DNA of 64,000 nucleotides, from assembly GCA_041937175.2 (NCBI GenBank), contig CP166615.1:576001-640000 (forward strand). Reading direction: 5' to 3'. The stretch comes from Limnothrix sp. BL-A-16. GTDB taxonomy: Bacteria; Cyanobacteriota; Cyanobacteriia; CACIAM-69d. This document shows, in pieces, positions 1 through 64,000 of the stretch. Numbering within the stretch: the first letter of the stretch is position 1; every line of letters begins with the position of its first letter. Below the pieces are notes generated by a model, which worked only from the letters and a program-made list of their open reading frames with translations, was not told the origin of the DNA and did not search any database. The position numbers were made by a program, and so were the translations under genes.

Positions 1-141
1 ATGATCATTGCTCTCACAGCGTTGGCGATGCCAGGCGATCGAGAACGCTGTCTCAGCGCGGGTGCAAATGACTACTTCACAAAGCCAATCAAGCTCAAGC
101 AACTAGCAGTCAAGATCCAAGAGCTATTAGCTGCTAAATAG
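1..141 (+). CDS. 3' end of a receiver (REC) domain protein, probably a hybrid histidine kinase (partial)
   Basis: Frame 1 reads [34 protein letters not shown]...stop at 139-141, a typical REC C-terminal half. Confidence 0.8.
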
Positions 142-147
142 CGGAGC

Positions 148-1389
148 ATGACGCTGAAATCTCTTGGAAAAGCACAGAATAGCAGGAGACAAATGATGAC
201 CATTCCTTCCATCTTAGTTGTTGATGATGAGCCGGATAACTTTGATGTTATTGAGGCTTTTTTGAGCGACCAGGATTATCAACTCCACTATGCCTGGAAT
301 GGTCTAGAGGCGCTGAAATCTCTACATGTTTTCCAACCCGATGTGATTTTGTTGGATGTGATGATGCCCGAGCTGGATGGGATCACCACCTGCCAAAAAA
401 TTAAGGCGATGCCCGAATGGAAATCAGTGCCAATTATTATGGTCACTGCTCTCAGTGATAAGGAGGATCTGGCTCGCTGCATTCAAGCAGGAGCCGATGA
501 CTTTATCAGCAAGCCGGTTAACAGTACAGAACTGAGAGCACGAGTGCAATCGATGCTGCGCATTCGGCAGCAGTATCAAAGCATCCAAGAACTATCCCAA
601 TTACAAGAAAGAACGATCGACATTCTTCAGGGTAGTCTTGATGAACTGCGAGGCAGTTTGTCGATGAGTTTGCCTCACGAATTAAATACCCCTTTAAATG
701 GAATTTTTGGTGTTCTGGGCATCCTCATTGAGGAACATGAGGATATGGATCATGAGGAAATCGCAGAGCTATTGCAGCTTGCTAAAACCTCAACCATGCG
801 TCTGGAGCGGGTCAGCCGCCGCTACCTGAACTACATTCAGCTCGTCCGTGATAGCAGCCTGAAATTAGTGAATAATTCAGCGATGGCAGTCAAGGCCGAA
901 GGGGCAATTCCTGAGATTGCGCTGGAAACCCTTGACAGCGCTGAGTGGATTGCCAACGCTTCAGGCTCTCAGGCGAACTCGGTTAAGCGATCGGCTGATT
1001 TGGTTTTGGATTTGGCTACTGCGCAACTGTGCATGTCGATCAAGCATTTGCAAACCATTATTGAGGAATTGCTGGACAATGCCATCAAGTTTTCCCAGGC
1101 AGGTACGCCGATCACGATTAAAACGGAGCCGATGGATTCCTGGTTGTACTTATCCATTACGAATCAAGGGCGCGGCATGACTGAATTGCAAATTGCCCAA
1201 ATTGGAGCGTTTATTCAATTTGAGCGCCGCAGTTATGAACAACAGGGGCTCGGGTTGGGGTTGGCGATCGTTCAAAAATTGATCGATCGCTATGGTGGCT
1301 CACTCCTGATCCAAAGTGTTGTAGATCAAGAAACCACGGTGACGGTAAAATTACCCCTCGCAGTTCAACCTCAAATGGCCATGGTTTAG
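148..1389 (+). CDS. Hybrid response regulator / sensor histidine kinase (REC-HisKA-HATPase)
   Basis: VVDDE and LLDVMMP REC motifs; H-box PHELNTPL; N-box ELLDNAIKF; G2 box GLGLGL. The true start may be the ATG at about 193-196. Confidence 0.9.
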   Translation: MTLKSLGKAQNSRRQMMTIPSILVVDDEPDNFDVIEAFLSDQDYQLHYAWNGLEALKSLHVFQPDVILLDVMMPELDGITTCQKIKAMPEWKSVPIIMVTALSDKEDLARCIQAGADDFISKPVNSTELRARVQSMLRIRQQYQSIQELSQLQERTIDILQGSLDELRGSLSMSLPHELNTPLNGIFGVLGILIEEHEDMDHEEIAELLQLAKTSTMRLERVSRRYLNYIQLVRDSSLKLVNNSAMAVKAEGAIPEIALETLDSAEWIANASGSQANSVKRSADLVLDLATAQLCMSIKHLQTIIEELLDNAIKFSQAGTPITIKTEPMDSWLYLSITNQGRGMTELQIAQIGAFIQFERRSYEQQGLGLGLAIVQKLIDRYGGSLLIQSVVDQETTVTVKLPLAVQPQMAMV

Positions 1390-1524
1390 GGTTGGTGCTT
1401 GTTCATGACTAGACAGTTAACTTTCAATGACAGGCACGAGATCACAGGGACAAGATGGGAAACAGGTTAAGATAGGGAAAATCTCTGCTTCCGTTGTCTT
1501 TTCCTCATTTATGATTACGCAGTC

Positions 1525-4299
1525 ATGGCTTACAGTTCAGTTCTGGTAGTTGACGATGAGCCGGATAATTTCGATGTCATTGAATCGTTACTGAGCGATC
1601 GCCCCTACCAGTTACACTACGTTTCCAACGGCATTGATGCCCTTGAGTCCCTAGACCTTTTTCAACCGGATGTGATCCTGTTGGATGTGATGATGCCTGG
1701 GTTGGATGGGATTGAGGTTTGCGCTCGCATCAAAGCCATGCCCAATTGGCACACCGTCCCGATCGTCATTGTCACGGCGCTAACGGAAAAAAAAGACCTG
1801 GCCCGCTGTATGGCGGCTGGGGCCGATGACTTCATTACTAAGCCCATTAACGGCATTGAACTGCGAGCGCGCGTGCAGTCAATGTTGCGAATTAAACAAA
1901 CCTATATTGATCTTGAACAGCAAGTCCAAACCCGCACCGCAGCGCTCCAAGCAAAGGCCGAGCGCGATCGGGTTTTATCAATTATTGCTACTCAGATTTG
2001 TGCGTCCTTTGATTTCAACGAAATTGTTGAAACCACGGTTCAGGAAGTGCAACAACTCTTCCAGTGCCGTGCGGTTGCCATTTGGCAATTACAATCCTCA
2101 ATTGCGGATCACAACAGCGAAGTGGCCACGGTGGTGGCCGCGGCCCAGGATCCGACCATGGCTCCGCTCTTGAAAGATCGTGACCAAATCCACCTGAGCC
2201 GCGTCAAACTGCAAGCCTATCAGCTTGAAAAAGGCGATGATGCCACGGTTCATTTTCAGGATTTGATGACCGATTGTCCTGAGAAATTTCCACGAACCGC
2301 TCACTGTCAACAGCTTGCCGTGCCCATCTTGCAAAATGAAAAGCTCTGGGGATTTTTAAGCGTCCTTAACTGTCAAAGCTCAGAGCATTGGCCCACGGAA
2401 GAACAGGAATTTCTAAAACAGCTTTCAACACAATTGGCGATCGCCCTTCAGCAGGCCCAGGCCTATCATCAATTGCAAACGGAGCTAAACGAACGACGAC
2501 AAACGGAAGTGCGGCTGCGGGAAAGCGAACAGCGCTATATCAACCTGGCCAATGCAGTGCCCGTTGGAATTTTCCGCACGGATGCCAATCATCAATGTCT
2601 TTACGTGAATCAACGATGGTCGCAGATTACGGGTTACTCCACCCGAGCGGCCATGGGGATGGGTTGGCTAGATTACATTCACCCGGATGATCAGGTGAAA
2701 TTCCAAGACGAATGGCAGCGATTTGTGAACGAACAACGGCCCTTTCAGTTGGAATATCGCTTGCGCAGTGATTGTCACGAAGAACCTTGGGTTTTTGGAC
2801 AAGTGGTGGCGGAATACGATGCCCAAGATCAGGTGGTGGGCTATGTGGGCACGGTGACGGATATCAGCGCCCTGAAGCGAGCCGAAGCCCAAATTCTGCA
2901 CAATGCCCTACATGATTTGCTGACGAATTTGCCCAACCGATCGCTCTTAACGGAGCGCTTGGAGTTGGCCATTAACCGTTCAAAGCGAGTTAGCAGTTAT
3001 CGCTATGCGGTGCTGTTTTTAGATCTAGATCAGTTCAAGGTGATTAATGATAGCTTGGGGCACTTAATTGGCGATCGGCTGCTAGTGCAAATGGCCCAAA
3101 ACCTCAAAAGCTATTTGCGCTTCAGCGACTTTCTCGCCCGAGTGGGGGGAGATGAGTTTGTGATTCTCTTGGAAGATTTGGAAAGCTTGGATGCGGCGGT
3201 GCGCATGGCGGAGGGAATTCTCAGCAGCTTTGAAAGGCCGATCGCCATTGATGATTATGAAATTGTGATTACTGCCAGCATTGGCATTGTGTTGGGCAGC
3301 GCCGACTACGATCACCCCTCGAATCTGTTGCGGGATGCGGATATTGCGATGTACCGCGCCAAGTCATCGGGGCGCAGCACCTACAAGATTTTTGGAGCAG
3401 AAATGCATCACCAGGCGATTAATCGCCTGACCTTGGAAACTGATTTGCGCAAGGCCCTAACCCAAGAAGAATTCCGGGTTTACTATCAACCGGTGATTAA
3501 TTTAGCCAAAGGCCGATTGGTGGGTTTCGAGGCTTTGGCCCGTTGGCATCATGCAACGCGGGGCTGGATTTCTCCGGCAGAATTTATTCCCGTGGCGGAA
3601 GAAACGGGCGTGATTCAACAACTGAGTCGATGGATTTTGCGCCAGGCCTGCCAACAATTGCTGCATTGGCAACGGTCTTTCCCGGAGTTTGCGCCCTTGA
3701 AGATGAGTGTGAATCTTTCGGCGCAGGAGTTGCGAAAACCAACGATGGTTTCAGAAATCTTGCAAACGTTGGATGAAGTGGGTTTGGAGCCGCATTATCT
3801 GACCCTGGAAATTACGGAGAGTATGTTAATTGAAGATATTAATCAGACGATCGAGCTGTTGACGGAGCTAAAACGTCACCATATTCAAATCAGCATTGAT
3901 GACTTTGGAACAGGCTACTCATCCTTAAGCTACTTGCACCGCTTGCCCGCTGACTATTTAAAAATCGACCGATCGTTTGTGGGGCAAATGGAAAAAGGGA
4001 ATCGCAATTTCCAAGTGGTCAGCACGATCGTGGCCCTCAGTAATCAGTTGGGTTTGGATGTGGTGGCGGAGGGGGTGGAAACCCAGCAGCAATTGCGGTG
4101 GCTGGAGCAGTTGGGCTGTGAATTGGGCCAGGGCTATTTGTTTGCGAAGCCGCTTCCCCCGCAGGAAATTGAGCGCCAGTTTTTTGCCCAGGGATCAAAT
4201 CCCGAATTGATCGAAGAGGAGCGACGAAGTGTGATCAATCAAAGCTTGATGAGCCATGACCAGTCCCGATCGGGGTCTTGTCCCGGTTCGTCGGTTTAG
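1525..4299 (+). CDS. REC-GAF-PAS-GGDEF-EAL diguanylate cyclase/phosphodiesterase
   Basis: REC N-terminus; GAF (LAVPILQNEKLWG...QLAIALQQA); PAS (IHPDD); intact GGDEF with RxxD I-site (RFSD); GFEAL; DDFGTGYSS. Confidence 0.92.
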   Translation: MAYSSVLVVDDEPDNFDVIESLLSDRPYQLHYVSNGIDALESLDLFQPDVILLDVMMPGLDGIEVCARIKAMPNWHTVPIVIVTALTEKKDLARCMAAGADDFITKPINGIELRARVQSMLRIKQTYIDLEQQVQTRTAALQAKAERDRVLSIIATQICASFDFNEIVETTVQEVQQLFQCRAVAIWQLQSSIADHNSEVATVVAAAQDPTMAPLLKDRDQIHLSRVKLQAYQLEKGDDATVHFQDLMTDCPEKFPRTAHCQQLAVPILQNEKLWGFLSVLNCQSSEHWPTEEQEFLKQLSTQLAIALQQAQAYHQLQTELNERRQTEVRLRESEQRYINLANAVPVGIFRTDANHQCLYVNQRWSQITGYSTRAAMGMGWLDYIHPDDQVKFQDEWQRFVNEQRPFQLEYRLRSDCHEEPWVFGQVVAEYDAQDQVVGYVGTVTDISALKRAEAQILHNALHDLLTNLPNRSLLTERLELAINRSKRVSSYRYAVLFLDLDQFKVINDSLGHLIGDRLLVQMAQNLKSYLRFSDFLARVGGDEFVILLEDLESLDAAVRMAEGILSSFERPIAIDDYEIVITASIGIVLGSADYDHPSNLLRDADIAMYRAKSSGRSTYKIFGAEMHHQAINRLTLETDLRKALTQEEFRVYYQPVINLAKGRLVGFEALARWHHATRGWISPAEFIPVAEETGVIQQLSRWILRQACQQLLHWQRSFPEFAPLKMSVNLSAQELRKPTMVSEILQTLDEVGLEPHYLTLEITESMLIEDINQTIELLTELKRHHIQISIDDFGTGYSSLSYLHRLPADYLKIDRSFVGQMEKGNRNFQVVSTIVALSNQLGLDVVAEGVETQQQLRWLEQLGCELGQGYLFAKPLPPQEIERQFFAQGSNPELIEEERRSVINQSLMSHDQSRSGSCPGSSV

Positions 4300-4487
4300 G
4301 GGATGGGGCAAATGGATGGCGATTGGAAATTGGGTTTGCGGAAGCTGGGTGTGCATAATGTCGCTGTTCGCAAATTCCACCATCAAACCCCTTAAGATGA
4401 TAGGCGCTAACCGCCCGATCGCCCGTTGGCTGGCTGCGACCCTTGCGGGCGATCGGGTTGTGTCCTTGGTCAATTTCACGATTCACT

Positions 4488-4895
4488 ATGCGCGTCTTCG
4501 TTCTACTCTTCAACGCCCGCACCGAAAATGAAGGAATCTACAGCATTTGGCTGCGAGATGGGGAAGGTGTGGAACGTAACTGTGTCCTGATGTTTGAGGA
4601 CGAGGACGATGCCACTCGCTATGCGGGCTTGCTAGAGGCTCAGGATTTTCCCTTGGCCACCGTGGAGCCGATTGAGGATGACGAAGTGCGGGAGTTTTGC
4701 AAAGAAGCGGGCTACGAGTGCCAGTTGGTGGCCCAAGGGGAATTGGCGATCCCGATGGAAACCAATCGATCGACCGATGACATGAGTTGGCAAGTGGAGG
4801 GTGAAGCGCCGCCCACGCCTAGTGAAGAGGATGCCGGATCCATGAGTGCTGCCGAGCTGGAGCGGATCCGACGGCGATTGGAGGGATTGCTCTAG
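4488..4895 (+). CDS. DUF3110 family protein
   Basis: MRVFVLLFNARTENEGIYS...VLMFEDEDDATRYAGLLEAQDF...RRRLEGLL matches the recalled cyanobacterial family. Confidence 0.8.
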   Translation: MRVFVLLFNARTENEGIYSIWLRDGEGVERNCVLMFEDEDDATRYAGLLEAQDFPLATVEPIEDDEVREFCKEAGYECQLVAQGELAIPMETNRSTDDMSWQVEGEAPPTPSEEDAGSMSAAELERIRRRLEGLL

Positions 4896-4941
4896 AGATT
4901 CCTGCCCTCGATATCCAATCGGGCGACAGTCATTGGAAATT

Positions 4942-6189
4942 TTAGGGATTATGCAGCACCGTGGACCAGCGACTGAGCAACCCTTCAGTTGCCTGAAGAC
5001 AGCGCTCACTGTCCCAACCGGCGGCACAACTGGCCGCGATCGCCGCCCCGCCGGCCCCAACTCCTTCCTTCACAAATCCAGCTTCATAGGCCCGTAACTG
5101 CGTCCAGGTGGATTGGGCAAAATTCAGCAAAGTTGTGAGCAGGATGGGTTCCTCCTCCGGTGGGGCGATCGCCTTGGCCAGGCCAATGGTGTCGCCGCTG
5201 GCATCGTAGGCCACCCAACGGGTTGTACCAACGGCGATCGCCTCCGGTTTCCAGGGCAACTGTCGGCGTTGGGCGATCGCCCGGGCCAGGGCATAGACCG
5301 CCAACATTTGGGTTCCCCCCGCCAACAGCACACCGCTGGTTTGGCTGGCCGCGAGGGCCATGCCCGCCGCCACCGGCTGCATGGGGTCGCCCACCGCCGC
5401 CACCACGGCCAGCGGATCTTGGTCGAGGGATCCTTGCACGCAGTGTCGATCGGGATGCCACTCGCCCAGACCCGATCGCCGCAAGCCCGTAAGAGCCAAG
5501 TCCAATTTCTGGGCATGGTTACAGAAAATATGGCTGCTGTTGACCCGGTTGGTGGCATCAATCCCCAGTCCCAACAGGACTGCCAGGGCCGTGCTGGTGC
5601 CGCCCACAACGCATTCAGAAATCAGCAAATAGTCCGGCGGCAGGGGGTTGCCCTCGGTGGCGAGCTGTTGTCCCAAACGATAGCCCGCCGCAAAGAGCTG
5701 CTCCACCACGGCCCGATCGAGCGCATAGCCCGTACTTAAACAGCGGGCTGGCAGTCCGCCCATGCGGATGTGGGGAATGGAGGGTGAATCCTGTAGCCCC
5801 GCATTGATCACGCGCAATCGCCAGTGAAGTGATTCCAAAATGGCCCGAGAAATCAAAACCGGCGAAGCCCCACCCGCTAAGGGCGGCAGTGGATAAGCTG
5901 GATTACCTCTGGGCCCATTCACCAAAAATTCCGCATCGGCCAGGGCCGTGTAGCGGCGATCGGCCGGAGTGGCCCCGGCCGCAGAGATGCCCGGAATCAA
6001 CCCCGTTTCCGTGAACCCCAACACACAGCTAAACAGCGGTTGTTGGCCGCGTCGTGATTGCACCCAAGCGCGTGCTCGATCGCCCCCCGCCAAAATTTGC
6101 AACGACGGGGGCAGCATCGAGTCGCAGTTATCCGCTGGCAATGGATCGATCGACAATGGCTGAATATCCTGTGGCTGCATCATTGCCAT
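4942..6189 (-). CDS. cobT: Nicotinate-nucleotide-dependent phosphoribosyltransferase CobT (TIGR00303 type)
   Basis: LGFTETGLIPGISAAG, SECVVGGTSTA, GDPMQ, LAGGTQM and YEAGFVKEGVGAGG motifs; start uncertain. Confidence 0.85.
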   Translation of the reverse strand: MAMMQPQDIQPLSIDPLPADNCDSMLPPSLQILAGGDRARAWVQSRRGQQPLFSCVLGFTETGLIPGISAAGATPADRRYTALADAEFLVNGPRGNPAYPLPPLAGGASPVLISRAILESLHWRLRVINAGLQDSPSIPHIRMGGLPARCLSTGYALDRAVVEQLFAAGYRLGQQLATEGNPLPPDYLLISECVVGGTSTALAVLLGLGIDATNRVNSSHIFCNHAQKLDLALTGLRRSGLGEWHPDRHCVQGSLDQDPLAVVAAVGDPMQPVAAGMALAASQTSGVLLAGGTQMLAVYALARAIAQRRQLPWKPEAIAVGTTRWVAYDASGDTIGLAKAIAPPEEEPILLTTLLNFAQSTWTQLRAYEAGFVKEGVGAGGAAIAASCAAGWDSERCLQATEGLLSRWSTVLHNP

Positions 6190-6216
6190 AGCGCAGATCG
6201 CCTGATCAAGCGTTAC

Positions 6217-6915
6217 CTAGTCTATCTCGAGTAAGGTTTGAACCCAGCGCGGCGGCGGCGGCAACCGCAGGCCCAACCGCTCAAAGACGGCCCAGGAGAC
6301 CAAATGCACCGCGAACACATACACGGCTGCGTTGACCAGGATCATCAAAACCGTTGCCCCTTGAACTGCTCCCAGTTCCGGCCGCCAAAGCAGACCCAAC
6401 CGGGTGGCTCCCCACTCCAGCAAGCCGGTGACCTGTACGGTGACATAAGTCCACAGATCATCCCCGAGCAGGGTGGAAACCAACGCAATTCGGAAAAACA
6501 GCCCCGTGGCGCTCAGGAGCGTTCCCAGGGCAATGGAACGGCCCCAACCCACACCACGCCGCCATAGACAGCCTAGCAAGACCCCCAGAAGTCCATAGGG
6601 CATCACGTATTGGATGCTGCGAGGCGGGCCCATCAGCACCGATAGCAAGAGTCCGGACACAATGGCCGCCATCCAAGCCGATCGGGATCCCCATCGGAGG
6701 TATACCAAGGCGATCGGGAGGGAAAAAAAGACCCGCAGCGCCGGCCCAAGGGGGAAATAAAAATTGACTAACCAAATGAGGCTGGCGGCGCTGGCTAAGA
6801 AGGCCGTTTCCACCAGGGCTAGCGGGGCGATCGTGTCTTGGCGGGGAGGCTGAAGTGGGCGGTTCTCCGGCTCGGGGGGTAAATCGGCGGGCGATCGGGG
6901 AGGGGAAACAGTCAT
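6217..6915 (-). CDS. DUF2232 domain membrane protein
   Basis: LVETAFLASAASLIWL...LRWG...LMGPPRS; multiple hydrophobic segments; lies next to cobT. Confidence 0.8.
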   Translation of the reverse strand: MTVSPPRSPADLPPEPENRPLQPPRQDTIAPLALVETAFLASAASLIWLVNFYFPLGPALRVFFSLPIALVYLRWGSRSAWMAAIVSGLLLSVLMGPPRSIQYVMPYGLLGVLLGCLWRRGVGWGRSIALGTLLSATGLFFRIALVSTLLGDDLWTYVTVQVTGLLEWGATRLGLLWRPELGAVQGATVLMILVNAAVYVFAVHLVSWAVFERLGLRLPPPPRWVQTLLEID

Positions 6916-6958
6916 GGGCTGAATCGATTGATGAAGATGGGTGTGTGATCAAGTGGCC

Positions 6959-8311
6959 CTAGATCGCCCCGATCGGTTCCAAAGCTACCGTGCTCGATCG
7001 CCCCCACACCAGGCCTAAATAGCGTCGCCAACGGGTTCCAGCCACGGCATCGAGAGCATACCACCCACTGGCCAAGCATTGAAATGGTGATTGGGCGGCC
7101 AGTGCTTGATAGTCCGGATCCGCGAGGGAATTGGGAGCCAAACTCGGGTGGGGCAACAGACCGGGCGGAATTTCCCCCGCCAACAGTTGCTGAATCGATC
7201 GACGGCAGGTGCGGCCGTGAATGCCATCTTGGGCCAAGGCTTCCAAGAGTCGGTCGATCGGTTGGGGTTCCGGGGTCAAATGGCGCAACAGGGCCGCAAA
7301 CAGAAAGTAGTCATCATAGGGTTTGGCATCGTCCCAGGGCGGACAGTCCACCAGCCGACTCAACCCCATGGCCAGTCGTCCCAGGGGTTGGGAGGGGGGT
7401 TCCCAATGGAGCGTGGCGCTGGGGCATTTTTGACGAAGGTAATCCTGAATCATCCGGGTCGGTTCGCCCGATCGGGGTTCCTGGGCGATCGCGCCACGCA
7501 ACAAAACCCGTTCCACCTTTTGGGGCGCAATGCCCGACTGGGCCACCAAATGATTGAGGGCTGAATTCAGGGTCTCGATCCATTGGGGCCAACTGTGCCA
7601 TGGGCCAGTTAAGCCGTGGGTTTGGCCCAGTTGTCGGCCAAAGTCCCGATCGAGCAAGGTGATTTGGGTTAGGTGGGATGGGGTTACGGGAGCTTGGGTG
7701 GGCGATGGGTGAAGTGGCAGGTGATCTTGCAGCGCCAGATCAATCACCCAGCAGCAGCCCCAACCTTGTAGCCCATCCCATCCCAAGGCCGCCCCCAATC
7801 CTTCGGCCGCCGTCATCACCCGTTGACCATGGGTGACCAAGCCAGCCTTCAGCACCAGTTCTCGACTGTTGAACCGAAAGGCCTCCCCGGAGGGCACAGG
7901 ATAGCCCACCACCACATCCTCAACCGATCGCAGCACCTGGCTCGGCACAGGTTTTCCGGTGGCGGTAACCCAGGCGATCGCCGGATCCTGCAATCTTGCT
8001 AGGGACTCGGCTAGCGTCTCTAGCAATTGTGGCAAGGGCCGCAATTCACCGGCCCAGGAGACCAGGGGATGTGCTTGGCCCGTTTGGGGACTGCGGTAGG
8101 GCAATCCTGCATCCAACAGCAACCGAGAGCCGCCGGATCCCGGTGACTCCCAATCCAACAAACTCCAGGGTTGAGCGAAGGTTGCGCCACTGGCTTGGAC
8201 TTGACCGAGCAGCCCAACCCGATCGGACTGGCGATCTCGCAGGGCCGCTGCCCAGAGGCCGTCTCCTAAGCTAAGGCCCAAACACCAGCGCCCATCAGTC
8301 GATCGGCTCAT
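6959..8311 (-). CDS. Hypothetical protein with a degenerate Hsp70/actin-like N-terminal strand
   Basis: 450-aa ORF; WCLGLSLGDG resembles the 'LGIDFG' phosphate-1 motif; VVGYP..GEAFRFNSRE; ATGA overlap with the upstream ORF at 8308-8311. Confidence 0.6.
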   Translation of the reverse strand: MSRSTDGRWCLGLSLGDGLWAAALRDRQSDRVGLLGQVQASGATFAQPWSLLDWESPGSGGSRLLLDAGLPYRSPQTGQAHPLVSWAGELRPLPQLLETLAESLARLQDPAIAWVTATGKPVPSQVLRSVEDVVVGYPVPSGEAFRFNSRELVLKAGLVTHGQRVMTAAEGLGAALGWDGLQGWGCCWVIDLALQDHLPLHPSPTQAPVTPSHLTQITLLDRDFGRQLGQTHGLTGPWHSWPQWIETLNSALNHLVAQSGIAPQKVERVLLRGAIAQEPRSGEPTRMIQDYLRQKCPSATLHWEPPSQPLGRLAMGLSRLVDCPPWDDAKPYDDYFLFAALLRHLTPEPQPIDRLLEALAQDGIHGRTCRRSIQQLLAGEIPPGLLPHPSLAPNSLADPDYQALAAQSPFQCLASGWYALDAVAGTRWRRYLGLVWGRSSTVALEPIGAI

Positions 8312-11300
8312 TCCTTCTTGGTTTCGTCCAGGTCTGTATCCGCCAGCAGGGATTCCGCCAGCAGCGCATCCAGCTCTGGATCCAGTTCGCCCAAGGGGGA
8401 AACCGCTGACTCACCAAATTCCGTTAGGGCCGCATCGAAGGCCGTCGGGTCAAAATCAGTCCCACCGGTCAAATCTAGGGCGATCGGATCCAATGAGCCA
8501 TCCGTTGACGCATTGGGCAGCTCAAAGGCTGCCATTCCCATGTCAAGGGCTTGATCCAGGCTGCTGATTTCCAGGGGATTCGCCGTCACATCATCCAGCG
8601 ACAGCGGCTCACCCATGGCCTCATCAAAGGAAGGTAGATCCAAATCCAGCGGATCCAAACCGGCCAGCGGCTCTGCGTTGGTTGTGGCCCCGTCGCCAAA
8701 GCCGAGATCCTCAGCCTCAGCATTGAAATCTAGAAGGGAAGGGGCGATCGCCCCATCATCCGTGGCCTCCCCCATCTCCAACAGCAGGTTATCCATCTCC
8801 AGCGGTGCAGCATCTCCTTCCGGGGCGATCGGGGGCGTGGAATCCGCGGCCCAATCAAAATCGCCTGCGCTGGCTTCTGCGGCCAGGTTGAGATCCGAGC
8901 CGAGATCCAGATCGGCAGCGAAGTCCGATTCATCCTCAGCGACAAGTTCCGGCAGTTCCAAACCTGAGTCATTGGCAAACTCCAGGAGCGGATCGTCATT
9001 GGCTTCACCAACCACCGCCAAGAAATCAGGATCCGCATCGGTTTCCAGATTGGTCTCCAAGTCCGCCAAGGGATTGAACTCCGTGGATCCCAAATCGGCC
9101 CCTAGACCCGGGTTGAAGTCAGCGCTGAAATCTGGCTCTAAACCCAAATCATCACCCACCTCATCGCTCAGCCCCTCGATGCCGAACGCCGTCCTGGGAT
9201 CGTCGCCCAAATCCTCGATCGGGGAATCCAGGTCATCGCCAAAGTCTAGAGACTCCAGGGATGCTGGTTGCTCTTCAGCTTCAGCGGCCGTTGACGGTTG
9301 ATCGCTGAACTCCACGAAATAGGCAGCAAGATCACTGGACTCCTCTGGATCAGCGACATTGGAATCGCTGGCGTTGTCTAAGTCAGTCCATGCGTCAGTC
9401 ATGAATTGACCTAACTCCATGGGAGCGCTGATGCTTGGATTGTCGGCGTTGCCTAGATCGGTCCATGCGTCAGGGGTCGCCGTCTCCGTGGCCAAGTCCT
9501 CGGCGGTCAAATTCTGCTCAACGGCCGGTTCCGCCAAGGCCGCTTCCCAATCCACCTGCTCAGGAAGATTGAGGGCTGCGTCGGTTTCCAGTTCCGGTGA
9601 CTCTGCTGTGGCCTCGAAATCCAGGGCATTGCCAAAAGCGTTGCTGATGTCACCAAAACTCAGGTCATCGCGCAACCCCGCGATCGCCTCTAAACCGGCA
9701 TCGAAGGGATCACTTTGGGTTTGTTCATCCGCTGGTAAGGACAGATCCAAACCCAAGTCGCCCACAGCAGCCGACTCGGCTGGGAATGCCTCTGCAAATT
9801 CGTTCGGCAACGAGGGTTCCGATGAGTCCAGCGGATCGGAAGACCAGTCCAGATCTGGGGTTTCCAGAGACTCAAGGGCTGCATCCCCGGAGCTGGCGAT
9901 CGCAAAATCGGTTGCTTCCGAGGTCAAATCGATCACGGAACCGATGGCCGCGTCGGTCGTGAAATCATTGGGTTCCTCGATCGCCTCATCCACCGGCAAA
10001 TCCAAACCCGGCAGCAGATCATCGCCAAAGTCTGCGCCAAAATCAGCCCCGGAACCGTCGTCCGGCAATACCAAATCGCCTACATCCGACCCTTCGGATG
10101 CCAACTCGGGTTCCAAGGCTGGCTGATTCGCCTCGCCATCCCAGAAATCAAACGTTACTTCCGCTTCGGTCTCTTCGATCGGTTGCCCCTGGTCGGAGGT
10201 CAACAGGCTACCGATGGGGGCGGCCAAGAATGCCAGGTTCTCGAAATCTGGGGTGTTGGGTTCGTCGGCCGGAGTGGACAGATCGAGATCCGCGCCCAAG
10301 TCTGTGCCCAAGGCCGCTGCCAGATCCGATCCTGGGTCGTCAGCCAGATCAGCGGCCAAGTCCAAATCATTCAGATCACCACCCAGCTCACTCGCTCCAT
10401 CGCCCTCCAGTTCGATGGCTCCCAGGTCAGCGACTCCAAAGTCTGCCAAGTCGCCCTTGTCCGGGTCAGCCTCCAAGCCCAGGGGGAGCGATTCAATATT
10501 GCCGGATAGGTCGATCGCCCCGAGGTCGCTGTCACTGGCCACATCTAGCGTGAGGTCAAGGCCGAGGTCATCATCCGCCGCGCCTCCCAGGAGTTCTGCT
10601 GGGGCCGCCGATTCCGCGGCCAGCAGATCTGAAGGCTCATCGGACCAGGATCCTTCAAACCCGGGCGTTTCTTCTGCCACGAAGCGGGTGTCGGGTGTGC
10701 CGTCGAAGGCAGACATCAACTCCGGCTCTAGTTCGATCGCTGGGTCAAGATCTTGCGCGAAAAGATCATCCTCGGACTGATCTAGCGACGGCTCAGGCAG
10801 TTGGCCAAAAGATTCCTCAAGGGGTTGCTCAAAAGATTGGTCAAACTGATTGAGCGGATTGAGCGGATCAAAGGTGGCAACGGCTTCCGGCGGGGGCAAT
10901 TCCAAAGTACTGGGAGCGATCGAGCTTTCGATCGGCTGTTCCTCTTCCTCCACTTGCCAGAAGGAATCTTCGATGGACGGGGCGATCGACTCCAGATCAT
11001 CACTGACCCCAGCATCACTGGGTTGCTGCCAAGCGGCCAGCTCCGCCCGCAAATCACCGCCCAAATCTTCCGACTCGGAAGCCAATTCGGCGGCCAGCGG
11101 CGGTAACTCCGGCTCCGGATCCAGCCCAAGACCGAAATCCAGACCAGCGCTGGGGTCAGGCTCGGAGGGGAATGCTTGAGCAAACTCTGAATCCTCGGCA
11201 TCGGGTTCCAGGGATGGAACGTCATTCCCCAAATCCCAAGCATCGGTCGGCTCAAGGGGCGAGCTACCCGCATCCGGGGCTTCCACCGCAATTTGATCCC

Positions 11301-13416
11301 ACTGGCTCACATCCTCGGCCAGGTCTGCATCACCCGTGAGTTCCGAGTCCAGCCAAGGTTCCGGCAAAACGCTATCGGCGGGGGCGGCCGCTTCCAAATC
11401 CGGCTCCACCGACCAATCCTCAAGCCCTGCGAGGGGGCTAAATTCACGGGCGGCGGCCGCTTCGATCGCCTCCGGTGCAGCAGTTGGCTCCCCGATCGCC
11501 TCAAAATTCACCTCTGAAGGGAGGTCTAACCCCAGCGCCGGGCTGGGCCCATCCAGATCCAAGCCGTCGGCCGTTGCGAACGAACCTCCACCGCCGCTAA
11601 AGCTGCTCAAATCTGCCGTAGCGGTGGATTCCGCTTGCCAAGGCAGATCCAGGTTGGTGACCTCGCTGGCAATATCCACCGCGTCGATGATGTCCGCCGG
11701 GGATTGGCCCTCGGGCAAAGAGGGGCTGTCGCTGAGATCCGGCTCTGCGCCGTAATCGAGAGAGGGGGGCGGGGCGATCGCATCCAGGGCGATCGGCAGG
11801 TCTGCGGGCGGGAGGGCGGCTTCGACTGAAGCGGCCACACCCAGCAAGCCAACGCCGGCCACGGTTGTCCCCGTCACGGCGGCCAGGGGATCCCAATCGC
11901 TTGGGTTGGCATCATCTGAGGCTGAATCGCCCGGGGCGGTGGTTTCCGGCTCCACGGGGTCATCAAACCGGAAGATGGCATCCACATCCGAGAAAATTTC
12001 CTCCTCGGAGCCGATCCAGGTGGGATCGCTGGTTTCCAGGTCGTCGCTGGCGGCTGGGGCGGGCGCTTCGGTGGCGATCGCTGGTTCCGTGGTGGGCGAG
12101 TCGATCGCCTCGTCCAGTCCGGCTACTGAATCTCCCGTCGCGATCGACTCCGTTGTTAAGGGCGGCAGATCCAGGGCATTGAAATCAATGTCGCCATCGG
12201 GAGCGAGCATGGGATCCGGTTCGGTGCCCAAAGTGGCCGCTGAGTCAGGGTGGCCCTCAACTGGGGCGATCGTGCTCAGATCTGCCGTGGGGTCATGGGC
12301 CGTGGAGTCGATCGCCAGGTCTAGATCCAAATCCAGCGCATCCGGCACTTGGCCAGCCTCGGCCGTGGCCAGCGCCCCCCCCTGTTCAGTGGCCTCAGGT
12401 TCACCGAAACCCGAACTCCCCGCCCAGTCCGACGCGGCATCGGCGGGTAAGTCATAGTTCAGATCCAAATCGAGGGGCGCTGCTTCCGTAGCGTCGGCGG
12501 GGTCTGCGGTGGCCGCAGCCGTGGCCGCGATCGCCCCACCCCCCAGGGCCGACAGGGCCAAACTGGTGGCGATCGCCGATGAGCGTTCGTCGGCCGCGTT
12601 CGTCGCCTCGGAACGGCCCTCGATCGCGGCCTCGTCGGCCGGCAAATCGCGGCCCAGGGCCGAAGCCAATCGACTGAGCCAATGGTCGAGCACTGCCTCG
12701 CTCTCTTCGCCCAGCACATGCATCCGCTCCAGGGCCGCATTCAGGGCCTCTTCGTAGCGCTGCGAATTGGATTGCAGGGTGCTGGTGATGGCGTTTAGGG
12801 TTGTTTGCAAATGCTCCAGAATGTTGCTGGCGGAGCTATCCAGTTCCGTGAGGTCTTGGTCACTAGGGGCCGCTTCCTTGCGGGCCACAAGCTGCGAAAC
12901 TTGGTCAGTGATGCTGGTTTGCAGGCGATCGCGCACTTGCTGCAAAAAGTCACCAATGATCTGTTCTTGGTTCGCCTGCTGCTGGGCCAAGGATTGGTAA
13001 TACTGGCGCTGGTTTTCCAGTTGGGCAATTTCTTCGCTCAGGATTTGGCGCTGTTGACGCAGAGACTCCAAATCCGACTGGATTGGGGCGATCGCCCCTT
13101 GGCGCAGTTGGTCAATCTCCTGCTGCATCGATCGCAGCAGCCCTTGGGCCAAGGCTTGCACGGTGGTGGTGGCCGGTGGTTCCGTTTGCAAGTCCGGCGC
13201 GAGCGCATCCCAAGACTGCTGAACCCACAGGGCCTCATCGATCGCTACCTCACCGGCATCCGTGGTCGGAGTCGCCAATTGGGTTAAACGACTTCGCACC
13301 TGCTCGATTAAGGCTCGGGGCGCTTGAACCTGCGTTGTATCGTTACCAGCCGCAGCAAGAGCCGCGTCTAGGTCGGCCAAAAGGCTTTTAATTTCCAAGT
13401 CTTGATCGAGCGTCAC
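8308..13416 (-). CDS. Very large, extremely acidic low-complexity protein with an N-terminal coiled coil
   Basis: 1702-aa ORF (GTG start); Q/E/L-rich heptads at about aa 90-240, then about 1400 aa rich in D/E/A/L/P with almost no K/R. Confidence 0.8.
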   Translation of the reverse strand: MTLDQDLEIKSLLADLDAALAAAGNDTTQVQAPRALIEQVRSRLTQLATPTTDAGEVAIDEALWVQQSWDALAPDLQTEPPATTTVQALAQGLLRSMQQEIDQLRQGAIAPIQSDLESLRQQRQILSEEIAQLENQRQYYQSLAQQQANQEQIIGDFLQQVRDRLQTSITDQVSQLVARKEAAPSDQDLTELDSSASNILEHLQTTLNAITSTLQSNSQRYEEALNAALERMHVLGEESEAVLDHWLSRLASALGRDLPADEAAIEGRSEATNAADERSSAIATSLALSALGGGAIAATAAATADPADATEAAPLDLDLNYDLPADAASDWAGSSGFGEPEATEQGGALATAEAGQVPDALDLDLDLAIDSTAHDPTADLSTIAPVEGHPDSAATLGTEPDPMLAPDGDIDFNALDLPPLTTESIATGDSVAGLDEAIDSPTTEPAIATEAPAPAASDDLETSDPTWIGSEEEIFSDVDAIFRFDDPVEPETTAPGDSASDDANPSDWDPLAAVTGTTVAGVGLLGVAASVEAALPPADLPIALDAIAPPPSLDYGAEPDLSDSPSLPEGQSPADIIDAVDIASEVTNLDLPWQAESTATADLSSFSGGGGSFATADGLDLDGPSPALGLDLPSEVNFEAIGEPTAAPEAIEAAAAREFSPLAGLEDWSVEPDLEAAAPADSVLPEPWLDSELTGDADLAEDVSQWDQIAVEAPDAGSSPLEPTDAWDLGNDVPSLEPDAEDSEFAQAFPSEPDPSAGLDFGLGLDPEPELPPLAAELASESEDLGGDLRAELAAWQQPSDAGVSDDLESIAPSIEDSFWQVEEEEQPIESSIAPSTLELPPPEAVATFDPLNPLNQFDQSFEQPLEESFGQLPEPSLDQSEDDLFAQDLDPAIELEPELMSAFDGTPDTRFVAEETPGFEGSWSDEPSDLLAAESAAPAELLGGAADDDLGLDLTLDVASDSDLGAIDLSGNIESLPLGLEADPDKGDLADFGVADLGAIELEGDGASELGGDLNDLDLAADLADDPGSDLAAALGTDLGADLDLSTPADEPNTPDFENLAFLAAPIGSLLTSDQGQPIEETEAEVTFDFWDGEANQPALEPELASEGSDVGDLVLPDDGSGADFGADFGDDLLPGLDLPVDEAIEEPNDFTTDAAIGSVIDLTSEATDFAIASSGDAALESLETPDLDWSSDPLDSSEPSLPNEFAEAFPAESAAVGDLGLDLSLPADEQTQSDPFDAGLEAIAGLRDDLSFGDISNAFGNALDFEATAESPELETDAALNLPEQVDWEAALAEPAVEQNLTAEDLATETATPDAWTDLGNADNPSISAPMELGQFMTDAWTDLDNASDSNVADPEESSDLAAYFVEFSDQPSTAAEAEEQPASLESLDFGDDLDSPIEDLGDDPRTAFGIEGLSDEVGDDLGLEPDFSADFNPGLGADLGSTEFNPLADLETNLETDADPDFLAVVGEANDDPLLEFANDSGLELPELVAEDESDFAADLDLGSDLNLAAEASAGDFDWAADSTPPIAPEGDAAPLEMDNLLLEMGEATDDGAIAPSLLDFNAEAEDLGFGDGATTNAEPLAGLDPLDLDLPSFDEAMGEPLSLDDVTANPLEISSLDQALDMGMAAFELPNASTDGSLDPIALDLTGGTDFDPTAFDAALTEFGESAVSPLGELDPELDALLAESLLADTDLDETKKE

Positions 13417-14183
13417 GACGACAAACCCTTACCCAAACGTTTTGGTTACAGCGCTGTTGACATCTTCTCCACCCCTGATGGGCGGCGATTCCCGAGCCTC
13501 GCGAGTCGGGTTCCTGCTTCTTTCCGTTACGGCTTCTCTAAATCATGGCTGCGACTCGCCAGCGAACGCGGCAATCAGGAGGCTTCCTGCTTTATTGCGG
13601 CGAAGTCGGCTTCATCCGCTCAATCACCGTTGATTAACCCTTACGTTCTAACAGCTACAACCCCAGACATCAACCAACGCGCCGGTCAGCCGCTGCCTTT
13701 GTCCCTTTTGGGTCTTGTTAAATATCCCTGGGCGCGGGTGCGATCGCCCTGCCCATTGATGAGCGATCGCGCTGGGTCGCTTGAAGGGGGGATAGTACCG
13801 TTGATTAACCCCAAAGAAGGTCAGAGAACCACGATGGCCCCAAAGGAGGGCATGGTCACCGCCAGGCGCGGTTGTCCTTGCGCTCAATTCACGCCTACTT
13901 TGCTGGTGGTTTTGCGATTTTTTAACTATCTTTAACAACTGACCGGTGGCCGATCGGCGGTCAATCTTAACCTCTAACTGGGTCTCTCATGCAATTCCGA
14001 TGGGGTGGCGATTCCGGTGGGCTGTAATTCGTCCTGATCAACCCAATCATTTGCTTTTGGCGGCGAGGGCCTTGAAACTAGAGACCAAGGCTTGGCATGA
14101 GGGAGAGAGAAAGTGCTAGGTCTAAAGGTTAGGCGTAAGGTTAGGTATTGATTAATGTTCGTAATTTTGGAGACGATCGCGTC

Positions 14184-14645
14184 ATGAATAGCTGTGTGTT
14201 GATGGCAGAGGTGGTGAAGGATCCCGAACTGCGCTACACGCCGGATAACTTGGCGATCGCGGAGATGTTGGTGCAATTTCCGGGGCAGCGCCCTGAAGAT
14301 CCGTCCGCGACGATTAAGGCGGTGGGGTTTGGCAATTTGGCCAATGAAATTCAGCAGTCTTGCCATCAGGGCGATCGGGTGATTTTGGAAGGCCGACTCA
14401 CCATGACCACGATTGATCGTCCCGAAGGGTTTAAGGAAAAACGGGCCGAGTTGCGGGTGGGCCGCGTTCACAGCCTGGGATCGCTGGCCAGCTCGGCCAT
14501 GGCCGCCCCCGTGGCCCCGCCCACCAATGCCAGCTATCGATCGGCTCCGCCGCCGGCCGCCACCGTGCCGCCCCGTTCGGCCCCGGCTCCGACCCCGGCT
14601 CCGGCTCCGAGTGATGACCTGGATTATGATGAAATTCCGTTTTAA
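14184..14645 (+). CDS. ssb: Single-stranded DNA-binding protein
   Basis: MNSCVLMAEVVKDPELRYT OB-fold start; Pro/Ala linker; acidic C-terminal DEIPF. Confidence 0.9.
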   Translation: MNSCVLMAEVVKDPELRYTPDNLAIAEMLVQFPGQRPEDPSATIKAVGFGNLANEIQQSCHQGDRVILEGRLTMTTIDRPEGFKEKRAELRVGRVHSLGSLASSAMAAPVAPPTNASYRSAPPPAATVPPRSAPAPTPAPAPSDDLDYDEIPF

Positions 14646-14729
14646 CGAGTTGAATTCAGTCAAATTTAGTTGAATTTAGTTGAATTCAAAGGTTCAAACT
14701 TTCGGAGTTGAACTCCTTGAATCAGGCCC

Positions 14730-15884
14730 TCAGGCTACGATCTCGCCCGATCGCACCGTCAGCACCTGGGCCGAATCCAGCCAGCGAGCATCAAAGGCTC
14801 CCAGGTGCGTGGTGGTGACAATGGTTTGAAACCGATCGGCGATCGCCCCCAATAATTGGTTTTGGCGGGCTAAGTCCAGTTCCGCCAACACGTCATCTAA
14901 CAGCAACAACGGCGGTTCCCCCACCACGGCCTCGATCGCGCAAAGTTCCGCCAGCTTCAGCGCCAAAACTAACGTGCGTTGTTGCCCTTGGGAGCCGTAC
15001 TGTTTGGCCGGGGCATCATCCACCGCCAGGATCACTTCGTCCCGGTGGGGGCCCACCAGGGATGTGCCTTGGTATTGCTCAATGTCTGCCCGATCGCGCA
15101 TTTGGGCCAGCAAGGTGGCTTCAATGGCCCGCGCTTCTTCCAGGGCCGGCAACTGCCACACATCCGGCACGATCGCCACATTTGGCGCGTAGGTAATCGT
15201 CAGGGTTTCCACGCGGCCGCTAATGGCCCCATGCCAACGACTGGCCAAGGGGGCTAACCGAGCGATCGCCCTGGCTCGCCGTCGAATTAGTCGGGTTCCC
15301 GTAGCCGCCAATTGCGCATCCCAAACGGCCAACTCCGCCGCCCGATCGCTCAGGGCCTGCCCCTGGCGGCGTTGCTTGGCCCAATCCCGCAGCAGGGCAT
15401 TCCGTTGGCGTAACACCCGCTCGTATTGGCGCAGCAGGTGCGCATAGATTGGCTCCAGTTGCATCACCAAGCCATCTAACCAACGGCGGCGCTGTTCCGG
15501 CCCGCCCCGCACCAAATCCAGATCCAGACTGGAAAATTCCACCGCATTCAGGGATCCCAGCCCGTCCAATTGTCGCCGCAGGGTTTCGCCACTCCGTACC
15601 AGGGTGCGTCTGCCCACCCGTCGCAGACTCAAGCTCAGTTCCAGGGGCCCCGCTGCCCGATCGATCCAACCGGTAATTTGGGCGCAGTCTTGGGCCGATC
15701 GCACCAAGTCTCCATCTCGGCTGGTGCGGTGCGATCGCAGGGTGGCCAACAACTCCACCGCCTCCAAGAGGTTGGATTTGCCCTGGGCATTGTCTCCCAC
15801 CAAAATCGTCTTGGGTGCAACAAATTCAACCCACTGCTCGGCATAGTTCCGAAACTGGCGCAGATGCAGACGCTGGAGATACAC
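14730..15884 (-). CDS. recF: DNA replication/repair protein RecF
   Basis: FRNY, Walker [37 protein letters not shown] start inferred at 15884. Confidence 0.96.
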
Positions 15885-16084
15885 GACGGCGACCGGGGCG
15901 ATCGAAAAGAACCCAACCATCAAAACACCAAACGTCCTCTCCCACGCGCCGCAAGTTCGTTGTGCCGGTGCAAACCCGTTCGCTCGGGGGACTGAAGCCT
16001 ACGCTGCTAACGAATACTCCAATGAGCACTCACTCCAATGAGCACTCAATAAGCACTCATTAGATATCTAGATATCTCCTAGGA

Positions 16085-16609
16085 TCACTTGTGGCGGGCC
16101 GCACGAATTACATGGGGCAATACACCGACGGCCGCCGCTAAGACTTGATCGGGTAACTTGTCAATATCAGGGCGATCGAAAAATTCTTCAAACTGATCCA
16201 GCAGCTTGCGGGCCCGCTGCTTAGCATCACCCCGTGCCGTGAATCGTTCCACCAACTTCAGCCATTGCAACCGAATTCGATAGCCTGTTTCCTGCTCCTT
16301 CAGAGACTTGGGCAGCAACAGCTCAAAATCTCCCAATGGAATCACCGCCTGACAGTCTTGATCCACCAGACCGCCCACCGCCGCCCCGGGCCCCGCAAAT
16401 TCAGCATAAAATTCCTTGATCAACAACAGGCCATTGCGACGGCGGTTGTTGACAATCCAAACCTGACCACTCAGAACACGGCCGAGGGGCGATTCGGGGT
16501 TGATCGGATCGAGGGGGGGTGGGTCAAGCTGAAACACAGAGGCGGCGTGGGACGAGTCTCGGTGGGCGGCGACTGAAAAACGATCGGGAGAGAGAGAGAG
16601 GCGAATCAC
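16085..16609 (-). CDS. Conserved cyanobacterial hypothetical protein (possibly a degenerate Crp-like regulator)
   Basis: RRRNGLLL...FYAEFAGPGAAVGG...IRLQW...QFEEFF motif pattern with an HTH-like C-terminus (LAAAVGVLP). Confidence 0.6.
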   Translation of the reverse strand: MIRLSLSPDRFSVAAHRDSSHAASVFQLDPPPLDPINPESPLGRVLSGQVWIVNNRRRNGLLLIKEFYAEFAGPGAAVGGLVDQDCQAVIPLGDFELLLPKSLKEQETGYRIRLQWLKLVERFTARGDAKQRARKLLDQFEEFFDRPDIDKLPDQVLAAAVGVLPHVIRAARHK

Positions 16610-16618
16610 GGTCGTAGC

Positions 16619-17254
16619 TTACCCCAATGGCTTTTGCAACAACAGACGTGTGGGACGTTGCCAACTGGGTCGAGAACCACCGCCCGATCGCCCGCTGGGC
16701 AAAAAGCCAGCTCGATCGTATAACCGCCTCGCCGCACAATTATCGGCCAGGACATGAAGATACAGGGCGGAACTATCCCAGTGACGTGCCACTTCTTCGC
16801 AAGCGGACAGGAGCTGGGTGGCAACTCCCCGCCGACGATAATCGGTGTGTACCGCCAGATTGGAAATGTAGGGATAGTGATGTTGGTTCAATCGCCAAGG
16901 CAGATTGGAGCGTGCTGCAATCTCGATCGTGCCGATCAGCTCAGGATGATGAACCCGACCCGTCGCCGCCGTGGGAGCCGTGAGAGCCACCAAACACAGA
17001 CAGCGATCGCGTTGGGATTGCAGTCGCGTTCGCAAATCTTCGTAGATGCCAGCCCGCAACAGGGGAAATAGCCAACGCCACCAGCCTTGTCGTCGGTGAA
17101 AGCTGTCCGCCAACAAATCGGCTAACTCGGCTAAGTCTCGAAACTCCGCCGGTCGGATTTGCAAGGGCAGATCAGCGCATGGATAACGCGATCGAACCAA
17201 GTTTTGGGGAATCAGCATGAGCAACGGGGCCACAATCTTAGGAACACCAACCAC
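16619..17254 (-). CDS. GNAT family N-acetyltransferase
   Basis: YISNLAV..YRRRGVA acetyl-CoA motif; LHVLADNCAARRLY..AGF. Confidence 0.88.
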   Translation of the reverse strand: MVGVPKIVAPLLMLIPQNLVRSRYPCADLPLQIRPAEFRDLAELADLLADSFHRRQGWWRWLFPLLRAGIYEDLRTRLQSQRDRCLCLVALTAPTAATGRVHHPELIGTIEIAARSNLPWRLNQHHYPYISNLAVHTDYRRRGVATQLLSACEEVARHWDSSALYLHVLADNCAARRLYDRAGFLPSGRSGGGSRPSWQRPTRLLLQKPLG

Positions 17255-18220
17255 CCATCAACAGCAGCGAACTGCCTTGATGCTAACCATCTTCACACCT
17301 GTGCCGACTGTTGATTAGCCTCCTCAGTCTCGGGCATTTTCTGGGGTGCGTTTGGGGCCCCCGATGGGGACTCTTTTTGAGGTCTTTGGGGGATGGGGTG
17401 TCTGGCCACCTAGCGATCGATCAACACTCAACACCATGGTTGATAACAATCGATAGGGAAAATTGCGGGAAGGTTAACTGAATTTCGCCTACCTACCAAT
17501 CAAATCCCTGTCAATGTCGATACCATGAAATCTCATTGCCCCAATGCCGCATTGGCAAGCTCCTAGAACTCATTTATCTCCGCTTAGAACCAACAGTCCG
17601 GTGGTTTCTGAGCGGTTTTTTGAATCATCTTCTTGGGGGAAGAGCAAAGTTTGTGTTTGATCATATCCCGCTCTGCCCAAAACCAAATCAGGGTCTGATC
17701 CTAGGCAATCGGGTATTGATTGACACATGGAGATCCTGGAAAGCCGAGATCTGCAAAAAAGAGGAGCGATCGCCTCAGTCCAGCATTCAATTAGGTGCTC
17801 AGAAAGCAGGTCTCAACAATCCGCTAGGTATGAAACTTAACCTGAATTTGATTAATTCAGGCTCTGTTGCGATCATAAAGCAACAAGAACTAAATTGAAT
17901 TTAGAGAAAACACCATCCAAACTTCAGCTTAATTTAGACCCCAAATGTTGACAAATGGGTATGGCTACAGCTTCCTGACAGACTTTCTTGAATTGTGCCG
18001 CGCACTATCCTCACAGCACCCATACAACCCATCTTGAGTTGATTCTAGGGTTGTCGTTAAATTACGATTCATCCATTATTTGGCGAAATCCATAAAAACT
18101 CAATCTATCTCTCCAATCTTCAAGCAATCTTTAAATAAGATCGACAAAATCAGGTTGCTCATCCATCACTTTTACTAAAGGGAGAAGTCAGGTTTTCGGA
18201 GGGGTAGAGACGGATTTTGG

Positions 18221-18261
18221 CAGCAACCAATCCCCATAGGACGCAATGGGGCTGGTTGCTG
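18221..18261. terminator. Inverted repeat/hairpin downstream of the GH10-like gene
   Basis: cagcaacca.tccccat...atgggg.tggttgctg forms an imperfect stem. Confidence 0.5.
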
Positions 18262-18305
18262 AAGGGGCTGATGCAGCCCAGCGATCGGCCGCGCGTGGGC
18301 GATGA

Positions 18306-20144
18306 CTAGCGATTGGAACGGAAGGCGGGATTGAAAAAGAGTCGGCGGATGGTTTGTTGGCGGCGCTCTCGGTTCTCAGAGGTCAAATTCCAGAGGCTTT
18401 CATAGAAAAAGAAGGACACGCCGGCCAGTTGCTTTTGGCGCACCAGTTGCACTTGGGTGGCCACGCGATCGATCGGCATGGGCTTGACCTTCAGCCCCGT
18501 GAGAATGCCGACGCTGACGGGAATTTTGTAACTGGCAATTTGTAAATCCCGATCGAGCAGTTCCGCTTCAAAGAGGGCCGGATCTTCCCGGTAAATTTGC
18601 ACAATCAGTTCATCAATCCAGCCACGCCCCACCCAGTCTGACCAAGATTGCAAGGAAGTGCTGTAGGCAAAGGGTTGGGGATTGGGCGAAAGGGACATGA
18701 TCGCGGTCGATCGCTTGGCCTTGAGGGTTTGTTGAATTTGCCCCATCAGTTGCGTTAGCCGCCCCGATCGCCAGCGCATCCAGTCTGGATCGGTGGCTAA
18801 ATCCGGCGGGGTTTGGCCATCTCGCTCCAGGGCGTATTGGGCCAAGGTGGTGGGGTCATAGCCCAACTCCACCGGATAGGCGAAATGATCGTCAAATTGA
18901 ATCCCATCCACCGGGTAGCGAGCAGCCAGCTCATCCACCAAATCGGTCATAAATTTCTGCACATCCGGGTGGCCAGGATTCAGCCAAACTCGGGTATCGC
19001 GTCCGTATTGAAACCGGTTGGAGCCGTCACGGCGCTGGGCAATCCAGCCCGGATTCCGTCGAGCTAACTCGGAGTTGGCCGGAGCCATTAGCCCAAATTC
19101 CAGCCAGGGCACAACGGCCAAACCCAAACGACGACCTTCGGCGATCGCCTCGGCGAGGATGTCTCGCCCTTGCAGGCCGGGGTGGGGGTCAATGCGTTGA
19201 CCGCTGGCCCGTTCAGCCACTTCGCTGGGGTAGAGGGTGTAGCCACCGTTCCAAACGGTGATGTAAACGGTGTTGAAGTTGGCGGCCTTCAGGTTTTCGA
19301 GGGCCTGGCGCAGGCGATCGCGATCGAACAGAATATCGCTGTCAATGTTGGTTAACCAAGCGCCGCGTGTTTCCGGCGGCCGGGCCACGAAGGGCGTGAA
19401 GGCATCGGTGGCGGGGGTTTCCAACCGATCATTCAGGGCCTGGCAGAGGAAAGCGGCGGCTTCCCCTCGGGTGACCGATCGCTCCGGTTCCAAGCGGCGG
19501 GGATTGGGATAGCTCACCACCTTGCCAGCCCGGACGGCGGCGGCCACGGCCGATCGCACCGGAAATTCCACCCGTTCGCCATCTTCAAAGGTTTGACGCA
19601 GCAGGGTTCCGGCCCGAGGGTCGGCCGCGTTATCCGTCCAGCCCAAGCGGGTCATGATGATGGCAATGGCCCGATCGCGGCGCAGGGGTTCGTTGTCTTT
19701 GCTGGTGCGGGCGATCGGGGGGCCTTCCGGCACGGCCTGATTCAACAGGTGGGCCAAATCTCCCGGGGTGGCCGGTTCATCGGGCTGAAATTGTCCGGCG
19801 CTGTTCAGGGGTAACCATCGCCGCTCAGCCAAGGCCGCCAAGCAACTGCGCGACCAATGATCGCCGCCATCGGTGGGGGCTGCGATCGCCCCCAGCGCCA
19901 GGGGCCCCGCCACGATCGCGCCCGAGAGTAATGCGCCCGAGAGTAATTGGCTGGGGCGTAATCGGCCCGACAATAACCCGCCCGAAAGTAATTTGCCCGG
20001 GCGTAATCTGTCCGGGCGTAATCTGCCCAAGAATAGTTTGGTGAAGGTCTTCGTGAATAACTGGGTTGAGCGCTGAGTAAATGGCTTGGCTAATGCTTGG
20101 GAGTTGGCCAAAACGCCGGATGGGGGCGCTGGGGGGTTGGTCAT
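18306..20144 (-). CDS. Glycoside hydrolase family 10-like (GHL10/DUF187) protein with N-terminal SLH domains
   Basis: SLH-like HWS..C...FQPDEPAT and PERSVTRGEAAAFL; ETRGAWLTN, PWLEFG, DGIQFDDHF, IVQIYR; start uncertain (20144 or 20210). Confidence 0.85.
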   Translation of the reverse strand: MTNPPAPPSGVLANSQALAKPFTQRSTQLFTKTFTKLFLGRLRPDRLRPGKLLSGGLLSGRLRPSQLLSGALLSGAIVAGPLALGAIAAPTDGGDHWSRSCLAALAERRWLPLNSAGQFQPDEPATPGDLAHLLNQAVPEGPPIARTSKDNEPLRRDRAIAIIMTRLGWTDNAADPRAGTLLRQTFEDGERVEFPVRSAVAAAVRAGKVVSYPNPRRLEPERSVTRGEAAAFLCQALNDRLETPATDAFTPFVARPPETRGAWLTNIDSDILFDRDRLRQALENLKAANFNTVYITVWNGGYTLYPSEVAERASGQRIDPHPGLQGRDILAEAIAEGRRLGLAVVPWLEFGLMAPANSELARRNPGWIAQRRDGSNRFQYGRDTRVWLNPGHPDVQKFMTDLVDELAARYPVDGIQFDDHFAYPVELGYDPTTLAQYALERDGQTPPDLATDPDWMRWRSGRLTQLMGQIQQTLKAKRSTAIMSLSPNPQPFAYSTSLQSWSDWVGRGWIDELIVQIYREDPALFEAELLDRDLQIASYKIPVSVGILTGLKVKPMPIDRVATQVQLVRQKQLAGVSFFFYESLWNLTSENRERRQQTIRRLFFNPAFRSNR

Positions 20145-20275
20145 GGTGTTTGCTGCCCGTTCGATCGCATGTTCACCGCAGGGGCGGAAATGCCCAAGGA
20201 TATAGCGCAATACGAACCATTGCTGACGGGGCCGGCATAGATTGCCTAAAAATCTCCGTCTATCCGCCTATTTCC

Positions 20276-20881
20276 CTAACCTTCACCCTTCTCGCCGCAG
20301 AGAATGAACAACGGGTCGATCGCCGCCAAAACCTGGCTGTTGGCCCGCCGCTCCAAGCGATTGCCCGCCGCTTGCACCACCTCAATGTTCAGCGCTTGCA
20401 CCTCCGCCAGGGCTTCCGAAAGGGCGTATAGGCCCTCCAGGCTGGTAGACAGGGCCACCACCCGCCCCCCCAAGGGCAGCCGTTCCCACACCGTTTCCAG
20501 CAATTCCTTCAGGGGCCGCCCACCACCGATGCAGACTCGATCGGGCGGTTGCTTCAGTAGACCAAAACAGTCCGGCGCGCTCCCTTCCACCACCCGCACA
20601 TTCTTGACCCCAAAGCGATCGCAGTTGGTGCGAATCAGTTGCACCACGTCGGAATCTCGCTCGATCGCCACCACTCGCCCTTGCGGAATCATCAAAGCCG
20701 CTTCCACCGAAATCGTCCCCGTTCCTGCGCCGATATCCCACAGCACGGAATTGGCCGACAACCGCAGCATCGACAAAATCGCCAGCCGGGTTTCGCGCTT
20801 GGTCATCGGAATGCCCGGCAACCGCTCAAACAAGTCGTCGGGAATACCAGGTGTGACGTAGGGCCAAAGAGGTGTGGTCAT
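20276..20881 (-). CDS. cbiT: Precorrin-6B C15-methyltransferase subunit CbiT
   Basis: WPYVTPGIPDDLF...PMTKRETR; SAM motif WDIGAGTG. Confidence 0.9.
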   Translation of the reverse strand: MTTPLWPYVTPGIPDDLFERLPGIPMTKRETRLAILSMLRLSANSVLWDIGAGTGTISVEAALMIPQGRVVAIERDSDVVQLIRTNCDRFGVKNVRVVEGSAPDCFGLLKQPPDRVCIGGGRPLKELLETVWERLPLGGRVVALSTSLEGLYALSEALAEVQALNIEVVQAAGNRLERRANSQVLAAIDPLFILCGEKGEG

Positions 20882-20900
20882 AAGAACTCAACGATATCAA

Positions 20901-20945
20901 GGTTTCGAGAACTGGGGTTTCGAGAACTGGGGTTTCGAGAACTGG
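20901..20945. repeat. 15-bp tandem repeat x3 (GGTTTCGAGAACTGG)
   Basis: Directly visible perfect tandem units. Confidence 0.9.
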
Positions 20946-21150
20946 TCGTCATTGTCTGGAATCAAGCGGAAACGGTTAATTTTTCATGCCCTAACCGCCC
21001 TAGACAAGGGGCTTAAGCCCCTTGTCCCCACGATCCGCCAACGCCCTTGCCACCCCGATTCGCCAACGCCCTTGCCACCCCGATTCGCCAACGCCCTTGC
21101 CCCCCCGATCCGCCAACGGTGGAATCAGGATTGTGGGAGACTTGACGGCA
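20944..21150 (-). mobile_element. Diverged MITE copy (family of 57972-58113) with an internal ~25-bp tandem expansion
   Basis: Aligns by eye to the reverse complement of 57972-58113; contains the CAAGGGGCTTAAGCCCCTTG palindrome and three cgccaacgcccttgcc.ccccgat units. Confidence 0.7.
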
Positions 21151-21653
21151 ATCACTCAGCCCCTGCCCCGATTCACTCAGGGTGGAATCAGGGTTTCGAT
21201 CGACTGGCCGATCGCCCCGGAATGGGCTGATTTATAAATTAATAATTCTGATTAATCAAGATTTGTTTCATTAGTTGATTGGATGACGCTTGATTCTTCA
21301 ATCGCTTTATAGTTATAAAACGAATACAGGTTCGGGCTGGGGTCACTCAATTCCTGGGAGATTGAGCGTCCCATCTCAATGGGCAATGTCATCAGGTCAG
21401 GGGCTGAAGGCTAATTGGGCGATCGCTTGCGGGTTGCTCAAAGCATTAGCTCTCTGAATCTAAGGCATTGCCCGTCACTGGAGTGCTAGTCCCATAGGGG
21501 CATAGGGAATCGCTTTCGACTTGTTCGATCGCCCCTGTGCCCCCATTTAATTCCTGCTTACCCGGCCTCCAGTGGCCATAACCCCAAGTCTGGTGGGCTT
21601 TCTGAGTCCCCAGAATACCAACCTTGACCAAGGTTTGACAGAGGTATTACCCC

Positions 21654-22781
21654 ATGACCATTTCTTTGCGATCGACTCCCGCGCCTAGTCGCTGGGATCG
21701 GTTCTGTAACTGGATCACCAGCACCGAAAATCGCCTGTACGTGGGCTGGTTTGGTGTGTTGATGATTCCCACCATGCTGACAGCCGCGATCGTCTTTATC
21801 CTGGCATTCATTGCCGCGCCGCCCGTAGACATTGACGGCATCCGCGAACCTGTTGCCGGTTCCCTGCTCTATGGCAACAATCTGATTTCCGCCACCGTTA
21901 TTCCCCCGTCCGCCGCGATCGGGTTGCACTTTTACCCCATTTGGGAAGCCGCCTCACTGGATGAATGGCTCTACAACGGCGGCCCCTACGAGCTAATCGT
22001 TTTCCACTTCCTGATTGCGATCTACAGCTACCTGGGTCGTCAATGGGAACTGAGCTACCGATTGGGAATGCGCCCTTGGATTCCCGTGGCCTTCTCGGCT
22101 CCTGTGGCTGCTGCCACCGCTGTTTTGTTGATCTACCCGATCGGGCAAGGTAGCTTTTCCGATGGCATGATGCTCGGCATTTCCGGCACTTTTAACTTCA
22201 TGATTGTGTTCTCGCCGGAGCACAACATCCTGATGCACCCCTTCCACATGTTGGGCGTGGCCGGTGTTTTTGGGGGCGCACTGTTTTCCGCCATGCATGG
22301 CTCGTTGGTGACCTCTTCCTTGGTGCGGGAAACCAACATGAACGAATCGCCTAATCATGGCTATAAGTTCGGCCAAGAAACGGAAACCTACAACATTGTG
22401 GCTGCCCACGGTTACTTTGGCCGGCTGATTTTTCAATACGCCAGCTTCAACAATTCCCGTTCGTTGCACTTCTTCCTAGCCGCTTGGCCCGTAATTGGCA
22501 TTTGGTTCGCCGCCTTGGGCGTTTCCACCATGTCTTTTAACCTGAATGGATTTAACTTCAATAACTCCATTTTGGATAGCCAAGGGCATCCGATTAACAC
22601 CTGGGCTGATGTGCTGAACCGAGCCAACTTGGGCATCGAAGTGATGCATGAACGGAACGCGCACCAGTTTCCTTTGGATTTGGCAAGTTCGGCGGACTTT
22701 CAACCCGTTGCGGCCTTGCAATCGGACTTTCAAGCGGACTTTCAACCCGCTAGCCTGACGGCTCCCGCAATTGCAGGCTAA
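21654..22781 (+). CDS. psbA: Photosystem II D1 protein, low-oxygen D1' type
   Basis: Full D1 with Y161, H190, D170, E189, H332, E333, D342 and A344 intact; D1' signature substitutions G80A, F158L, T286A. Confidence 0.95.
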
Positions 22782-22920
22782 CTGAAAGTTGGTGGTGTTG
22801 AAATTGGTCTTGAGGCTGATGAAAATGGCGAATTAATGTCATGGTTGGCATGAATTTATTACCCAGTAGAAGCGCAACAGATTAACTTCTCAGATTCGTC
22901 ATTCTCAGCACTCAACGAAT

Positions 22921-22954
22921 GGGGGAGACTGCGCGATCGCACCTCCCCCTTTTT
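22921..22954 (+). terminator. Rho-independent terminator after psbA
   Basis: gggggag...ctccccc stem followed by ttttt. Confidence 0.7.
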
Positions 22955-23011
22955 GCTTGACCAAACCACCTCAGCCGAAATCACCGGTTTATTTGTGGCT
23001 CTTGAGGAGTT

Positions 23012-23869
23012 GTGTTCATGACCGTTATTTGGAAACAGCTATCAGCCGATCGTCCGCCGGTTAAATTAAATCTGTTGGCCGTAGGTTTCTTTGCTGTCTT
23101 TCATCTTGTTGCCCTCTCTGCCCCCTGGTTTTTCTCTTGGTCAGCTTTGGGAGTTTGTCTCCTGTTGCACTGGCTATTTGGCAGCATTGGCATCTGTCTG
23201 GGCTTTCACCGCCTCCTCAGCCATCGCAGTTTCCAGGTTCCCAAGCCCCTAGAGTATCTGATTGCCCTCATTGGCTCCATGGCTCTGCAAGGCGGGCCGA
23301 TTTTTTGGGTTGCGGGTCACCGACTGCACCACGCTTTCACTGAAGATGAAGACAAGGATCCCTATTCCTCTCGGCGCGGTTTTTGGTGGAGCCATATGCT
23401 CTGGATGTTGTATCCGCGGCCGGAGTTTTTTGAATACGATCAATACCAACGCTACGCGCCAGATTTGGCCCGCGACCCCGTTTATCGGTGGTTAAATCAA
23501 AACTTCCTGTGGCTGCAACTCCCGATCGCGATCGGGCTGTATTTCTGGGGTGGTTGGTCTTTCGTGATTTACGGCATTTTCTTGCGAGCCGTTTTGCTTT
23601 GGCATTCCACCTGGTTCATCAATTCCGTAACCCATTTGTACGGGGGCTATCGTCCCTTTGCGACTGAAGACACCACTCGGAATCTCTGGTGGGCGGCCAT
23701 TTTGACCTATGGCGAAGGTTGGCATAACAATCACCATGCCTACCCCCATGTGGCGAAATGTGGTTGGCGTTGGTGGGAAATTGATATGACCTGGTGGGCA
23801 ATTTGGGTATTGTCTATTTTGGGTTTGGCTCGCAATATTCATCAGCCACCGGAGTTGCTGGAATCATAA
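23012..23869 (+). CDS. desC: Delta-9 acyl-lipid desaturase (DesC family)
   Basis: His boxes HRLLSH, HRLHH and HNNHH; GEGW; transmembrane segments. Confidence 0.88.
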   Translation: MFMTVIWKQLSADRPPVKLNLLAVGFFAVFHLVALSAPWFFSWSALGVCLLLHWLFGSIGICLGFHRLLSHRSFQVPKPLEYLIALIGSMALQGGPIFWVAGHRLHHAFTEDEDKDPYSSRRGFWWSHMLWMLYPRPEFFEYDQYQRYAPDLARDPVYRWLNQNFLWLQLPIAIGLYFWGGWSFVIYGIFLRAVLLWHSTWFINSVTHLYGGYRPFATEDTTRNLWWAAILTYGEGWHNNHHAYPHVAKCGWRWWEIDMTWWAIWVLSILGLARNIHQPPELLES

Positions 23870-23919
23870 GCCTTTGATCCGGAAGCTTGAAATAGAATCC
23901 GTGACTCAATAACCAAAAA

Positions 23920-24075
23920 ATCGAACTGAAAACCATCGAGGCAAGGGGCTTAAGCCCCTTGTCTTTGTTGGTGAATTTATTTTGATAGGATCTGTGATTC
24001 AATGACCGAAAGATCGAGCTGAAAGCTATTGGGGCAAGGGGCTTAAGCCCCTTGTCTTTGTTGGTGAATTTATCT
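23920..24075. repeat. Direct duplication of an ~60-bp unit containing the CAAGGGGCTTAAGCCCCTTG palindrome
   Basis: gcaaggggcttaagccccttgtctttgttggtgaatttat occurs at about 23941 and about 24034. Confidence 0.85.
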
Positions 24076-24304
24076 TAAATTGAAGAGCTTTATTAAAACT
24101 AAATCTTAAAACTAAACCTTAAAACTAAATCTTAAAACCTATGAATTGGTCGATCGATTGGATGGGTCTGACCATTAACCATTATTGAAACGATCGAAAC
24201 GGTTGACGATCGGGTCATGTCGTTCGGGAAGCCGTGCGGCATAATGGGGCGTGGTCTCGGCTTTGGGGCCGATCGACTGGGATTTTTGACCGAGATCGCT
24301 CGCC

Positions 24305-25414
24305 ATGATTGAAGTGGAACAGTTGCGGAAGGTCTACGGCAGCACCGTAGCCATTCGCGAGGTGACGTTTTCTGTGGAGCCGGGAGAAATTTTGGGGTTT
24401 CTGGGCCCCAACGGTGCAGGCAAAACCACCACAATGCGGATTTTGACCGGCTATTTACCGGCCACCAGTGGCACGGCGCGGGTGGCGGGGTTTGATGTAC
24501 ATGACGATTCGATGGCGGTGCGCGAACGGATTGGCTATTTGCCAGAAACGCCGCCCCTCTACCCGGACATGACGGTGGAAGGATTTTTGAACTTTGTGGC
24601 GCGGATTAAGGGTGTTTCGGCGGGCGATCGGGCGGAGCGGGTGCGCTGGTCGATCGAGCGCTGTGGGTTGAGCGATCGCCGCAAAACTATCATCAATAAA
24701 TTGTCGAAGGGCTATCGCCAGCGGGTAGGGATTGCCCAGGCGATCGTGCATGATCCCCCGGCGATCGTGTTGGATGAGCCAACGGTGGGGTTAGATCCGC
24801 GCCAAATTGCAGAAGTCCGCAACCTGATCAAAAGTTTGGCGGGTGACCATACGGTGATTTTGTCCACCCACATCCTGCCGGAAGTGAGCATGACTTGCAG
24901 TCGGGTGGCGATCGTGAACGGTGGGCGGGTGGTGGCCACCGACACCCCCGACAACCTGATGGCGGGTCGTGTGGGCGGCGCGGCCTACGATTTGGAAATC
25001 GATGGTGCTGAATCGGCGTTGGTGACCCTGACGGAAGGAGAACCGCCACAATTGCTCGATCGAGCGTTGCAGTTGGTGGAGCGGCTACAAACGTTGGCGG
25101 GAGTGCGATCGGTCACGCCCCAGGGATCTCCAAGCGATCGACCCGATCGATTGCGGTTGAAGGTGGCGATCGCGCGAGATACGGAACCGGCCCAGGAAAT
25201 TGCCCGCGCCGTCATTGCCGCTGATTTGGGGCTATGTGAATTACGCCGCAGCCAAGCCACCTTGGAAGATGTGTTCTTGGATTTGACCACCGAGGAACCG
25301 ACGACCCCAACGGAGACAACTGGGGCGATCGCCTCGCAGGATGTGGCAGTTTCGGATCCCGCACCGATCGAGGTTGAAACCTCCCCGGAATCGCCCCTGG
25401 AGACTGCTGAATAA
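24305..25414 (+). CDS. ABC transporter ATP-binding protein (GldA-like)
   Basis: Walker A GPNGAGKT; signature LSKGYRQR; LDEPT; H-loop STH. Confidence 0.92.
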   Translation: MIEVEQLRKVYGSTVAIREVTFSVEPGEILGFLGPNGAGKTTTMRILTGYLPATSGTARVAGFDVHDDSMAVRERIGYLPETPPLYPDMTVEGFLNFVARIKGVSAGDRAERVRWSIERCGLSDRRKTIINKLSKGYRQRVGIAQAIVHDPPAIVLDEPTVGLDPRQIAEVRNLIKSLAGDHTVILSTHILPEVSMTCSRVAIVNGGRVVATDTPDNLMAGRVGGAAYDLEIDGAESALVTLTEGEPPQLLDRALQLVERLQTLAGVRSVTPQGSPSDRPDRLRLKVAIARDTEPAQEIARAVIAADLGLCELRRSQATLEDVFLDLTTEEPTTPTETTGAIASQDVAVSDPAPIEVETSPESPLETAE

Positions 25415-25698
25415 TGGTCGCTAGTTTGGACTTGCCAGCTTTGATTTGCCAGTTTTGATTTGCCAGATTTTCTGAACATGAATTACGGCTTCAAAATAGG
25501 TAACCGGCTAGTCAACAAATCGCATGATCCAAAAGCACTTTTTCTGAATTTTTCGCCTAACCTTTTCCTGCTTCAATTCCCACGACTAACTTGTCTGATT
25601 GCTCAATTTCCGATTCTCAACCCTTGCTTCTCAATTCTGTTCGCTGATCTTCCACGGCTTACTTTTATATTTTCCTCAAGGATGGTTGAAACTGAGGC

Positions 25699-26535
25699 AT
25701 GGCTGTTAACTTAGGACATCGATTACGAGTGATCTTGGCTAATATTGTGGCCATCTATCAACGAGAATTACAGAGCTATTTTGTTTCTCCCTTGGCCTAT
25801 GGTGTGGCTAGTATTTTTTGGTTAATTGCAGGCATTTTCTTTGTGGCGGTGTTGCTGGGGCCGGCGGGCATCATTGCCCAATCGGCCATGCGTGATATGC
25901 AGGGCCAGCAAATGGGCATTCCTGTGCCGCCGATCGATGTTCCCTACGAGTTTCTGAAAATTTACTTGGGGAGTTTGGGGTCATTATCCCTCTTCATTTT
26001 GCCGATTTTGTCCATGAGTCTCTACACGGAAGAGCGCAAACGCGGCACGATCGAACTTTTAGCCACATCCCCAATCACGAACTGGGCCGTAGCCCTGGGC
26101 AAGCTCTTGGGGGTGCTCACCTTTTTTGCCAGCATTTTGGCTCCAATTCTGTTGCTGGAACTGATTGTTTTGGCGGCCTCCAATCCGCCCATTTCCCCTT
26201 GGGTGGCGGTATCGGGACACTTGGGGTTGTTGCTGATGGGGGGTAGTGTTTTGTCTCTGGGAATGTTCCTGTCATCCCTAACGGCCAGCACGGTTTTGGC
26301 GGCGATGATGACCTTTGCCCTTAATCTGTCCCTCTGGATTATTGATCTGTTGGCTAACGCGATCGGGGGGGATTTGGGTCAGGCGATCGGGCATTTATCT
26401 TTGTTGAAGCATTACGAAGCGGCGGTGCGTGGCGTGCCCGAAACAGGCAGTGTGATTTTGTTTTTGAGCTATATCCTACTCGGCATTTTTCTGACGGCTC
26501 AGTCGGTGGAAACCTTCCGTTTTCAGCGCTCTTAG
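25699..26535 (+). CDS. ABC transporter permease (GldF-like)
   Basis: RELQSYFVSP...EERKRGTIELLATSP...GK; about six TM helices. Confidence 0.88.
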   Translation: MAVNLGHRLRVILANIVAIYQRELQSYFVSPLAYGVASIFWLIAGIFFVAVLLGPAGIIAQSAMRDMQGQQMGIPVPPIDVPYEFLKIYLGSLGSLSLFILPILSMSLYTEERKRGTIELLATSPITNWAVALGKLLGVLTFFASILAPILLLELIVLAASNPPISPWVAVSGHLGLLLMGGSVLSLGMFLSSLTASTVLAAMMTFALNLSLWIIDLLANAIGGDLGQAIGHLSLLKHYEAAVRGVPETGSVILFLSYILLGIFLTAQSVETFRFQRS

Positions 26536-26849
26536 GCATATCCTCACAGGCTGAATTCTGGAGCGATCGCCTGAGTTTTATCGCCTAGGTTCAATTGCCT
26601 GAATTCAAGCACCGGAGTGTGATTAGAAAAATGCAATTCAGTCACTGCAATTGAGTAAACGAAATTGCAGCAATGAAATTACAGCCTTTACCTCGCTTAA
26701 CAAGTACAGCAAGCTGTGGGGTGGGCATTGCTCACCGATTAACAGCTTCATGGCATCTGCGATCTGACGTACCAATCGTTTGAGGTAAAGGCTGTAAGTG
26801 GGTTCAGTATTCATTTTGGCGTTTTTGCCATTCAGGGGGAACTGATTCA

Positions 26850-28589
26850 GTGGCTATGAAACCGACATCCGTGCAGCAACTGTTGCCTCGTTATCTCAAA
26901 TCTGGGCTGAGATATCTCGTTAAATATCTAATTTTTGTGGGTCTGTTCCTGATGGCGGCGGGCCTGTCAGCGGGCTTTGTGGGTGGCTGGGGCCCCTTGG
27001 CTGGGGGGCTGATGGTCGCTGGCATTGTGGCGATCGGGATTTGGCTGGTCACCCAAGGGAATTTGCGCCGCACTTGGAGCCAGCGATCGACCCAATCCAA
27101 TACCAATGCACTGTTGGCAACCTTGGCGGCTTTGCTAATTTTTGGGGCGATCAATTTCTTGGGATCTCGCTACAGCACCAAGTTTGATTTAACCGAAACC
27201 CAACTGTTTACGCTGGCCCCTGAAACCCAGGAAACGGTGCGCAATTTGGGTCAAAAAATCAAAATCTTGGTTTTTGATCGATCGCTCTCTGATACCGATC
27301 GAGAACTGCTAAATAATTACGCCAAATTAAATCCCAACTTCACCTATGAATTAGTGGATCCACAGGTGGATTTTGGCCGGGCCCAAAGTTTCAAGGTCAA
27401 ATCCTTTGGGGAAGTGTATTTGGAATCGGGCGACCAAAAACGTTTGGTGACCACCTTGGGGCCCGAAAGTCGCCTGAAGGAAACGGAGTTAACCAACGCG
27501 ATCGCCCAGCTTTCCAGCACCACCCAAGCAACGGTTTATTTCCTGCAAGGTCACGGGGAACGCCCAATTGAAGGGGAACAGGGCGGTTTGACGGAAGCGG
27601 TGACGGGCCTCAAGGCCAAGAACTTCATCGCCAAACCCTTAAACCTGATTCGCGAGGGCAAAATACCCGAGGATGGCATTGCTTTAGCCATCATCGGCCC
27701 CCAACGTCCCTTGCTCGATCGGGAACTGACGCTTTTGGAAACCTATTTGCAGCGGGGTGGGCGGCTGTTGGCGCTGCTGGATCCCGCGTCCGATGGCGGT
27801 CTTAGCCAACTGTTAACCCGTTGGGGGGTGAAGTTGGATAACCGCCTGGTGGTGGATGCGTCGGGAACGGGTCAGTTGGCCGGTTTAGGCCCCGATGCCC
27901 CGATCGTCACCCAATATGGCGACCATCCCATCACCCAGGATTTCAAAGGCGGGGTTTCGATTTACCCGGTGGCGCGATCGCTCGAAATCGTCAACACCAG
28001 CGGCATCACGGCCACGCCTCTGATCAAAACTGACGAAAAGAGCTGGGCTGAAAGTCAACCCACCGCCCAACAACTCACCTTCACGCCCCCGCAAGATCGC
28101 CAAGGGCCGTTGGTTTTGGGGGTGGCCTTGGAACGGGCGATCGCTCCTGAACCGGCCGTGAGTCCCTCTCCGTCTCCCAGCCCTAGCCCAACGACCAGCC
28201 CGATCGCTAGCCCCAGTCCGACCGTCTCTCCAACCGCATCCCCGACTGGATCCCCAACTGCTAGCCCCAGTCCGGCCCCGAGTCCTTCGCCGAGTCCCTC
28301 CCCCAGCCCGGCCCCTCCGAAAGCCGCTCGGTTGGTGGTGATTGGGAACTCGTCATTTATGGCGGATGGGCTATTTAGCCAGCAGCTCAATGGCGATGTG
28401 TTTCTGAATTCCGTGGGTTGGTTGGGCGATCGCGCCGCCAGCAGCCTTTCCATTCGGCCACGCGAACCCAATAATCGCCGTTTCACGATCACGAATCAGC
28501 AGTCCGCGCTGTTGCTGTTGTTGGCGTTGGGGGTGTTCCCGATCGGGGGGCTGACCTTGGCGGGTGTGATGTGGTGGAAGCGACGCTAG
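26850..28589 (+). CDS. GldG family ABC-associated protein
   Basis: DLTETQLFTL, YFLQGHGE, LVVIGNS..N.DVFLNSV.WL motifs; C-terminal TM ending WWKRR; Ser/Pro/Thr insert. Confidence 0.85.
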   Translation: MAMKPTSVQQLLPRYLKSGLRYLVKYLIFVGLFLMAAGLSAGFVGGWGPLAGGLMVAGIVAIGIWLVTQGNLRRTWSQRSTQSNTNALLATLAALLIFGAINFLGSRYSTKFDLTETQLFTLAPETQETVRNLGQKIKILVFDRSLSDTDRELLNNYAKLNPNFTYELVDPQVDFGRAQSFKVKSFGEVYLESGDQKRLVTTLGPESRLKETELTNAIAQLSSTTQATVYFLQGHGERPIEGEQGGLTEAVTGLKAKNFIAKPLNLIREGKIPEDGIALAIIGPQRPLLDRELTLLETYLQRGGRLLALLDPASDGGLSQLLTRWGVKLDNRLVVDASGTGQLAGLGPDAPIVTQYGDHPITQDFKGGVSIYPVARSLEIVNTSGITATPLIKTDEKSWAESQPTAQQLTFTPPQDRQGPLVLGVALERAIAPEPAVSPSPSPSPSPTTSPIASPSPTVSPTASPTGSPTASPSPAPSPSPSPSPSPAPPKAARLVVIGNSSFMADGLFSQQLNGDVFLNSVGWLGDRAASSLSIRPREPNNRRFTITNQQSALLLLLALGVFPIGGLTLAGVMWWKRR

Positions 28590-28602
28590 GGAGCGAACAA
28601 CC

Positions 28603-29283
28603 ATGAAGCTCAAATCTTCGACCCTTTGGATTTTGGCGATCGCCCTGGGGGTGGCCGGTGGCGTGGCTTTGTTTGAGACGCAATCCACCCAAAAACAAGC
28701 CCAACAACAGCAACAGGCCAAGCTGTTTAGCGTTGCGGAAGCGGATATTCAACAGTTGACCCTGAAACTGGGCGATCGAACCGTGCAGCTCGATCGCCGA
28801 GCCAACTTCCAACCGGGGCAAACCCTGTGGGAACTGCGGTTGAATGGAGGCACAGCGGAACCGGCCAGCGATGGAGCCGTGGCCTTTCTGACCAGTTTGC
28901 TGGCCTCGTCTCAGCGCGATCGCACCATTGAGCGATCGCCCGCCCAGCTTGCGGAATTGGGACTCGATCGCCCCCGGGCCGAAATCACAATGCGTCTGAA
29001 AACCGGCCAGCAACATCGACTGGCGATCGGGCAAGCGGGCTTTGATGATTCGTTTCTCTACGCGCTGGTCGATCCGCCCAATCCCTTGCCGGATCAGGTG
29101 TCCGTTGCCCTGATTCCCAAGGATTTTCAGCTCGCCACGGTCGATCGACCCTTGGCCGAGTGGAAGCAACCGCCGCCGCTCCCGAGTCCCAGCCCCAGCG
29201 CCAGCCCGAGTGAATCGGTCTCGCCCAGCCCGACGGCTAGCCCGACAGTCAGCCCAAGTCCCAGCCCAACAGCCTCGCCGTAG
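28603..29283 (+). CDS. DUF4340 domain protein
   Basis: N-terminal TM anchor; ELGLDRP; last gene of a Gld-like operon; SP-rich tail. Confidence 0.75.
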   Translation: MKLKSSTLWILAIALGVAGGVALFETQSTQKQAQQQQQAKLFSVAEADIQQLTLKLGDRTVQLDRRANFQPGQTLWELRLNGGTAEPASDGAVAFLTSLLASSQRDRTIERSPAQLAELGLDRPRAEITMRLKTGQQHRLAIGQAGFDDSFLYALVDPPNPLPDQVSVALIPKDFQLATVDRPLAEWKQPPPLPSPSPSASPSESVSPSPTASPTVSPSPSPTASP

Positions 29284-29501
29284 GGGCTTACGGCCGCACG
29301 CCCTCCGGTGTCTGCTATGCCCGATCGCCCCGATCGGGTTGGTTTAGTGGGTTGCATTGTGCCCAATCAATGGGGCGAGGCCGGTTCGGCGATCCGCAAG
29401 TGGCTTCAGTACAATTGCAAGAAAATGTGAGGTGCGATCGCCCATGGCCCGCAACCAGCAGGGGTTGATCGCCCCAAGATCGCCCCAATCTAGGCAAGAC
29501 G

Positions 29502-29909
29502 ATGGAACCCACCACATTGGCATTGGCAGGTATCGCGGTTTTGATGGCCAAAAAGTCCGCAGAAACCGTCAGCGAGGTTGTAACGAAGGAGGCACTGGAG
29601 GCGACATTGCCAGCCCTGAAGGCCGTCGCGGGACAGTTGGCGGCTCCGCTGCGCGATCGGGTGGCGGCCTTGGGCGATCGGGTGGTGGCGCGGCTCCCGG
29701 CGGCCAATCTGGAAAATCCGTTCGATGATTTGGCGTTGTTGGAGGCGATCGTGGTGGAAGAGGCGGCCGATCCGGCAATGGCAGCCACGGTTGATGAGGT
29801 GGTGGCGGCGGTGGCTCCGATCATGCCTGCGATCACGATCGAAAACTGGAAAGGCATCAACGTCAAAGGCGGTCAGAATACGATCTCGGGCAACACCTTC
29901 CAATTTTGA
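29502..29909 (+). CDS. Small helical protein, candidate Bell-type cell-death effector with a C-terminal amyloid signalling motif
   Basis: Hydrophobic N-terminus MEPTTLALAGIAVL; helical body; C-terminal ENWKGINVKGGQNTISGNTF is shared with the downstream NLR N-terminus. Confidence 0.7.
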   Translation: MEPTTLALAGIAVLMAKKSAETVSEVVTKEALEATLPALKAVAGQLAAPLRDRVAALGDRVVARLPAANLENPFDDLALLEAIVVEEAADPAMAATVDEVVAAVAPIMPAITIENWKGINVKGGQNTISGNTFQF

Positions 29910-29922
29910 AGCGGCGAGGGCG

Positions 29923-30387
29923 ATGGAGATGAGTGATCGAGCCATTACCTACGACAGCGACTTCTATGGCTGGGTGCAGCAACAAACGGCGCTGATTCGC
30001 CAAGGCCAGTGGAGCGAGCTGGACGCGCAGAATCTTTTGGAGGAGCTGGAAAGCTTGGGGCGATCGGAAAAGCGGGCGTTGATTAGCCAAGTGGCGCGGC
30101 TCTGTGCCCATCTGCTGAAGTGGCGCTATCAACCGGCCAAGCGCAGTCGATCGTGGGTGTTGAGCATTCGCAGTGCCCGCCAGGAAATTGCGGCGATTTT
30201 GCGCGATAACCCCAGTTTGCGCGCCAAGTTGCCGGAGGTGTTTGCGGATGGCTACGATCGCGGTCGGTTGATGGCCCTCGAAGAAACGGGCCTGGCCGAT
30301 CGCGAGATTCCCGAGGTTGCGCCCTTTGATTGGCAAACGGCGATCGAACAGCCGATCGATCTGAACTCCCCCACCGATGCCCCATGA
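29923..30387 (+). CDS. DUF29 family protein
   Basis: YDSDFYGW...LLEELESLGRSEK...HLLKWRYQP..RSRSW...NPSL...ETGL; start 29923 or 29929. Confidence 0.88.
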   Translation: MEMSDRAITYDSDFYGWVQQQTALIRQGQWSELDAQNLLEELESLGRSEKRALISQVARLCAHLLKWRYQPAKRSRSWVLSIRSARQEIAAILRDNPSLRAKLPEVFADGYDRGRLMALEETGLADREIPEVAPFDWQTAIEQPIDLNSPTDAP

Positions 30388-33194
30388 GTGACCCGCAACA
30401 ACCGCAGGAAAATTGGCAAGGGTTGAATATCAAGGGCGGTACGAATGATATTCACGACAATGCGTTTAATCAAAACCATAGCGGCCCAGGCGATAACGTT
30501 GCGGGCGATAAGAATGTCACCGTCCAGCCCACAACCCAGCAAGGCAATGTCTTCGATGGCCAGTCGCAGGGGCATTTCTATGGCCCGGTGAATCAATATT
30601 TTGTGCCGCCGCCGCTGGAGCCGACGATCGATGGGCCGCCCAACAATCTGACGAAGTATGGTTTGTCGCCCGATCGCTTTGTGGGGCGGGCGGCGGACTT
30701 GGCGCGGTTGCATGGGCTGTTGCAGACCCAAACCCAAGTCGCCATTGCCGGGGTGAGTGGTCTGGGTGGCGTGGGCAAGAGCGAGCTGGCGTTGCAATAT
30801 GCGCGGGCGCACCTGGGCGACTATCCCGGCGGGGTGGTGTGGTTGCGGGCGGCGGCGGCCTGTGGGGAGTTGGTGGCCTTTGCCCAGCCCCGTTGGTTTG
30901 CCCAGGTGGATTTTACGCCGTTGGACACCCTGGAAAAGCAGGCGATCTTTTGCCAAGCCCATTGGCCCAACACGGCCCAGAATCCGCCGGGTCGGGTGTT
31001 GTTGATTTTGGATGATGTGACGGATTTTGGGGGGCAGGTGCAGGGGTTTCCAGTGGTGGGCGATCGGTTTCGGGTGCTGATCACCAGTCGGGAAAAATAT
31101 TTGCTCCCCGAGGCGCGGCTGGATTTGGAGGTGTTGGAACCAGCGGCGGCGTTGGCGTTGTTGAGCAATTTGGTGGGGGAAAGTCGGATCGCGGCGGAAT
31201 GGGCGACGGCGGAGAAGCTGTGCGAGTGGTTGGGTTATTTGCCCTTGGGGTTGGAGTTGGTGGGCAGCTATTTGGCGGCGGATCCAGAGTTGTCGTTGGC
31301 CAAAATGCAGCAGCGGTTGGAGCAGAAACGGTTGGCGGCCAAGGCGCTGACCCAAGTGCCCGCCACCACAACAGCCGAACGGGGTGTGGCGGCGGCCTTT
31401 GAGTTGAGTTGGCAAGCCTTGAGCGAGGAAGCACAACGGCTGGCGGTGTTGTTGGGTTGTTTTGGGCCGGCTCCGGTGTTGTGGGCTTGGGTGGAAGGCT
31501 GTTTGCCCAACGATGACGAGGAGGATTTGGAGGCGGCGCGGGCGGAGTTGGTGCGGTTGAGTTTGTTGGAGCGGCTGGGCGATCGGCAATATGGCTTGCA
31601 TCCGCTGATTCGGGAGTTTTTCGCGGCCAAGCTGATGGATCAGGCGGATAGCCTTGACCTCAAAATTGCTGTGGCTGGGGAATTGCTACGGGCAACGAAA
31701 TCGATCAGCCAAACCATGACCCTCGACCAAGTGCAGGATCTAGGAGCGGTGATTCCCCATGCTAGGGCCGTGGCCGAGTGGCCAGATCGAGCAGAAGCGA
31801 TCGCTGACTTACTCGCTCGGCTGAATAATCAACTGTGCTCGTTCTACTATTCCCAAGGGCTATTTAGTTTGGCGGAGGTTTGGGCCAAGCGATCGCTAGA
31901 AATTCATGAGCGATTGCTGGGAGCCGACCATCCCGACACCGCCACCAGCCTCAACAACTTGGCATACCTCTACTCATCCCAGGGACGGTACGAGGCAGCG
32001 GAACCCCTCTTGCGGCGATCGCTGGAAATCAAAGAGCGAGTGCTGGGAGCCGACCATCCCGACACCGCCTCCAGCCTCAACAACTTGGCAGGACTCTACT
32101 ATTCCCAGGGGCAGTACGAAGCAGCGGAACCCCTCTACCGGCGATCGCTGGAAATCCATGAGCAAGTGCTGGGAGCCGACCATCCCGACACCGCCACCAG
32201 CCTCAACAACTTGGCATTACTCTACCAATCCCAGGGACAGTACGAGGCAGCAGAACCTCTCTTCCGGCGATCGCTGGAAATCTGTGAGCGATTGCTGGGA
32301 GCCGACCATCCCGACACCGCCACCAGCCTCAACAACTTGGCAGCACTCTACTATTCCCAGGGACGGTACGAGGCCGCGGAACCCCTCTACCGGCGATCGC
32401 TGGAAATCTGTGAGCGATTGCTGGGAGCCGACCATCCCCACACTGCCCAAAGCCTCAACAACTTGGCAGCACTCTACTATTCCCAGGGACGGTACGAGGC
32501 CGCGGAACCCCTCTACCGGCGATCGCTGGAAATCCGTGAGCAAGTGCTGGGAGACGACCATCCCGACACCGCCCAAAGTCTCAACAACTTGGCAGGACTC
32601 TACTATTCCCAGGGACGGTACGAGGCCGCGGAACCTCTCTACCGGCGATCGCTGGCAATCCGTGAGCGAGCACTGGGAGCCGACCATCCCCTCACCGCCA
32701 CCAGCCTCAACAACTTGGCAGAACTCTATCGATCCCAGGGACGGTACGAGGCAGCGGAACCCCTCTACCAGCGATCGCTGGAAATCTGGGAGCAATTGCT
32801 GGGAGCCGACCATCCCCTCACCGCCACCAGCCTCAACAACTTGGCAGAACTCTACCATTCCCAGGGACAGTACGAGGCAGCAGAACCCCTCTACCGGCGA
32901 TCGCTGGAAATCCGTGAGCAAGTGCTGGGAGACGACCATCCCGACACCGCCTCCAGCCTCAACAACTTGGCAGGACTCTACGAATCCCAGGGACGGTACG
33001 AGGCAGCGGAACCCCTCTACCGGCGCTGCTTGGAGATTTTTCTAGAAAAACTCGGTCAAGACCATCCCAACACCCAAACCGGTCAGAAAAATTTCCGCAT
33101 CTTCGTGCAAACCATCCTCGAAGCCGATCGCGCCGCCGACCTCTCCGACCACCCCCTCACCCAATCCCTCCTGCAACAATTGCAGAATCCTTAA
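30384..33194 (+). CDS. NLR-like STAND NTPase (NB-ARC) with C-terminal TPR repeats and an N-terminal N/Q/G-rich motif region
   Basis: FVGR; Walker A GLGGVGKS; Walker B LLILDDV; LITSR; YLPLGL; LHPLIR; nine 42-aa TPRs; ATGA overlap with the DUF29 stop. Confidence 0.92.
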   Translation: MSDPQQPQENWQGLNIKGGTNDIHDNAFNQNHSGPGDNVAGDKNVTVQPTTQQGNVFDGQSQGHFYGPVNQYFVPPPLEPTIDGPPNNLTKYGLSPDRFVGRAADLARLHGLLQTQTQVAIAGVSGLGGVGKSELALQYARAHLGDYPGGVVWLRAAAACGELVAFAQPRWFAQVDFTPLDTLEKQAIFCQAHWPNTAQNPPGRVLLILDDVTDFGGQVQGFPVVGDRFRVLITSREKYLLPEARLDLEVLEPAAALALLSNLVGESRIAAEWATAEKLCEWLGYLPLGLELVGSYLAADPELSLAKMQQRLEQKRLAAKALTQVPATTTAERGVAAAFELSWQALSEEAQRLAVLLGCFGPAPVLWAWVEGCLPNDDEEDLEAARAELVRLSLLERLGDRQYGLHPLIREFFAAKLMDQADSLDLKIAVAGELLRATKSISQTMTLDQVQDLGAVIPHARAVAEWPDRAEAIADLLARLNNQLCSFYYSQGLFSLAEVWAKRSLEIHERLLGADHPDTATSLNNLAYLYSSQGRYEAAEPLLRRSLEIKERVLGADHPDTASSLNNLAGLYYSQGQYEAAEPLYRRSLEIHEQVLGADHPDTATSLNNLALLYQSQGQYEAAEPLFRRSLEICERLLGADHPDTATSLNNLAALYYSQGRYEAAEPLYRRSLEICERLLGADHPHTAQSLNNLAALYYSQGRYEAAEPLYRRSLEIREQVLGDDHPDTAQSLNNLAGLYYSQGRYEAAEPLYRRSLAIRERALGADHPLTATSLNNLAELYRSQGRYEAAEPLYQRSLEIWEQLLGADHPLTATSLNNLAELYHSQGQYEAAEPLYRRSLEIREQVLGDDHPDTASSLNNLAGLYESQGRYEAAEPLYRRCLEIFLEKLGQDHPNTQTGQKNFRIFVQTILEADRAADLSDHPLTQSLLQQLQNP
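31921..33054 (+). repeat. Nine near-identical 126-bp TPR-coding repeats
   Basis: Unit (A/D)DHPxTAxSLNNLAxLYxSQGxYEAAEPLxxRSLEIxExxLG repeated 9 times with high DNA identity. Confidence 0.92.
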
Positions 33195-33205
33195 ACCATT
33201 CATCC

Positions 33206-33565
33206 ATGACCAGCAACGGCCAAACCAATATTCCACCACTCGCCCAAACCCAATCCATCAGCGGCACACCCATTCGCATCACTCACCAGCAATGGGCCCA
33301 CATCACCGAAAACCACGACTACATGGCCGGTTGCCTCGATCTGGTCATTGAAACCGTCAGCGATCCTGACCTGATTGCTAATGGCTGGACAGACGAAAAA
33401 ATCGCCCTTCGCCACTACCCCAAAACCCCAATCACTGAGAAAAACGCCGTCGTTGTCTACAAAGAAACCAGCCCCGAAGATGGCTTCGTAATCACCGCAT
33501 TTTTGACCTCAAAACCCCACAAAATCACCCAACGAGGAATCCAATGGCAACGCCCGCAATCCTAA
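33206..33565 (+). CDS. Putative BECR/RelE-like toxin (nuclease fold)
   Basis: IRITHQQWAHI..H...VVVYKE...GFVITAF pattern; overlaps a downstream DUF2283-like gene. Confidence 0.55.
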   Translation: MTSNGQTNIPPLAQTQSISGTPIRITHQQWAHITENHDYMAGCLDLVIETVSDPDLIANGWTDEKIALRHYPKTPITEKNAVVVYKETSPEDGFVITAFLTSKPHKITQRGIQWQRPQS

Positions 33566-33768
33566 ACGCCATCCCCCATCTGCTCCAGGCCCCCTCCAAC
33601 CAAATTTGGAGTAGCTACGACCCGATCGCCGATGTGCTCTATCTCAGCTTTCGCAAACCCCAAAACGCCAACGACAGCACCCTCGAAGACAACATCATCT
33701 ACCACTATCACAACGAAATCTTGGTCGGTTTAACCATCCTGAACGCCAGCCAAAACCGGGCCGCATAA
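33544..33768 (+). CDS. DUF2283 family protein (putative antitoxin)
   Basis: SYDPIADVLYLSF...LVGLTILNAS. Confidence 0.75.
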   Translation: MATPAILNAIPHLLQAPSNQIWSSYDPIADVLYLSFRKPQNANDSTLEDNIIYHYHNEILVGLTILNASQNRAA

Positions 33769-33812
33769 CCCGATCGCCCTTCCCGCCAAAAACCGGATCG
33801 GGATCCCGAGGG
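33768..33812 (+). repeat. 45-bp direct repeat, copy 1 (copy 2 at 34581-34625)
   Basis: acccgatcgcccttcccgccaaaaaccggatcgggatcccgaggg is identical at both sites. Confidence 0.9.
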
Positions 33813-33911
33813 GTGATCAACGGTGCGTGGGAGACAACCCAACCCAACCGTTACCCCAAAAGCGTTCTCCCACTTACCCTACGCGATCCACTCAACGCCT
33901 AATCCCGCCTG

Positions 33912-34106
33912 ATGCCCGCCAAAGACCTCTACCACAACGCCATTAAAAACGCCCTGATCACCGACGGCTGGACAATCCTCGCCGATCCCTATCGCATCGA
34001 ATACCAAGACGATCTCCTACTCGCTGACCTCGCCGCCGCCCGCCCGATCGCCCCCGTAAATCCAGACACCCCGGAGATCGTTTTATGGACACCGCAGCGT
34101 ACCTAA
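33912..34106 (+). pseudogene. xisH: XisH family protein with an internal deletion
   Basis: N-terminus MPAKDLYHNAIKNALITDGW.I.ADP...LADLAA is joined directly to a C-terminal-like VNPDTPEIVLW; only 64 aa; the VEIKSF nuclease core is missing. Confidence 0.75.
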
Positions 34107-34423
34107 ACATCCTCGAAGCCACCGTACAGGACTACCACGACTGGGCAAACCGAGCCGCCAGCGACACCGATGAAAACTGCCTGATCATCGATCGCGATCG
34201 GGGTTACTGCCTGTGGCTATGCGTTGGCTGGAAAAACCGCAAACGCATCGAAAAAATCATGATTTTTGCTCGCCTCAAAAACGGCAAAATCTGGATCGAA
34301 ACCGACGAAACCACCGACGGCATCGCCACCGACCTGATGCGAGCTGGCATTCCCAACACCGATATCGTCCTTGGCTTCCTTGCTCCCGAAGAGCGCCCCC
34401 TCTCCGAATTCGCGCTGGCATGA
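34085..34423 (+). CDS. xisI: XisI family protein
   Basis: IIDRDRGY...GW...KNGKIWIE.D.T.DGIA.DL..AGIP..DIVLGF. Confidence 0.88.
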   Translation: MDTAAYLNILEATVQDYHDWANRAASDTDENCLIIDRDRGYCLWLCVGWKNRKRIEKIMIFARLKNGKIWIETDETTDGIATDLMRAGIPNTDIVLGFLAPEERPLSEFALA

Positions 34424-34478
34424 GCCGAGCCATATCGCGCCGCCGACCTCCCCCGACCACCGCCCCACCCGAAACCCC

Positions 34479-34582
34479 GTAGGGGCGCATGGCGATGCGC
34501 CCTCCGATACGCGAGATCTGCGATGACCCATTCGTGGCAACCGATCGACCCCGGCGGAGGGCGTACGGCGGTACGCCCCTAC
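34479..34582. repeat. REPIN-like element: two GTAG-type REP palindromes in inverted orientation
   Basis: gtaggggcgcatggcgatgcgccctcc (34479-34505) and the inverted ggagggcgtacggcggtacgcccctac (34556-34582). Confidence 0.75.
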
Positions 34583-34744
34583 CCGATCGCCCTTCCCGCC
34601 AAAAACCGGATCGGGATCCCGAGGGCCGATCGCCCCATTTTCTCGCCCATGGGCCACGCAAAACCCGTGGGGTCATCCGTGCGGGCCGCCGTCGGGGTTT
34701 CGCTTAAAATTCAAAGGTTCGATCGCTCCCCGTCAGCGCCTGCC

Positions 34745-35599
34745 ATGTCTTCGCCCACCGCCACCCTCCTAATCAACTGCCCCGACCAGCGCGGCCTAGT
34801 CGCCAAAATTGCCAGCTTCATTGATGCCAACGGCGGCAACATTCTGCACGCCGACCAACACCAAGACCCCACCGCCAATTTGTTCCTCAGCCGCGTGGAA
34901 TGGCAGCTTGATGGCTTTAATTTGCCCCGCGATCTGATTAACCCAGCCTTCGGGGCGATCGCCAAACCCCTCGGTGCAACTTGGCAACTGCATTTTTCCG
35001 ACGACATTCCCCGCATGGCCATTTGGGTCAGCCGTCAGGATCATTGCTTGCTGGATTTGTTGTGGCGCAATAAGGCCGGCGAAATCCCCGCCAACATCGC
35101 TTTAATTATTAGCAACCATCCGGATTTAGCCCCGATCGCTCAACAATTTGGCATCGACTATCACCACGTACCGATTACCAAAGACACCAAATCCGAAGCC
35201 GAAGCCCAACAGCTTGCTCTGCTCGATCAATACAACATTGATCTAGTCGTCTTGGCGAAATATATGCAAATTCTTACGCCAGGATTTGTCGCCGCGTTTT
35301 CCAACGCGATTAACATTCATCACTCCTTTTTGCCCGCATTTCCCGGCGCAAATCCCTACCAACGGGCGCACGATCGCGGCGTAAAAGTGATCGGCGCAAC
35401 GGCCCACTACGTCACCCAAGATTTGGATGAAGGGCCGATCATTGAGCAAGATGTTTCGCGAGTCAGCCACCGCGATACGGTCGAAGATCTGATCCGCAAA
35501 GGCAAAGATCTAGAGCGCGTGGTGCTGGCCCGAGCGGTGCGGTTACACCTCCAACATCGCGTGCTGGTGTATGGAAACCGCACGGTTGTTTTTGAATAA
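34745..35599 (+). CDS. purU: Formyltetrahydrofolate deformylase
   Basis: ACT domain CPDQRGLVA; INIHHSFLPAF.GA.PY; GATAHYVT.DLDEGPII; 284 aa from the ATG at 34745. Confidence 0.95.
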   Translation: MSSPTATLLINCPDQRGLVAKIASFIDANGGNILHADQHQDPTANLFLSRVEWQLDGFNLPRDLINPAFGAIAKPLGATWQLHFSDDIPRMAIWVSRQDHCLLDLLWRNKAGEIPANIALIISNHPDLAPIAQQFGIDYHHVPITKDTKSEAEAQQLALLDQYNIDLVVLAKYMQILTPGFVAAFSNAINIHHSFLPAFPGANPYQRAHDRGVKVIGATAHYVTQDLDEGPIIEQDVSRVSHRDTVEDLIRKGKDLERVVLARAVRLHLQHRVLVYGNRTVVFE

Positions 35600-35624
35600 T
35601 TTTCAGGGGAGTAGGTCGTCGAAT

Positions 35625-36038
35625 TTAGGGCTGCAACACTTGCGACTCAATAATCGAAATCCCGTGGCGATCGAGCAACTCCTTCACGGGAATTCTGACA
35701 TAGTCCTTGTTGTAAAAATCATCACGAACGACGTGTCCATCCCAAATAATGATGTCAAGATCGATCGTCTGGGGCCCTGCCTTGATCGGTCTTTTCACAC
35801 GGCCAAGTTGTTTTTCAACAGCTTTTAAATACTGGTTGAATTCCGAGTAATCCAGATGAGTTTCTACCCAAAAGGCTCCGTTCAAAAAATCATCTTGGTC
35901 TTGATAGCCCACAGGTGCAGTCAGAATATAAGCCGATGTGTCCAGTAATCGATGGTCAGTTGCTAAAATAATTTCGGATTGGTGGCAATACTTCTGTGGC
36001 TCAGTGTTGGAACCCACTGACAAAATTGCTTGATGCAT
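35625..36038 (-). CDS. folK: 2-amino-4-hydroxy-6-hydroxymethyldihydropteridine diphosphokinase
   Basis: LSVGSN, T.PVG..QDDFLN, E..LGR and GP.TIDLDI motifs. Confidence 0.82.
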   Translation of the reverse strand: MHQAILSVGSNTEPQKYCHQSEIILATDHRLLDTSAYILTAPVGYQDQDDFLNGAFWVETHLDYSEFNQYLKAVEKQLGRVKRPIKAGPQTIDLDIIIWDGHVVRDDFYNKDYVRIPVKELLDRHGISIIESQVLQP

Positions 36039-36267
36039 GGGACAGGATCCTCACAGAATAGTTCAGCCTTGCAGCATTAATACCGGTCAACCATAAATCT
36101 TGCAGTCAATGCGCCCAGCATATTGCACACAGAATGCTTAGAGTTTTCAGAATACTCCAAATATTCAGGGTTTCCAGAGCTTCCAGAAATAATTCTAGTC
36201 AACCTAAAATCCTAGTTAACCTCTAGTCAACCTGAAGATTGCTCCAGACAACCTCCAGGTTTCAAAA

Positions 36268-37041
36268 CTACTGCTTGATCTGGGTTATTTGCTCATAGGT
36301 GACAGCGTTTCTACCAACGTTGGTTAGAGACTCACCACCATCGACAAATAAAATTTGCCCCGCCACAAAGGAGTTATCGAGAATATAGTGAACTGCTTTG
36401 ACAATATTCTCAGTCGATCCCTGTTGCTTCACAGGAATGCCATCAATCAACCATTCAACATAGTCCTGGGTGCGGGTGCTGACGGGCAAAATAAAACCGG
36501 GCGCAATACCATTAACCCGGATTGCTGGAGCGAGTTCGATCGCTGCTAGTTTTGTAAACTCCGCCAGAGCCTTTTTCGAGAGCAGATAGGCTGAATATTG
36601 ATATTGGTTGAAGGCAACTTTGTTATCAATAATATTGATCACGCAGCCGCTGCCATTGTTTTTTGCAAAGGCTTGGGTGAGGAAATAGGGTGCTTGGAAG
36701 TTAACTTTAAATTGCTTTTCAAACAAATCGAGTGTGGTTTCCGCGATCGGGGCCGCATCATAAACCGATGCACTATTGACCAAGACGTTTAAATCGCCAA
36801 AGCGAGATCGAACCCGTTCCACTAGCGGGTTCATATCAGGTTCATTGAGTAAATCAAAGGGAAATAGATCGCATTCCACACCATAGGAGCGAAATTCATC
36901 GGCGGTGGCCAGCGCTGCTTCCTGGGATGAATTGTAATGGAGAGCGATGTTATACCCTGCTTGGGCGAGGCTTTGAGAAATTGCTTTTCCGAGACGAATT
37001 GCGGAACCCGTCACCAGTGCTGTACCTTGAGCTTTGGGCAT
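36268..37041 (-). CDS. Pteridine reductase-like SDR (FolM/PTR1 type)
   Basis: TGSAIRLG (Arg in the Gly-rich loop); LHYNSS; YLLSK; adjacent to folK. Confidence 0.8.
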   Translation of the reverse strand: MPKAQGTALVTGSAIRLGKAISQSLAQAGYNIALHYNSSQEAALATADEFRSYGVECDLFPFDLLNEPDMNPLVERVRSRFGDLNVLVNSASVYDAAPIAETTLDLFEKQFKVNFQAPYFLTQAFAKNNGSGCVINIIDNKVAFNQYQYSAYLLSKKALAEFTKLAAIELAPAIRVNGIAPGFILPVSTRTQDYVEWLIDGIPVKQQGSTENIVKAVHYILDNSFVAGQILFVDGGESLTNVGRNAVTYEQITQIKQ

Positions 37042-37739
37042 AATTTAATAATCAGGATTTGACAACTGGAGGGCGATCGTAACGGGATGAATCTCAGCAG
37101 ATTGTGACTGAATTGGGTTCAAGAATCGTACATTCAGCAACCGCTCAAAGCACCGAAAACACCAAATCAACGATTACCAGACGATGACTAATCTAGAGGG
37201 TCTAGATTGCTTTCTCAGAAATCGAGGTGCTGTTCCAAACTACCTAGATAGCCGACCTAGTAACTGATGATCATTGCGGCTTATGGCGGCGGGTTGATCG
37301 CAATCGGTCGATCGCAATGAGCTTACAGCGTTGCTAGATATTAACTTGAGATCGTGAATTAATGCTAAAGCAAAATTTAATATTTTGCAACCTAATGATC
37401 GGCTCATTCACAGAAAAAGCTGATGATTTTGATTAGTGATCAGAGCCTTTTAACCAGAATTTTGCTATCAGTAAATCATCAGAGTCTGTTATCAATCTGC
37501 CTCGACTAATTGGCCGAAAGAAATCCATCATATTAATCAGATTAACCTGCTGATTAATCTGACCAATGACCGCACGGATCAGTCGTTTGCCCATTAGTCC
37601 CGAATCATCTGATGGCCATAAAGCTGGAGTGCGATCGAGCCTAGGCCGATCGCACCCTCTCGCCAATCATCTTGCAGACTATTGATCGGCCCGCTTGCAC
37701 AAGACAATTGGCAAAAGATGGGATTGAATAATCTTGGAT

Positions 37740-38432
37740 TTAGACTGACAAACCACCATCAATTACAATCGCCTGACCCGTTAGGTTGCCAGCATCAGGG
37801 GAAGCCAACCAAGTAACCATGGTCGCAATATCGCGGGGGGTTGTGATCTTGCCCGTTGGAACGCTTTGCGCCACTTCATCCGCCGTCAAACCGAGTTCCA
37901 CAAACCGCCCTCGGGACATTTCAGTGTCCACCCAACCCGGACAAATGGCGTTGACGGTAATTCCCCGAGGGGCCAAGGCCAGGGACAGGGCGCGGGTGAG
38001 GCCAACTACGCCGTGTTTGGCTGCACAATAGGCCACCTGGTCGGGCACTGCCCGCAAACCCAAGATAGAAGCAATGTTGATGATCCGTCCGGTGCGATCG
38101 GGCATTCGGGGAATAGCAGCTTTGGCGCAACGATAGGCCCCATCTAAGTTGATCGCCATGATGGATCGCCAGTGGGATTCATCATCATCATCGGGGCGAT
38201 CGGCTCCGGCTTTCCCTGCATTATTCACCAACACATCCAACGTCCCGATCGCCTGAAAAAGTGTATCCACCGCATCGGGAACAGCCACATCGCAGGGCAT
38301 AAAAGTCGCCCCTGGCAAAGGATCTGCCGGAGGCTGCCGGCCGCAAATCACCACCTCAGAACCGATCGCCAAAAATTGGGCTGCAATTTCCCGACCAATA
38401 CCACGCGTACCGCCGGTCACTAAGACTTTCAT
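37740..38432 (-). CDS. Short-chain dehydrogenase/reductase
   Basis: TGGTRGIG, NNAG, YCAAK, ICPGWVDT. Confidence 0.88.
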   Translation of the reverse strand: MKVLVTGGTRGIGREIAAQFLAIGSEVVICGRQPPADPLPGATFMPCDVAVPDAVDTLFQAIGTLDVLVNNAGKAGADRPDDDDESHWRSIMAINLDGAYRCAKAAIPRMPDRTGRIINIASILGLRAVPDQVAYCAAKHGVVGLTRALSLALAPRGITVNAICPGWVDTEMSRGRFVELGLTADEVAQSVPTGKITTPRDIATMVTWLASPDAGNLTGQAIVIDGGLSV

Positions 38433-38500
38433 CGAAATCGTGGCTCTCCAAGGATGCAATCAAGAATTGATCAAGAGTTCAATCGAGTATGGGTCAGATT

Positions 38501-38595
38501 CCCCGCCGCTCTGCGGCGAAAACAAAAAGCCTGCAATCCGAATCTTTAGGTTTGGGAGCAGATCTGATTCCATACCCCGTCCGCTTGCGGCGGGG
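38501..38595. repeat. Small element bounded by GC-rich palindromes (REP/MITE-like)
   Basis: ccccgccgctctgcggcg at the left end and ccccgtccgcttgcggcgggg at the right; the ends are inverted repeats of each other. Confidence 0.5.
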
Positions 38596-38853
38596 TTCTT
38601 GATTCAAGAATCCAATCAAGAATCCAATCAAGAATTCATCAAGAATTTTAAGAGGCGAAGGTTCGCTGTCTGATTGATTGACAAAACTCCTAGTAGTCAA
38701 GTTTTACAGAAGGTGTCAATCGTTATGTTGTGACTAGCTGTATGGTGACTAGCTGCATAACAACTGTTTCACATTTTTTCAGCATCAGCTCAACCGATGA
38801 TTGATGATTGATGACTCGCAGGCTGAAAGAAATTCATGGAAATTCATGGGCAT

Positions 38854-39567
38854 TTATTGGGCCGTTCCACCACCATCAACGGGAATGACTGCACCAGTGA
38901 TAAACGATGCCGCATCAGAAGCCAAAAACGCCACCACCCATGCAATTTCTGCGGGTTCCGCAAAGCGTCCCAGGGGCACCGAGCTTTTGTAAAATTCCTC
39001 GGACATATCCCCAAACAGGGCCGGATATTGGGCCGCTAGATCGGAGGTGACTTGACGGAGCATGGCAGTGTCGGTGCTGCCGGGAGCAATGCAGTTGATG
39101 CGGATATTGTGGGTGGCCCAGTCGAGAGCGGCGCTGCGGGTAAGCTGTGCGATTGCACCTTTGGTGAGACCATAGGCGGCGCTCACCCGTTTGCCAATGA
39201 AGGCTTGGTCGCTGGCAATGTTGACGATCGCCCCGTGACCGCGTTGGATCATGCCCGGTAGGACTGCTTTCATGAGCAGAAAGGGGGCGCGTACATTAAC
39301 AGCAAATAAACGATCGAGCACTTCGATCGGGGTGTCCAGCACCGTGCCCAAGGCTGTCGCGCCGGCATTGTTGACAAGGATATCGACGGAGCCAAAGTCC
39401 GCTGCCCGGGCGGCGATCGCGTTGCTGTCGGCGAGGTCGATTTCGGGTAGATCCAAGCCGATCACCTGAACGCCTTCCTCGGATAAGCGTTGGGCGATCG
39501 CGGATCCAATCCCCCCCTTATGGCCTGTCACAATGGCGGTTTTGCCAGTCAATCCCGGTAAACTCAC
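38854..39567 (-). CDS. Short-chain dehydrogenase/reductase
   Basis: TGHKGGIG, NNAG, YGLTK, IAPGSTDT; GTG start after GAGGAG. Confidence 0.88.
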   Translation of the reverse strand: MSLPGLTGKTAIVTGHKGGIGSAIAQRLSEEGVQVIGLDLPEIDLADSNAIAARAADFGSVDILVNNAGATALGTVLDTPIEVLDRLFAVNVRAPFLLMKAVLPGMIQRGHGAIVNIASDQAFIGKRVSAAYGLTKGAIAQLTRSAALDWATHNIRINCIAPGSTDTAMLRQVTSDLAAQYPALFGDMSEEFYKSSVPLGRFAEPAEIAWVVAFLASDAASFITGAVIPVDGGGTAQ

Positions 39568-39859
39568 AGGCACTCCTCGTTGATTTCTATTGATATTTTC
39601 TGAATCTCTGTTGATCTGAATCTCTATCGATCGCCAATGTTGATCGCCAATGTCTATTTTCTGATGTCTGTTCGATTTTTTCGCAATACTTGCAATGCCC
39701 GCCATTATTGCAATGAGTCATTTTAGTGGCTGGCTGGACGATTCCAGAGGGCGGCGATCGCCGGATTTGAGAACCAAGACTGATCAATTAGGACGAATCG
39801 ATCGATTCGTCCAAAGGCATAGGGGATAGAGGGCCGTGCAGCGATCGCTAGGGGCATGA

Positions 39860-40600
39860 TTAAGCCCGATCGCTCCCGCGAATGGCAGCAATGCCCGCAA
39901 AAATTACCGTGGGATCATGATGCACCGCCGCCCCCAGATCGGGATCGATCGCCCGTAAATACCGCAAAATGGTCGGCCCATCGCCGCCGGTCAGCACCAC
40001 CGCCCCCCTGGGATAGCGCGATCGCCAATCCCGAATCCAGGCTTGCACCAGGGTCGTCACCCCGTGGGCCACGCCGCTGGCGATCGCCCCCACCGAATCC
40101 TGCGCCCACAGTTCCGGCAATTGCTCAGGCGGTGACACGATCGGGAGGGCGGCCGTTTTTTCCGTCAAGCTACGCAGTTGCAGGCCCAGCCCTGGCGCGA
40201 TCGCCCCGCCGATCAGTTGCCGGTTTGGATCCACCGCCGTCAGGGTCATGGCCGTGCCACCGTCGATTACCACCGCCGGGAAACCATAGCGCCGCCCGGC
40301 CCCGAATGCGGCCAAGGCCCGATCGACCCCCAAGGTTCCATAGAGTCCCCCGATCGGGATATCGGCCAAGGTGATCATGTGCCAGTCGGTTTGATCGCGC
40401 CATCGATCGAGCGCCCCCGGAACCACGGACGCGGCCCAGACCAAACGCCCTTGGGCCAGGTCATCGACGGGTGGTTGGGGATCGTCCCAGGTGCGATCGA
40501 GCCGATCGCCCGTCCACTCGCCCCAGTGCCAGCGCGAATTGCCCACCATCAGCGATCGCCAGCGATCGGCCGCATTGTCGATCGTACCCATGGCCATCAA
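39860..40600 (-). CDS. coaX: Type III pantothenate kinase
   Basis: GNSRWHW, ASVVP, LGVDR, VIDGGTAMT, GGAI.PG, TGGD. Confidence 0.9.
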   Translation of the reverse strand: MMAMGTIDNAADRWRSLMVGNSRWHWGEWTGDRLDRTWDDPQPPVDDLAQGRLVWAASVVPGALDRWRDQTDWHMITLADIPIGGLYGTLGVDRALAAFGAGRRYGFPAVVIDGGTAMTLTAVDPNRQLIGGAIAPGLGLQLRSLTEKTAALPIVSPPEQLPELWAQDSVGAIASGVAHGVTTLVQAWIRDWRSRYPRGAVVLTGGDGPTILRYLRAIDPDLGAAVHHDPTVIFAGIAAIRGSDRA

Positions 40601-40740
40601 GGGAGCTACATTGAGGGAACGGGTTCAAGCTGAAACAACCAATCTTCCCCGCTCAACCGCCCCAGACAAGGGGCTTAAGCCCCTTGCCCTCACGATCACG
40701 CAACGCAGGAATCAGATTTTATGGGTTTGATAACAGGCCC
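40601..40740 (-). mobile_element. Diverged MITE copy (family of 57972-58113)
   Basis: Contains the palindrome at 40667-40686 and ends tgataacaggccc|ta, like the family terminal repeat. Confidence 0.6.
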
Positions 40741-40750
40741 TAACGATCGC

Positions 40751-41755
40751 TTAAAACTGGCGCAGGAACCGCAGATCGCTGGCATATACCCGGCGGATAT
40801 CGTCAATTTGGTGCAAGACCATCGCGAACCGCTCCACACCAAACCCCGCCGCAAAACCAGAATAGACTTCCGGATCGAGACCCGCCGCCTTCAGCACATT
40901 GGGATCCACCATGCCGCAGCCCAAAACCTCCAGCCAGCGCCCCTTCCACTTCACATCCACTTCCGCTGAGGGTTCCGTGAACGGGAAATAGCTGGCGCGG
41001 AACCGGATTTCTACTTCGCCAAAAATTTCGCCCAGGAAGGTTTCGATCGTCCCCTTCATATCCGTGAAGGTCAGTCCCTCATCGATCGCCAATAGCTCAA
41101 TTTGGTGGAACACCGCCGCATGGGTTGCATCCACCTGGTCGCGCCGATAGACCCGTCCGGGCGCAACGACTCGGATTGGCGGCTCGTGTTCTTCCATGTA
41201 GCGGATTTGCACCGACGAGGTATGCGTCCGCAGCAGGTTGCCATCGGGCAAATAGAACGTGTCCGCCATGTCCCGCGCGGGGTGATCGGCGGGCGTGTTT
41301 AGGGCCTCGAAGTTGTAATAGTCCGTTTCCATTTCGGGGCCATCGGCCACCGTGTAACCCAAGCCAACGCAGATATCGACTACTCGGTCGATCGTGCTGG
41401 CGAGGGGATGCTTGCGGCCCAGGGGGCGATAGGTTCCCGGCGCGGTCACATCCAAGGTTTCCGCATCCAGCCGGGCCCGAATGGCGGCCGCTTGCAGGTC
41501 TGCCCGTCGGCGATCGAGCAGGTCTTGCACCGCGTCTTTCACTTCGTTGGCCTTGGCTCCAATCCGCGGCCGATCTTCGGCGGGCAGCTTGCCCATGCCC
41601 CCCAGCACGGCGGAGATTTTGCCTTTTTTGCCCAGGAAGGCAACGCGCAACTGCTCGATCGCGTCGAGGTCAGGGGCTTGGCCGATCGCGCCTTGGGCTT
41701 CGGCTTGCAGTTGGCTCAGTTGGGCTTCGAGGTCGCTGACCTGGGTGGCAGTCAT
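40751..41755 (-). CDS. pheS: Phenylalanine-tRNA ligase alpha subunit
   Basis: [41 protein letters not shown]. Confidence 0.97.
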
Positions 41756-41921
41756 GGCTGAAAACAATTGAGAAAGGCGGCATGGAGTGGGTTTAATGAA
41801 TTCGCCGAATGCGCCAAAAAATCGCAAAGCAATCGGCTGAAATCATCACCCATTCCATCAAAGGATAGAGCATCGGGCGATCGCCCGCTTGTTTTCTGGC
41901 CTAAGATCCTGGCCTTAGGAT

Positions 41922-42542
41922 TTGGTTAATTTAATGATGAGCGAACCTCAAACGGTTGAGACCAGCTATCTGAGCCAGACAAGCCAGCGCCAAACCCCGA
42001 ATTCTCCGGCGAATCCCCTGGCGATCGGGCTGTTGGGTTTGTTGGTGACCGGTGGACTGCTCGGCGGGGCGATCGGAATTTTGAACTTAGCCGTCCCCCA
42101 GGCGATCGCCCAAACCCGCCCCAGCCAGCCCAGCGCCCCCAACGTCCTCAATATTTTGCGCGGGTTGCCCCAACCAACCACTGCTCCCGCCAACCGGCCC
42201 GCCATCTTTGCGGCCAATGCCTACGGCCAGCAAAGCCTGAACTTCCAGAGCAAATCCAACGCAGAAGCCGCCATCCAGTTCTATCGCCAAGCCCTTGGCC
42301 GCCTGGGCTACACCGAACGCACCATCAACACCACGATCGGGCAATGGGGGTTCAGCATTGTTTTTGACCCGCCGGCCAGCTTGGGCCTCAAACCCAGCAG
42401 CACCGCCCCGCGCAACACCCTGGAAGTGGGCGACCAAGTGACGGTTCAAGGCAGTGGCAGCCCCTCGGTGGTCTTGGTGTTGCAGGGAACCATGCTCTCT
42501 CCTGACACCATGAACACCAACATTCGCTTTGAGGAAATTTAG
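41922..42542 (+). CDS. Hypothetical secreted/membrane protein
   Basis: Hydrophobic segment plus an AIA-Q signal-like site; C-terminal NIRFEEI. Confidence 0.6.
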   Translation: MVNLMMSEPQTVETSYLSQTSQRQTPNSPANPLAIGLLGLLVTGGLLGGAIGILNLAVPQAIAQTRPSQPSAPNVLNILRGLPQPTTAPANRPAIFAANAYGQQSLNFQSKSNAEAAIQFYRQALGRLGYTERTINTTIGQWGFSIVFDPPASLGLKPSSTAPRNTLEVGDQVTVQGSGSPSVVLVLQGTMLSPDTMNTNIRFEEI

Positions 42543-42668
42543 AGGGCGATCGGCCCTGTCAACAAGCGCAGTCTGCATTGATGGGGATCAGGACTGACCG
42601 CCTTGGAGCCAGGGTCGCCAAGCGCAACGCCCAAACGTCAACGCCCGAAAATTAACCCGAGAAAGTTA

Positions 42669-42807
42669 GGGAGCGTCGCCATTTTGCGAGGTGGTGCTGA
42701 AACGGTTGATCTTCCGCGCCCTAATCGTTGTCACAAGGGGTAAGTCCCTTGTCTGCGTCGATCACCGGGGCGTACAGAGTAGCCATTTTGGCTTTTCAGG
42801 CATCCTC
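42669..42807. mobile_element. Chimeric MITE (inner-family left half joined to outer-family right half)
   Basis: The left part aligns to the reverse complement of about 58030-58113 and the right part to about 58215-58275; the junction is a degenerate palindrome. Confidence 0.6.
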
Positions 42808-43338
42808 TTAGCGATCGCCCACCCGTTGGTCATCCACGGCCCCAAAAATCGCCTCAGGATGAACATAGTGCTTAAATTCCAGCAAATTATGGAACGGATC
42901 GGCTAAAAATGCCGTGTAATGCTCCAATTGCTCCCCAGGAAACCGACGGCGCGGGGGCTGCTCAAAGGTGAGTTGTTTGGCCTCAGCTCGATCGATCAAG
43001 GTCTGCCAGTCGGCCAAGGCCGCAAACACCAACCCAAAATGGCGTGGATAGATCCCCTTTTGCGGTTGGCAGGCCCCAGGACTCACGTGGGCCACGATTT
43101 GGTTGCCATAGCAATTCAAAATCAGCGAGTTGGGCCCCTCGCGTCCAGCGGTGCAACCCAGCCCATCAATATAAAAGGCCTTGGTTTGGGCCAGGTTGGC
43201 AACTGGAAAAGCCAAGTGAAACAGGGCGATCGCCCGGGGACTTTCGGAACCGAAGGGTTGACCCGTGGGAGTTACTTCCAAATTTGCGGGAATCGCTACA
43301 GTCCCGGTTGCTGAAGTTATCGCTGTTGAAGTGATCAT
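42808..43338 (-). CDS. VOC/glyoxalase family protein
   Basis: FHLAFPV...FY...LGC..GR; GNQIVAH; PRHFGL; DPFHNLLEFK. Confidence 0.85.
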   Translation of the reverse strand: MITSTAITSATGTVAIPANLEVTPTGQPFGSESPRAIALFHLAFPVANLAQTKAFYIDGLGCTAGREGPNSLILNCYGNQIVAHVSPGACQPQKGIYPRHFGLVFAALADWQTLIDRAEAKQLTFEQPPRRRFPGEQLEHYTAFLADPFHNLLEFKHYVHPEAIFGAVDDQRVGDR

Positions 43339-43429
43339 GATGAGAACGGTTTAGAGAAATGGCCAAAGCCAGAGGGAACCACCATCCACCTGATAGCATG
43401 GCAGGAGAGGTCTGAAGGAAAAGGTTGCC

Positions 43430-44233
43430 GTGGATTTCAGCGCGATCGCAACGCCAATCACCCAGCAAGCAACCCAACACCCTTGGCTCACGGCCGCGGT
43501 GCTGAACACGCTGCTGCTCACCCTAGTGGCGATCGCCCCCAAAAAACTGCTCACACCGGCCGGCATTGTCCATGCTTGGATTTTGGGTGTGTTGGTGTGG
43601 GGTTGCATGGGCTGGCCGGGCTATGCCGTGGTGGGGTTCTATTTTTTGGCGGGGTCGGCCGTCACTCGGGTGGGTTTGGCCCGCAAGGAAGCCGCTGGCA
43701 TTGCCGAGAAACGATCGGGCGCAAGGGGCCCGGAAAACGTTTGGGGATCGGCCCTTGGCGGGGCCCTTTGTGCCGGGGCGATCGGGCTGTTATCGTTGAT
43801 GCCGGATCAGGCGATCGCCCAAACCTGGCTCCCCCTTCTGAGTTTGGCCTATGCCGCCAGCTTCAGCGCCAAACTCTCCGACACCTGCGCCAGTGAAATT
43901 GGCAAAGCCTATGGCCGGCGAACCTTTTCGGTGATTTCCTTTCAGCCCGTGCCGCCGGGAACCGAAGGAGCCGTCAGCCTGGAAGGAACCCTGGCCGGTT
44001 TGGCCGCCTCGATCGCCCAAGCCCTTGTGGCCTGGGGTGTGGGCTTAATTTCTCCCTTCGGAATTTTGGGATGCGCGATCGCTGCATTCCTGGCTACAAC
44101 AGTGGAAAGTATTGTGGGCGCGACTTGGCAGGAGCAGCAGCCATGGTTAACAAACGAAGTCGTGAACGGTCTGCAAACCCTGCTGGCGGCCCTGCTGGCG
44201 ATCGCGATCGGGTGGCCGACGATCAGCCCCTAG
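43430..44233 (+). CDS. DUF92/TIGR00297 membrane protein (VTE6-like)
   Basis: GIAEKRSGARGPENVWGS, KLSDTCASEIGK, PGTEGAVSLEGT. Confidence 0.85.
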   Translation: MDFSAIATPITQQATQHPWLTAAVLNTLLLTLVAIAPKKLLTPAGIVHAWILGVLVWGCMGWPGYAVVGFYFLAGSAVTRVGLARKEAAGIAEKRSGARGPENVWGSALGGALCAGAIGLLSLMPDQAIAQTWLPLLSLAYAASFSAKLSDTCASEIGKAYGRRTFSVISFQPVPPGTEGAVSLEGTLAGLAASIAQALVAWGVGLISPFGILGCAIAAFLATTVESIVGATWQEQQPWLTNEVVNGLQTLLAALLAIAIGWPTISP

Positions 44234-45168
44234 ACTCGCCCGCCGACCCCAACCCCCGCAGCCTTGGGGCCACGGCCCAAGCCGCGATCGAAAAGCATTG
44301 GGCCAAGGCCGGCCGCCACGAAGCCGCCGTCCTCAAAGATCAGGATCCCGAAGAGTTGCATCAAATGCGTGTGGCCCTGCGACGGCTGCGATCGGCCATG
44401 GTGGGTTTTGCCTCGGCCATTGAGCTGCCCAAACGGGCCAGCGAGCGGGCCGTGGGTCAAGTGGCCAGAATTTTGGGGGAACTGCGCGATTTGGACGTGA
44501 TGGACGAAACCTTGCGCGATCGCTACCTCCAAAACCTACCCCCGGAAGAACAGCCCCTTTTGCAAACGGTTCGCGAAGAGCTGGCCGGCCAGCGCCAAAA
44601 AGCCTTCGGTCGTGTCAGCAAAACCCTACAAAAACGCGAATGGCCCGCCATCAACACGGCCCTTGGGCGTTGGATTGCCCAGCCGCGCCTGCGGCCCGCC
44701 GCCGATTGGCCCGCCGTGGTGGTGGTTCCCGATTTGCTGTTGCCCATTTTGTCCCACTGGTTAATGCATCCCGGCTGGTTGGTGCAAACCGAGGGGCGAT
44801 CGGTCACGGATCTTTCGTTGTTGGAGTGGGCGGTGATCCATGACCTGCGCAAGGTGGCCAAACGGGTGCGCTATCAAATGGCCCTTTTCACCGATTTCTA
44901 TGGCAGTGAATACGAGCGATTGCTCGACGCGATTGGCGATATCCAAACCGTGTTAGGCGATTTGCAAGATATCGCCGTGCTGGAAAACTTTTTGGTAAAA
45001 ACGATCGGGATTCAGTGGGCCACCGATGCGCCCGCCTGGGCTGGTTTGCTGGAGCAACAGCGCGATCGGGCTTGGGAAAACTGGCTGAAGCTCCAGGAGC
45101 AGTTCGATCGCCCCAATCAACGGGAACGGATCCGAGACGTGGTGAATCGCCCCCACCTCAACTCCTAG
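44143..45168 (+). CDS. CHAD domain protein
   Basis: DPEELHQMRVALRRLRS, LGELRDLDV, HDLRK..KR.RY, LGDLQD; GGAG precedes the ATG at 44143 (start uncertain). Confidence 0.85.
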   Translation: MVNKRSRERSANPAGGPAGDRDRVADDQPLDSPADPNPRSLGATAQAAIEKHWAKAGRHEAAVLKDQDPEELHQMRVALRRLRSAMVGFASAIELPKRASERAVGQVARILGELRDLDVMDETLRDRYLQNLPPEEQPLLQTVREELAGQRQKAFGRVSKTLQKREWPAINTALGRWIAQPRLRPAADWPAVVVVPDLLLPILSHWLMHPGWLVQTEGRSVTDLSLLEWAVIHDLRKVAKRVRYQMALFTDFYGSEYERLLDAIGDIQTVLGDLQDIAVLENFLVKTIGIQWATDAPAWAGLLEQQRDRAWENWLKLQEQFDRPNQRERIRDVVNRPHLNS

Positions 45169-45339
45169 AGGATGTCTGAGCAGTTCCCGACCAACGCATC
45201 AGGTCACCGGATCAGCACCACCTGCTCACTCATCAACTCACGGCTACCGCTTCCTTGGGCTATCCTCCACCATGCCACGCAAGTCATGTAGTCCAGTGAG
45301 TCATCTTTCTCAAGGATTCTTCTGCAAGGATTTGAAGTT

Positions 45340-45461
45340 TTGTGGTCAAGTATTTTATAAAATCTTTAAAAAGAGAAACACAAAAGTAAACATCAAGGAT
45401 TGACGTTTGACAGGTCATAGGGACAGCTCTAAGGTGTGTTTAACCTCCGTCTGAATTTTGT
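45340..45461 (+). promoter_or_regulatory. AT-rich putative promoter of the cas operon
   Basis: Sharp AT-rich tract with TTGAC motifs upstream of cas5; position only. Confidence 0.4.
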
Positions 45462-46103
45462 ATGAAAATTCGCCTTTGGGGAGAGCGGGCATTATTTGCC
45501 ATTCCCGCCTATAAGGTTGAAGCGCGTTCTTATCCCATTCCACCACCAACCGCCATTGAAGGGCTGCTGCGAAATCTCTATTGGCATCCGGGTTTTGAGT
45601 GGCGCTTGAATCGAATTGCAGTTAATTGCCCGATCGTCTATGAATCCGTAACCCGAAACATGGTGCAGGACATTGCACCCAGCCAAGAAACCCTGGCAGC
45701 GGGCAAGCGCTACACCATCGAAGACGATCGCACCCAGCGCACCCTATCGCTGTTGCGCAACGTGGACTACACAATCGACTGTGCCCTTTGGCATCCTGAG
45801 CCGATCAAGCAATCGCGCGGCAACCGAATCACGATCGAGCGCCTGCAAAGGGGCCAGCATTGGGCCCAGCCCTATCTGGGCCAGCGGGAATTTACGGCCC
45901 ATTTGGCCTTGCTGCCGCCAGACACCAAGTTGCGGGGCCACCCGACCCTGGGCCGTGAAATGTTGTTGCCTGTTATGCCCCGAGCAATTCGGTTTACCCC
46001 AAAAGGCACAACGGTTGAGTGGTTCCAGCCCACCTTGCGCGACGGCGTTTTGGATCTACGGAACTCTGAGCGACAGGAGAGCAGTGATGCTACAGGAACT
46101 TGA
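45462..46103 (+). CDS. cas5: CRISPR-associated Cas5 (type I-C, Cas5d-like)
   Basis: WGERALF..P.YKVE..SYPIPPPTAIEG...YWHP; QR...LRNVDY.I; PYLGQREF. Confidence 0.88.
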   Translation: MKIRLWGERALFAIPAYKVEARSYPIPPPTAIEGLLRNLYWHPGFEWRLNRIAVNCPIVYESVTRNMVQDIAPSQETLAAGKRYTIEDDRTQRTLSLLRNVDYTIDCALWHPEPIKQSRGNRITIERLQRGQHWAQPYLGQREFTAHLALLPPDTKLRGHPTLGREMLLPVMPRAIRFTPKGTTVEWFQPTLRDGVLDLRNSERQESSDATGT

Positions 46104-47859
46104 CCAGCTCGCCAATTACCTAGAGACACCCGCAGTTCAGGGAGGGCTGCCCCCGATCGGGTACGAAAGCGCCACCGTGGAATTCGCGATCGACCTGAAC
46201 AACAGTTCAATTGTGCCCCTGTATCAAGAACCCGACCCCAAACGCAAATCCACAACCCAACAACTGGGGCGGCGGGTTCTCACCACCATCCGGCTCAGCA
46301 ACCATGCTCCAGCCCTACTGGATGACAAGTTGAAATACATCCTGGGGACGGGTTCCAATGGCCCCAAATGTCAACCGAAGTATCGTGAACTCTTGGGGTT
46401 GTTGCTGTCCAGTGCCGATCCCCCGTTTCCGTGGGCCCCGGCTATTCAGCAGTTGTTGGATTGTCCCCAACTAGCCGAAGCGGCCGCAATCCAAACAGGC
46501 TTGCCCTTGGCAGAGGTCGCCGACAAGCGCTGCCGCTTGCTGTGGGACGGTGAGCCGGTGGTCAACGATCCACAGGTGCGTATTTGGTGGCGCAATCACG
46601 TGCTGGAGAGGGACGGGGGACAGCAGGGGAACTGTTCCATTACTGGACAAACGGGATTAATCGTTAGCAAAACAATCCCAGCAACAGTTAAAGGCATTCC
46701 CGGCGCACAGCTCTCGGGAGCCAAACTGAGTTGCTTTGACAAGCCATCGATGTGTTCTTGGGGGCTTCAGCAAAACGCTAATGCTCCCTTGCTGGCCTCA
46801 GTGGGATTACGCAGTCATGCGGCCTTGCAAGTTCTGATTGAGGACAAGAACCACCACGCCAAACTCGGCAATCAGCTCTGGGTGTTTTGGGGCACGGAAG
46901 GCGAAGGCATCAAGGAAGAAATGTGGCAGGAGCAACCTGCGGGAGCTATGTGGCGCGACCCATCAGCATTCACCCAAATCATTGGGGCTTTTGATGACGC
47001 GACCAAATCGGGCACGCTGCCCCCCCGCAAGCTAGACCGGCCCTTCTTTCTGGCATCCCTGAGGGCCCATGGCGCAAGGATTGCAATCACCCGTTGGGAA
47101 ACCACCACCATTCGCCACATGGTGGATCGGCTGCAATGGTTTCGATCGGCCCAATGTCCGCATCAACGTTGGCGGCCCTTGGCCCTGTGGCAACTCCGGC
47201 AAGTGGCTTTTCACAAAGCACCCAAGCCCCCGGAAACCGCCTACATCGATGATGCACTGCTGGCCTGTGCGCTACAAAACGCCCCCTTACCCGATCAATA
47301 TGCCCAGCGGCTTTTGGATCGGCTTTGTGCAGAAGGCGACCTGGAAACCTACTGGAATCCCAAAAAAGTGGCTTGGGTTTTGCTCCAGCGGATCCAAGCA
47401 CTGGCCCTATACCTGGCATCTCGCAACATCAACATTCCTATGGACAATCAATCGTTACCGTTTGCTTTGGGGCAAGCCTGTTTTTGGATGGCCCAGGCCC
47501 AAGCCCGGGCCCAAAAGCGTCCCTTGGCAGCGACCAATGTGGTGCAAGCGCTGCGAGGAATTTTGCAGTCACCTTCCCGAGTTGCTGGGTTGTTCCCGAA
47601 TTTTTTCAACCATTTGAAAGAACTGGGATCTGTCCATGATCTTTACCTGGAGCGATTTTCACGGGCGATCGCCGCAACGGGTACAACGGGCGACTGTTTC
47701 CCCGAGAGTTTTTCCGTGGAAGACCAGGCTTTGTTCATGGTGGGGTTTGCCATGGCCTGTGCGGACAACGCGGAAAACCGCCACGCGGCCGCCCAGAAAA
47801 AACAAGCGGCCCAAGCTGAGATCGCTGACGACTCTGAAATTTTTGATCTGGAGGATTAA
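46087..47859 (+). CDS. cas8c: Type I-C large subunit Cas8c/Csd1 (divergent)
   Basis: MLQEL start; D..KYILG; CSITG; IKG.PGAQ..GAKL.CFDK....SWG..Q..NAP; C-terminal Q..F..G; lies between cas5 and cas7. Confidence 0.8.
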   Translation: MLQELDQLANYLETPAVQGGLPPIGYESATVEFAIDLNNSSIVPLYQEPDPKRKSTTQQLGRRVLTTIRLSNHAPALLDDKLKYILGTGSNGPKCQPKYRELLGLLLSSADPPFPWAPAIQQLLDCPQLAEAAAIQTGLPLAEVADKRCRLLWDGEPVVNDPQVRIWWRNHVLERDGGQQGNCSITGQTGLIVSKTIPATVKGIPGAQLSGAKLSCFDKPSMCSWGLQQNANAPLLASVGLRSHAALQVLIEDKNHHAKLGNQLWVFWGTEGEGIKEEMWQEQPAGAMWRDPSAFTQIIGAFDDATKSGTLPPRKLDRPFFLASLRAHGARIAITRWETTTIRHMVDRLQWFRSAQCPHQRWRPLALWQLRQVAFHKAPKPPETAYIDDALLACALQNAPLPDQYAQRLLDRLCAEGDLETYWNPKKVAWVLLQRIQALALYLASRNINIPMDNQSLPFALGQACFWMAQAQARAQKRPLAATNVVQALRGILQSPSRVAGLFPNFFNHLKELGSVHDLYLERFSRAIAATGTTGDCFPESFSVEDQALFMVGFAMACADNAENRHAAAQKKQAAQAEIADDSEIFDLED

Positions 47860-47862
47860 GCC

Positions 47863-48750
47863 ATGAGTCAAGACACTGAAATGCACTTGGATCCAACTTT
47901 ACGCCACGATGCGGTGTTGCTGTTTGACTGTGAACGGGGAAATCCGAATGGCGACCCAGACGCAGATAATCAACCCCGCATTGATCCCTACTCGGGGCGC
48001 GGGTTGGTGAGCGATGCTTGCGTGAAGCGGAAGCTGCGCGATTACGTGGCGATGGTGGCCAGCGATCGCCCTGAATACAAAATCCTGATTGAGCAGGGTG
48101 CGGTCATCAACAACCAGATTGAGCGCGGCTATATCGAGAGCGGGGCCGAAACCAGCGGTTCCAAAAAACCCAAGGAAAATTCCCCAGAACACAGGGCCCA
48201 ACAAGACCAGGTACGAGACTGGTTTCGTAAGAATTTCTTTGATGTGCGGATGTTTGGGGCGGTGTTGTCCACGGGGCGCAAGGTGGGTCAGGTGTTCGGG
48301 CCGGTGCAGGTGGCTTGGGCCATGTCTCAGGATCCAATTCGACCGTTGCGATCGACCCTAACGCGCTGTGCGGCCACGGAGGAAAAGGATGGTAAGGAAA
48401 ACAAAACCATGGGGGCGAAGTGGCTGTTGCCCTATGCGCTCTATCGCACGGAGGTGACCTACAACCCCTATCGCGATCGGGCGAGTGAGTATGTGACGAG
48501 GGAGGATTTGCAATTTCTGTGGGATGGATTGTTGCGGGCCTGGGATTTTGATCGTTCGGCGGCACGGGGCACGATGGCCTGTCGAGGGTTGTATATCTTC
48601 ACGCACCGGGCAAAGTTTGGGAATGCACCGGCCCATCAGCTTTTTGAGTCGGTGACGGTGACTCGCGTGGCGGACAAACCCCTATCGTTTCGGGATTATG
48701 CGGTGCAGGTGAGTGAACCACCGGAGGGGGTGAAGTTGACGGCGCTATGA
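47863..48750 (+). CDS. cas7: Type I-C Cas7/Csd2
   Basis: FDCERGNPNGDPD..N.PR.D, SDACVKRK.RDY, FFDVRMFGAV, TMGAK, GNAPAH.LF. Confidence 0.93.
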   Translation: MSQDTEMHLDPTLRHDAVLLFDCERGNPNGDPDADNQPRIDPYSGRGLVSDACVKRKLRDYVAMVASDRPEYKILIEQGAVINNQIERGYIESGAETSGSKKPKENSPEHRAQQDQVRDWFRKNFFDVRMFGAVLSTGRKVGQVFGPVQVAWAMSQDPIRPLRSTLTRCAATEEKDGKENKTMGAKWLLPYALYRTEVTYNPYRDRASEYVTREDLQFLWDGLLRAWDFDRSAARGTMACRGLYIFTHRAKFGNAPAHQLFESVTVTRVADKPLSFRDYAVQVSEPPEGVKLTAL

Positions 48751-48965
48751 GCGCGAAGGGGAAGTGCTGTTTTTGGGTGATCGCCTGAATCCCAAGCGGA
48801 ACAACGAGTTCAGGGCAATTTCTGAAATTTCGGTTCGCGATTCTTGCGCTGTCTGAGTTTGGGCGCTGAATCGCTGGTTCAGTTGCCTGGTTTTGACCTG
48901 GTTTGGCTGGGATCGCGAATCGTGCCTCTCAACTACTGATGTTGCAAGACTTTGGAAGCCAAGCA
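48751..48965 (+). promoter_or_regulatory. CRISPR leader
   Basis: 215-bp non-coding stretch between the cas7 stop and the first repeat, on the 5' side of repeats ending in ATTGAAAC. Confidence 0.7.
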
Positions 48966-50905
48966 GCAAAATCCCCCGCTCCGGCGGGGCCGCAATTGAA
49001 ACGGTGTGGACATGAACGGCAACCCCGTGATCGCACGCAAAATCCCCCGCTCCGGCGGGGCCGCAATTGAAACCACTCAGGAAATCGTGTTCCCAAATCC
49101 CTCTGGTGAGCAAAATCCCCCGCTCCGGCGGGGCCGCAATTGAAACCGTGTCGGTACAGTTGGCAATCCACTCGCCCAATCCGCAAAATCCCCCGCTCCG
49201 GCGGGGCCGCAATTGAAACCGTATCGGTGACGCGGTAGCTAGCCCCCCATTTGCGGGCAAAATCCCCCGCTCCGGCGGGGCCGCAATTGAAACCACCAAT
49301 CCGGACAAAGCAGATCCCTGGTATGTGGGCAAAATCCCCCGCTCCGGCGGGGCCGCAATTGAAACAATGCCGCCATCCATGCCCACCGATTTGGCCCCGA
49401 GTGCAAAATCCCCCGCTCCGGCGGGGCCGCAATTGAAACACCGGGACAGCCAAGCAAGAGCTGGCCCAAGGGCTGCAAAATCCCCCGCTCCGGCGGGGCC
49501 GCAATTGAAACTGGCTCAATTTCCTGGAAACCTTTGCCACACCGGGCACTGCAAAATCCCCCGCTCCGGCGGGGCCGCAATTGAAACTTGCTGGCTGGCT
49601 GATGGCTCGATCGCCTCATCGCAAAATCCCCCGCTCCGGCGGGGCCGCAATTGAAACTTCGGCGGTGGGGGCGGGGGCGGCGATTGGGGCGGTGCAAAAT
49701 CCCCCGCTCCGGCGGGGCCGCAATTGAAACAGCCCTTAGTCTGGTCTCCAGATTGAGGGCTTTTTGAGCAAAATCCCCCGCTCCGGCGGGGCCGCAATTG
49801 AAACGCTTTTTAACGGTTTTTGGAGAGGGTCGCAAGTGACGCAAAATCCCCCGCTCCGGCGGGGCCGCAATTGAAACCCTATCAAGCTCCCGCCCTGGCA
49901 TGAGAAGCGCCTAGCAAAATCCCCCGCTCCGGCGGGGCCGCAATTGAAACATCGTCAGTGAGCAGGTTTTTGCTGTTGGTGGTCATGGTGCAAAATCCCC
50001 CGCTCCGGCGAGGCCGCAATTGAAACGTGCCCAACTCGGGGCCATTCGCGTTGCGTTTTAATGCAAAATCCCCCGCTCCGGCGGGGCCGCAATTGAAACA
50101 GAGTCAGCTAAAAGAGTTCTGCACCTCAGTGCTATGCAAAATCCCCCGCTCCGGCGGGGCCGCAATTGAAACACTCAGGGCGTTTGCGAGCCGGGGGACT
50201 CGGTGCGGCAAAATCCCCCGCTCCGGCGGGGCCGCAATTGAAACATCCTTATCTGATTGCGACGGGACGATCATGTAACCGCAAAATCCCCCGCTCCGGC
50301 GGGGCCGCAATTGAAACCCACGTAACCCCGGCCAGCTCGGTAACTTTCCCGGTCAGCAAAATCCCCCGCTCCGGCGGGGCCGCAATTGAAACACGATGGA
50401 TTGTCAGTCCATGAGATATACAGGGCAGGCAAAATCCCCCGCTCCGGCGGGGCCGCAATTGAAACACCAGCCAACTGACTCGCGGCGACTACCTCTACGA
50501 CGCAAAATCCCCCGCTCCGGCGGGGCCGCAATTGAAACCCATCCAAGCGATCGCGCCGCCGTCACCGACACCTGCAAAATCCCCCGCTCCGGCGGGGCCG
50601 CAATTGAAACATGTCGCGCCAACTGGGCGGCTTGAACTGTACAAGCAAAATCCCCCGCTCCGGCGGGGCCGCAATTGAAACGATCTCGGGGAACCCGCCC
50701 GCACCTCGGGCCGCTTGCCCGCAAAATCCCCCGCTCCGGCGGGGCCGCAATTGAAACTAGGTAGACAGAAAACCGTTTGTGGAAGGTGTCATGCAAAATC
50801 CCCCGCTCCGGCGGGGCCGCAATTGAAACAGCCAGGGTCTTGATCCGCTCGGCCGCCTGATTGAGCGCGCAAAATCCCCCGCTCCGGCGGGGCCGCAATT
50901 GAAAC
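48966..50905 (+). CRISPR. CRISPR array: 27 repeats of 37 bp (GCAAAATCCCCCGCTCCGGCGGGGCCGCAATTGAAAC) and 26 unique spacers of about 33-39 bp
   Basis: Repeats counted directly; internal hairpin CCCCGC-TCCG-GCGGGG; one variant repeat (G>A) starting at 49990. Confidence 0.98.
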
Positions 50906-50915
50906 ATAACAACCT

Positions 50916-53000
50916 ATGAAAAAAACACCGATTAAAACATCTCAACCCCTCGCCAGACCCAACCAATTACTAACCACCCATCTTCAAGAAACCGCCAACT
51001 TTTCAAAACAAATCATTGCTCCCCATTCCCCCCCTTCCCTCCAATCGATCGCCTACCTCATTGGCGCATTACACGACCTTGGCAAAGCCAATCCTCAATG
51101 GCAAGCCAAACTGAATCGCCCAAACTCCGCCTTGCACGATCGCGTTCCCCACGCCGCCCACGGCGCATGGGTTGCCCTTGAACAGCTCAACCGAAATCCT
51201 GAAGGAGCCACCGCCAAAGCCATTGCCCACTGCATCGCTGCCCACCACACGCGCTTACGAAATTGGGGCGATCGGGAAGGAAAAATCTACGAAACCGAAA
51301 CCGTTGCTCAAACCTGTTGGGATCTTTTAAGACAACTGGATTCTGAGCTTCACGAATCCATCTTGCAAGCAGCCGCCAACAGCCATGAACTCCCCCACAA
51401 CAGCCAGGGTGAAATGACCGTTCGCTTGCTCTATTCCGCCCTCATTGAGGCCGATCGCTGCTCTGCGGCCGCAATTCAACCCGCCGCCTTTCCCGCTTCC
51501 TTGCTGCTTCAGCCTTCTCCTCCCGCCCCCGTTTGCCAACCTAAAGATCAATGGCGCAATTTATTTGCACAGCATTGCCAGCGATTAGCTGAACAACCGC
51601 CCGGCTGGTATCGAATTACTGGCCCCTGTGGTGTTGGCAAAACCCAAGCTTCCGCCCAAGCCATCGCTCAACATATTCAACACAATCAGATGCGCGGGCT
51701 AATCTTTGTGGGGCCGCTGAAATCCGTCATTGAACAGACCGCCCATCACTATCGCCGCTGGTTTGGCGCTGAACAGGTGCTGGAACATCACGGCGATTTT
51801 GATAGCAGTCAAGATGCCGACTATCGCGATCGCTGCGCCCGTTGGAATAGTCCCGTCATCTGCACAAGCGGCGCACAGTTCTTTGATTCACTGCTGAGCG
51901 ATCGAGCAGGGCGTTGCCGCAAGCTTCAGCAATTAATTGGCCGAGCCATTGTGATTGATGAGGCTCAATATTTACCACCTCATTTGGCTGTTCCTGTTCT
52001 GTCAGCCCTCAACACTTTGGTTCAACAATTTGGTTGCACAGTTGTGTTGATGTCAGCCACAAATCCCGCCTTTTCTGGGGTTGCAAAGGTACTGGAAGAG
52101 GCCGGCAGTCCGCTGCCACCTTGGGTTGATGTGGTGCAACCGGATGAAGTCAAGTCTCTGTTTGCTGCCATGACCACAACGAGCTGGCGCTTGGGCGGCC
52201 CCATGAACTGGAACGCGATCGCGAAAGATGTGCAGTCTGCGGGTTGCACTTCCGTGGCCACGATTGTAAATACAACCGCCCTAGCCCGAACTGCCGCAAT
52301 TCAACTGCAAGAATCATTGGCCGATTGGACAATTGCCCACCTTTCGGCGCGGATGTATCCCCAACATCGTGGCCAAACGATTCAGGCAGTACGCCAGGTA
52401 ATTCAACGGGGCGATCGCATTTTGCTGGTCGGTACTCAGGTTATTGAGGCCGGCGTTGATCTGGATTTTCAGCGTCTCTACACCCAAATGGCTCCGTTAG
52501 ACTCCCTGTTGCAGCGGGCGGGGCGATGCGATCGCAATGGTTGTCATCCTGGCTCTGTCGTCACCATTTTTGAGACGGGCCAGGCTTTTGATGTGCGCCA
52601 AACAGATATTGCGGTCACTCGCCCACTGCTGGAGAAAGCTATTGCATCCACCGATGGAATGCTTGAGGCGATCGATCAGTTCTATAGGACTATCTATAGT
52701 CGCGATCGGATCCAAACGGGAATTGAGATCGAGCGTCTGCGTCATTACTGGCAATTTGGTGATGTGGCTGACCGAGCTAAAACGATTGAAGAGGGCGATC
52801 GCATTCGGGTGGTCATTCCTAATTCAGATCTCGATCTGGCCAAGCTATCCAATCAAAAATTAACCTGGAAAGATTGGCGAGAAATCAGTCGCTACTCAGT
52901 TTCTATCCCCCTCAAATATCAAAAAAGTATCGAATTTTGTGCCAATGGCTTGCCCGTCTGGCGCGGTGGATATGACCAATTTGGTTGGGTTGATCCTTAG
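50916..53000 (+). CDS. cas3: Cas3 HD nuclease-helicase
   Basis: THL; LHDLGKA; IAAHH; EADR; Walker A GPCGVGKT; DEAQ; MSAT; TQVIEAGVD.DF; QRAGRCDR. Confidence 0.93.
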   Translation: MKKTPIKTSQPLARPNQLLTTHLQETANFSKQIIAPHSPPSLQSIAYLIGALHDLGKANPQWQAKLNRPNSALHDRVPHAAHGAWVALEQLNRNPEGATAKAIAHCIAAHHTRLRNWGDREGKIYETETVAQTCWDLLRQLDSELHESILQAAANSHELPHNSQGEMTVRLLYSALIEADRCSAAAIQPAAFPASLLLQPSPPAPVCQPKDQWRNLFAQHCQRLAEQPPGWYRITGPCGVGKTQASAQAIAQHIQHNQMRGLIFVGPLKSVIEQTAHHYRRWFGAEQVLEHHGDFDSSQDADYRDRCARWNSPVICTSGAQFFDSLLSDRAGRCRKLQQLIGRAIVIDEAQYLPPHLAVPVLSALNTLVQQFGCTVVLMSATNPAFSGVAKVLEEAGSPLPPWVDVVQPDEVKSLFAAMTTTSWRLGGPMNWNAIAKDVQSAGCTSVATIVNTTALARTAAIQLQESLADWTIAHLSARMYPQHRGQTIQAVRQVIQRGDRILLVGTQVIEAGVDLDFQRLYTQMAPLDSLLQRAGRCDRNGCHPGSVVTIFETGQAFDVRQTDIAVTRPLLEKAIASTDGMLEAIDQFYRTIYSRDRIQTGIEIERLRHYWQFGDVADRAKTIEEGDRIRVVIPNSDLDLAKLSNQKLTWKDWREISRYSVSIPLKYQKSIEFCANGLPVWRGGYDQFGWVDP

Positions 53001-53025
53001 CTGACTGAGGCCGATCACCTGTCAA

Positions 53026-53562
53026 TCAGCGGGTCAAAGGAGCAGCACCATACCAACCTTGGAGATAGGTTTGCAGCATGGCGGCGGCCGTCGTGCGGCT
53101 GGGGGCCCGATCGGGCATAGACCACCACCCCCAAGCGTGATCGGGCGATCGCCAAAAGGCCTGGTGGGACAGGGGTGGATCGGCCCAAAACTGCGCCCGC
53201 CCGGCCCCCAACCAAGCGGAACTGTGGTGCGTCCATTGATCGTGGCTGAACCGATAAATTGGCAGTCCTCCCGGCAGCGCCACCCCCCAACCATCCCAGG
53301 CAAACACCGCCCGCACTCGCCCACCGCGCCGCTGCCAAGCCTGAGCGGCTCCCAAGGCCGCCACCACTCCCGCACTGAAGCCAATTAGCCCGATCGCCCG
53401 TTGGGGATCGATCTCCCGCAGCGCCTCCAGCACCCGATCGCCCCGATAGGTAGCCTCCCAAATCACCAAAGGTTGCGGCCAGGCGGGTTTCCAGGTGGCT
53501 GCTAAAAACTGTTCCGTCGCCGATCGATCCGCAAAGCCGGGACAAATGCAACAAATCGGCAT
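53026..53562 (-). CDS. Hypothetical alpha/beta hydrolase-like protein
   Basis: ICPG, GFSAGVV (nucleophile elbow-like), DGWG, SHD.WTH. Confidence 0.65.
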   Translation of the reverse strand: MPICCICPGFADRSATEQFLAATWKPAWPQPLVIWEATYRGDRVLEALREIDPQRAIGLIGFSAGVVAALGAAQAWQRRGGRVRAVFAWDGWGVALPGGLPIYRFSHDQWTHHSSAWLGAGRAQFWADPPLSHQAFWRSPDHAWGWWSMPDRAPSRTTAAAMLQTYLQGWYGAAPLTR

Positions 53563-53960
53563 GGCGGCCTTGGTTCGTTGGGTCTGATCCCTCTGGATTG
53601 GAAGATCGTGAGCGAGTTGACCGTTATTTTGAGGGTCATGAATTTGAGAACCAGAGGCTTGATTTTCCCCATGGAGACAATTCCAAGAATTCCAATATTT
53701 TGCAGACCTATTTAAATTTTTCATCGAAATTGTTACCCAATTTTTGATTGATCTTTGCGTTTAGTGACCAAGCATTACAAAAAGATAAAAGTCCTGATCA
53801 AGATCTCCAAAGAAATTTGTCTTCTTCTCAAGAATTTCCCTTAACTGATGCCGATTGACCAACTGAAATCTGATTCCGCTTTCATAATAGAAATGAATCC
53901 CCCCATGAGGCATTTGCTGTGGCTGCGTCTTCCCAAAAGGCTGAAGGTCAATCCCCCCTG

Positions 53961-55211
53961 ATGGCAACCCAAATCAGCGCGATCGACCCATCGGAAGCCG
54001 AAACTGGGCCCGGTGGTGATCGGGTGGCGGTTTTGCTGATGGGCTATGGCGAGGTGGAATCCTATGCGGATTTTGCCAATTACAACGAACAGGCTTTGAA
54101 CCTGTTAACTGCCAAGTTTGCTCCGGTTCCTCAATGGGTTTATCCGCCTTTGGCAAAATTATTGGCGGCTTTTGATTTGCATGAGTGGAGTCACCAGCAC
54201 GGTCAGTTTATTTCCCCCCACAATGCCATTTTTGAGCGTCAACGATCGGGCATTGAGCAAGCACTCAAACAACGTTGGGGCGATCGCGTCTCGGTGTTTA
54301 AGGCGTTTAACTTTTGTCGTCCCCATTTGCCAGAGCAAGTTTTGGCAGAAATTCGCGATCGGGGATTTAGCAAGTTACTGATTTATCCCTTACTGGTGGT
54401 GGACTCGATTTTCACCAGTGGAATTGCCATTGAGCAGGTCAACCGGGCCTTGAGTCAGTTAACCGATGGCGACACCCATTGGGTGCGATCAATGCGCTAT
54501 TTCCCGTCGTTTCATGACCAGGCTAGCTATATTCAACTGCTGGCGAAGTTGGTGAGCGAAAAAATTGATCGGGACTGGCGATCTCACTTCTTGCCGTCGC
54601 AAATTGGCATTGTGCTGCTGAATCATGGTTGTCCCCACGAAGCCAAGGGGTTTGTGTCAGGAATTGCTGAAAGCCAAGCCCTATATGAATCGGTGCGTCG
54701 GGAGCTGATCACTCGCTATCCCCTGATTTCGATCGGCTGGCTCAATCACGATACGCCCATGATCGATTGGACACAGCCCAATGCTCAATTGGCGGCTCGC
54801 AATTTAATTGAACTGGGAGCCAAAGCAATTTTGATGGCCCCGATCGGGTTTGCCACCGAAAACCATGAAACCTTACTGGATGTGGACCATATTTTCCTAG
54901 CGCTCCAGCGTCAATATCCTGAGGTGGTTTATCAACAATTGCCCTGCGTAAATGATCACCCTGAGTTTTTGGCCATGGCGGCGGATTGGGCTGATCCGCT
55001 GATTACGGAGTTATTGGCAGAAACCAGCGCTGTAATTCACTTCGCCGGGTTCGATCGCTCCAGCCTTGATTCCGCGCATCATCACCACCAAAGCCATAGC
55101 CATGATCATGGTCATGATCACAGTCACGATCACGGTCATGCTCATGGTGACAATCATAGCCATCACGGCCATTCCCATGATCACGCTCATCATCAACATT
55201 CCCATCATTAA
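53961..55211 (+). CDS. Ferrochelatase-family chelatase with a His-rich C-terminal tail
   Basis: VLLMGYG, ISP, NHGCP, PIGFATENHETLLD, CVNDHP; about 45-aa His-rich tail; no CAB domain. Confidence 0.8.
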   Translation: MATQISAIDPSEAETGPGGDRVAVLLMGYGEVESYADFANYNEQALNLLTAKFAPVPQWVYPPLAKLLAAFDLHEWSHQHGQFISPHNAIFERQRSGIEQALKQRWGDRVSVFKAFNFCRPHLPEQVLAEIRDRGFSKLLIYPLLVVDSIFTSGIAIEQVNRALSQLTDGDTHWVRSMRYFPSFHDQASYIQLLAKLVSEKIDRDWRSHFLPSQIGIVLLNHGCPHEAKGFVSGIAESQALYESVRRELITRYPLISIGWLNHDTPMIDWTQPNAQLAARNLIELGAKAILMAPIGFATENHETLLDVDHIFLALQRQYPEVVYQQLPCVNDHPEFLAMAADWADPLITELLAETSAVIHFAGFDRSSLDSAHHHHQSHSHDHGHDHSHDHGHAHGDNHSHHGHSHDHAHHQHSHH

Positions 55212-55221
55212 GGTTTCAAAT

Positions 55222-56025
55222 TCAAGGTTTCAAATTCAGCGATAGTTGCAGAATTGAAGCGGGATGATTCGGTGTGGGAATTGGCTCGGGACTGGTGGTT
55301 TGGGCTGGGCAATATTGTTTGTAATGACACTGATCGCAATGGGTTCCGGGATTGGGTTCCCAGGCGCGATCGGTTCGTAATCGCTGGGCCAAGTCTGCAA
55401 TCACCGCCTGGGCTGCGATCAACCGTTCTTCAGTGACGGGAATTCGCACCGATTCCCCGGGCCGCAAAAAAATGAGGTTGATGTATTTCAGCTCCCGTTC
55501 CCATTGTTGATTGATGGCGATCGCGTAGAGGCCCACTTGCATCGTGAGCTGATCAAAATCTGGCTCCACAAATTGCCGTGAGGTTTTGTACTCAATTAAT
55601 TCGAGGGAGTCTAAATCAAACCAATCGAGGCGATCGAGCCGACCCGTGAGGGCAAATTCCAAGTCATTGATTTGTAATCGACCTTGAATTTTGGCCTCCG
55701 TGGCCAGGGGTTTGAGGAAGCGATCGCTCGGTTCAATCCAGTGATGGAAATAGCGCACCAAAATATCGTAGCCCTCGGCAATTTGGCGCTCCGTGAGACC
55801 AGCGGTTTCTTGAGTCCAGCAAGCATCAATCCAACTGAGTCCTGGTTTTTGGGGATAGCTATAGTCCCAATCGCGGTAAATTCGCGTGAGTGCCCCATGG
55901 AGCGATCGCCCTAGGGCCGCGCCGCCAAAACCCGCCGTCGGAATTTTATATTCATAGCGAAATTGATATCGAGCGGGACAGGTTTGGTAGGTGGTTAATT
56001 TGGCCGGCGAGAGTCGATAGGACAT
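55222..56025 (-). CDS. PD-(D/E)XK RecB-like nuclease with four Cys
   Basis: LSP.KL..Y..CP; G..LH; GRLDRLD; IEYKT; Q..LY; C-terminal CDQC....CP. Confidence 0.82.
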   Translation of the reverse strand: MSYRLSPAKLTTYQTCPARYQFRYEYKIPTAGFGGAALGRSLHGALTRIYRDWDYSYPQKPGLSWIDACWTQETAGLTERQIAEGYDILVRYFHHWIEPSDRFLKPLATEAKIQGRLQINDLEFALTGRLDRLDWFDLDSLELIEYKTSRQFVEPDFDQLTMQVGLYAIAINQQWERELKYINLIFLRPGESVRIPVTEERLIAAQAVIADLAQRLRTDRAWEPNPGTHCDQCHYKQYCPAQTTSPEPIPTPNHPASILQLSLNLKP

Positions 56026-56175
56026 TTGGCTTCAGAGGGCTTCAGAAAAACCGGGAATTTGTGACCGCAGAATCTACCGCAGAATCTATAGACTAAAAAG
56101 AATTGGGAGCCGATGCTTAATTTCGGTTAGATTTGCTTAGATTTAAGACATAACTTCAATTTTAAGTCCTCCAAA

Positions 56176-57366
56176 ATGGCCATGGGAATGCGAGCGATCG
56201 GGTTAATGAGCGGCACCTCCGTTGATGGAATCGATGCGGCATTGGTGGAACTGTCGGGAACGGAAACAGACTTGGAAGTGAAGCTACTGCGGTCTGAAAC
56301 CTTTGACTATCCAGCGGCCTTGCGATCACAAATTTTGGCGGTTTGTGCCGGTGAATCCCTATCCATGGCGGCCATGGCTCAGTTGGACGACGCGATCGCC
56401 CGGGAATTTGCGGCGGCCGCCAAAACGATCCAAACGGCACAACCGGATCCAGAACCCATCCGCTTCATTGGTTCCCACGGCCAAACGGTGTTCCATCGCC
56501 CACCCCAAACGGCCAACGAGCAACCCCTGGGCTACAGCTTGCAGTTGGGTCGCGGCAGCGCGATCGCCCACTGGAGCGGCATCACCACCGTCAGCAACTT
56601 TCGGGTGGGTGACTTGGCCATGGGCGGCCAGGGTGCGCCGTTGGTGCCTCGGGTGGATGCTTACCTGTTGGGTGATGAGCAGGAATGTCGCTGTGTGCAA
56701 AATATTGGCGGCATTGGCAATGTGACCTATTTACCGGCCCGGCGGGGTTTTGCCAGTTTGACGGACTGGGAGGGGGCCGTTTGGGGTTGGGATACGGGGC
56801 CGGGCAATGTGTTGGTGGATTTGGCGGTGCAACACCTGACGGACGGGGCCCAAACCTTCGATCGCGATGGAGCCTGGGCGGCCCAAGGACAGATTTCAGA
56901 TCCCCTGGTGACCCAGTGGCTGGCGGATCCCTTCTTTAGTCAGGAACCACCCAAGTCAACCGGACGCGAGCACTTTGGCCCGGACTGGTTGGCCCGCAGC
57001 CGCCAAGCGGCGATCGCCCTGGATCTGTCCGATGCCGATTGGTTAGCCAGCCTCACGGAACTGACGGCCCGTTCCATTGCCGACAGTTACCGCAACCACT
57101 TGCCCCAACTGCCCGATCGGGTCTTGGTCTGCGGGGGTGGCAGTCGCAATCGCACCCTCTGGGCCCGTCTGCAACATCATTTGGGAGCGATCCCACTGGA
57201 AACCACGGATCAATGGGGACTCTGTGCCAGCAGCAAGGAGGCGATCGCCTTTGCCGTTTTGGGCTACTGGCGACTGCTCGATCGCCCCGGCAACCTGCCC
57301 GCCGCCACGGGAGCACGGCAATCCGTACCCCTCGGCGAGGTGTGGCCCGCCCCCAGCGCAGGGTAA
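56176..57366 (+). CDS. anmK: Anhydro-N-acetylmuramic acid kinase
   Basis: [56 protein letters not shown]. Confidence 0.95.
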
Positions 57367-57428
57367 ACTCGATGGCAGGTTCGTAACAAAACATTTCAAA
57401 TCTGAGTTTTCCCCTGGAGGCCCCACCC

Positions 57429-57869
57429 TTGGCAACCCCCACCGGATTCGGCAAGCCCAAAGCCCAACCCAAAGCAAAATCGAACGATCGCCGCGCCGCC
57501 GCCGCCAGTCAGCTTGATGAGATGCGATCGAAGGGAATGCCGGAATTTGAAGTTTACGTGCGGGTCAAAGACCAGAAACCCTGGTACCCGGTTGGGGCCC
57601 TGGCGGTGAACCGCAGTAATCAAATTAACCAGGCCATCTTTGCCAATGAAAATGACCTGCGCCAAGGGGCGTTCCGGCTTTTTCCGCGCCTGAAAAAACA
57701 GCAGGGCAATTTGGAATATGGCTATCGAATTAAGGCCTATAAGGACGATCCGATTACCCTTGCGGTTCAACCCACGTCGGTGTTGCCTGGGCCACTGCAA
57801 GGGGCGATCGACCAAGTGCGGGAAGGTCTGGGCAGTTTGGTCAGTCGGTTCACGGCCCGCCGCTCCTAG
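57429..57869 (+). CDS. HHL1-like cyanobacterial protein
   Basis: PEFEVYVR...WYPVGALAV.RS..I..AIF.NE..L..GA.RLFP...LEYGYR. Confidence 0.7.
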   Translation: MATPTGFGKPKAQPKAKSNDRRAAAASQLDEMRSKGMPEFEVYVRVKDQKPWYPVGALAVNRSNQINQAIFANENDLRQGAFRLFPRLKKQQGNLEYGYRIKAYKDDPITLAVQPTSVLPGPLQGAIDQVREGLGSLVSRFTARRS

Positions 57870-57905
57870 CGCCTCATTTCCTAACTTCCTAACCTAAGAA
57901 GTTAA

Positions 57906-58275
57906 GAGGATGTTTACAAAGGATCTTGAGACGCTTGCCAATCCCCAATAGTCGTGGAGGCAAGGGGCTTAGGGCGTGTCGTCAAATCGCCTGAAGCCTT
58001 GATTCCGCCGTTGGCAGATCGTGGGGGACAAGGGGCTTAAGCCCCTTGTTACAATGACTGGGACATGGAAAATCAATCGTTTCCGCCCGATCCTAGGAAA
58101 TGACGACAGGCCCTAAGCCCCTTGTCTACGTTGATCGCTGGGGCCTATGGATTTGAGAAGGATCTTGAGACGCTTGCTAATCCCCAATAGTCGTGGGGGC
58201 AAGGGTCTTAAGCCCCTTGTCTGCGTCGATCGCTGGGGTCTATGGAGTCGCAATTTTGGCTTTTCAAACAGCCTC
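57906..58275. mobile_element. Composite non-autonomous element (outer MITE with an internal duplication and a nested MITE)
   Basis: Imperfect TIRs gaggatgtttacaaag / cttttcaaacagcctc; internal duplicated unit aaggatcttgagacgcttgc.aatccccaatagtcgtgg. Confidence 0.7.
57972..58113. mobile_element. 142-bp MITE with 13-bp TIRs and a TA target duplication
   Basis: TIRs GGGCGTGTCGTCA / TGACGACAGGCCC (1 mismatch), flanked by TA on both sides; removing it restores CAAGGGGCTTAAGCCCCTTG. Confidence 0.85.
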
Positions 58276-58420
58276 TACGACCCAAGTTCGAGTCTCACGA
58301 CCTAGGGCGATCGGGCAGTAACCATTACTGGGATCGCCCCCAAGATCGACCATCAGCGCAATTTGGCTAAGATGGTGACCTACAGAAGCATTGGACTCTT
58401 TCACCAGGAGAGCGATCGGC

Positions 58421-58777
58421 ATGGCCCAACCCGTTCCGCCCGTCATTTTGGCCCCCGTTGAAGATTTGGACCGCGAACGCCAATGGCTGGAGCAGTCCCT
58501 CGCAAACCTCCTCGACTCGGAATATATTCCCGAGGCCGTGAACAGCCAAATTGCCCGCGTAGCCACCAATGCCTATATCCGTCAGCGCATGGAAGGCGAG
58601 GATGATATTGATGGCATTGCGATCGCAATTTTGACGGAAATGCAGGGGTTTGACTTTTCCAAGAGCTTTTTCAGTGAATTTGCGATCGCCAATGCGGTGA
58701 GTGAGCTACTGCTCGATCGGATGGGCATTGAACCCTGTTGTGGTCGCGGCCGCTTTGATCCGCCGGCCGCCGCTTAG
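58421..58777 (+). CDS. Conserved cyanobacterial hypothetical protein
   Basis: WL...L..LLD.E.IPE.VN..IA......Y.RQRMEGE.D...SFFSEF.IANAVS.LL. Confidence 0.65.
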   Translation: MAQPVPPVILAPVEDLDRERQWLEQSLANLLDSEYIPEAVNSQIARVATNAYIRQRMEGEDDIDGIAIAILTEMQGFDFSKSFFSEFAIANAVSELLLDRMGIEPCCGRGRFDPPAAA

Positions 58778-58915
58778 GAAGCTACCGGGGTTAATCAACA
58801 GCTACTTGGGCGTTGCTGCCATCCAGCCGCAACCCTGAGCACCAGTCCACGGAAAAAACCAATCTTTCGATAGGATGGGAAGGCAGAAAGGTAACCGCCA
58901 AAGACCGCCCCACCC

Positions 58916-59479
58916 ATGACCGCGAAAGTATTGGTTGAGAAGAAAAAGCTCAAGAATCCGCCCCTTGAAATCCACACCCTGGGCGATCGGGTGCTGCGTC
59001 GTCCGGCCAAGCGCGTGGCCAAAGTGGATGCTGAAGTGCGCAAAATCGCTGAAGACATGTTGAAAACCATGTACAGCGCTGACGGCATCGGCCTTGCGGC
59101 TCCCCAAGTGGCGATCGACAAGCAAATTATTGTGATTGACATCGAGCCAGACAAGGCCGATGTGGAACCCCTTATTTTGATCAACCCCGTGGTGAAGTCC
59201 GCAGGCGGCCCCCTGGAATGCGACCAAGAAGGTTGCCTCAGCATCCCGGGAGTCTATTTGGATGTGGAACGCCCCACCCAAATTGAAGTGGCCTACAAAG
59301 ACGAAACGGGCCGCCCCCGCACCCTCAAGGCCGATGGGCTGTTGGCCCGCGCCATCCAGCACGAAATGGATCACCTGAATGGGGTGATGTTTGTCGATCG
59401 GGTCGAAAACGAGCTGGCCTTGACCACCGCCCTCAAGGAAAAAGGCTTTGTCTATGGCGATGTGCGTCCTGTGCGCTAA
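58916..59479 (+). CDS. def: Peptide deformylase
   Basis: GIGLAAPQV, EGCLSIP, QHEMDHLNG. Confidence 0.96.
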   Translation: MTAKVLVEKKKLKNPPLEIHTLGDRVLRRPAKRVAKVDAEVRKIAEDMLKTMYSADGIGLAAPQVAIDKQIIVIDIEPDKADVEPLILINPVVKSAGGPLECDQEGCLSIPGVYLDVERPTQIEVAYKDETGRPRTLKADGLLARAIQHEMDHLNGVMFVDRVENELALTTALKEKGFVYGDVRPVR

Positions 59480-59513
59480 TGCTCGGGAGCCGCGCCAACC
59501 GATTTCACACCAT

Positions 59514-59550
59514 GGCCTAGTCGAGCAACTTCGGTTGCTGGGCTAGGGCC
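59514..59550 (+). other. Stable hairpin with a C-UUCG-G tetraloop downstream of def
   Basis: ggcctag..agcaac-ttcg-gttgct..ctagggcc. Confidence 0.55.
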
Positions 59551-59590
59551 GGAATCCCCAGACCTTCAGGCTGGAGAAGATATCAGCAAG

Positions 59591-59641
59591 GCAATTTCAA
59601 GAAAGCGATTTCAAGAAAGCGATTTCAAGAAAGCAATTTCA
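59591..59641. repeat. 14-bp tandem repeat (gc(a/g)atttcaagaaa), about 3.5 copies
   Basis: Directly visible. Confidence 0.85.
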
Positions 59642-59693
59642 GGTTAATTCAGACCAAGATTTTTCAGCAAAAATTCGGAGCAAATCAAAACCC

Positions 59694-59888
59694 ATGCTGA
59701 CTCCTAAGAGTGGCTTATTTTTGGCGATCGCCTGCGTTGCCGCGATCGCGGCGGTGGGCTGTGTGTTTGAACTCACGTCCGGCGAGCCAGAGTTGGGAAC
59801 CGTCACCACGGGGACGATTCTGGGTCTGAGCATTCCCGTCACGATCGCCAGTTTCTTTGGGGCCATCAAAAACGCCCAACAGGATTAG
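59694..59888 (+). CDS. Small two-TM membrane protein
   Basis: 64 aa; AIAAVGCVFEL..G.P.LG; two hydrophobic helices. Confidence 0.65.
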   Translation: MLTPKSGLFLAIACVAAIAAVGCVFELTSGEPELGTVTTGTILGLSIPVTIASFFGAIKNAQQD

Positions 59889-59921
59889 GGCTAGCCGCCT
59901 AATCGCCCGCAACCCTAGCTC

Positions 59922-60659
59922 CTAGGAGCCAGCTCTCGGCAGGCTGCCTTCGCGCGGGACGATTGTTTTGGTAGCCCGGTTCGTTTTCGCAATGATGTAG
60001 TCGATCGCTCCGGCCAAATTCGGGGCGATCGCGTCGGGTTCGTATCCTTCCAGGCGATCCCGATCGCGAATTCCGCTGAGTACACCCACGATCGGGATTT
60101 GAGCCGATCGAGCCGCCGCAATATCCGCTTCCGTATCTCCCACCATCCAGGTCAGGGCTGCGGGTGGCAGCTCGACCATGGCTTTGGCCATGAGCTTGGG
60201 CTTATCTTCCACGTCGCGGGTTTTCACATAATCATTTGGTAGGCAATAGCGGCGATCGGGCGTAAAGAACCGAGCCAAGCCACACCGCTCCAGGGCTTCA
60301 TCCAATTCCCGCACCCGGCGCATCGTCATCACCACCAGTTCCCAGCCCATGTCTTGGGCCCGCTCCAGCGCTTGGATTGCACCGGGAACCGGTTGATCCA
60401 GCGGCATATATTCCATGCGGTGAACTGTGTCCCGCCGCAGTTGGGCAAATTGATCCGCCTGGGTTCCATCCAAGCCCGATCGCAGCCCAATTTCAGCCTC
60501 TTTGACTTGGGCCCGTTTCAGGTTCCAAAATTCCTGCTTGGACAAACGGTGGATTTCCTGACCCGATCGAGCAATTTCCCGCAAACAGTATTGATAGACC
60601 TGGTAATACCGTTCTGAAACATCCGCGATCGGGCCGTCGAAATCCGTAATTAGTCTCAT
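59922..60659 (-). CDS. HAD family hydrolase
   Basis: DFDG motif I; TMR; K; WMVGDTEADI. Confidence 0.88.
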   Translation of the reverse strand: MRLITDFDGPIADVSERYYQVYQYCLREIARSGQEIHRLSKQEFWNLKRAQVKEAEIGLRSGLDGTQADQFAQLRRDTVHRMEYMPLDQPVPGAIQALERAQDMGWELVVMTMRRVRELDEALERCGLARFFTPDRRYCLPNDYVKTRDVEDKPKLMAKAMVELPPAALTWMVGDTEADIAAARSAQIPIVGVLSGIRDRDRLEGYEPDAIAPNLAGAIDYIIAKTNRATKTIVPREGSLPRAGS

Positions 60660-61833
60660 ATGTCACCAGTTGCCTAACCATGGACAAGCGAATTTCGCAA
60701 TTAGTTTGCAAACTGATTGCCTTGGCTCGCCCTTAGGTTTGTTAAGAGTTGTAATGAAATCTATCTAATGACAATTCACCCCGTTCGTCAATTGAAAGGG
60801 TCGTTATAATCACCGATCGTTCATCGAAATATGCAATGACTTGATCCAAGATTGCTTATTTTCATTCTCAATAACCCTAATTTTTAAGCAGTTCCCGACA
60901 GCATTTCTGGGCCCTGGACTGGCGCTGATTCCCGATCGTCGCTGCCGATCATCACTGCAATCACTTGCAGCCATCCCCCATTGCCCTAACTCAGCGGCAC
61001 GGTCGGCGACGGTCATGCATGGTCCAAAGTCACAATCATCATTCATCACTAAAATTCATATCGAGTTCGAGTTATCAAAACCGGTTAAAAATTTGGCACA
61101 AGTTCGCGCTCAATGAAGCGGCAATTTGGCAGTAATTCCCCCGAAGTTTAGTGCTGATTTGCCCAAGTACACCTGTTGAGCCAGTCATGAGCGGTCGAAT
61201 ATTGCGAGTTTGGCCATGATCGATCGGGGGGCTGCTCCTACGACGTGATCCCCTGAATTGGCGGCTCAGCCCCGATCGGGCGGCCGATGGTCGTTTGAGC
61301 CATGGCAGGGACTGTTACGAAACATTTCAGAAATAATGCTAATATGAAGTTGCCCTTAACAAGTTCCAGGGCAACCCCCCAAAAGTCACGCTTTTAGACC
61401 CCCACTTCACCAAGTCTTTACGCAAAAACGGCAAATTTTATACGTTTCTTTAACTGGGTCTGGCTTAGACTTTTTAAGCTGAAATCGAGGCAAGGGGAGT
61501 GTATCTTGCAATGAGCCTTGAAGTATGGCCTGCTCTCACGTCAAATCTCGATCGCACGAAGCGAAATTACCCCAAAGCCTCATCGGTTTTCGCAACAAAT
61601 CGGTTGTTTTTGTGCCCAGTCAAACAGGATCTTGGTTTGCAGCTTGTCCGCTGTACCTGTTGAGACATCACCTGAGTCTCTGAAGCATTGCTCAACCTGA
61701 CTTGAACGGTTTTTCCAAAACAGCTATCCCCATTCATCAATTTTGGTCGGTAGCTGCGGCATCCAAACTCGGCGTGCCCCCTCTGCAATCACGACGCTTC
61801 AGCGTCATTTGTTAGCTTTCTTCAACTTCCCAG

Positions 61834-62094
61834 ATGTTCCAACTTCTCCAATTCCTTCGTGACAGCATCGATCGCATTGAAATCCGCGATCGGGAAATGG
61901 CCCTTTTGATCTATCGCCTCATCCCCAGCCAATGCCCCTTCGCTCGGGATGTAAAGTTGTTTGGGCGCTTGTTGTTTCGGATTCCGCCCCTGTGCAAGCT
62001 GAATCCGCTCTATGAACAGTTGATGGGCCTGCGATTCCGCGCCACCTGCTATTTGGTTGACCAATGCGGCATGGATCTGCTGGCTTTGGGTTAA
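61834..62094 (+). CDS. Mo-dependent nitrogenase C-terminal domain family protein
   Basis: LIPSQCPFARD....G..LFRIPPLCKLNPLYEQL..LRFRA..YL. Confidence 0.85.
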   Translation: MFQLLQFLRDSIDRIEIRDREMALLIYRLIPSQCPFARDVKLFGRLLFRIPPLCKLNPLYEQLMGLRFRATCYLVDQCGMDLLALG

Positions 62095-62101
62095 ACAACC
62101 A

Positions 62102-62803
62102 TCAAAGCCACAACCGATCGCCCAACAGGGCCATCACGCTGCTCGCAATGGGCACGGTGAGGTTGTCGATTCCCCACTTGGAGAAGGCTTCCAACCCCGC
62201 TGCCACCCCGGCAATTCCCAGGGCGATCGCCCCAGCCGGCCAACTGAACCCTTGAGTACTAAACAAAATACTGGCGGCCACCAGAAAGCTAACGATGGCC
62301 ATGGTGGCACTACCTTCCCAACTTTTGGTGATGCCGCCTAATTGATATGGGTGGCGGCCAAACCGCTGCCCCACCAAGGCCGCCAACCCATCACCCCAGG
62401 CCATGACCAAAATGCCCAGCGCTGCATATTGGGGGCGATCGGCTGGCCAGCAAAGGGCAATGACAAGACCAATGCTGACGGCATAAAACAGCGTGCCCAA
62501 ACTCCGGCGACCCACGCCGTTCACGCTGGGAAGCAGGGGCAGGTGATAGGACAACCAGGCCCCCAAGGCGGCCAACAGAGAAGCCGTGATCCCCACCCAG
62601 GCAGGAATTTGCAACCACCAGGCCAAGAGCAACACATGGCCGGTGCTGATATGAACCACTTTGCGCCCCACTTCGGGCCCCGCAACTTGGCGGCGATAGA
62701 GCCATTCGGCGGTGAAGATGGTGGCTCCCAACCAGGCGGCCACTAGGGCGATCGACCCCAGCAAAGAGGGTGTGAGGTTGAGGTGAGGATCAAGGAAAGA
62801 CAT
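62102..62803 (-). CDS. Phytol/polyprenol kinase family (VTE5-like) membrane protein
   Basis: RKVVHI; R.SLGT.FY; MAWGDGLAALVG..FG; KSWEGS; GIDNLTVP. Confidence 0.85.
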   Translation of the reverse strand: MSFLDPHLNLTPSLLGSIALVAAWLGATIFTAEWLYRRQVAGPEVGRKVVHISTGHVLLLAWWLQIPAWVGITASLLAALGAWLSYHLPLLPSVNGVGRRSLGTLFYAVSIGLVIALCWPADRPQYAALGILVMAWGDGLAALVGQRFGRHPYQLGGITKSWEGSATMAIVSFLVAASILFSTQGFSWPAGAIALGIAGVAAGLEAFSKWGIDNLTVPIASSVMALLGDRLWL

Positions 62804-62920
62804 GGGAGTTGCAACGCAGCCGAACCCGATCCACTCTAGCCTGGATTGCGGCGCTCCCGAGTTCCCAGACTGGGGGCTACCAATTTGGCGGCCGCCCGGT
62901 CAGCTTCGTTCACCATCCAA

Positions 62921-63925
62921 TTAGCGGCGACGGCCACTACTGCCAAAACCACTGCGCCGACTGGAAGATCCCGAGCTACGCGATCGCTCCCGCGAGGAAG
63001 AACCGGACGATCGAAAGGTGCTGCTACCAAAGCCGGCCCCGGTCGATCGGCTGCGATCACGGCTTGGGGAACGAGTGGCGCTGGACGGTGTGGCGGTTGT
63101 GGTGGAGTCAGGGGCTGCGCTGGGCGTTGCGGCCGGAGATGAACCACTGGTGCTGGAGCCAAAGCCACTCGATCGGGAAGTGGGGCTGGGGCTAGGGCTG
63201 CGGGTTGGGCTGTTTGCTGGCGAAGGTCGCAAATTCTGGGTGGTGCGGAAGTTGCGATTTTGCACAGGCGCTGGAGGAGCGTTGTAGCGCTGTTGATATT
63301 GGCCGGCGGCCTGTTCATAGGTTCCGCCATAGCCCCCAAATCCCGTCAGTACCGATCCCGATCGATAGGGCGGCGGCACGTAATAGTAGGGCTGATAAAA
63401 ATCCAGGTCAATTTCCAACTCCCCACCGCGCTGCATCGGTTGCCAGTAGGTGGGTTGCACTCCCGCCTGTTGCACTTGGGTCGGTTCACCGCTCAACATT
63501 TCAATCTTGAAAGTCGGCAACAGATGCAACACCGGAGAACTCGTGGGGCTGCTGACGGCCAGATAGCTGGTTTTGCCCGCTTTGGCTTCCGCTTCCGGAA
63601 TCTGAGCCATTTGCAAGTTGCTGACTCGGTAGGGACTCATACCCGGCGGCGCATTCAGCAACATGAGGGTATATTCCCCGGTGCTGTTGTTGTAGCTGGC
63701 CTGTTGCACGGGATAGTTACCCGCCACCACGGGCGCAGCGGCCCTTTGGCTGACGGTGCCATTGTTCGTCGGGCTGTTGGCCTTGTTGGCGGAACCGCCG
63801 CAGGCCGCCAAGCCACCCCCCAGGGCGATCGCCAGGGTTAATGCGGTGACTCTGCTGAGGGCTAGATATCGAGATCGAGACCACACAGAACCTAACGAGT
63901 CTACCCACAGTGAATGAGAAGCCAT
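62921..63925 (-). CDS. Putative lipoprotein with a Ser/Arg/Gly-rich tail
   Basis: Lipobox LAAC; YPVQQA.Y; YYYVPP.Y; GFG motifs; low-complexity C-terminus. Confidence 0.65.
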   Translation of the reverse strand: MASHSLWVDSLGSVWSRSRYLALSRVTALTLAIALGGGLAACGGSANKANSPTNNGTVSQRAAAPVVAGNYPVQQASYNNSTGEYTLMLLNAPPGMSPYRVSNLQMAQIPEAEAKAGKTSYLAVSSPTSSPVLHLLPTFKIEMLSGEPTQVQQAGVQPTYWQPMQRGGELEIDLDFYQPYYYVPPPYRSGSVLTGFGGYGGTYEQAAGQYQQRYNAPPAPVQNRNFRTTQNLRPSPANSPTRSPSPSPTSRSSGFGSSTSGSSPAATPSAAPDSTTTATPSSATRSPSRDRSRSTGAGFGSSTFRSSGSSSRERSRSSGSSSRRSGFGSSGRRR

Positions 63926-64000
63926 GGCAGCTACAGGATTTCAGAGAGATTGAGAAGGTTATGGATCAATCCCCATGACTCTACAAAACTTGCGGGATGG

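Follow-up and report, generated by a model that had tools for sequence, protein, structure and literature searches.

Three unrelated amyloid-type motifs in tandem on a cyanobacterial NLR, a possible multi-plug adaptor

The locus and its three-motif N-terminus

We analysed a 64,000-nucleotide stretch of contig CP166615.1 of Limnothrix sp. BL-A-16 (hereafter the window, to whose first letter positions refer), of which only small shares were represented in the RNA runs. At the locus, surrounded by toxin-antitoxin-like genes and Xis genes, three genes lie in a row on the forward strand. These are a predicted Bell-type effector of 135 AA (29502..29909), called from its ORF, a helix model and a tail match, a DUF29 gene (29923..30387; PF01724, E 5.7e-45), and an NLR-type protein of 936 AA (30384..33194) with three N-terminal motifs, an NB-ARC domain (PF00931, E 2e-9) and matches to TPR families. 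The DUF29 stop and the NLR start codon (ATG at 30384) overlap as ATGA, a junction also present at locus L007. The NB-ARC domain (AA 106-318; 30699..31337) has both Walker A and Walker B intact, the TPR array spans about AA 517-903 (31932..33092), and a Pro-rich linker behind the third motif (30603..30647) is common to alleles that differ in their motifs.

The Bell gene lies two genes upstream of the NLR, collinear with it and 474 bases away, and its product carries a C-terminal BASS7 motif (29838-29906). Its first helix is hydrophobic with Glu at position 2, and the structure model (pLDDT 70) consists of five helices and a disordered tail. No Pfam or NCBIfam model named the protein, and a Foldseek search of the PDB for likeness to Bab, HeLo or MLKL returned no match at E <= 0.001. 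The locus has the features by which Bell/BASS/NLR pairs are recognised, namely an NB-ARC and TPR protein, a collinear Bell gene within 5 kb encoding 120-140 AA with a hydrophobic first helix, an acidic second or third residue and five helices, and a shared motif, here BASS7.

Residues 9-73 of the NLR are made up of three mutually unrelated motifs in tandem and in frame: motif 1, BASS7 (AA 9-29; 30408..30470), motif 2, BASS11-type (AA 29-48; 30468..30527), and motif 3 (AA 52-73; 30537..30602). The first 76 residues contain 41% N/Q/G compared with a mean of 17%, a value reached by 0.13% of 47,672 windows drawn from genome ORFs of at least 300 AA. A preliminary description had quoted two N/Q/G-rich peptides behind the first motif, and both are present in frame with the NLR starting at 30384. 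Pairwise alignments of the three motifs scored no better than shuffles (p 0.30-0.88), and we therefore rejected the possibility of three copies of one repeat unit. Against its own partner class, each motif reached the lowest p value that 2000 shuffles can give (p = 0.0005), with one borderline cross-score, that of motif 2 against the tail of the BASS7 Bell (p 0.048). The description of three different signalling-type motifs was supported in that each is also found singly, both at the N-termini of other NLRs and in effector-side proteins. An assembly artefact was likewise rejected, as a contig of run X4 spans 29359-30703 without a break, showing 26 differences, and the N-terminus recurs in protein P0002. 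No linker separates motif 1 from motif 2, and the two may therefore not fold as independent units.

Partners of the three motifs

The tail of the Bell protein aligned with motif 1 with a score of 75 (p 0.0005), in agreement with the earlier report of a motif matching the local effector, and is nearly identical to the C12 set of BASS7 examples. Motif 1 is thus assigned to BASS7, with a putative local link to the Bell gene. Compared with L007, 10 codons of motif 1 carry silent changes and 6 a residue change; the corresponding counts for motif 2 (2 versus 4) and motif 3 (1 versus 0) are too few to show selection.

Among 18,950 models, motif 2 matched only GapS6a (residues 87-104, E 0.0037) and GapS6b (residues 1-18, E 0.092), NCBIfam families which we infer to be Bab and Agp. 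BASS11 is the proven anti-phage amyloid tag of the E. coli Bab/Agp system (bioRxiv 10.1101/2024.11.07.622273; PDB 9H9V), and motif 2 spaces its Q...DN residues like Q92, D99 and N100 of Bab, as given in the text rather than the alignment of that paper, whose available part reports that mutation of these positions abolishes foci. The motif-2 profile retrieved Babybell homologs with a C-terminal motif, 5 of 26 chosen profile matches cleared the GapS6a cut-off, and P0137 matched PDB 9h9v (E 3e-12). By profile and residue spacing, motif 2 therefore matches the BASS11 type.

In the genome the motif-2 profile had three matches, the NLR itself and two genes outside the window, both on the reverse strand (G000:C1:2137538-2139604 and C1:825256-826587) and unlinked to the NLR (about 1.53 and 0.22 Mb off, in that order), which we consider candidate partners. 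This bears out the earlier statement that motifs 2 and 3 have no partner within the window, and the genome-wide search found no gene with a BASS11 motif adjoining the NLR. The two carriers are a pentapeptide/membrane protein and an LRR protein, and no Babybell effector or TPR-GreA-PIN sensor was found among the three; from the identity of these carriers, the NLR appears to bear a BASS11 tag without being a Bab/Agp system. Both carriers (L001 and L002) are fusions with BASS11 behind their own repeat domains, and for this reason the motif may act in cis. L002 is without the ROC-COR part present in its homolog in G001, no Roco protein was found in the Limnothrix sp. BL-A-16 genome, and the middle domain of L001 matched no named family.

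In both carriers, motif 2 directly precedes an unnamed five-helix C-terminal domain. For all nine adjacent gene pairs tested, the motif N-terminal to this domain matched the C-terminal end encoded by the gene upstream (p <= 0.001), the upstream partners being six COR-domain genes with BASS11-type tails and three genes with other motifs. In G026 such a gene adjoins an NLR and shares two tandem motifs with it, its C-terminal domain being of a second type. Foldseek returned no match to the five-helix domain at E <= 0.001, a designed bundle gave the highest VIA Z (6.7), which was uninformative, and the ESM Atlas placed it in unnamed cyanobacterial and Bacteroidota clusters with no Pfam family. When three copies of the NLR N-terminus were modelled together with the motif and C-terminal domain of L002, without control predictions, the score was 0.01, from which we draw no conclusion. 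Judged from gene context alone, the domain is probably a candidate effector of reversed polarity.

For motif 3, the only profile match in the genome was the NLR itself. The same genome encodes a motif-3 Bell (C1:895288-896817, reverse strand) in which a deletion has removed the second half of the motif, and the truncated gene is present in four of four runs; motif 3 has therefore been retained without this partner across strains. It belongs to a Bell-linked family with a BASS5-like tail that was unmatched to BASS1-11 in the comparisons made. Relatives hold five adjacent Bell/sensor loci with motif 3 or motif 4 (L003, L004, L071, L086 and L100), a family drawn by eye in which the L004 pair joins variant 3 to variant 4 and two loci come from one genome; a new BASS family in the sense of Dyrka et al. 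comprises at least five non-redundant adjacent Bell/NLR pairs with a common motif. A motif-3 search of 201 genomes gave 20 matches in 17 genomes, comprising five training sequences, seven weaker matches that on inspection were four real Bell tails and three that were not, and eight left uninspected. By eye, the tails of some BASS5 members in supplement 1 of PMC8086366 (the C07 set) resemble the Bell side of motif 3 (FNAP-V/I-T) or motif 4, but motifs 3 and 4 begin QQG/QKG and are without the K-L/F-A-E/D-K-I lead of the BASS5 sequences compared. The matching locus of G001 shows the mirror state, with a decayed BASS7 Bell, an intact motif-3 Bell and an NLR with motif 3 only. In G004, two NLRs bear motif 4 and no Bell belonging to the clade was found; one weak Bell match (L122) was spurious.

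Mosaic 5' ends and variable motif combinations

At the DNA level the 5' end of the NLR is a mosaic. L007 matches positions 29904-30460 at 89% identity, L004 is nearly identical over the motif-2 stretch that starts at 30471, and L003 is 91% identical over 30529-32029, with an 11-base word common to the motif 2/3 and motif 2/4 junctions. P0002 is identical to the NLR N-terminus at 98 of 102 residues, beyond which a distant NB-ARC follows, and in run X4 the same cassette of Bell, DUF29 and triple motif continues into that distant NB-ARC, as in P0002.

Two or three motif families occur, in varied order and in two genera, on 8 of 14 motif-bearing NLR N-termini (21 N-termini read, from G000, G001, G002, G004 and G007; G003, G005 and G006 were excluded for one motif-less N-terminus, no NLR match and fragments). 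The combinations were 7+11+3, 7+4+11, 11+4, 11+3 and 7+4. NLRs with a single motif were also found, with motif 3 (L003, P0003), a BASS7 variant (P0007-9), BASS11 (L031, L105, L014) or motif 4 (L071, L143). Comparison of N-termini for modular gain or loss, which the preliminary description had proposed, thus supports it in both protein and DNA; the finding that would have counted against the idea, segments neither shared by any genome-encoded protein nor conserved, was not obtained, as motif 2 occurs in other proteins of the genome and homologs keep all three motifs. The 99% complete genome G002 has BASS7 and BASS11 on its NLRs, and the only Bell found there carries motif 3; no BASS11 partner was found in it. 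Orphan motifs were common in G002 and G004. A pattern scan of metagenomes gave 11 stretches, only two of them NLR genes (L071 and L076), and the other nine were dropped as chance matches.

A possible but doubtful reading is that only BASS7 works and that motifs 2 and 3 are leftovers of successive 5'-end swaps, carried along on account of being short, in frame and harmless. It accords with the truncation of the motif-3 Bell here and in all four runs, the orphan motifs of G002 and G004, the unlinked BASS11 carriers, one of them apparently a Roco protein minus ROC-COR, the ease with which microhomology junctions would create accidental tandems, the toxin-antitoxin-like and Xis genes around the locus, and the description of BASS pairs as adjacent genes in the available part of Dyrka et al. 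(bioRxiv 10.1101/2020.01.06.895854). Leftovers would not, however, be expected to recur in frame and intact on so many N-termini of two genera or to move whole to another NB-ARC, and BASS11 retains the Q, D and N positions essential for Bab foci; in fungi, moreover, unlinked effectors are predicted to be activated.

Alternatively, the extra segments might be structural, providing more beta-solenoid rungs, a scaffold to hasten, stabilise or hold back NLR nucleation, or an input port for other BASS11 sensors. The abutting of motifs 1 and 2 would suit such a role, as would the internal position of BASS11, between an effector domain and the remainder, in EAD1-motif-FGE proteins (L111, L113, L114), in fused proteins of Roco, motif and helical domain, and in L109, an EAD1-motif-NB-ARC gene broken by one stop. 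The motif is internal in 54 of the best 150 matches, and internal motifs are put forward as scaffolds in a heading of PMC9815663. In the multi-rung cases known, the rungs are pseudo-repeats of a single motif, whereas these motifs are unrelated in sequence, and a fixed composite fold would hardly allow their order and content to vary so freely, which makes a structural role distinctly unlikely. Two genes with EAD1 and C-terminal BASS11 (L108, L109) had been considered as adaptors and were dropped; they may be broken fusions because L109 runs on in frame into NB-ARC past its stop codon.

A multi-plug adaptor compared with known systems

Based on these data, we favour, at a probability of roughly one half, the reading that the N-terminus is a multi-plug adaptor, in which three independent amyloid-signalling cassettes were joined by recombination of NLR 5' ends and moved as a unit. 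Its observed parts are three unrelated motifs from families that elsewhere pair sensors with effector-side proteins, the mosaic structure of the DNA, the occurrence of the complete cassette on a distant NB-ARC after transfer, and the inventory of partners. By analogy with HET-S/NWD2 and Bab/Agp, a ligand, probably phage-derived, would bind the TPRs, the NB-ARC would then oligomerise, and the clustered N-termini would nucleate cross-beta stacks, templating any cellular protein with the same motif. Through the local link, BASS7 would act on the Bell protein encoded nearby, which would attack the membrane with its first helix. A second, possible link would run in trans from BASS11 to the two proteins with the motif before the five-helix domain, probably a reversed-polarity effector, and motif 3 would be an idle plug, its Bell being without the second half of the motif. 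Such an array would keep the sensor useful on landing in a genome with another effector set and would branch its output where two partners exist.

The two alternatives of the preliminary description in part fit different motifs of one array. Wiring to several effectors encoded elsewhere is possible for motif 2, given its two unlinked carriers, and does not apply to motifs 1 and 3, with a local and a truncated Bell, respectively. A relic of motif swapping is the likely description of motif 3 in the present genome, where the sole Bell with this motif breaks off within it. Swapping thus built an array with one putative local link, one possible link in trans and one orphan.

More tentatively, and with less confidence than in the adaptor itself, we propose that one bacterial NLR may physically switch on two or even three effector pathways unrelated to each other via tandem amyloid tags, with BASS11 feeding an undescribed branch of reversed polarity in which the tag stands at the C-terminus of Roco GTPases and other sensors and at the N-terminus of a small five-helix effector. 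If true, amyloid signalling in these cyanobacteria would form a network that can be rewired by exchanging plugs, and not merely gene pairs working in parallel. Amyloid signalling is usually described as one sensor, one motif and one adjacent effector, with seeding barriers separating the pathways. A sensor that naturally carries three orthogonal tags would allow tests of whether stacked tags branch output and of why orphan tags persist. The analysis also connects the BASS11 tag, which has been proven by experiment, with NLRs and Roco proteins of cyanobacteria, offers a possible defence function for bacterial Roco proteins, and puts forward an unnamed five-helix domain as a candidate reversed-polarity effector.

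We found no paper on heterologous tandem motifs on a bacterial NLR, and Table S2 of Dyrka et al. or extended data Fig. 1B of the Bab paper might list some. As far as the available part of Dyrka et al. describes them (bioRxiv 10.1101/2020.01.06.895854), the BASS1-10 Bell/NLR gene pairs resemble this locus in the Bell gene collinear upstream of an NB-ARC/TPR gene, in the BASS7 motif, in G/N/Q-rich motifs of 20-25 residues and in their hosts, filamentous cyanobacteria. They differ in that those NLRs have one motif each rather than three unrelated families in tandem, in that repeats there lie on the Bell side and are copies of one motif, and in the DUF29 gene that here separates Bell and NLR. The Bab/Agp system, from what is accessible of its description (bioRxiv 10.1101/2024.11.07.622273), shares the motif profile and Q...DN spacing with motif 2 and is unlike the present carriers, which place the motif before a five-helix C-terminal domain. 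A double configuration of NLR19 and NLR34 occurs in five Tuber sequences, with no paired effectors mentioned in the available part of PMC9815663. Closest in logic is the branched amyloid signalling of fungi (the sigma cluster Het-eN/SESA/SESB, the PP motif and HRAM; PMC5485727, PMC7889193), in which one NLR is likewise predicted to reach several effectors, some of them unlinked; there the branching passes through one shared motif, whereas here it would pass through several different ones.

The N-terminal array of the NLR and its motif families

The window lies at C1:576001-640000 of a complete genome of 4.56 Mb (G000) and encodes, at 30384-33194 on the plus strand, an NB-ARC/TPR protein (NLR) of 936 residues with tandem motifs at its start (motifs 1, 2, and 3 at residues 9-29, 29-48, and 52-73). 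It is preceded, in the same orientation, by a gene of the Bell type (29502-29909, 135 residues) and then by a DUF29 gene, the stop codon of which overlaps the start of the NLR. Directly 3' of the NLR (33206-34423) are genes for PBECR2 and DUF2283 proteins, for XisI, and for a XisH cut short to 47 of 134 model positions. N, Q, and G make up 41% of NLR residues 1-76 against a mean of 17%, a richness equalled in 0.13% of 47,672 windows. A preliminary description had claimed two extra N/Q/G-rich segments after motif 1, and both of the peptides it quoted are present in the NLR start. Its further suggestion of three different motifs in tandem was borne out by shuffle tests, in which the motifs were mutually unrelated (p 0.30-0.88) and each aligned with its own partner class (p 0.0005). 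The tandem array is real, and two of its three tags belong to families already known (BASS7 and BASS11-type).

The tail of the Bell-type product is nearly identical to C12 examples in supplement 1 of PMC8086366, the README of which maps the C12 set to BASS7, and we assign motif 1 to BASS7 on this likeness. The model of the product has five helices, the first of them hydrophobic, and ends in disorder, in agreement with the Bell description of Dyrka et al. (2020); a fold search with this model gave no match.

For motif 2, we built a profile from 8 copies and found it in 213 of 1.84 billion representative proteins; in the best 150 of these matches the motif stood at the C-terminus in 47, near the N-terminus in 49, and internally in 54, classes that are rough because many of the proteins are fragments. 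The NCBIfam GapS6a cut-off was passed by 5 of 26 chosen motif-2 proteins, one of the five matching the Bab structure 9h9v (E 3e-12), and another scan result among the 26 was an Avs2-like protein with the motif at its N-terminus. The 28-residue motif-2 segment of the window matched solely GapS6a 87-104 (E 0.0037) and GapS6b 1-18 (E 0.092), models which we equate with the E. coli anti-phage pair Bab/Agp, and its Q...DN spacing is that of Bab Q92, D99, and N100, where mutation abolishes foci according to Ibarlosa et al. (2024). We call motif 2 BASS11-type on the strength of these profile and model matches and of the residue spacing. Among database proteins P0012-P0160, numerous small membrane proteins also bear the BASS11-type motif, frequently as two copies. 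EAD11 and CHAT proteins bear it at their C-termini, and in P0086 it is preceded by a further motif-like segment. EAD1 followed by BASS11 occurs at five loci (L111, L113, L114, L108, and L109), before an FGE-sulfatase domain or in apparently broken NLR fusions.

Candidate partners of motifs 2 and 3

Motif 2 has exactly three matches in G000. Besides the NLR, a genome-wide search for its sharers found two further carriers: L001 (C1:2137538-2139604, minus strand), a 688-residue pentapeptide/membrane protein with motif 2 and two further short repeats, and L002 (C1:825256-826587, minus strand), a 443-residue LRR protein. Both proteins have, immediately after the motif, a C-terminal domain without a Pfam name, which is modelled in L001 as five helices (pLDDT 80); a profile of this domain from the two proteins and their relatives found in G000 only those two and one remnant. 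Of the 150 best motif-2 matches, 21 have this domain after the motif. A reversed pair, in which a COR-domain (Roco) gene with a BASS11-type tail is followed by a gene encoding the motif and then the helical module, was found in other cyanobacteria at 6 of 12 among the loci listed (L048, L050, L051, L055, L057, and L061; COR confirmed in 6 of 6), the small downstream gene being stand-alone or DUF4926-fused, and fused forms occur at L047, L049, L059, L060, and L064. At three loci of genome G004 (L126, L131, and L137) the motif in front of the helical domain is of a different kind, a further unnamed family in each case, and agrees with the C-terminus encoded by the gene upstream; one of these upstream genes is a DUF6232 gene. 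Motifs matched in all 9 adjacent pairs (6 BASS11-type, 3 other; p <= 0.001), and cross-scores between the two sets were low. This gene context suggests that the five-helix domain is a motif-controlled partner and makes it a candidate effector.

In the sister genome G001 the homolog of L002 is a Roco of 956 residues whose C-terminal domain is much like that of L002, which suggests that L002 itself derives from a Roco by loss of ROC-COR; no Roco was found in G000. The surrounding region (L002:2912-7588, minus strand; C1:821911-826587) holds three tandem LRR genes, one alone keeping BASS11 and the helical domain, with a remnant of that domain between the other two. On contig C3 of G026 (L103/L056/L017), an NLR and its convergent neighbour share two tandem motifs, one BASS11-like, and at its end the neighbour has a helical domain of another, second type.

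In G001 the locus corresponding to that of the window NLR (L003/L040) has a purU-like gene downstream; there the NLR carries motif 3 only, the upstream intact Bell ends in a motif matching it, and the BASS7 Bell has decayed. The Bell at L004 matches motif 3 more strongly (score 62) than does that at L003. Motif 4, a variant of motif 3, occupies the same slot in other NLR alleles, and the 3/4 family is found at five adjacent Bell/sensor loci (L003, L004, L071, L086, and L100). Six words of this family are absent from the part of the BASS1-10 data (supplement 1 of PMC8086366) that was searched, and its tail is like some BASS5 members; motif 3 is a candidate new family. In the G000 gene syntenic to the L004 Bell (C1:895288-896817, minus strand; L038:4289-5818), a deletion has joined the Bell in frame to what remains of its NLR, the winged helix and the TPRs, without NB-ARC. 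The motif is preserved in its first half only, and this remnant aligns with motif 3 no better than shuffles do (p 0.18); a wider motif-3 profile found no other copy in G000 (next best E 1.6). The deletion joint was seen in 4 of 4 runs (4 studies), so the fusion is a standing allele, and it may be functional in its own right.

Mosaic origin and spread of the array

The 5' end of the NLR is a DNA mosaic. Identity is 89% to L007, a three-motif NLR locus, over 29904-30460 and 91% to L003 over 30529-32029; between these segments, the DNA from 30471 to the end of motif 2 hardly differs from L004. An 11-base word is held in common at the mosaic junction. At the locus of the L007 NLR, G000 has another intact NB-ARC/TPR gene (L030, C1:3186936-3189119), which lacks motifs and overlaps a separate 165-residue upstream gene.

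A search with NLR residues 1-110 returned 10 proteins, the window's own included. The modular gain and loss anticipated among homologous N-termini was evident, as two proteins keep the triple (our NLR and P0002) and the others carry motif 3 only (one), BASS11 and motif 4 (one), BASS7 and motif 4 (two), a BASS7 variant (three), or BASS7, motif 4, and BASS11 (one). The array has also been transferred: 98 of the first 102 residues of P0002 are as in the NLR and lead into a distant NB-ARC, and a contig from sequencing run X4 carries Bell, DUF29, and the triple cassette leading into that same NB-ARC. With motifs 2 and 3/4 assigned by profile and the others by eye, 14 of 21 NLR N-termini were of motif type, and 8 of the 14 bore two or three families (the window NLR, L039, L010, L029, L013, L106, L107, and L104), which is not a statistical result because the genomes concerned (G000, G001, G002, G004, and G007) are kin. 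A further N-terminal motif, starting GGDY, stands alone on one G004 NLR and behind BASS11 on another (L013, L146).

Possible wiring of the array and comparison with known systems

The suggestion that one sensor serves several effectors encoded elsewhere, or else carries relics, held in part, with one possible trans link through motif 2 (L001 and L002) and a probably idle motif 3 whose Bell is truncated. A multi-plug adaptor that is linked locally through motif 1, possibly linked in trans through motif 2, and idle at motif 3 has, in our view, a probability of about one half. A fully wired array is weakened because G002 and G004 carry motifs without matching partners: genome searches found BASS7 and BASS11 on G002 NLRs, yet a single Bell (motif 3) and no BASS11 partner, and motif 4 in G004 but no Bell of this clade. 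It is weakened too because motifs 1 and 2 abut, and because BASS11 elsewhere is also an internal segment of fusion proteins and may therefore act in cis in L001 and L002. That BASS7 alone is functional and the two other motifs are relics is a less probable account, and a structural or input role is less probable still. Substitution counts for motifs 2 and 3 are too small to weigh selection.

By analogy with HET-S/NWD2 and Bab/Agp, a ligand would bind the NLR, which would oligomerise and nucleate amyloid, and this would template the partners and lead to membrane damage. The article text searched, mostly from outside subscription journals, contained no account of unlike motifs placed in tandem on an NLR from bacteria and none of amyloid-tagged Roco proteins; cases of either may exist in figures and in the supplements of bioRxiv papers. 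The nearest precedents are branching via one motif (PMC7889193) and one double configuration in Tuber (PMC9815663).

Follow-up and report, generated by a model that had tools for sequence, protein, structure and literature searches.

Organization of the type I-C locus

The window (the whole 64,000-nt stretch of Limnothrix sp. BL-A-16 DNA that was analysed) contains a minimal type I-C variant in the order cas5c-cas8c-cas7-leader-array-cas3, with the following features.

45407..45435, + strand: candidate cas operon promoter (TTGACA at 45407-45412, 17-nt spacer, TAAGGT at 45430-45435)
45462..46103, + strand: cas5c, 213 aa
46087..47859, + strand: cas8c/csd1, 590 aa; ATG after AGGAGAG, 17-nt overlap with the end of cas5
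47863..48750, + strand: cas7/csd2, 295 aa; GGAGGA 8 nt 5' of the ATG
48751..48965, + strand: CRISPR leader, 215 nt; leader motif TCGCGAATC at 48913-48921
48966..50905, + strand: CRISPR array made up of 27 repeats (37 nt) and 26 spacers (33-39 nt)
50869..50905, + strand: terminal repeat, 0 mismatches against the consensus
50906..50915, + strand: linker of 10 nt, ATAACAACCT, native 5'-proximal cas3 sequence that was kept
50916..53000, + strand: cas3, 694 aa, HD nuclease and SF2 helicase

The four cas ORFs are all intact and, compared with their family models, full-length. The best NCBIfam family for Cas5c was TIGR01876 (E 3e-18, 66.7 bits, under the cut-off of 85); its match to Pfam Cas_Cas5d reached 48 bits (over the cut-off of 23), and residues 2-197 aligned to the solved D. 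vulgaris Cas5c (7KHA, 8DEX; E 2e-26). Cas8c matched Pfam Cas_Csd1 with 182 bits (cut-off 27) over profile positions 3-552 of 559, and its only NCBIfam match was TIGR01863 (E 2.9e-45, 154.9 bits, under the equivalog cut-off of 218.65). Cas7 was recognised by TIGR02589 (249.8 bits, cut-off 182.25) and by Pfam Cas7 (271.7 bits). For Cas3, TIGR01587 (122 bits, cut-off 102) and TIGR01596 (86 bits, cut-off 43) were found in one ORF together with Pfam Cas3_HD, DEAD and Cas3-like_C_2, and the alignment showed that the Walker A, DExx, QxxGRxxR and HD motifs are kept. The genome, which was assembled into two contigs and rated 100% complete, gave no match to Cas1 with PF01867 or TIGR00287 and none to Cas6 with PF01881, TIGR01877 or PF10040, models to which the control genomes responded. 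The type I-C assignment made in the sequence-only reading was borne out by the Cas5c, Cas8c and Cas7/Csd2 families, and the locus combines a Csd2-family Cas7, Cas8c/Csd1, a Cas5 of the Cas5c/Cas5d kind and a single HD-helicase Cas3 with the lack of a Cas6 match. The canonical I-C gene order, cas3-cas5-cas8c-cas7-cas4-cas1-cas2-array, is not found here. A PD-(D/E)XK protein with weak similarity to Cas4 is encoded 2.2 kb downstream on the other strand.

The TTGACA/TAAGGT pair, which we infer to be a candidate promoter, lies in the AT-rich 293-nt gap after the CHAD gene and ends 26 nt 5' of the cas5 ATG; it was omitted by the consensus scan because its second hexamer matches at only 3 of 6 positions. 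From cas7 up to the array the terminator scan gave no + strand site. Of the 12 other loci in which the leader could be seen, 11 had variants of the leader motif (TCGCGCAAATC) at a similar distance 5' of the first repeat (L108, L213-L217, L154, L230, L232, L219 and L245; not evident in L220).

The array and its terminal repeat

Sequence reading, a repeat finder and our own script agreed on 27 copies of the 37-nt repeat GCAAAATCCCCCGCTCCGGCGGGGCCGCAATTGAAAC, 26 of them identical to the consensus; only the 15th copy, at 49990, departs from it. The repeat is confined to one site, as all 27 copies matched genome-wide lie in the array. The 26 spacers are all different from one another, and none of them is matched in full by another part of the genome. 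Fold prediction confirmed the expected CCCCGC/GCGGGG hairpin, its 6-bp stem closed by a tetraloop and followed by 13 nt of overhang with the 3' end ATTGAAAC. The array points towards cas3, because the + strand repeat ends in ATTGAAAC, the leader motif of the relatives is found on the cas7 side, and the repeats resemble terminators on the - strand, where they account for 13 of 23 terminator-like matches as against none on the + strand in the array or junction. The last repeat had been singled out as non-degenerate. Its sequence is indeed perfect, but this is not special to the locus, as the terminal repeat was also perfect in 5 of 9 comparator arrays with a visible end.

The junction between the array and cas3

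The terminal repeat is followed by ATAACAACCT and then by the cas3 ATG, and the 10-nt distance between repeat and start codon claimed earlier was confirmed (50905/50916). An in-frame TAA at 50907-50909 means that the cas3 ORF cannot extend further 5', and no alternative ATG, GTG or TTG precedes the conserved ARP motif (residues 13-15). The start at 50916 was also consistent with the N-terminal alignment of six full-length homologues. No + strand terminator was obtained over 47917-51778, in agreement with the earlier claim that none separates the array from cas3, and the sole promoter-like match of the consensus scan was at 49160-49189, away from the junction. The 10-nt gap is indeed too short for a promoter, as stated earlier, but in the relatives the distance between cas5 and cas3 is also just ~30-40 nt. 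Similarly, the Shine-Dalgarno sequence is absent as reported (no GGAG, GAGG or AGGA within 20 nt 5' of the ATG), but this is a trait of the cas3 lineage, the starts of the relatives being SD-less too. The perfect last repeat and the missing Shine-Dalgarno are thus traits of the family and not adaptations to the junction. The linker was predicted to be unpaired, and the predicted fold is open from the hairpin to past the AUG.

Origin of the junction

The closest relatives of the locus share 35-39% identity in Cas3 and ~54% in Cas7, and the nearest ones all carry cas3 divergently, upstream of cas5-cas8-cas7-array (L213-L218; L108, L154, L029 and L030; and six of seven further Nostocaceae-type loci). 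There the gene has a short control region to itself. In the Cas3 tree, the Cas3 of the window falls inside this divergent-cas3 clade with 100/100 support, on a branch of 2.76 (median 0.24) that is the second longest in the tree. Since the nearest relatives carry cas3 divergently, the array-cas3 junction is, on this phylogenetic reading, a derived rearrangement. The counterpart of the linker in L108 is GTAACAACGT, identical at 8 of 10 positions and directly 5' of the cas3 ATG, and GATAACACAAA has the same place in L214; TAACAAC was found before the cas3 ATG in a relative too. The SD-less, A-rich 10 nt are therefore the native 5' end of cas3. Their match to cas3-proximal sequence of the relatives argues that the former promoter region of cas3 was left behind: only the proximal 10 untranslated nucleotides moved with the gene, the promoter region being elsewhere in the relatives. 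The position of cas3 is fluid among the relatives, with four layouts seen, a point against reading a conserved regulatory logic into the junction.

A second lineage with the array before cas3

In G211, a locus of another cyanobacterial lineage, cas5-cas8-cas7-leader-array is followed by a cas3 ATG 12 nt past the terminal repeat, with a second ATG at 33 nt. This junction lies within a single contig, and the continuity of the array, which is split over two contigs, is deduced. G125 has a like order, with a Uma2 gene of 606 nt inserted between array and cas3. The cas genes of both are intact. They share the order cas5-cas8-cas7-leader-array-cas3 with the window, but their repeats differ from it, Cas3 identity is 28-31% and Cas7 identity ~26% or lower, and each has a degenerate terminal repeat (3 and 6 mismatches), that of the window being perfect. 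None of 200 bootstrap trees of Cas3 united the window, G211 and G125 in one clade; G211 and G125 cluster apart, and the sisters of their clade have the order cas5-cas8-cas7-cas3-array. From these trees, the array-before-cas3 order has arisen independently in a second cyanobacterial lineage, which shows the layout to be viable.

Presumed cutting of the repeats

According to PMC8524198, the I-C repeat is ~32 nt long, its 7-bp stem being followed by an 11-nt 3' overhang that ends in ATTGAAA(C/T), and Cas5c cuts at the stem's base, leaving an 11-nt 5' handle with a 5'-OH. The same source describes that Cas5c recognises the cut site together with the downstream handle and occupies the handle in Cascade, and it gives Tyr, Lys and His as the catalytic triad of S. 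mutans Cas5c. This triad is not complete in the Cas5 of the window. In an alignment of 29 sequences it keeps the Tyr before a conserved Trp and has Arg-Gly at the column where the 28 others share an invariant Lys, the next residue being His, Tyr, Phe, Arg or Ala; this column probably corresponds to the published Lys-His, to judge by the GKH motif seen in D. vulgaris Cas5c. The replacement of Lys-X by Arg-Gly in this one of 29 Cas5 sequences weakens the assumption that Cas5 cuts here. Cutting of the repeats by Cas5 is an assumption at this locus, and the altered column, taken with the three Cas6 models that found nothing, speaks against read-through combined with a cut. The 13 nt from hairpin to repeat end, where 11 nt is canonical, count against the same explanation.

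Probable expression of cas3 through the array

With no element separating array and cas3 and with the promoter region left behind, co-transcription with the pre-crRNA is the simplest source of cas3 mRNA. We therefore consider it probable, though by no means certain, that cas3 is expressed by read-through as part of one unit and that its mRNA bears a crRNA handle if the last repeat is cut. The whole locus, cas5c-cas8c-cas7-leader-CRISPR(27 repeats)-cas3, would form one transcription unit, created when a local rearrangement put cas3 behind the array with only its last 10 untranslated bases. Starting at the leader promoter, and probably at the one before cas5 as well, RNA polymerase would cross the array into cas3, and cas3 would be translated without a Shine-Dalgarno from the A-rich, unstructured start region, like its relatives. 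If the terminal repeat were cut like the others, the cas3 mRNA would be the 3' product, with a 5'-OH, a repeat-derived handle of ~11-13 nt, then 10 nt and then the AUG. In this account the anatomy, the direction of the array, the homology of the 10 nt, the derived place of cas3 and the second, independent origin are established, and co-transcription, the repeat cut and any effect on Cas3 dosage are inferred. In the sole public RNA-labelled run with this stretch, five short contigs of low depth fell inside cas3, and the junction was covered by none. The 1.9 kb of untranslated array before cas3 could attenuate transcription, which would speak against read-through, and the long Cas3 branch could mean relaxed constraint, a point against the same explanation.

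Alternative explanations

The mRNA could instead begin at the junction, where a weak -10-like element (e.g. AAACAT at 50902-50907) would give a leaderless or nearly leaderless cas3 message independent of the array and its cleavage. We regard this as rather unlikely. In the relatives, the ~30-40-nt gap between cas5 and cas3 implies very short cas3 mRNA leaders and promoters partly buried in neighbouring sequence, and TAACA/TAAAT, a possible -10 remnant, occurs 4-10 nt 5' of the ATG in the window, L108, L214, L216 and L213; moreover, cyanobacterial promoters often do without a -35 element. However, nothing promoter-like turned up near the junction in the consensus scan, the -35 position falls inside the GC-rich hairpin, and G211 has no comparable motif; AAACAT itself is not junction-specific, since it recurs at three other repeat-spacer borders where the spacer starts with AT. 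A repeat collapse or mis-join that placed cas3 beside the array is extremely improbable, even if repeat-rich arrays often break assemblies, as the two contigs of the G211 array illustrate: the assembly consists of two contigs and is rated 100% complete, a single 37-nt repeat is flanked by a unique last spacer and the cas3 start, the linker is homologous to genuine cas3 upstream sequence, and the analogous junction of G211 is inside one contig. It is also very improbable that the layout is a decaying or frozen remnant without function, in which cas3, cut from its promoter, makes little or no Cas3. The loss of the invariant Lys from Cas5, the second longest Cas3 branch and the Cas1 (two models) and Cas6 (three models) not found in a genome rated complete would fit decay, as would the 35-37% identity of Cas3 against 53-55% of Cas7, other pairs at similar Cas7 identity having 35-46% in Cas3. 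On the other side stand the four intact, full-length ORFs, the retained Cas3 motifs, the 26 of 27 identical repeats with 26 different spacers, and the persistence of the layout with intact genes in G211 and G125; L154 also matches the Cas3/Cas7 divergence ratio of the window.

Beyond read-through lies the proposal, made in the sequence-only reading, that the handle controls cas3. After the cut, Cas5c might stay on the handle of the cas3 mRNA while Cas7 and Cas8c assemble over its first 30-40 nt. The AUG, 10 nt after the handle, would then be covered, and Cascade subunits left free by the crRNAs would repress or stabilise the message and tie nuclease supply to crRNA maturation. We consider this improbable. 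Cas5c binds the cut site with the downstream handle and nucleates Cascade, as described in PMC8524198, and solitary repeat RNAs capture Cas6f and Cas7f into aberrant complexes according to PMC10651486. The AUG lies within the stretch that a crRNA spacer would fill, and the gap is short again in G211 (12 or 33 nt). Nevertheless, selection for the 10-nt spacing is not evident, the linker being native cas3 sequence and the gap measuring 10 nt because the rearrangement broke there; in G125 the gap between array and cas3 tolerates an inserted gene of 606 nt, and the catalytic dyad of the window Cas5 is altered. Moreover, every array yields a trailing handle-bearing RNA, for which we know of no role. 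A regulatory circuit in which the handled cas3 mRNA, freed by the repeat endonuclease, binds Cas5c, Cas7 and Cas8c in surplus over crRNAs and so sets Cas3 synthesis, in two independent lineages, is in our judgement equally improbable.

Significance and comparison with known systems

How Cas3 dosage is matched to the supply of Cascade and crRNA is poorly understood, and excess Cas3 is costly. Here, a natural locus has its nuclease gene in a place where it seems hardly expressible except via the CRISPR array, a layout that a second lineage reached independently, and it could serve as a test bed for whether crRNA processing also makes an mRNA and what the handle does to it. In addition, a compact four-gene I-C variant without adaptation genes, with four possible positions of cas3, is documented, which helps to classify loci of this kind and to design minimal Cas3 editors. 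No report of a cas ORF starting a few bases after the last repeat was found.

The nearest regulatory parallel is with the CreR/crlRNA mini-arrays near cas3 or cas8, which regulate cas genes as reported in PMC10120712 and bioRxiv 10.1101/2023.03.10.532045; CreR-type RNAs are described as guiding Cascade to promoter DNA by partial spacer complementarity beside a PAM (PMC10120712). As in those systems, a repeat-derived RNA beside a cas gene could tune cas expression via Cascade subunits, but in the window the repeat closes a full array, and what is proposed is that proteins bind the mRNA itself. The junction is no CreR/crlRNA mini-array, i.e. a stand-alone degenerate repeat pair with a promoter-matching spacer, since its perfect repeat is the terminal one of 27 in an array. 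When the junction (50851-50960) was compared with 44901-45470, the best exact match was 8 nt, TATGAAAA, at the two start codons, in a weak comparison that used exact words of at least 8 nt and one candidate target region (cas5 upstream).

An array embedded among type I cas genes has a counterpart in the Corynebacterium diphtheriae I-E variant, in which PMC12231136 places a CRISPR array between cas3 and cse1; the subtype and the position of the array are different from those of the window. With the canonical type I-C systems of D. vulgaris, B. halodurans and S. mutans (cas3-cas5c-cas8c-cas7-cas4-cas1-cas2-array), the locus shares the four effector families, the lack of Cas6, a GC hairpin repeat, the ATTGAAAC 3' end and a fused HD-helicase Cas3. 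Unlike them, it has no cas4, cas1 or cas2, its array is enclosed by the operon, with cas7 before and cas3 after it, its repeat has 37 nt, 13 of them after the stem, in place of 32 nt and 11 nt (PMC8524198), and its Cas5 column reads Arg-Gly in place of Lys-His/Tyr. The closest likeness is to the divergent-cas3 cyanobacterial I-C variant (Anabaena sp. FACHB-1237 L028/L215; L213, L214, L216-L218, L108), which has the same cas5-cas8-cas7-leader-array block, 37-nt repeats ending in GATTGAAAC, the leader motif, an SD-less cas3 start and no adaptation genes. In that variant cas3 is on the opposite strand, 30-40 nt upstream of cas5, whereas in the window it follows the array on the same strand.

Position of cas3 at the end of the array

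The cas locus of the window occupies one strand and was laid out as follows.

45462–46103, + strand: cas5c, upstream of the array
46087–47859, + strand: cas8c (chosen start), with AGGAGAG before the ATG
47863–48750, + strand: cas7/csd2, preceded by GGAGGA
48966–50905, + strand: CRISPR array, 27 copies of the 37-nt repeat GCAAAATCCCCCGCTCCGGCGGGGCCGCAATTGAAAC and 26 spacers
50869–50905, + strand: last repeat, a perfect copy
50916 (ATG) to 53000, + strand: cas3, a frame of 694 aa

The sequence-only reading had reported a perfect last repeat followed by ATAACAACCT and the ATG of cas3 at 50916, and this was found to be correct as written. The cas3 ORF cannot begin earlier because of an in-frame TAA at 50907–50909, and no alternative ATG, GTG or TTG was found upstream of the conserved N-terminal ARP motif of its product, an HD nuclease plus helicase (Cas3). 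The N-termini of six full-length Cas3 homologues start 4–12 residues ahead of this motif in the alignment. The low GC content at the start of cas3 was unremarkable, the first 45 nt ranking 341 of 2040 among windows within the gene.

The 26 spacers are all different and 33–39 nt long, and the repeat is confined to this locus (27 of 27 genome matches). The spacers searched against their own genome (G000) gave no self-targets. The final spacer ends in 20 nt (50849–50868) that recur exactly at C1:69142–69161 (E 1e-4), beside a small repeat cluster; the match probably reflects a short repeat common to both places in the genome and not a target. In Rfam, the region 44000–56500 contained no CRISPR-repeat family and no other RNA, its single match, a lncRNA at E 0.12, being spurious.

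Strong Shine-Dalgarno sequences (SDs) precede cas8c and cas7, and none precedes cas5 or cas3. The cas8c ATG lies 17 nt ahead of the end of the cas5 stop (46087–46103), an overlap that suggests translational coupling. A TTGACA-17 nt-TAAGGT pair seen by eye 26 nt upstream of cas5 is a promoter candidate only. Downstream of cas3 by 2.2 kb and on the opposite strand, a gene at 55222–56025 (− strand) encodes a PD-(D/E)XK nuclease of 267 aa (PDDEXK_1, E 3e-30) with a weak Cas4 similarity under the NCBIfam cut-off.

Orientation of the array

The array points towards cas3, as judged from the 3′ end of the repeat, the side of the leader and terminator-like signals on the − strand. The + strand end of the repeat is ATTGAAAC. 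Between cas7 and the first repeat, a leader of 215 nt carries TCGCGAATC at 48913–48921. Among 12 other loci with a visible leader, 11 have a variant of TCGCGCAAATC at a similar distance from the first repeat, and L220 is the one in which it was not evident. This motif, (T)TCGCGCAAATC, lies ~45–60 nt upstream of the first repeat in every gene layout (the window, L108, L213–L217, L154, L219, L230, L232 and L245; L220 excepted), and therefore the leader is placed on the cas7 side. Its role may be that of a promoter element or of an integration-host site. The terminator scan showed that the repeats resemble intrinsic terminators on the − strand (hairpin followed by GATTTTGC). Of the 23 terminator-like hits, 13 are repeats within 48974–50816, and these would halt transcription antisense to the array.

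Gene layouts of related loci

The window Cas3 is without close kin, its best matches being 35–39% identical. A single-protein search of genome contigs gave no close relatives, and the alignment-based searches gave mostly canonical type I-C loci. The minimal system in cyanobacteria was found in four layouts, all of which lack cas4, cas1 and cas2 in the locus.

Layouts of minimal I-C loci in cyanobacteria
A: cas5-cas8-cas7-array-cas3; window, G211, G125
B: cas5-cas8-cas7-cas3-array; G375, G432 (G436 shows the cas7-cas3 adjacency)
C: cas3 divergent from cas5-cas8-cas7-leader-array; L213–L218, L108, L154, L029, L030
D: cas3-cas5-cas8-cas7 on one strand; L220, L233, L246–L248

Layout C was also present in six of seven further loci from a survey of 389 genomes of the family, 11 of which had a hit. 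L215 and L028 come from the same Anabaena record, and L251/L030 and L253/L029 are probable duplicates. Synteny of the window with the Anabaena locus L028 through neighbouring VOC/glyoxalase genes was rejected, the identity being 29% over just 48 residues. The class-wide survey of 401 genomes yielded 28 with a Cas3 match at or below E 1e-30, three of them with layout A.

The genome G211 has its array divided between two contig ends, and its 17 repeat copies are all on these two ends. There CCAATAGACAAA and an ATG come directly after the terminal repeat, which has three mismatches, and a second ATG 33 nt past the repeat is a better fit to the N-termini of the homologues. In G125 (locus L232), an array of 24 repeats, a 201-aa Uma2-family gene, 19 nt and cas3 follow each other on one strand.

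L232 6272–6877, strand of array and cas3: Uma2-family (PF05685) putative endonuclease gene, 19 nt ahead of the cas3 ATG

A survey of other loci for the same junction, as the sequence-only reading had proposed, covered 196 Cas3-matching loci; 165 of these extended 300 nt or more upstream, and in that set no array other than that of G211 ends within ~20 nt of the estimated cas3 start. An array lies ~60–90 nt upstream of cas3 in five metagenome contigs that resemble one another (L158, L159, L161, L162 and L166); their last repeat is degenerate and their cas3 has its own SD. In L031, L046, L053 and L068 the array is placed 340–480 nt upstream, counted by position on either strand. The “array” of L012 is not CRISPR and consists of 21/81-nt tandem coding repeats.

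The relatives also bear on two cues of the sequence-only reading. The last repeat is indeed perfect, which is also true in five of the nine comparator arrays with a visible end (L213, L214, L216, L219 and L245), and the missing SD of cas3, equally correct, is common to the cas3 genes of the relatives. In L213, L214, L216 and L245 the perfect last repeat is followed by one to three tandem partial copies of the repeat 3′ end (e.g., ATTGAGGATTGAAAC), the part that would become the 5′ handle; these are “handle-only” units with no hairpin, and the window has none.

Origin of the junction

In a maximum-likelihood tree of 38 Cas3 sequences, the window Cas3 falls inside the layout-C clade (support 100/100) as the sister of the Nostocaceae-type loci, two more C loci lying outside that pair, and the Cas3 of G211 and G125 cluster with layout B (100/98). 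The three layout-A proteins formed one clade in 0 of 200 bootstrap trees. Their placement is less sure because of their long end branches (2.76, 2.85 and 1.49 vs a median of 0.24). Long-branch attraction would draw these sequences together and not apart. Layout A is derived and recurrent, having evolved twice.

The ATAACAACCT ahead of the window ATG resembles the cas3-proximal bases of L108 (GTAACAACGT, 8 of 10 identical) and L214 (GATAACACAAA). The simplest history would start from a layout-C ancestor that underwent a local rearrangement; inversion of the block between two breakpoints, one at the array end and the other 10 nt upstream of the cas3 ATG, would yield exactly the window order. A comparison of the junction with the region upstream of cas5 gave no inverted repeat of at least 8 nt that could have mediated it. 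The former cas3 control region has been left behind, and the special feature of this locus is that the sequence upstream of cas3 is now spacer and repeat.

Possible routes of cas3 expression

We consider it fairly probable that cas3 transcripts arise by read-through from the array and are translated independently of an SD, and co-transcription with the array is the best available reading of what had been proposed from the sequence. The scan found no terminator-like hit on the + strand in 47917–51778, and the predicted RNA fold has the repeat hairpin followed by an essentially open stretch past the AUG. A promoter created by the junction, giving a leaderless cas3 mRNA, is unlikely; the promoter scan around the junction returned nothing. 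In its favour, the cas5-cas3 gap of layout C is just 30–40 nt, so short or absent leaders are normal for this cas3 and promoters can sit in adjacent sequence. Misassembly is scarcely credible, and the junction is real. Two public sequencing runs matched the stretch, one RNA-labelled (0.21 of sampled words) and one doubtful (0.10); they gave five and one short low-depth contigs within cas3, none across 50700–51021, and are uninformative on transcription and 5′ ends.

Cleavage by type I-C Cas5c is described as falling at the stem base of the repeat and giving a 5′ handle of 11 nt with a 5′-OH (PMC8524198). If the terminal repeat were cut, the cas3 mRNA would start with the repeat-derived crRNA handle; the window repeat has 13 nt after its 6-bp stem. 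The cutting enzyme could be the window Cas5, a host RNase, or none, and cas3 may also be translated from the uncut polycistronic RNA. In Synechocystis, host RNase E is known to process the crRNAs of a type III system. No Cas6 (PF01881, TIGR01877, PF10040) and no Cas1 (PF01867, TIGR00287) was found in the whole genome, which is rated 100% complete. A caution on cutting by Cas5 is that the window Cas5 has an Arg-Gly that is unique in an alignment of 29 sequences; in the others the position is an invariant Lys and the next residue is His, Tyr, Phe, Arg or Ala. This column would correspond to the published catalytic Lys-His, as placed by the GKH motif in the Cas5c of D. vulgaris. Decay of the system is very improbable; 26 of the 27 repeats are identical (the sole deviant is the 15th copy, at 49990). 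Three more arrays lie on C1 outside the window, at 2129144–2132442 (46 repeats), 3261978–3263843 (25) and 4391303–4394165 (40); they use two repeat types, and the genome is nevertheless without Cas1 or Cas6 matches. The feedback suggested at the outset, in which Cascade assembles on the cas3 mRNA, is compatible with read-through and is itself quite doubtful, this regulatory part being an attractive but unsupported extension.

Comparison with known systems

By gene content the locus is a type I-C variant, and it departs from canonical type I-C in gene order, adaptation module and the Cas5c dyad; its repeat geometry also seems to differ. A literature search that covered few subscription journals did not turn up any account of a cas ORF or cas3 starting a few bases past a terminal repeat. 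Arrays embedded among cas genes are on record, one example being a Corynebacterium diphtheriae I-E variant tabulated in PMC12231136. Repeat-derived regulatory RNAs near cas3 are known, with promoter DNA as their target (PMC10120712), and Cas proteins can be captured by solitary repeat RNAs (PMC10651486). The array-cas3 layout, with its two independent origins, is directly testable.
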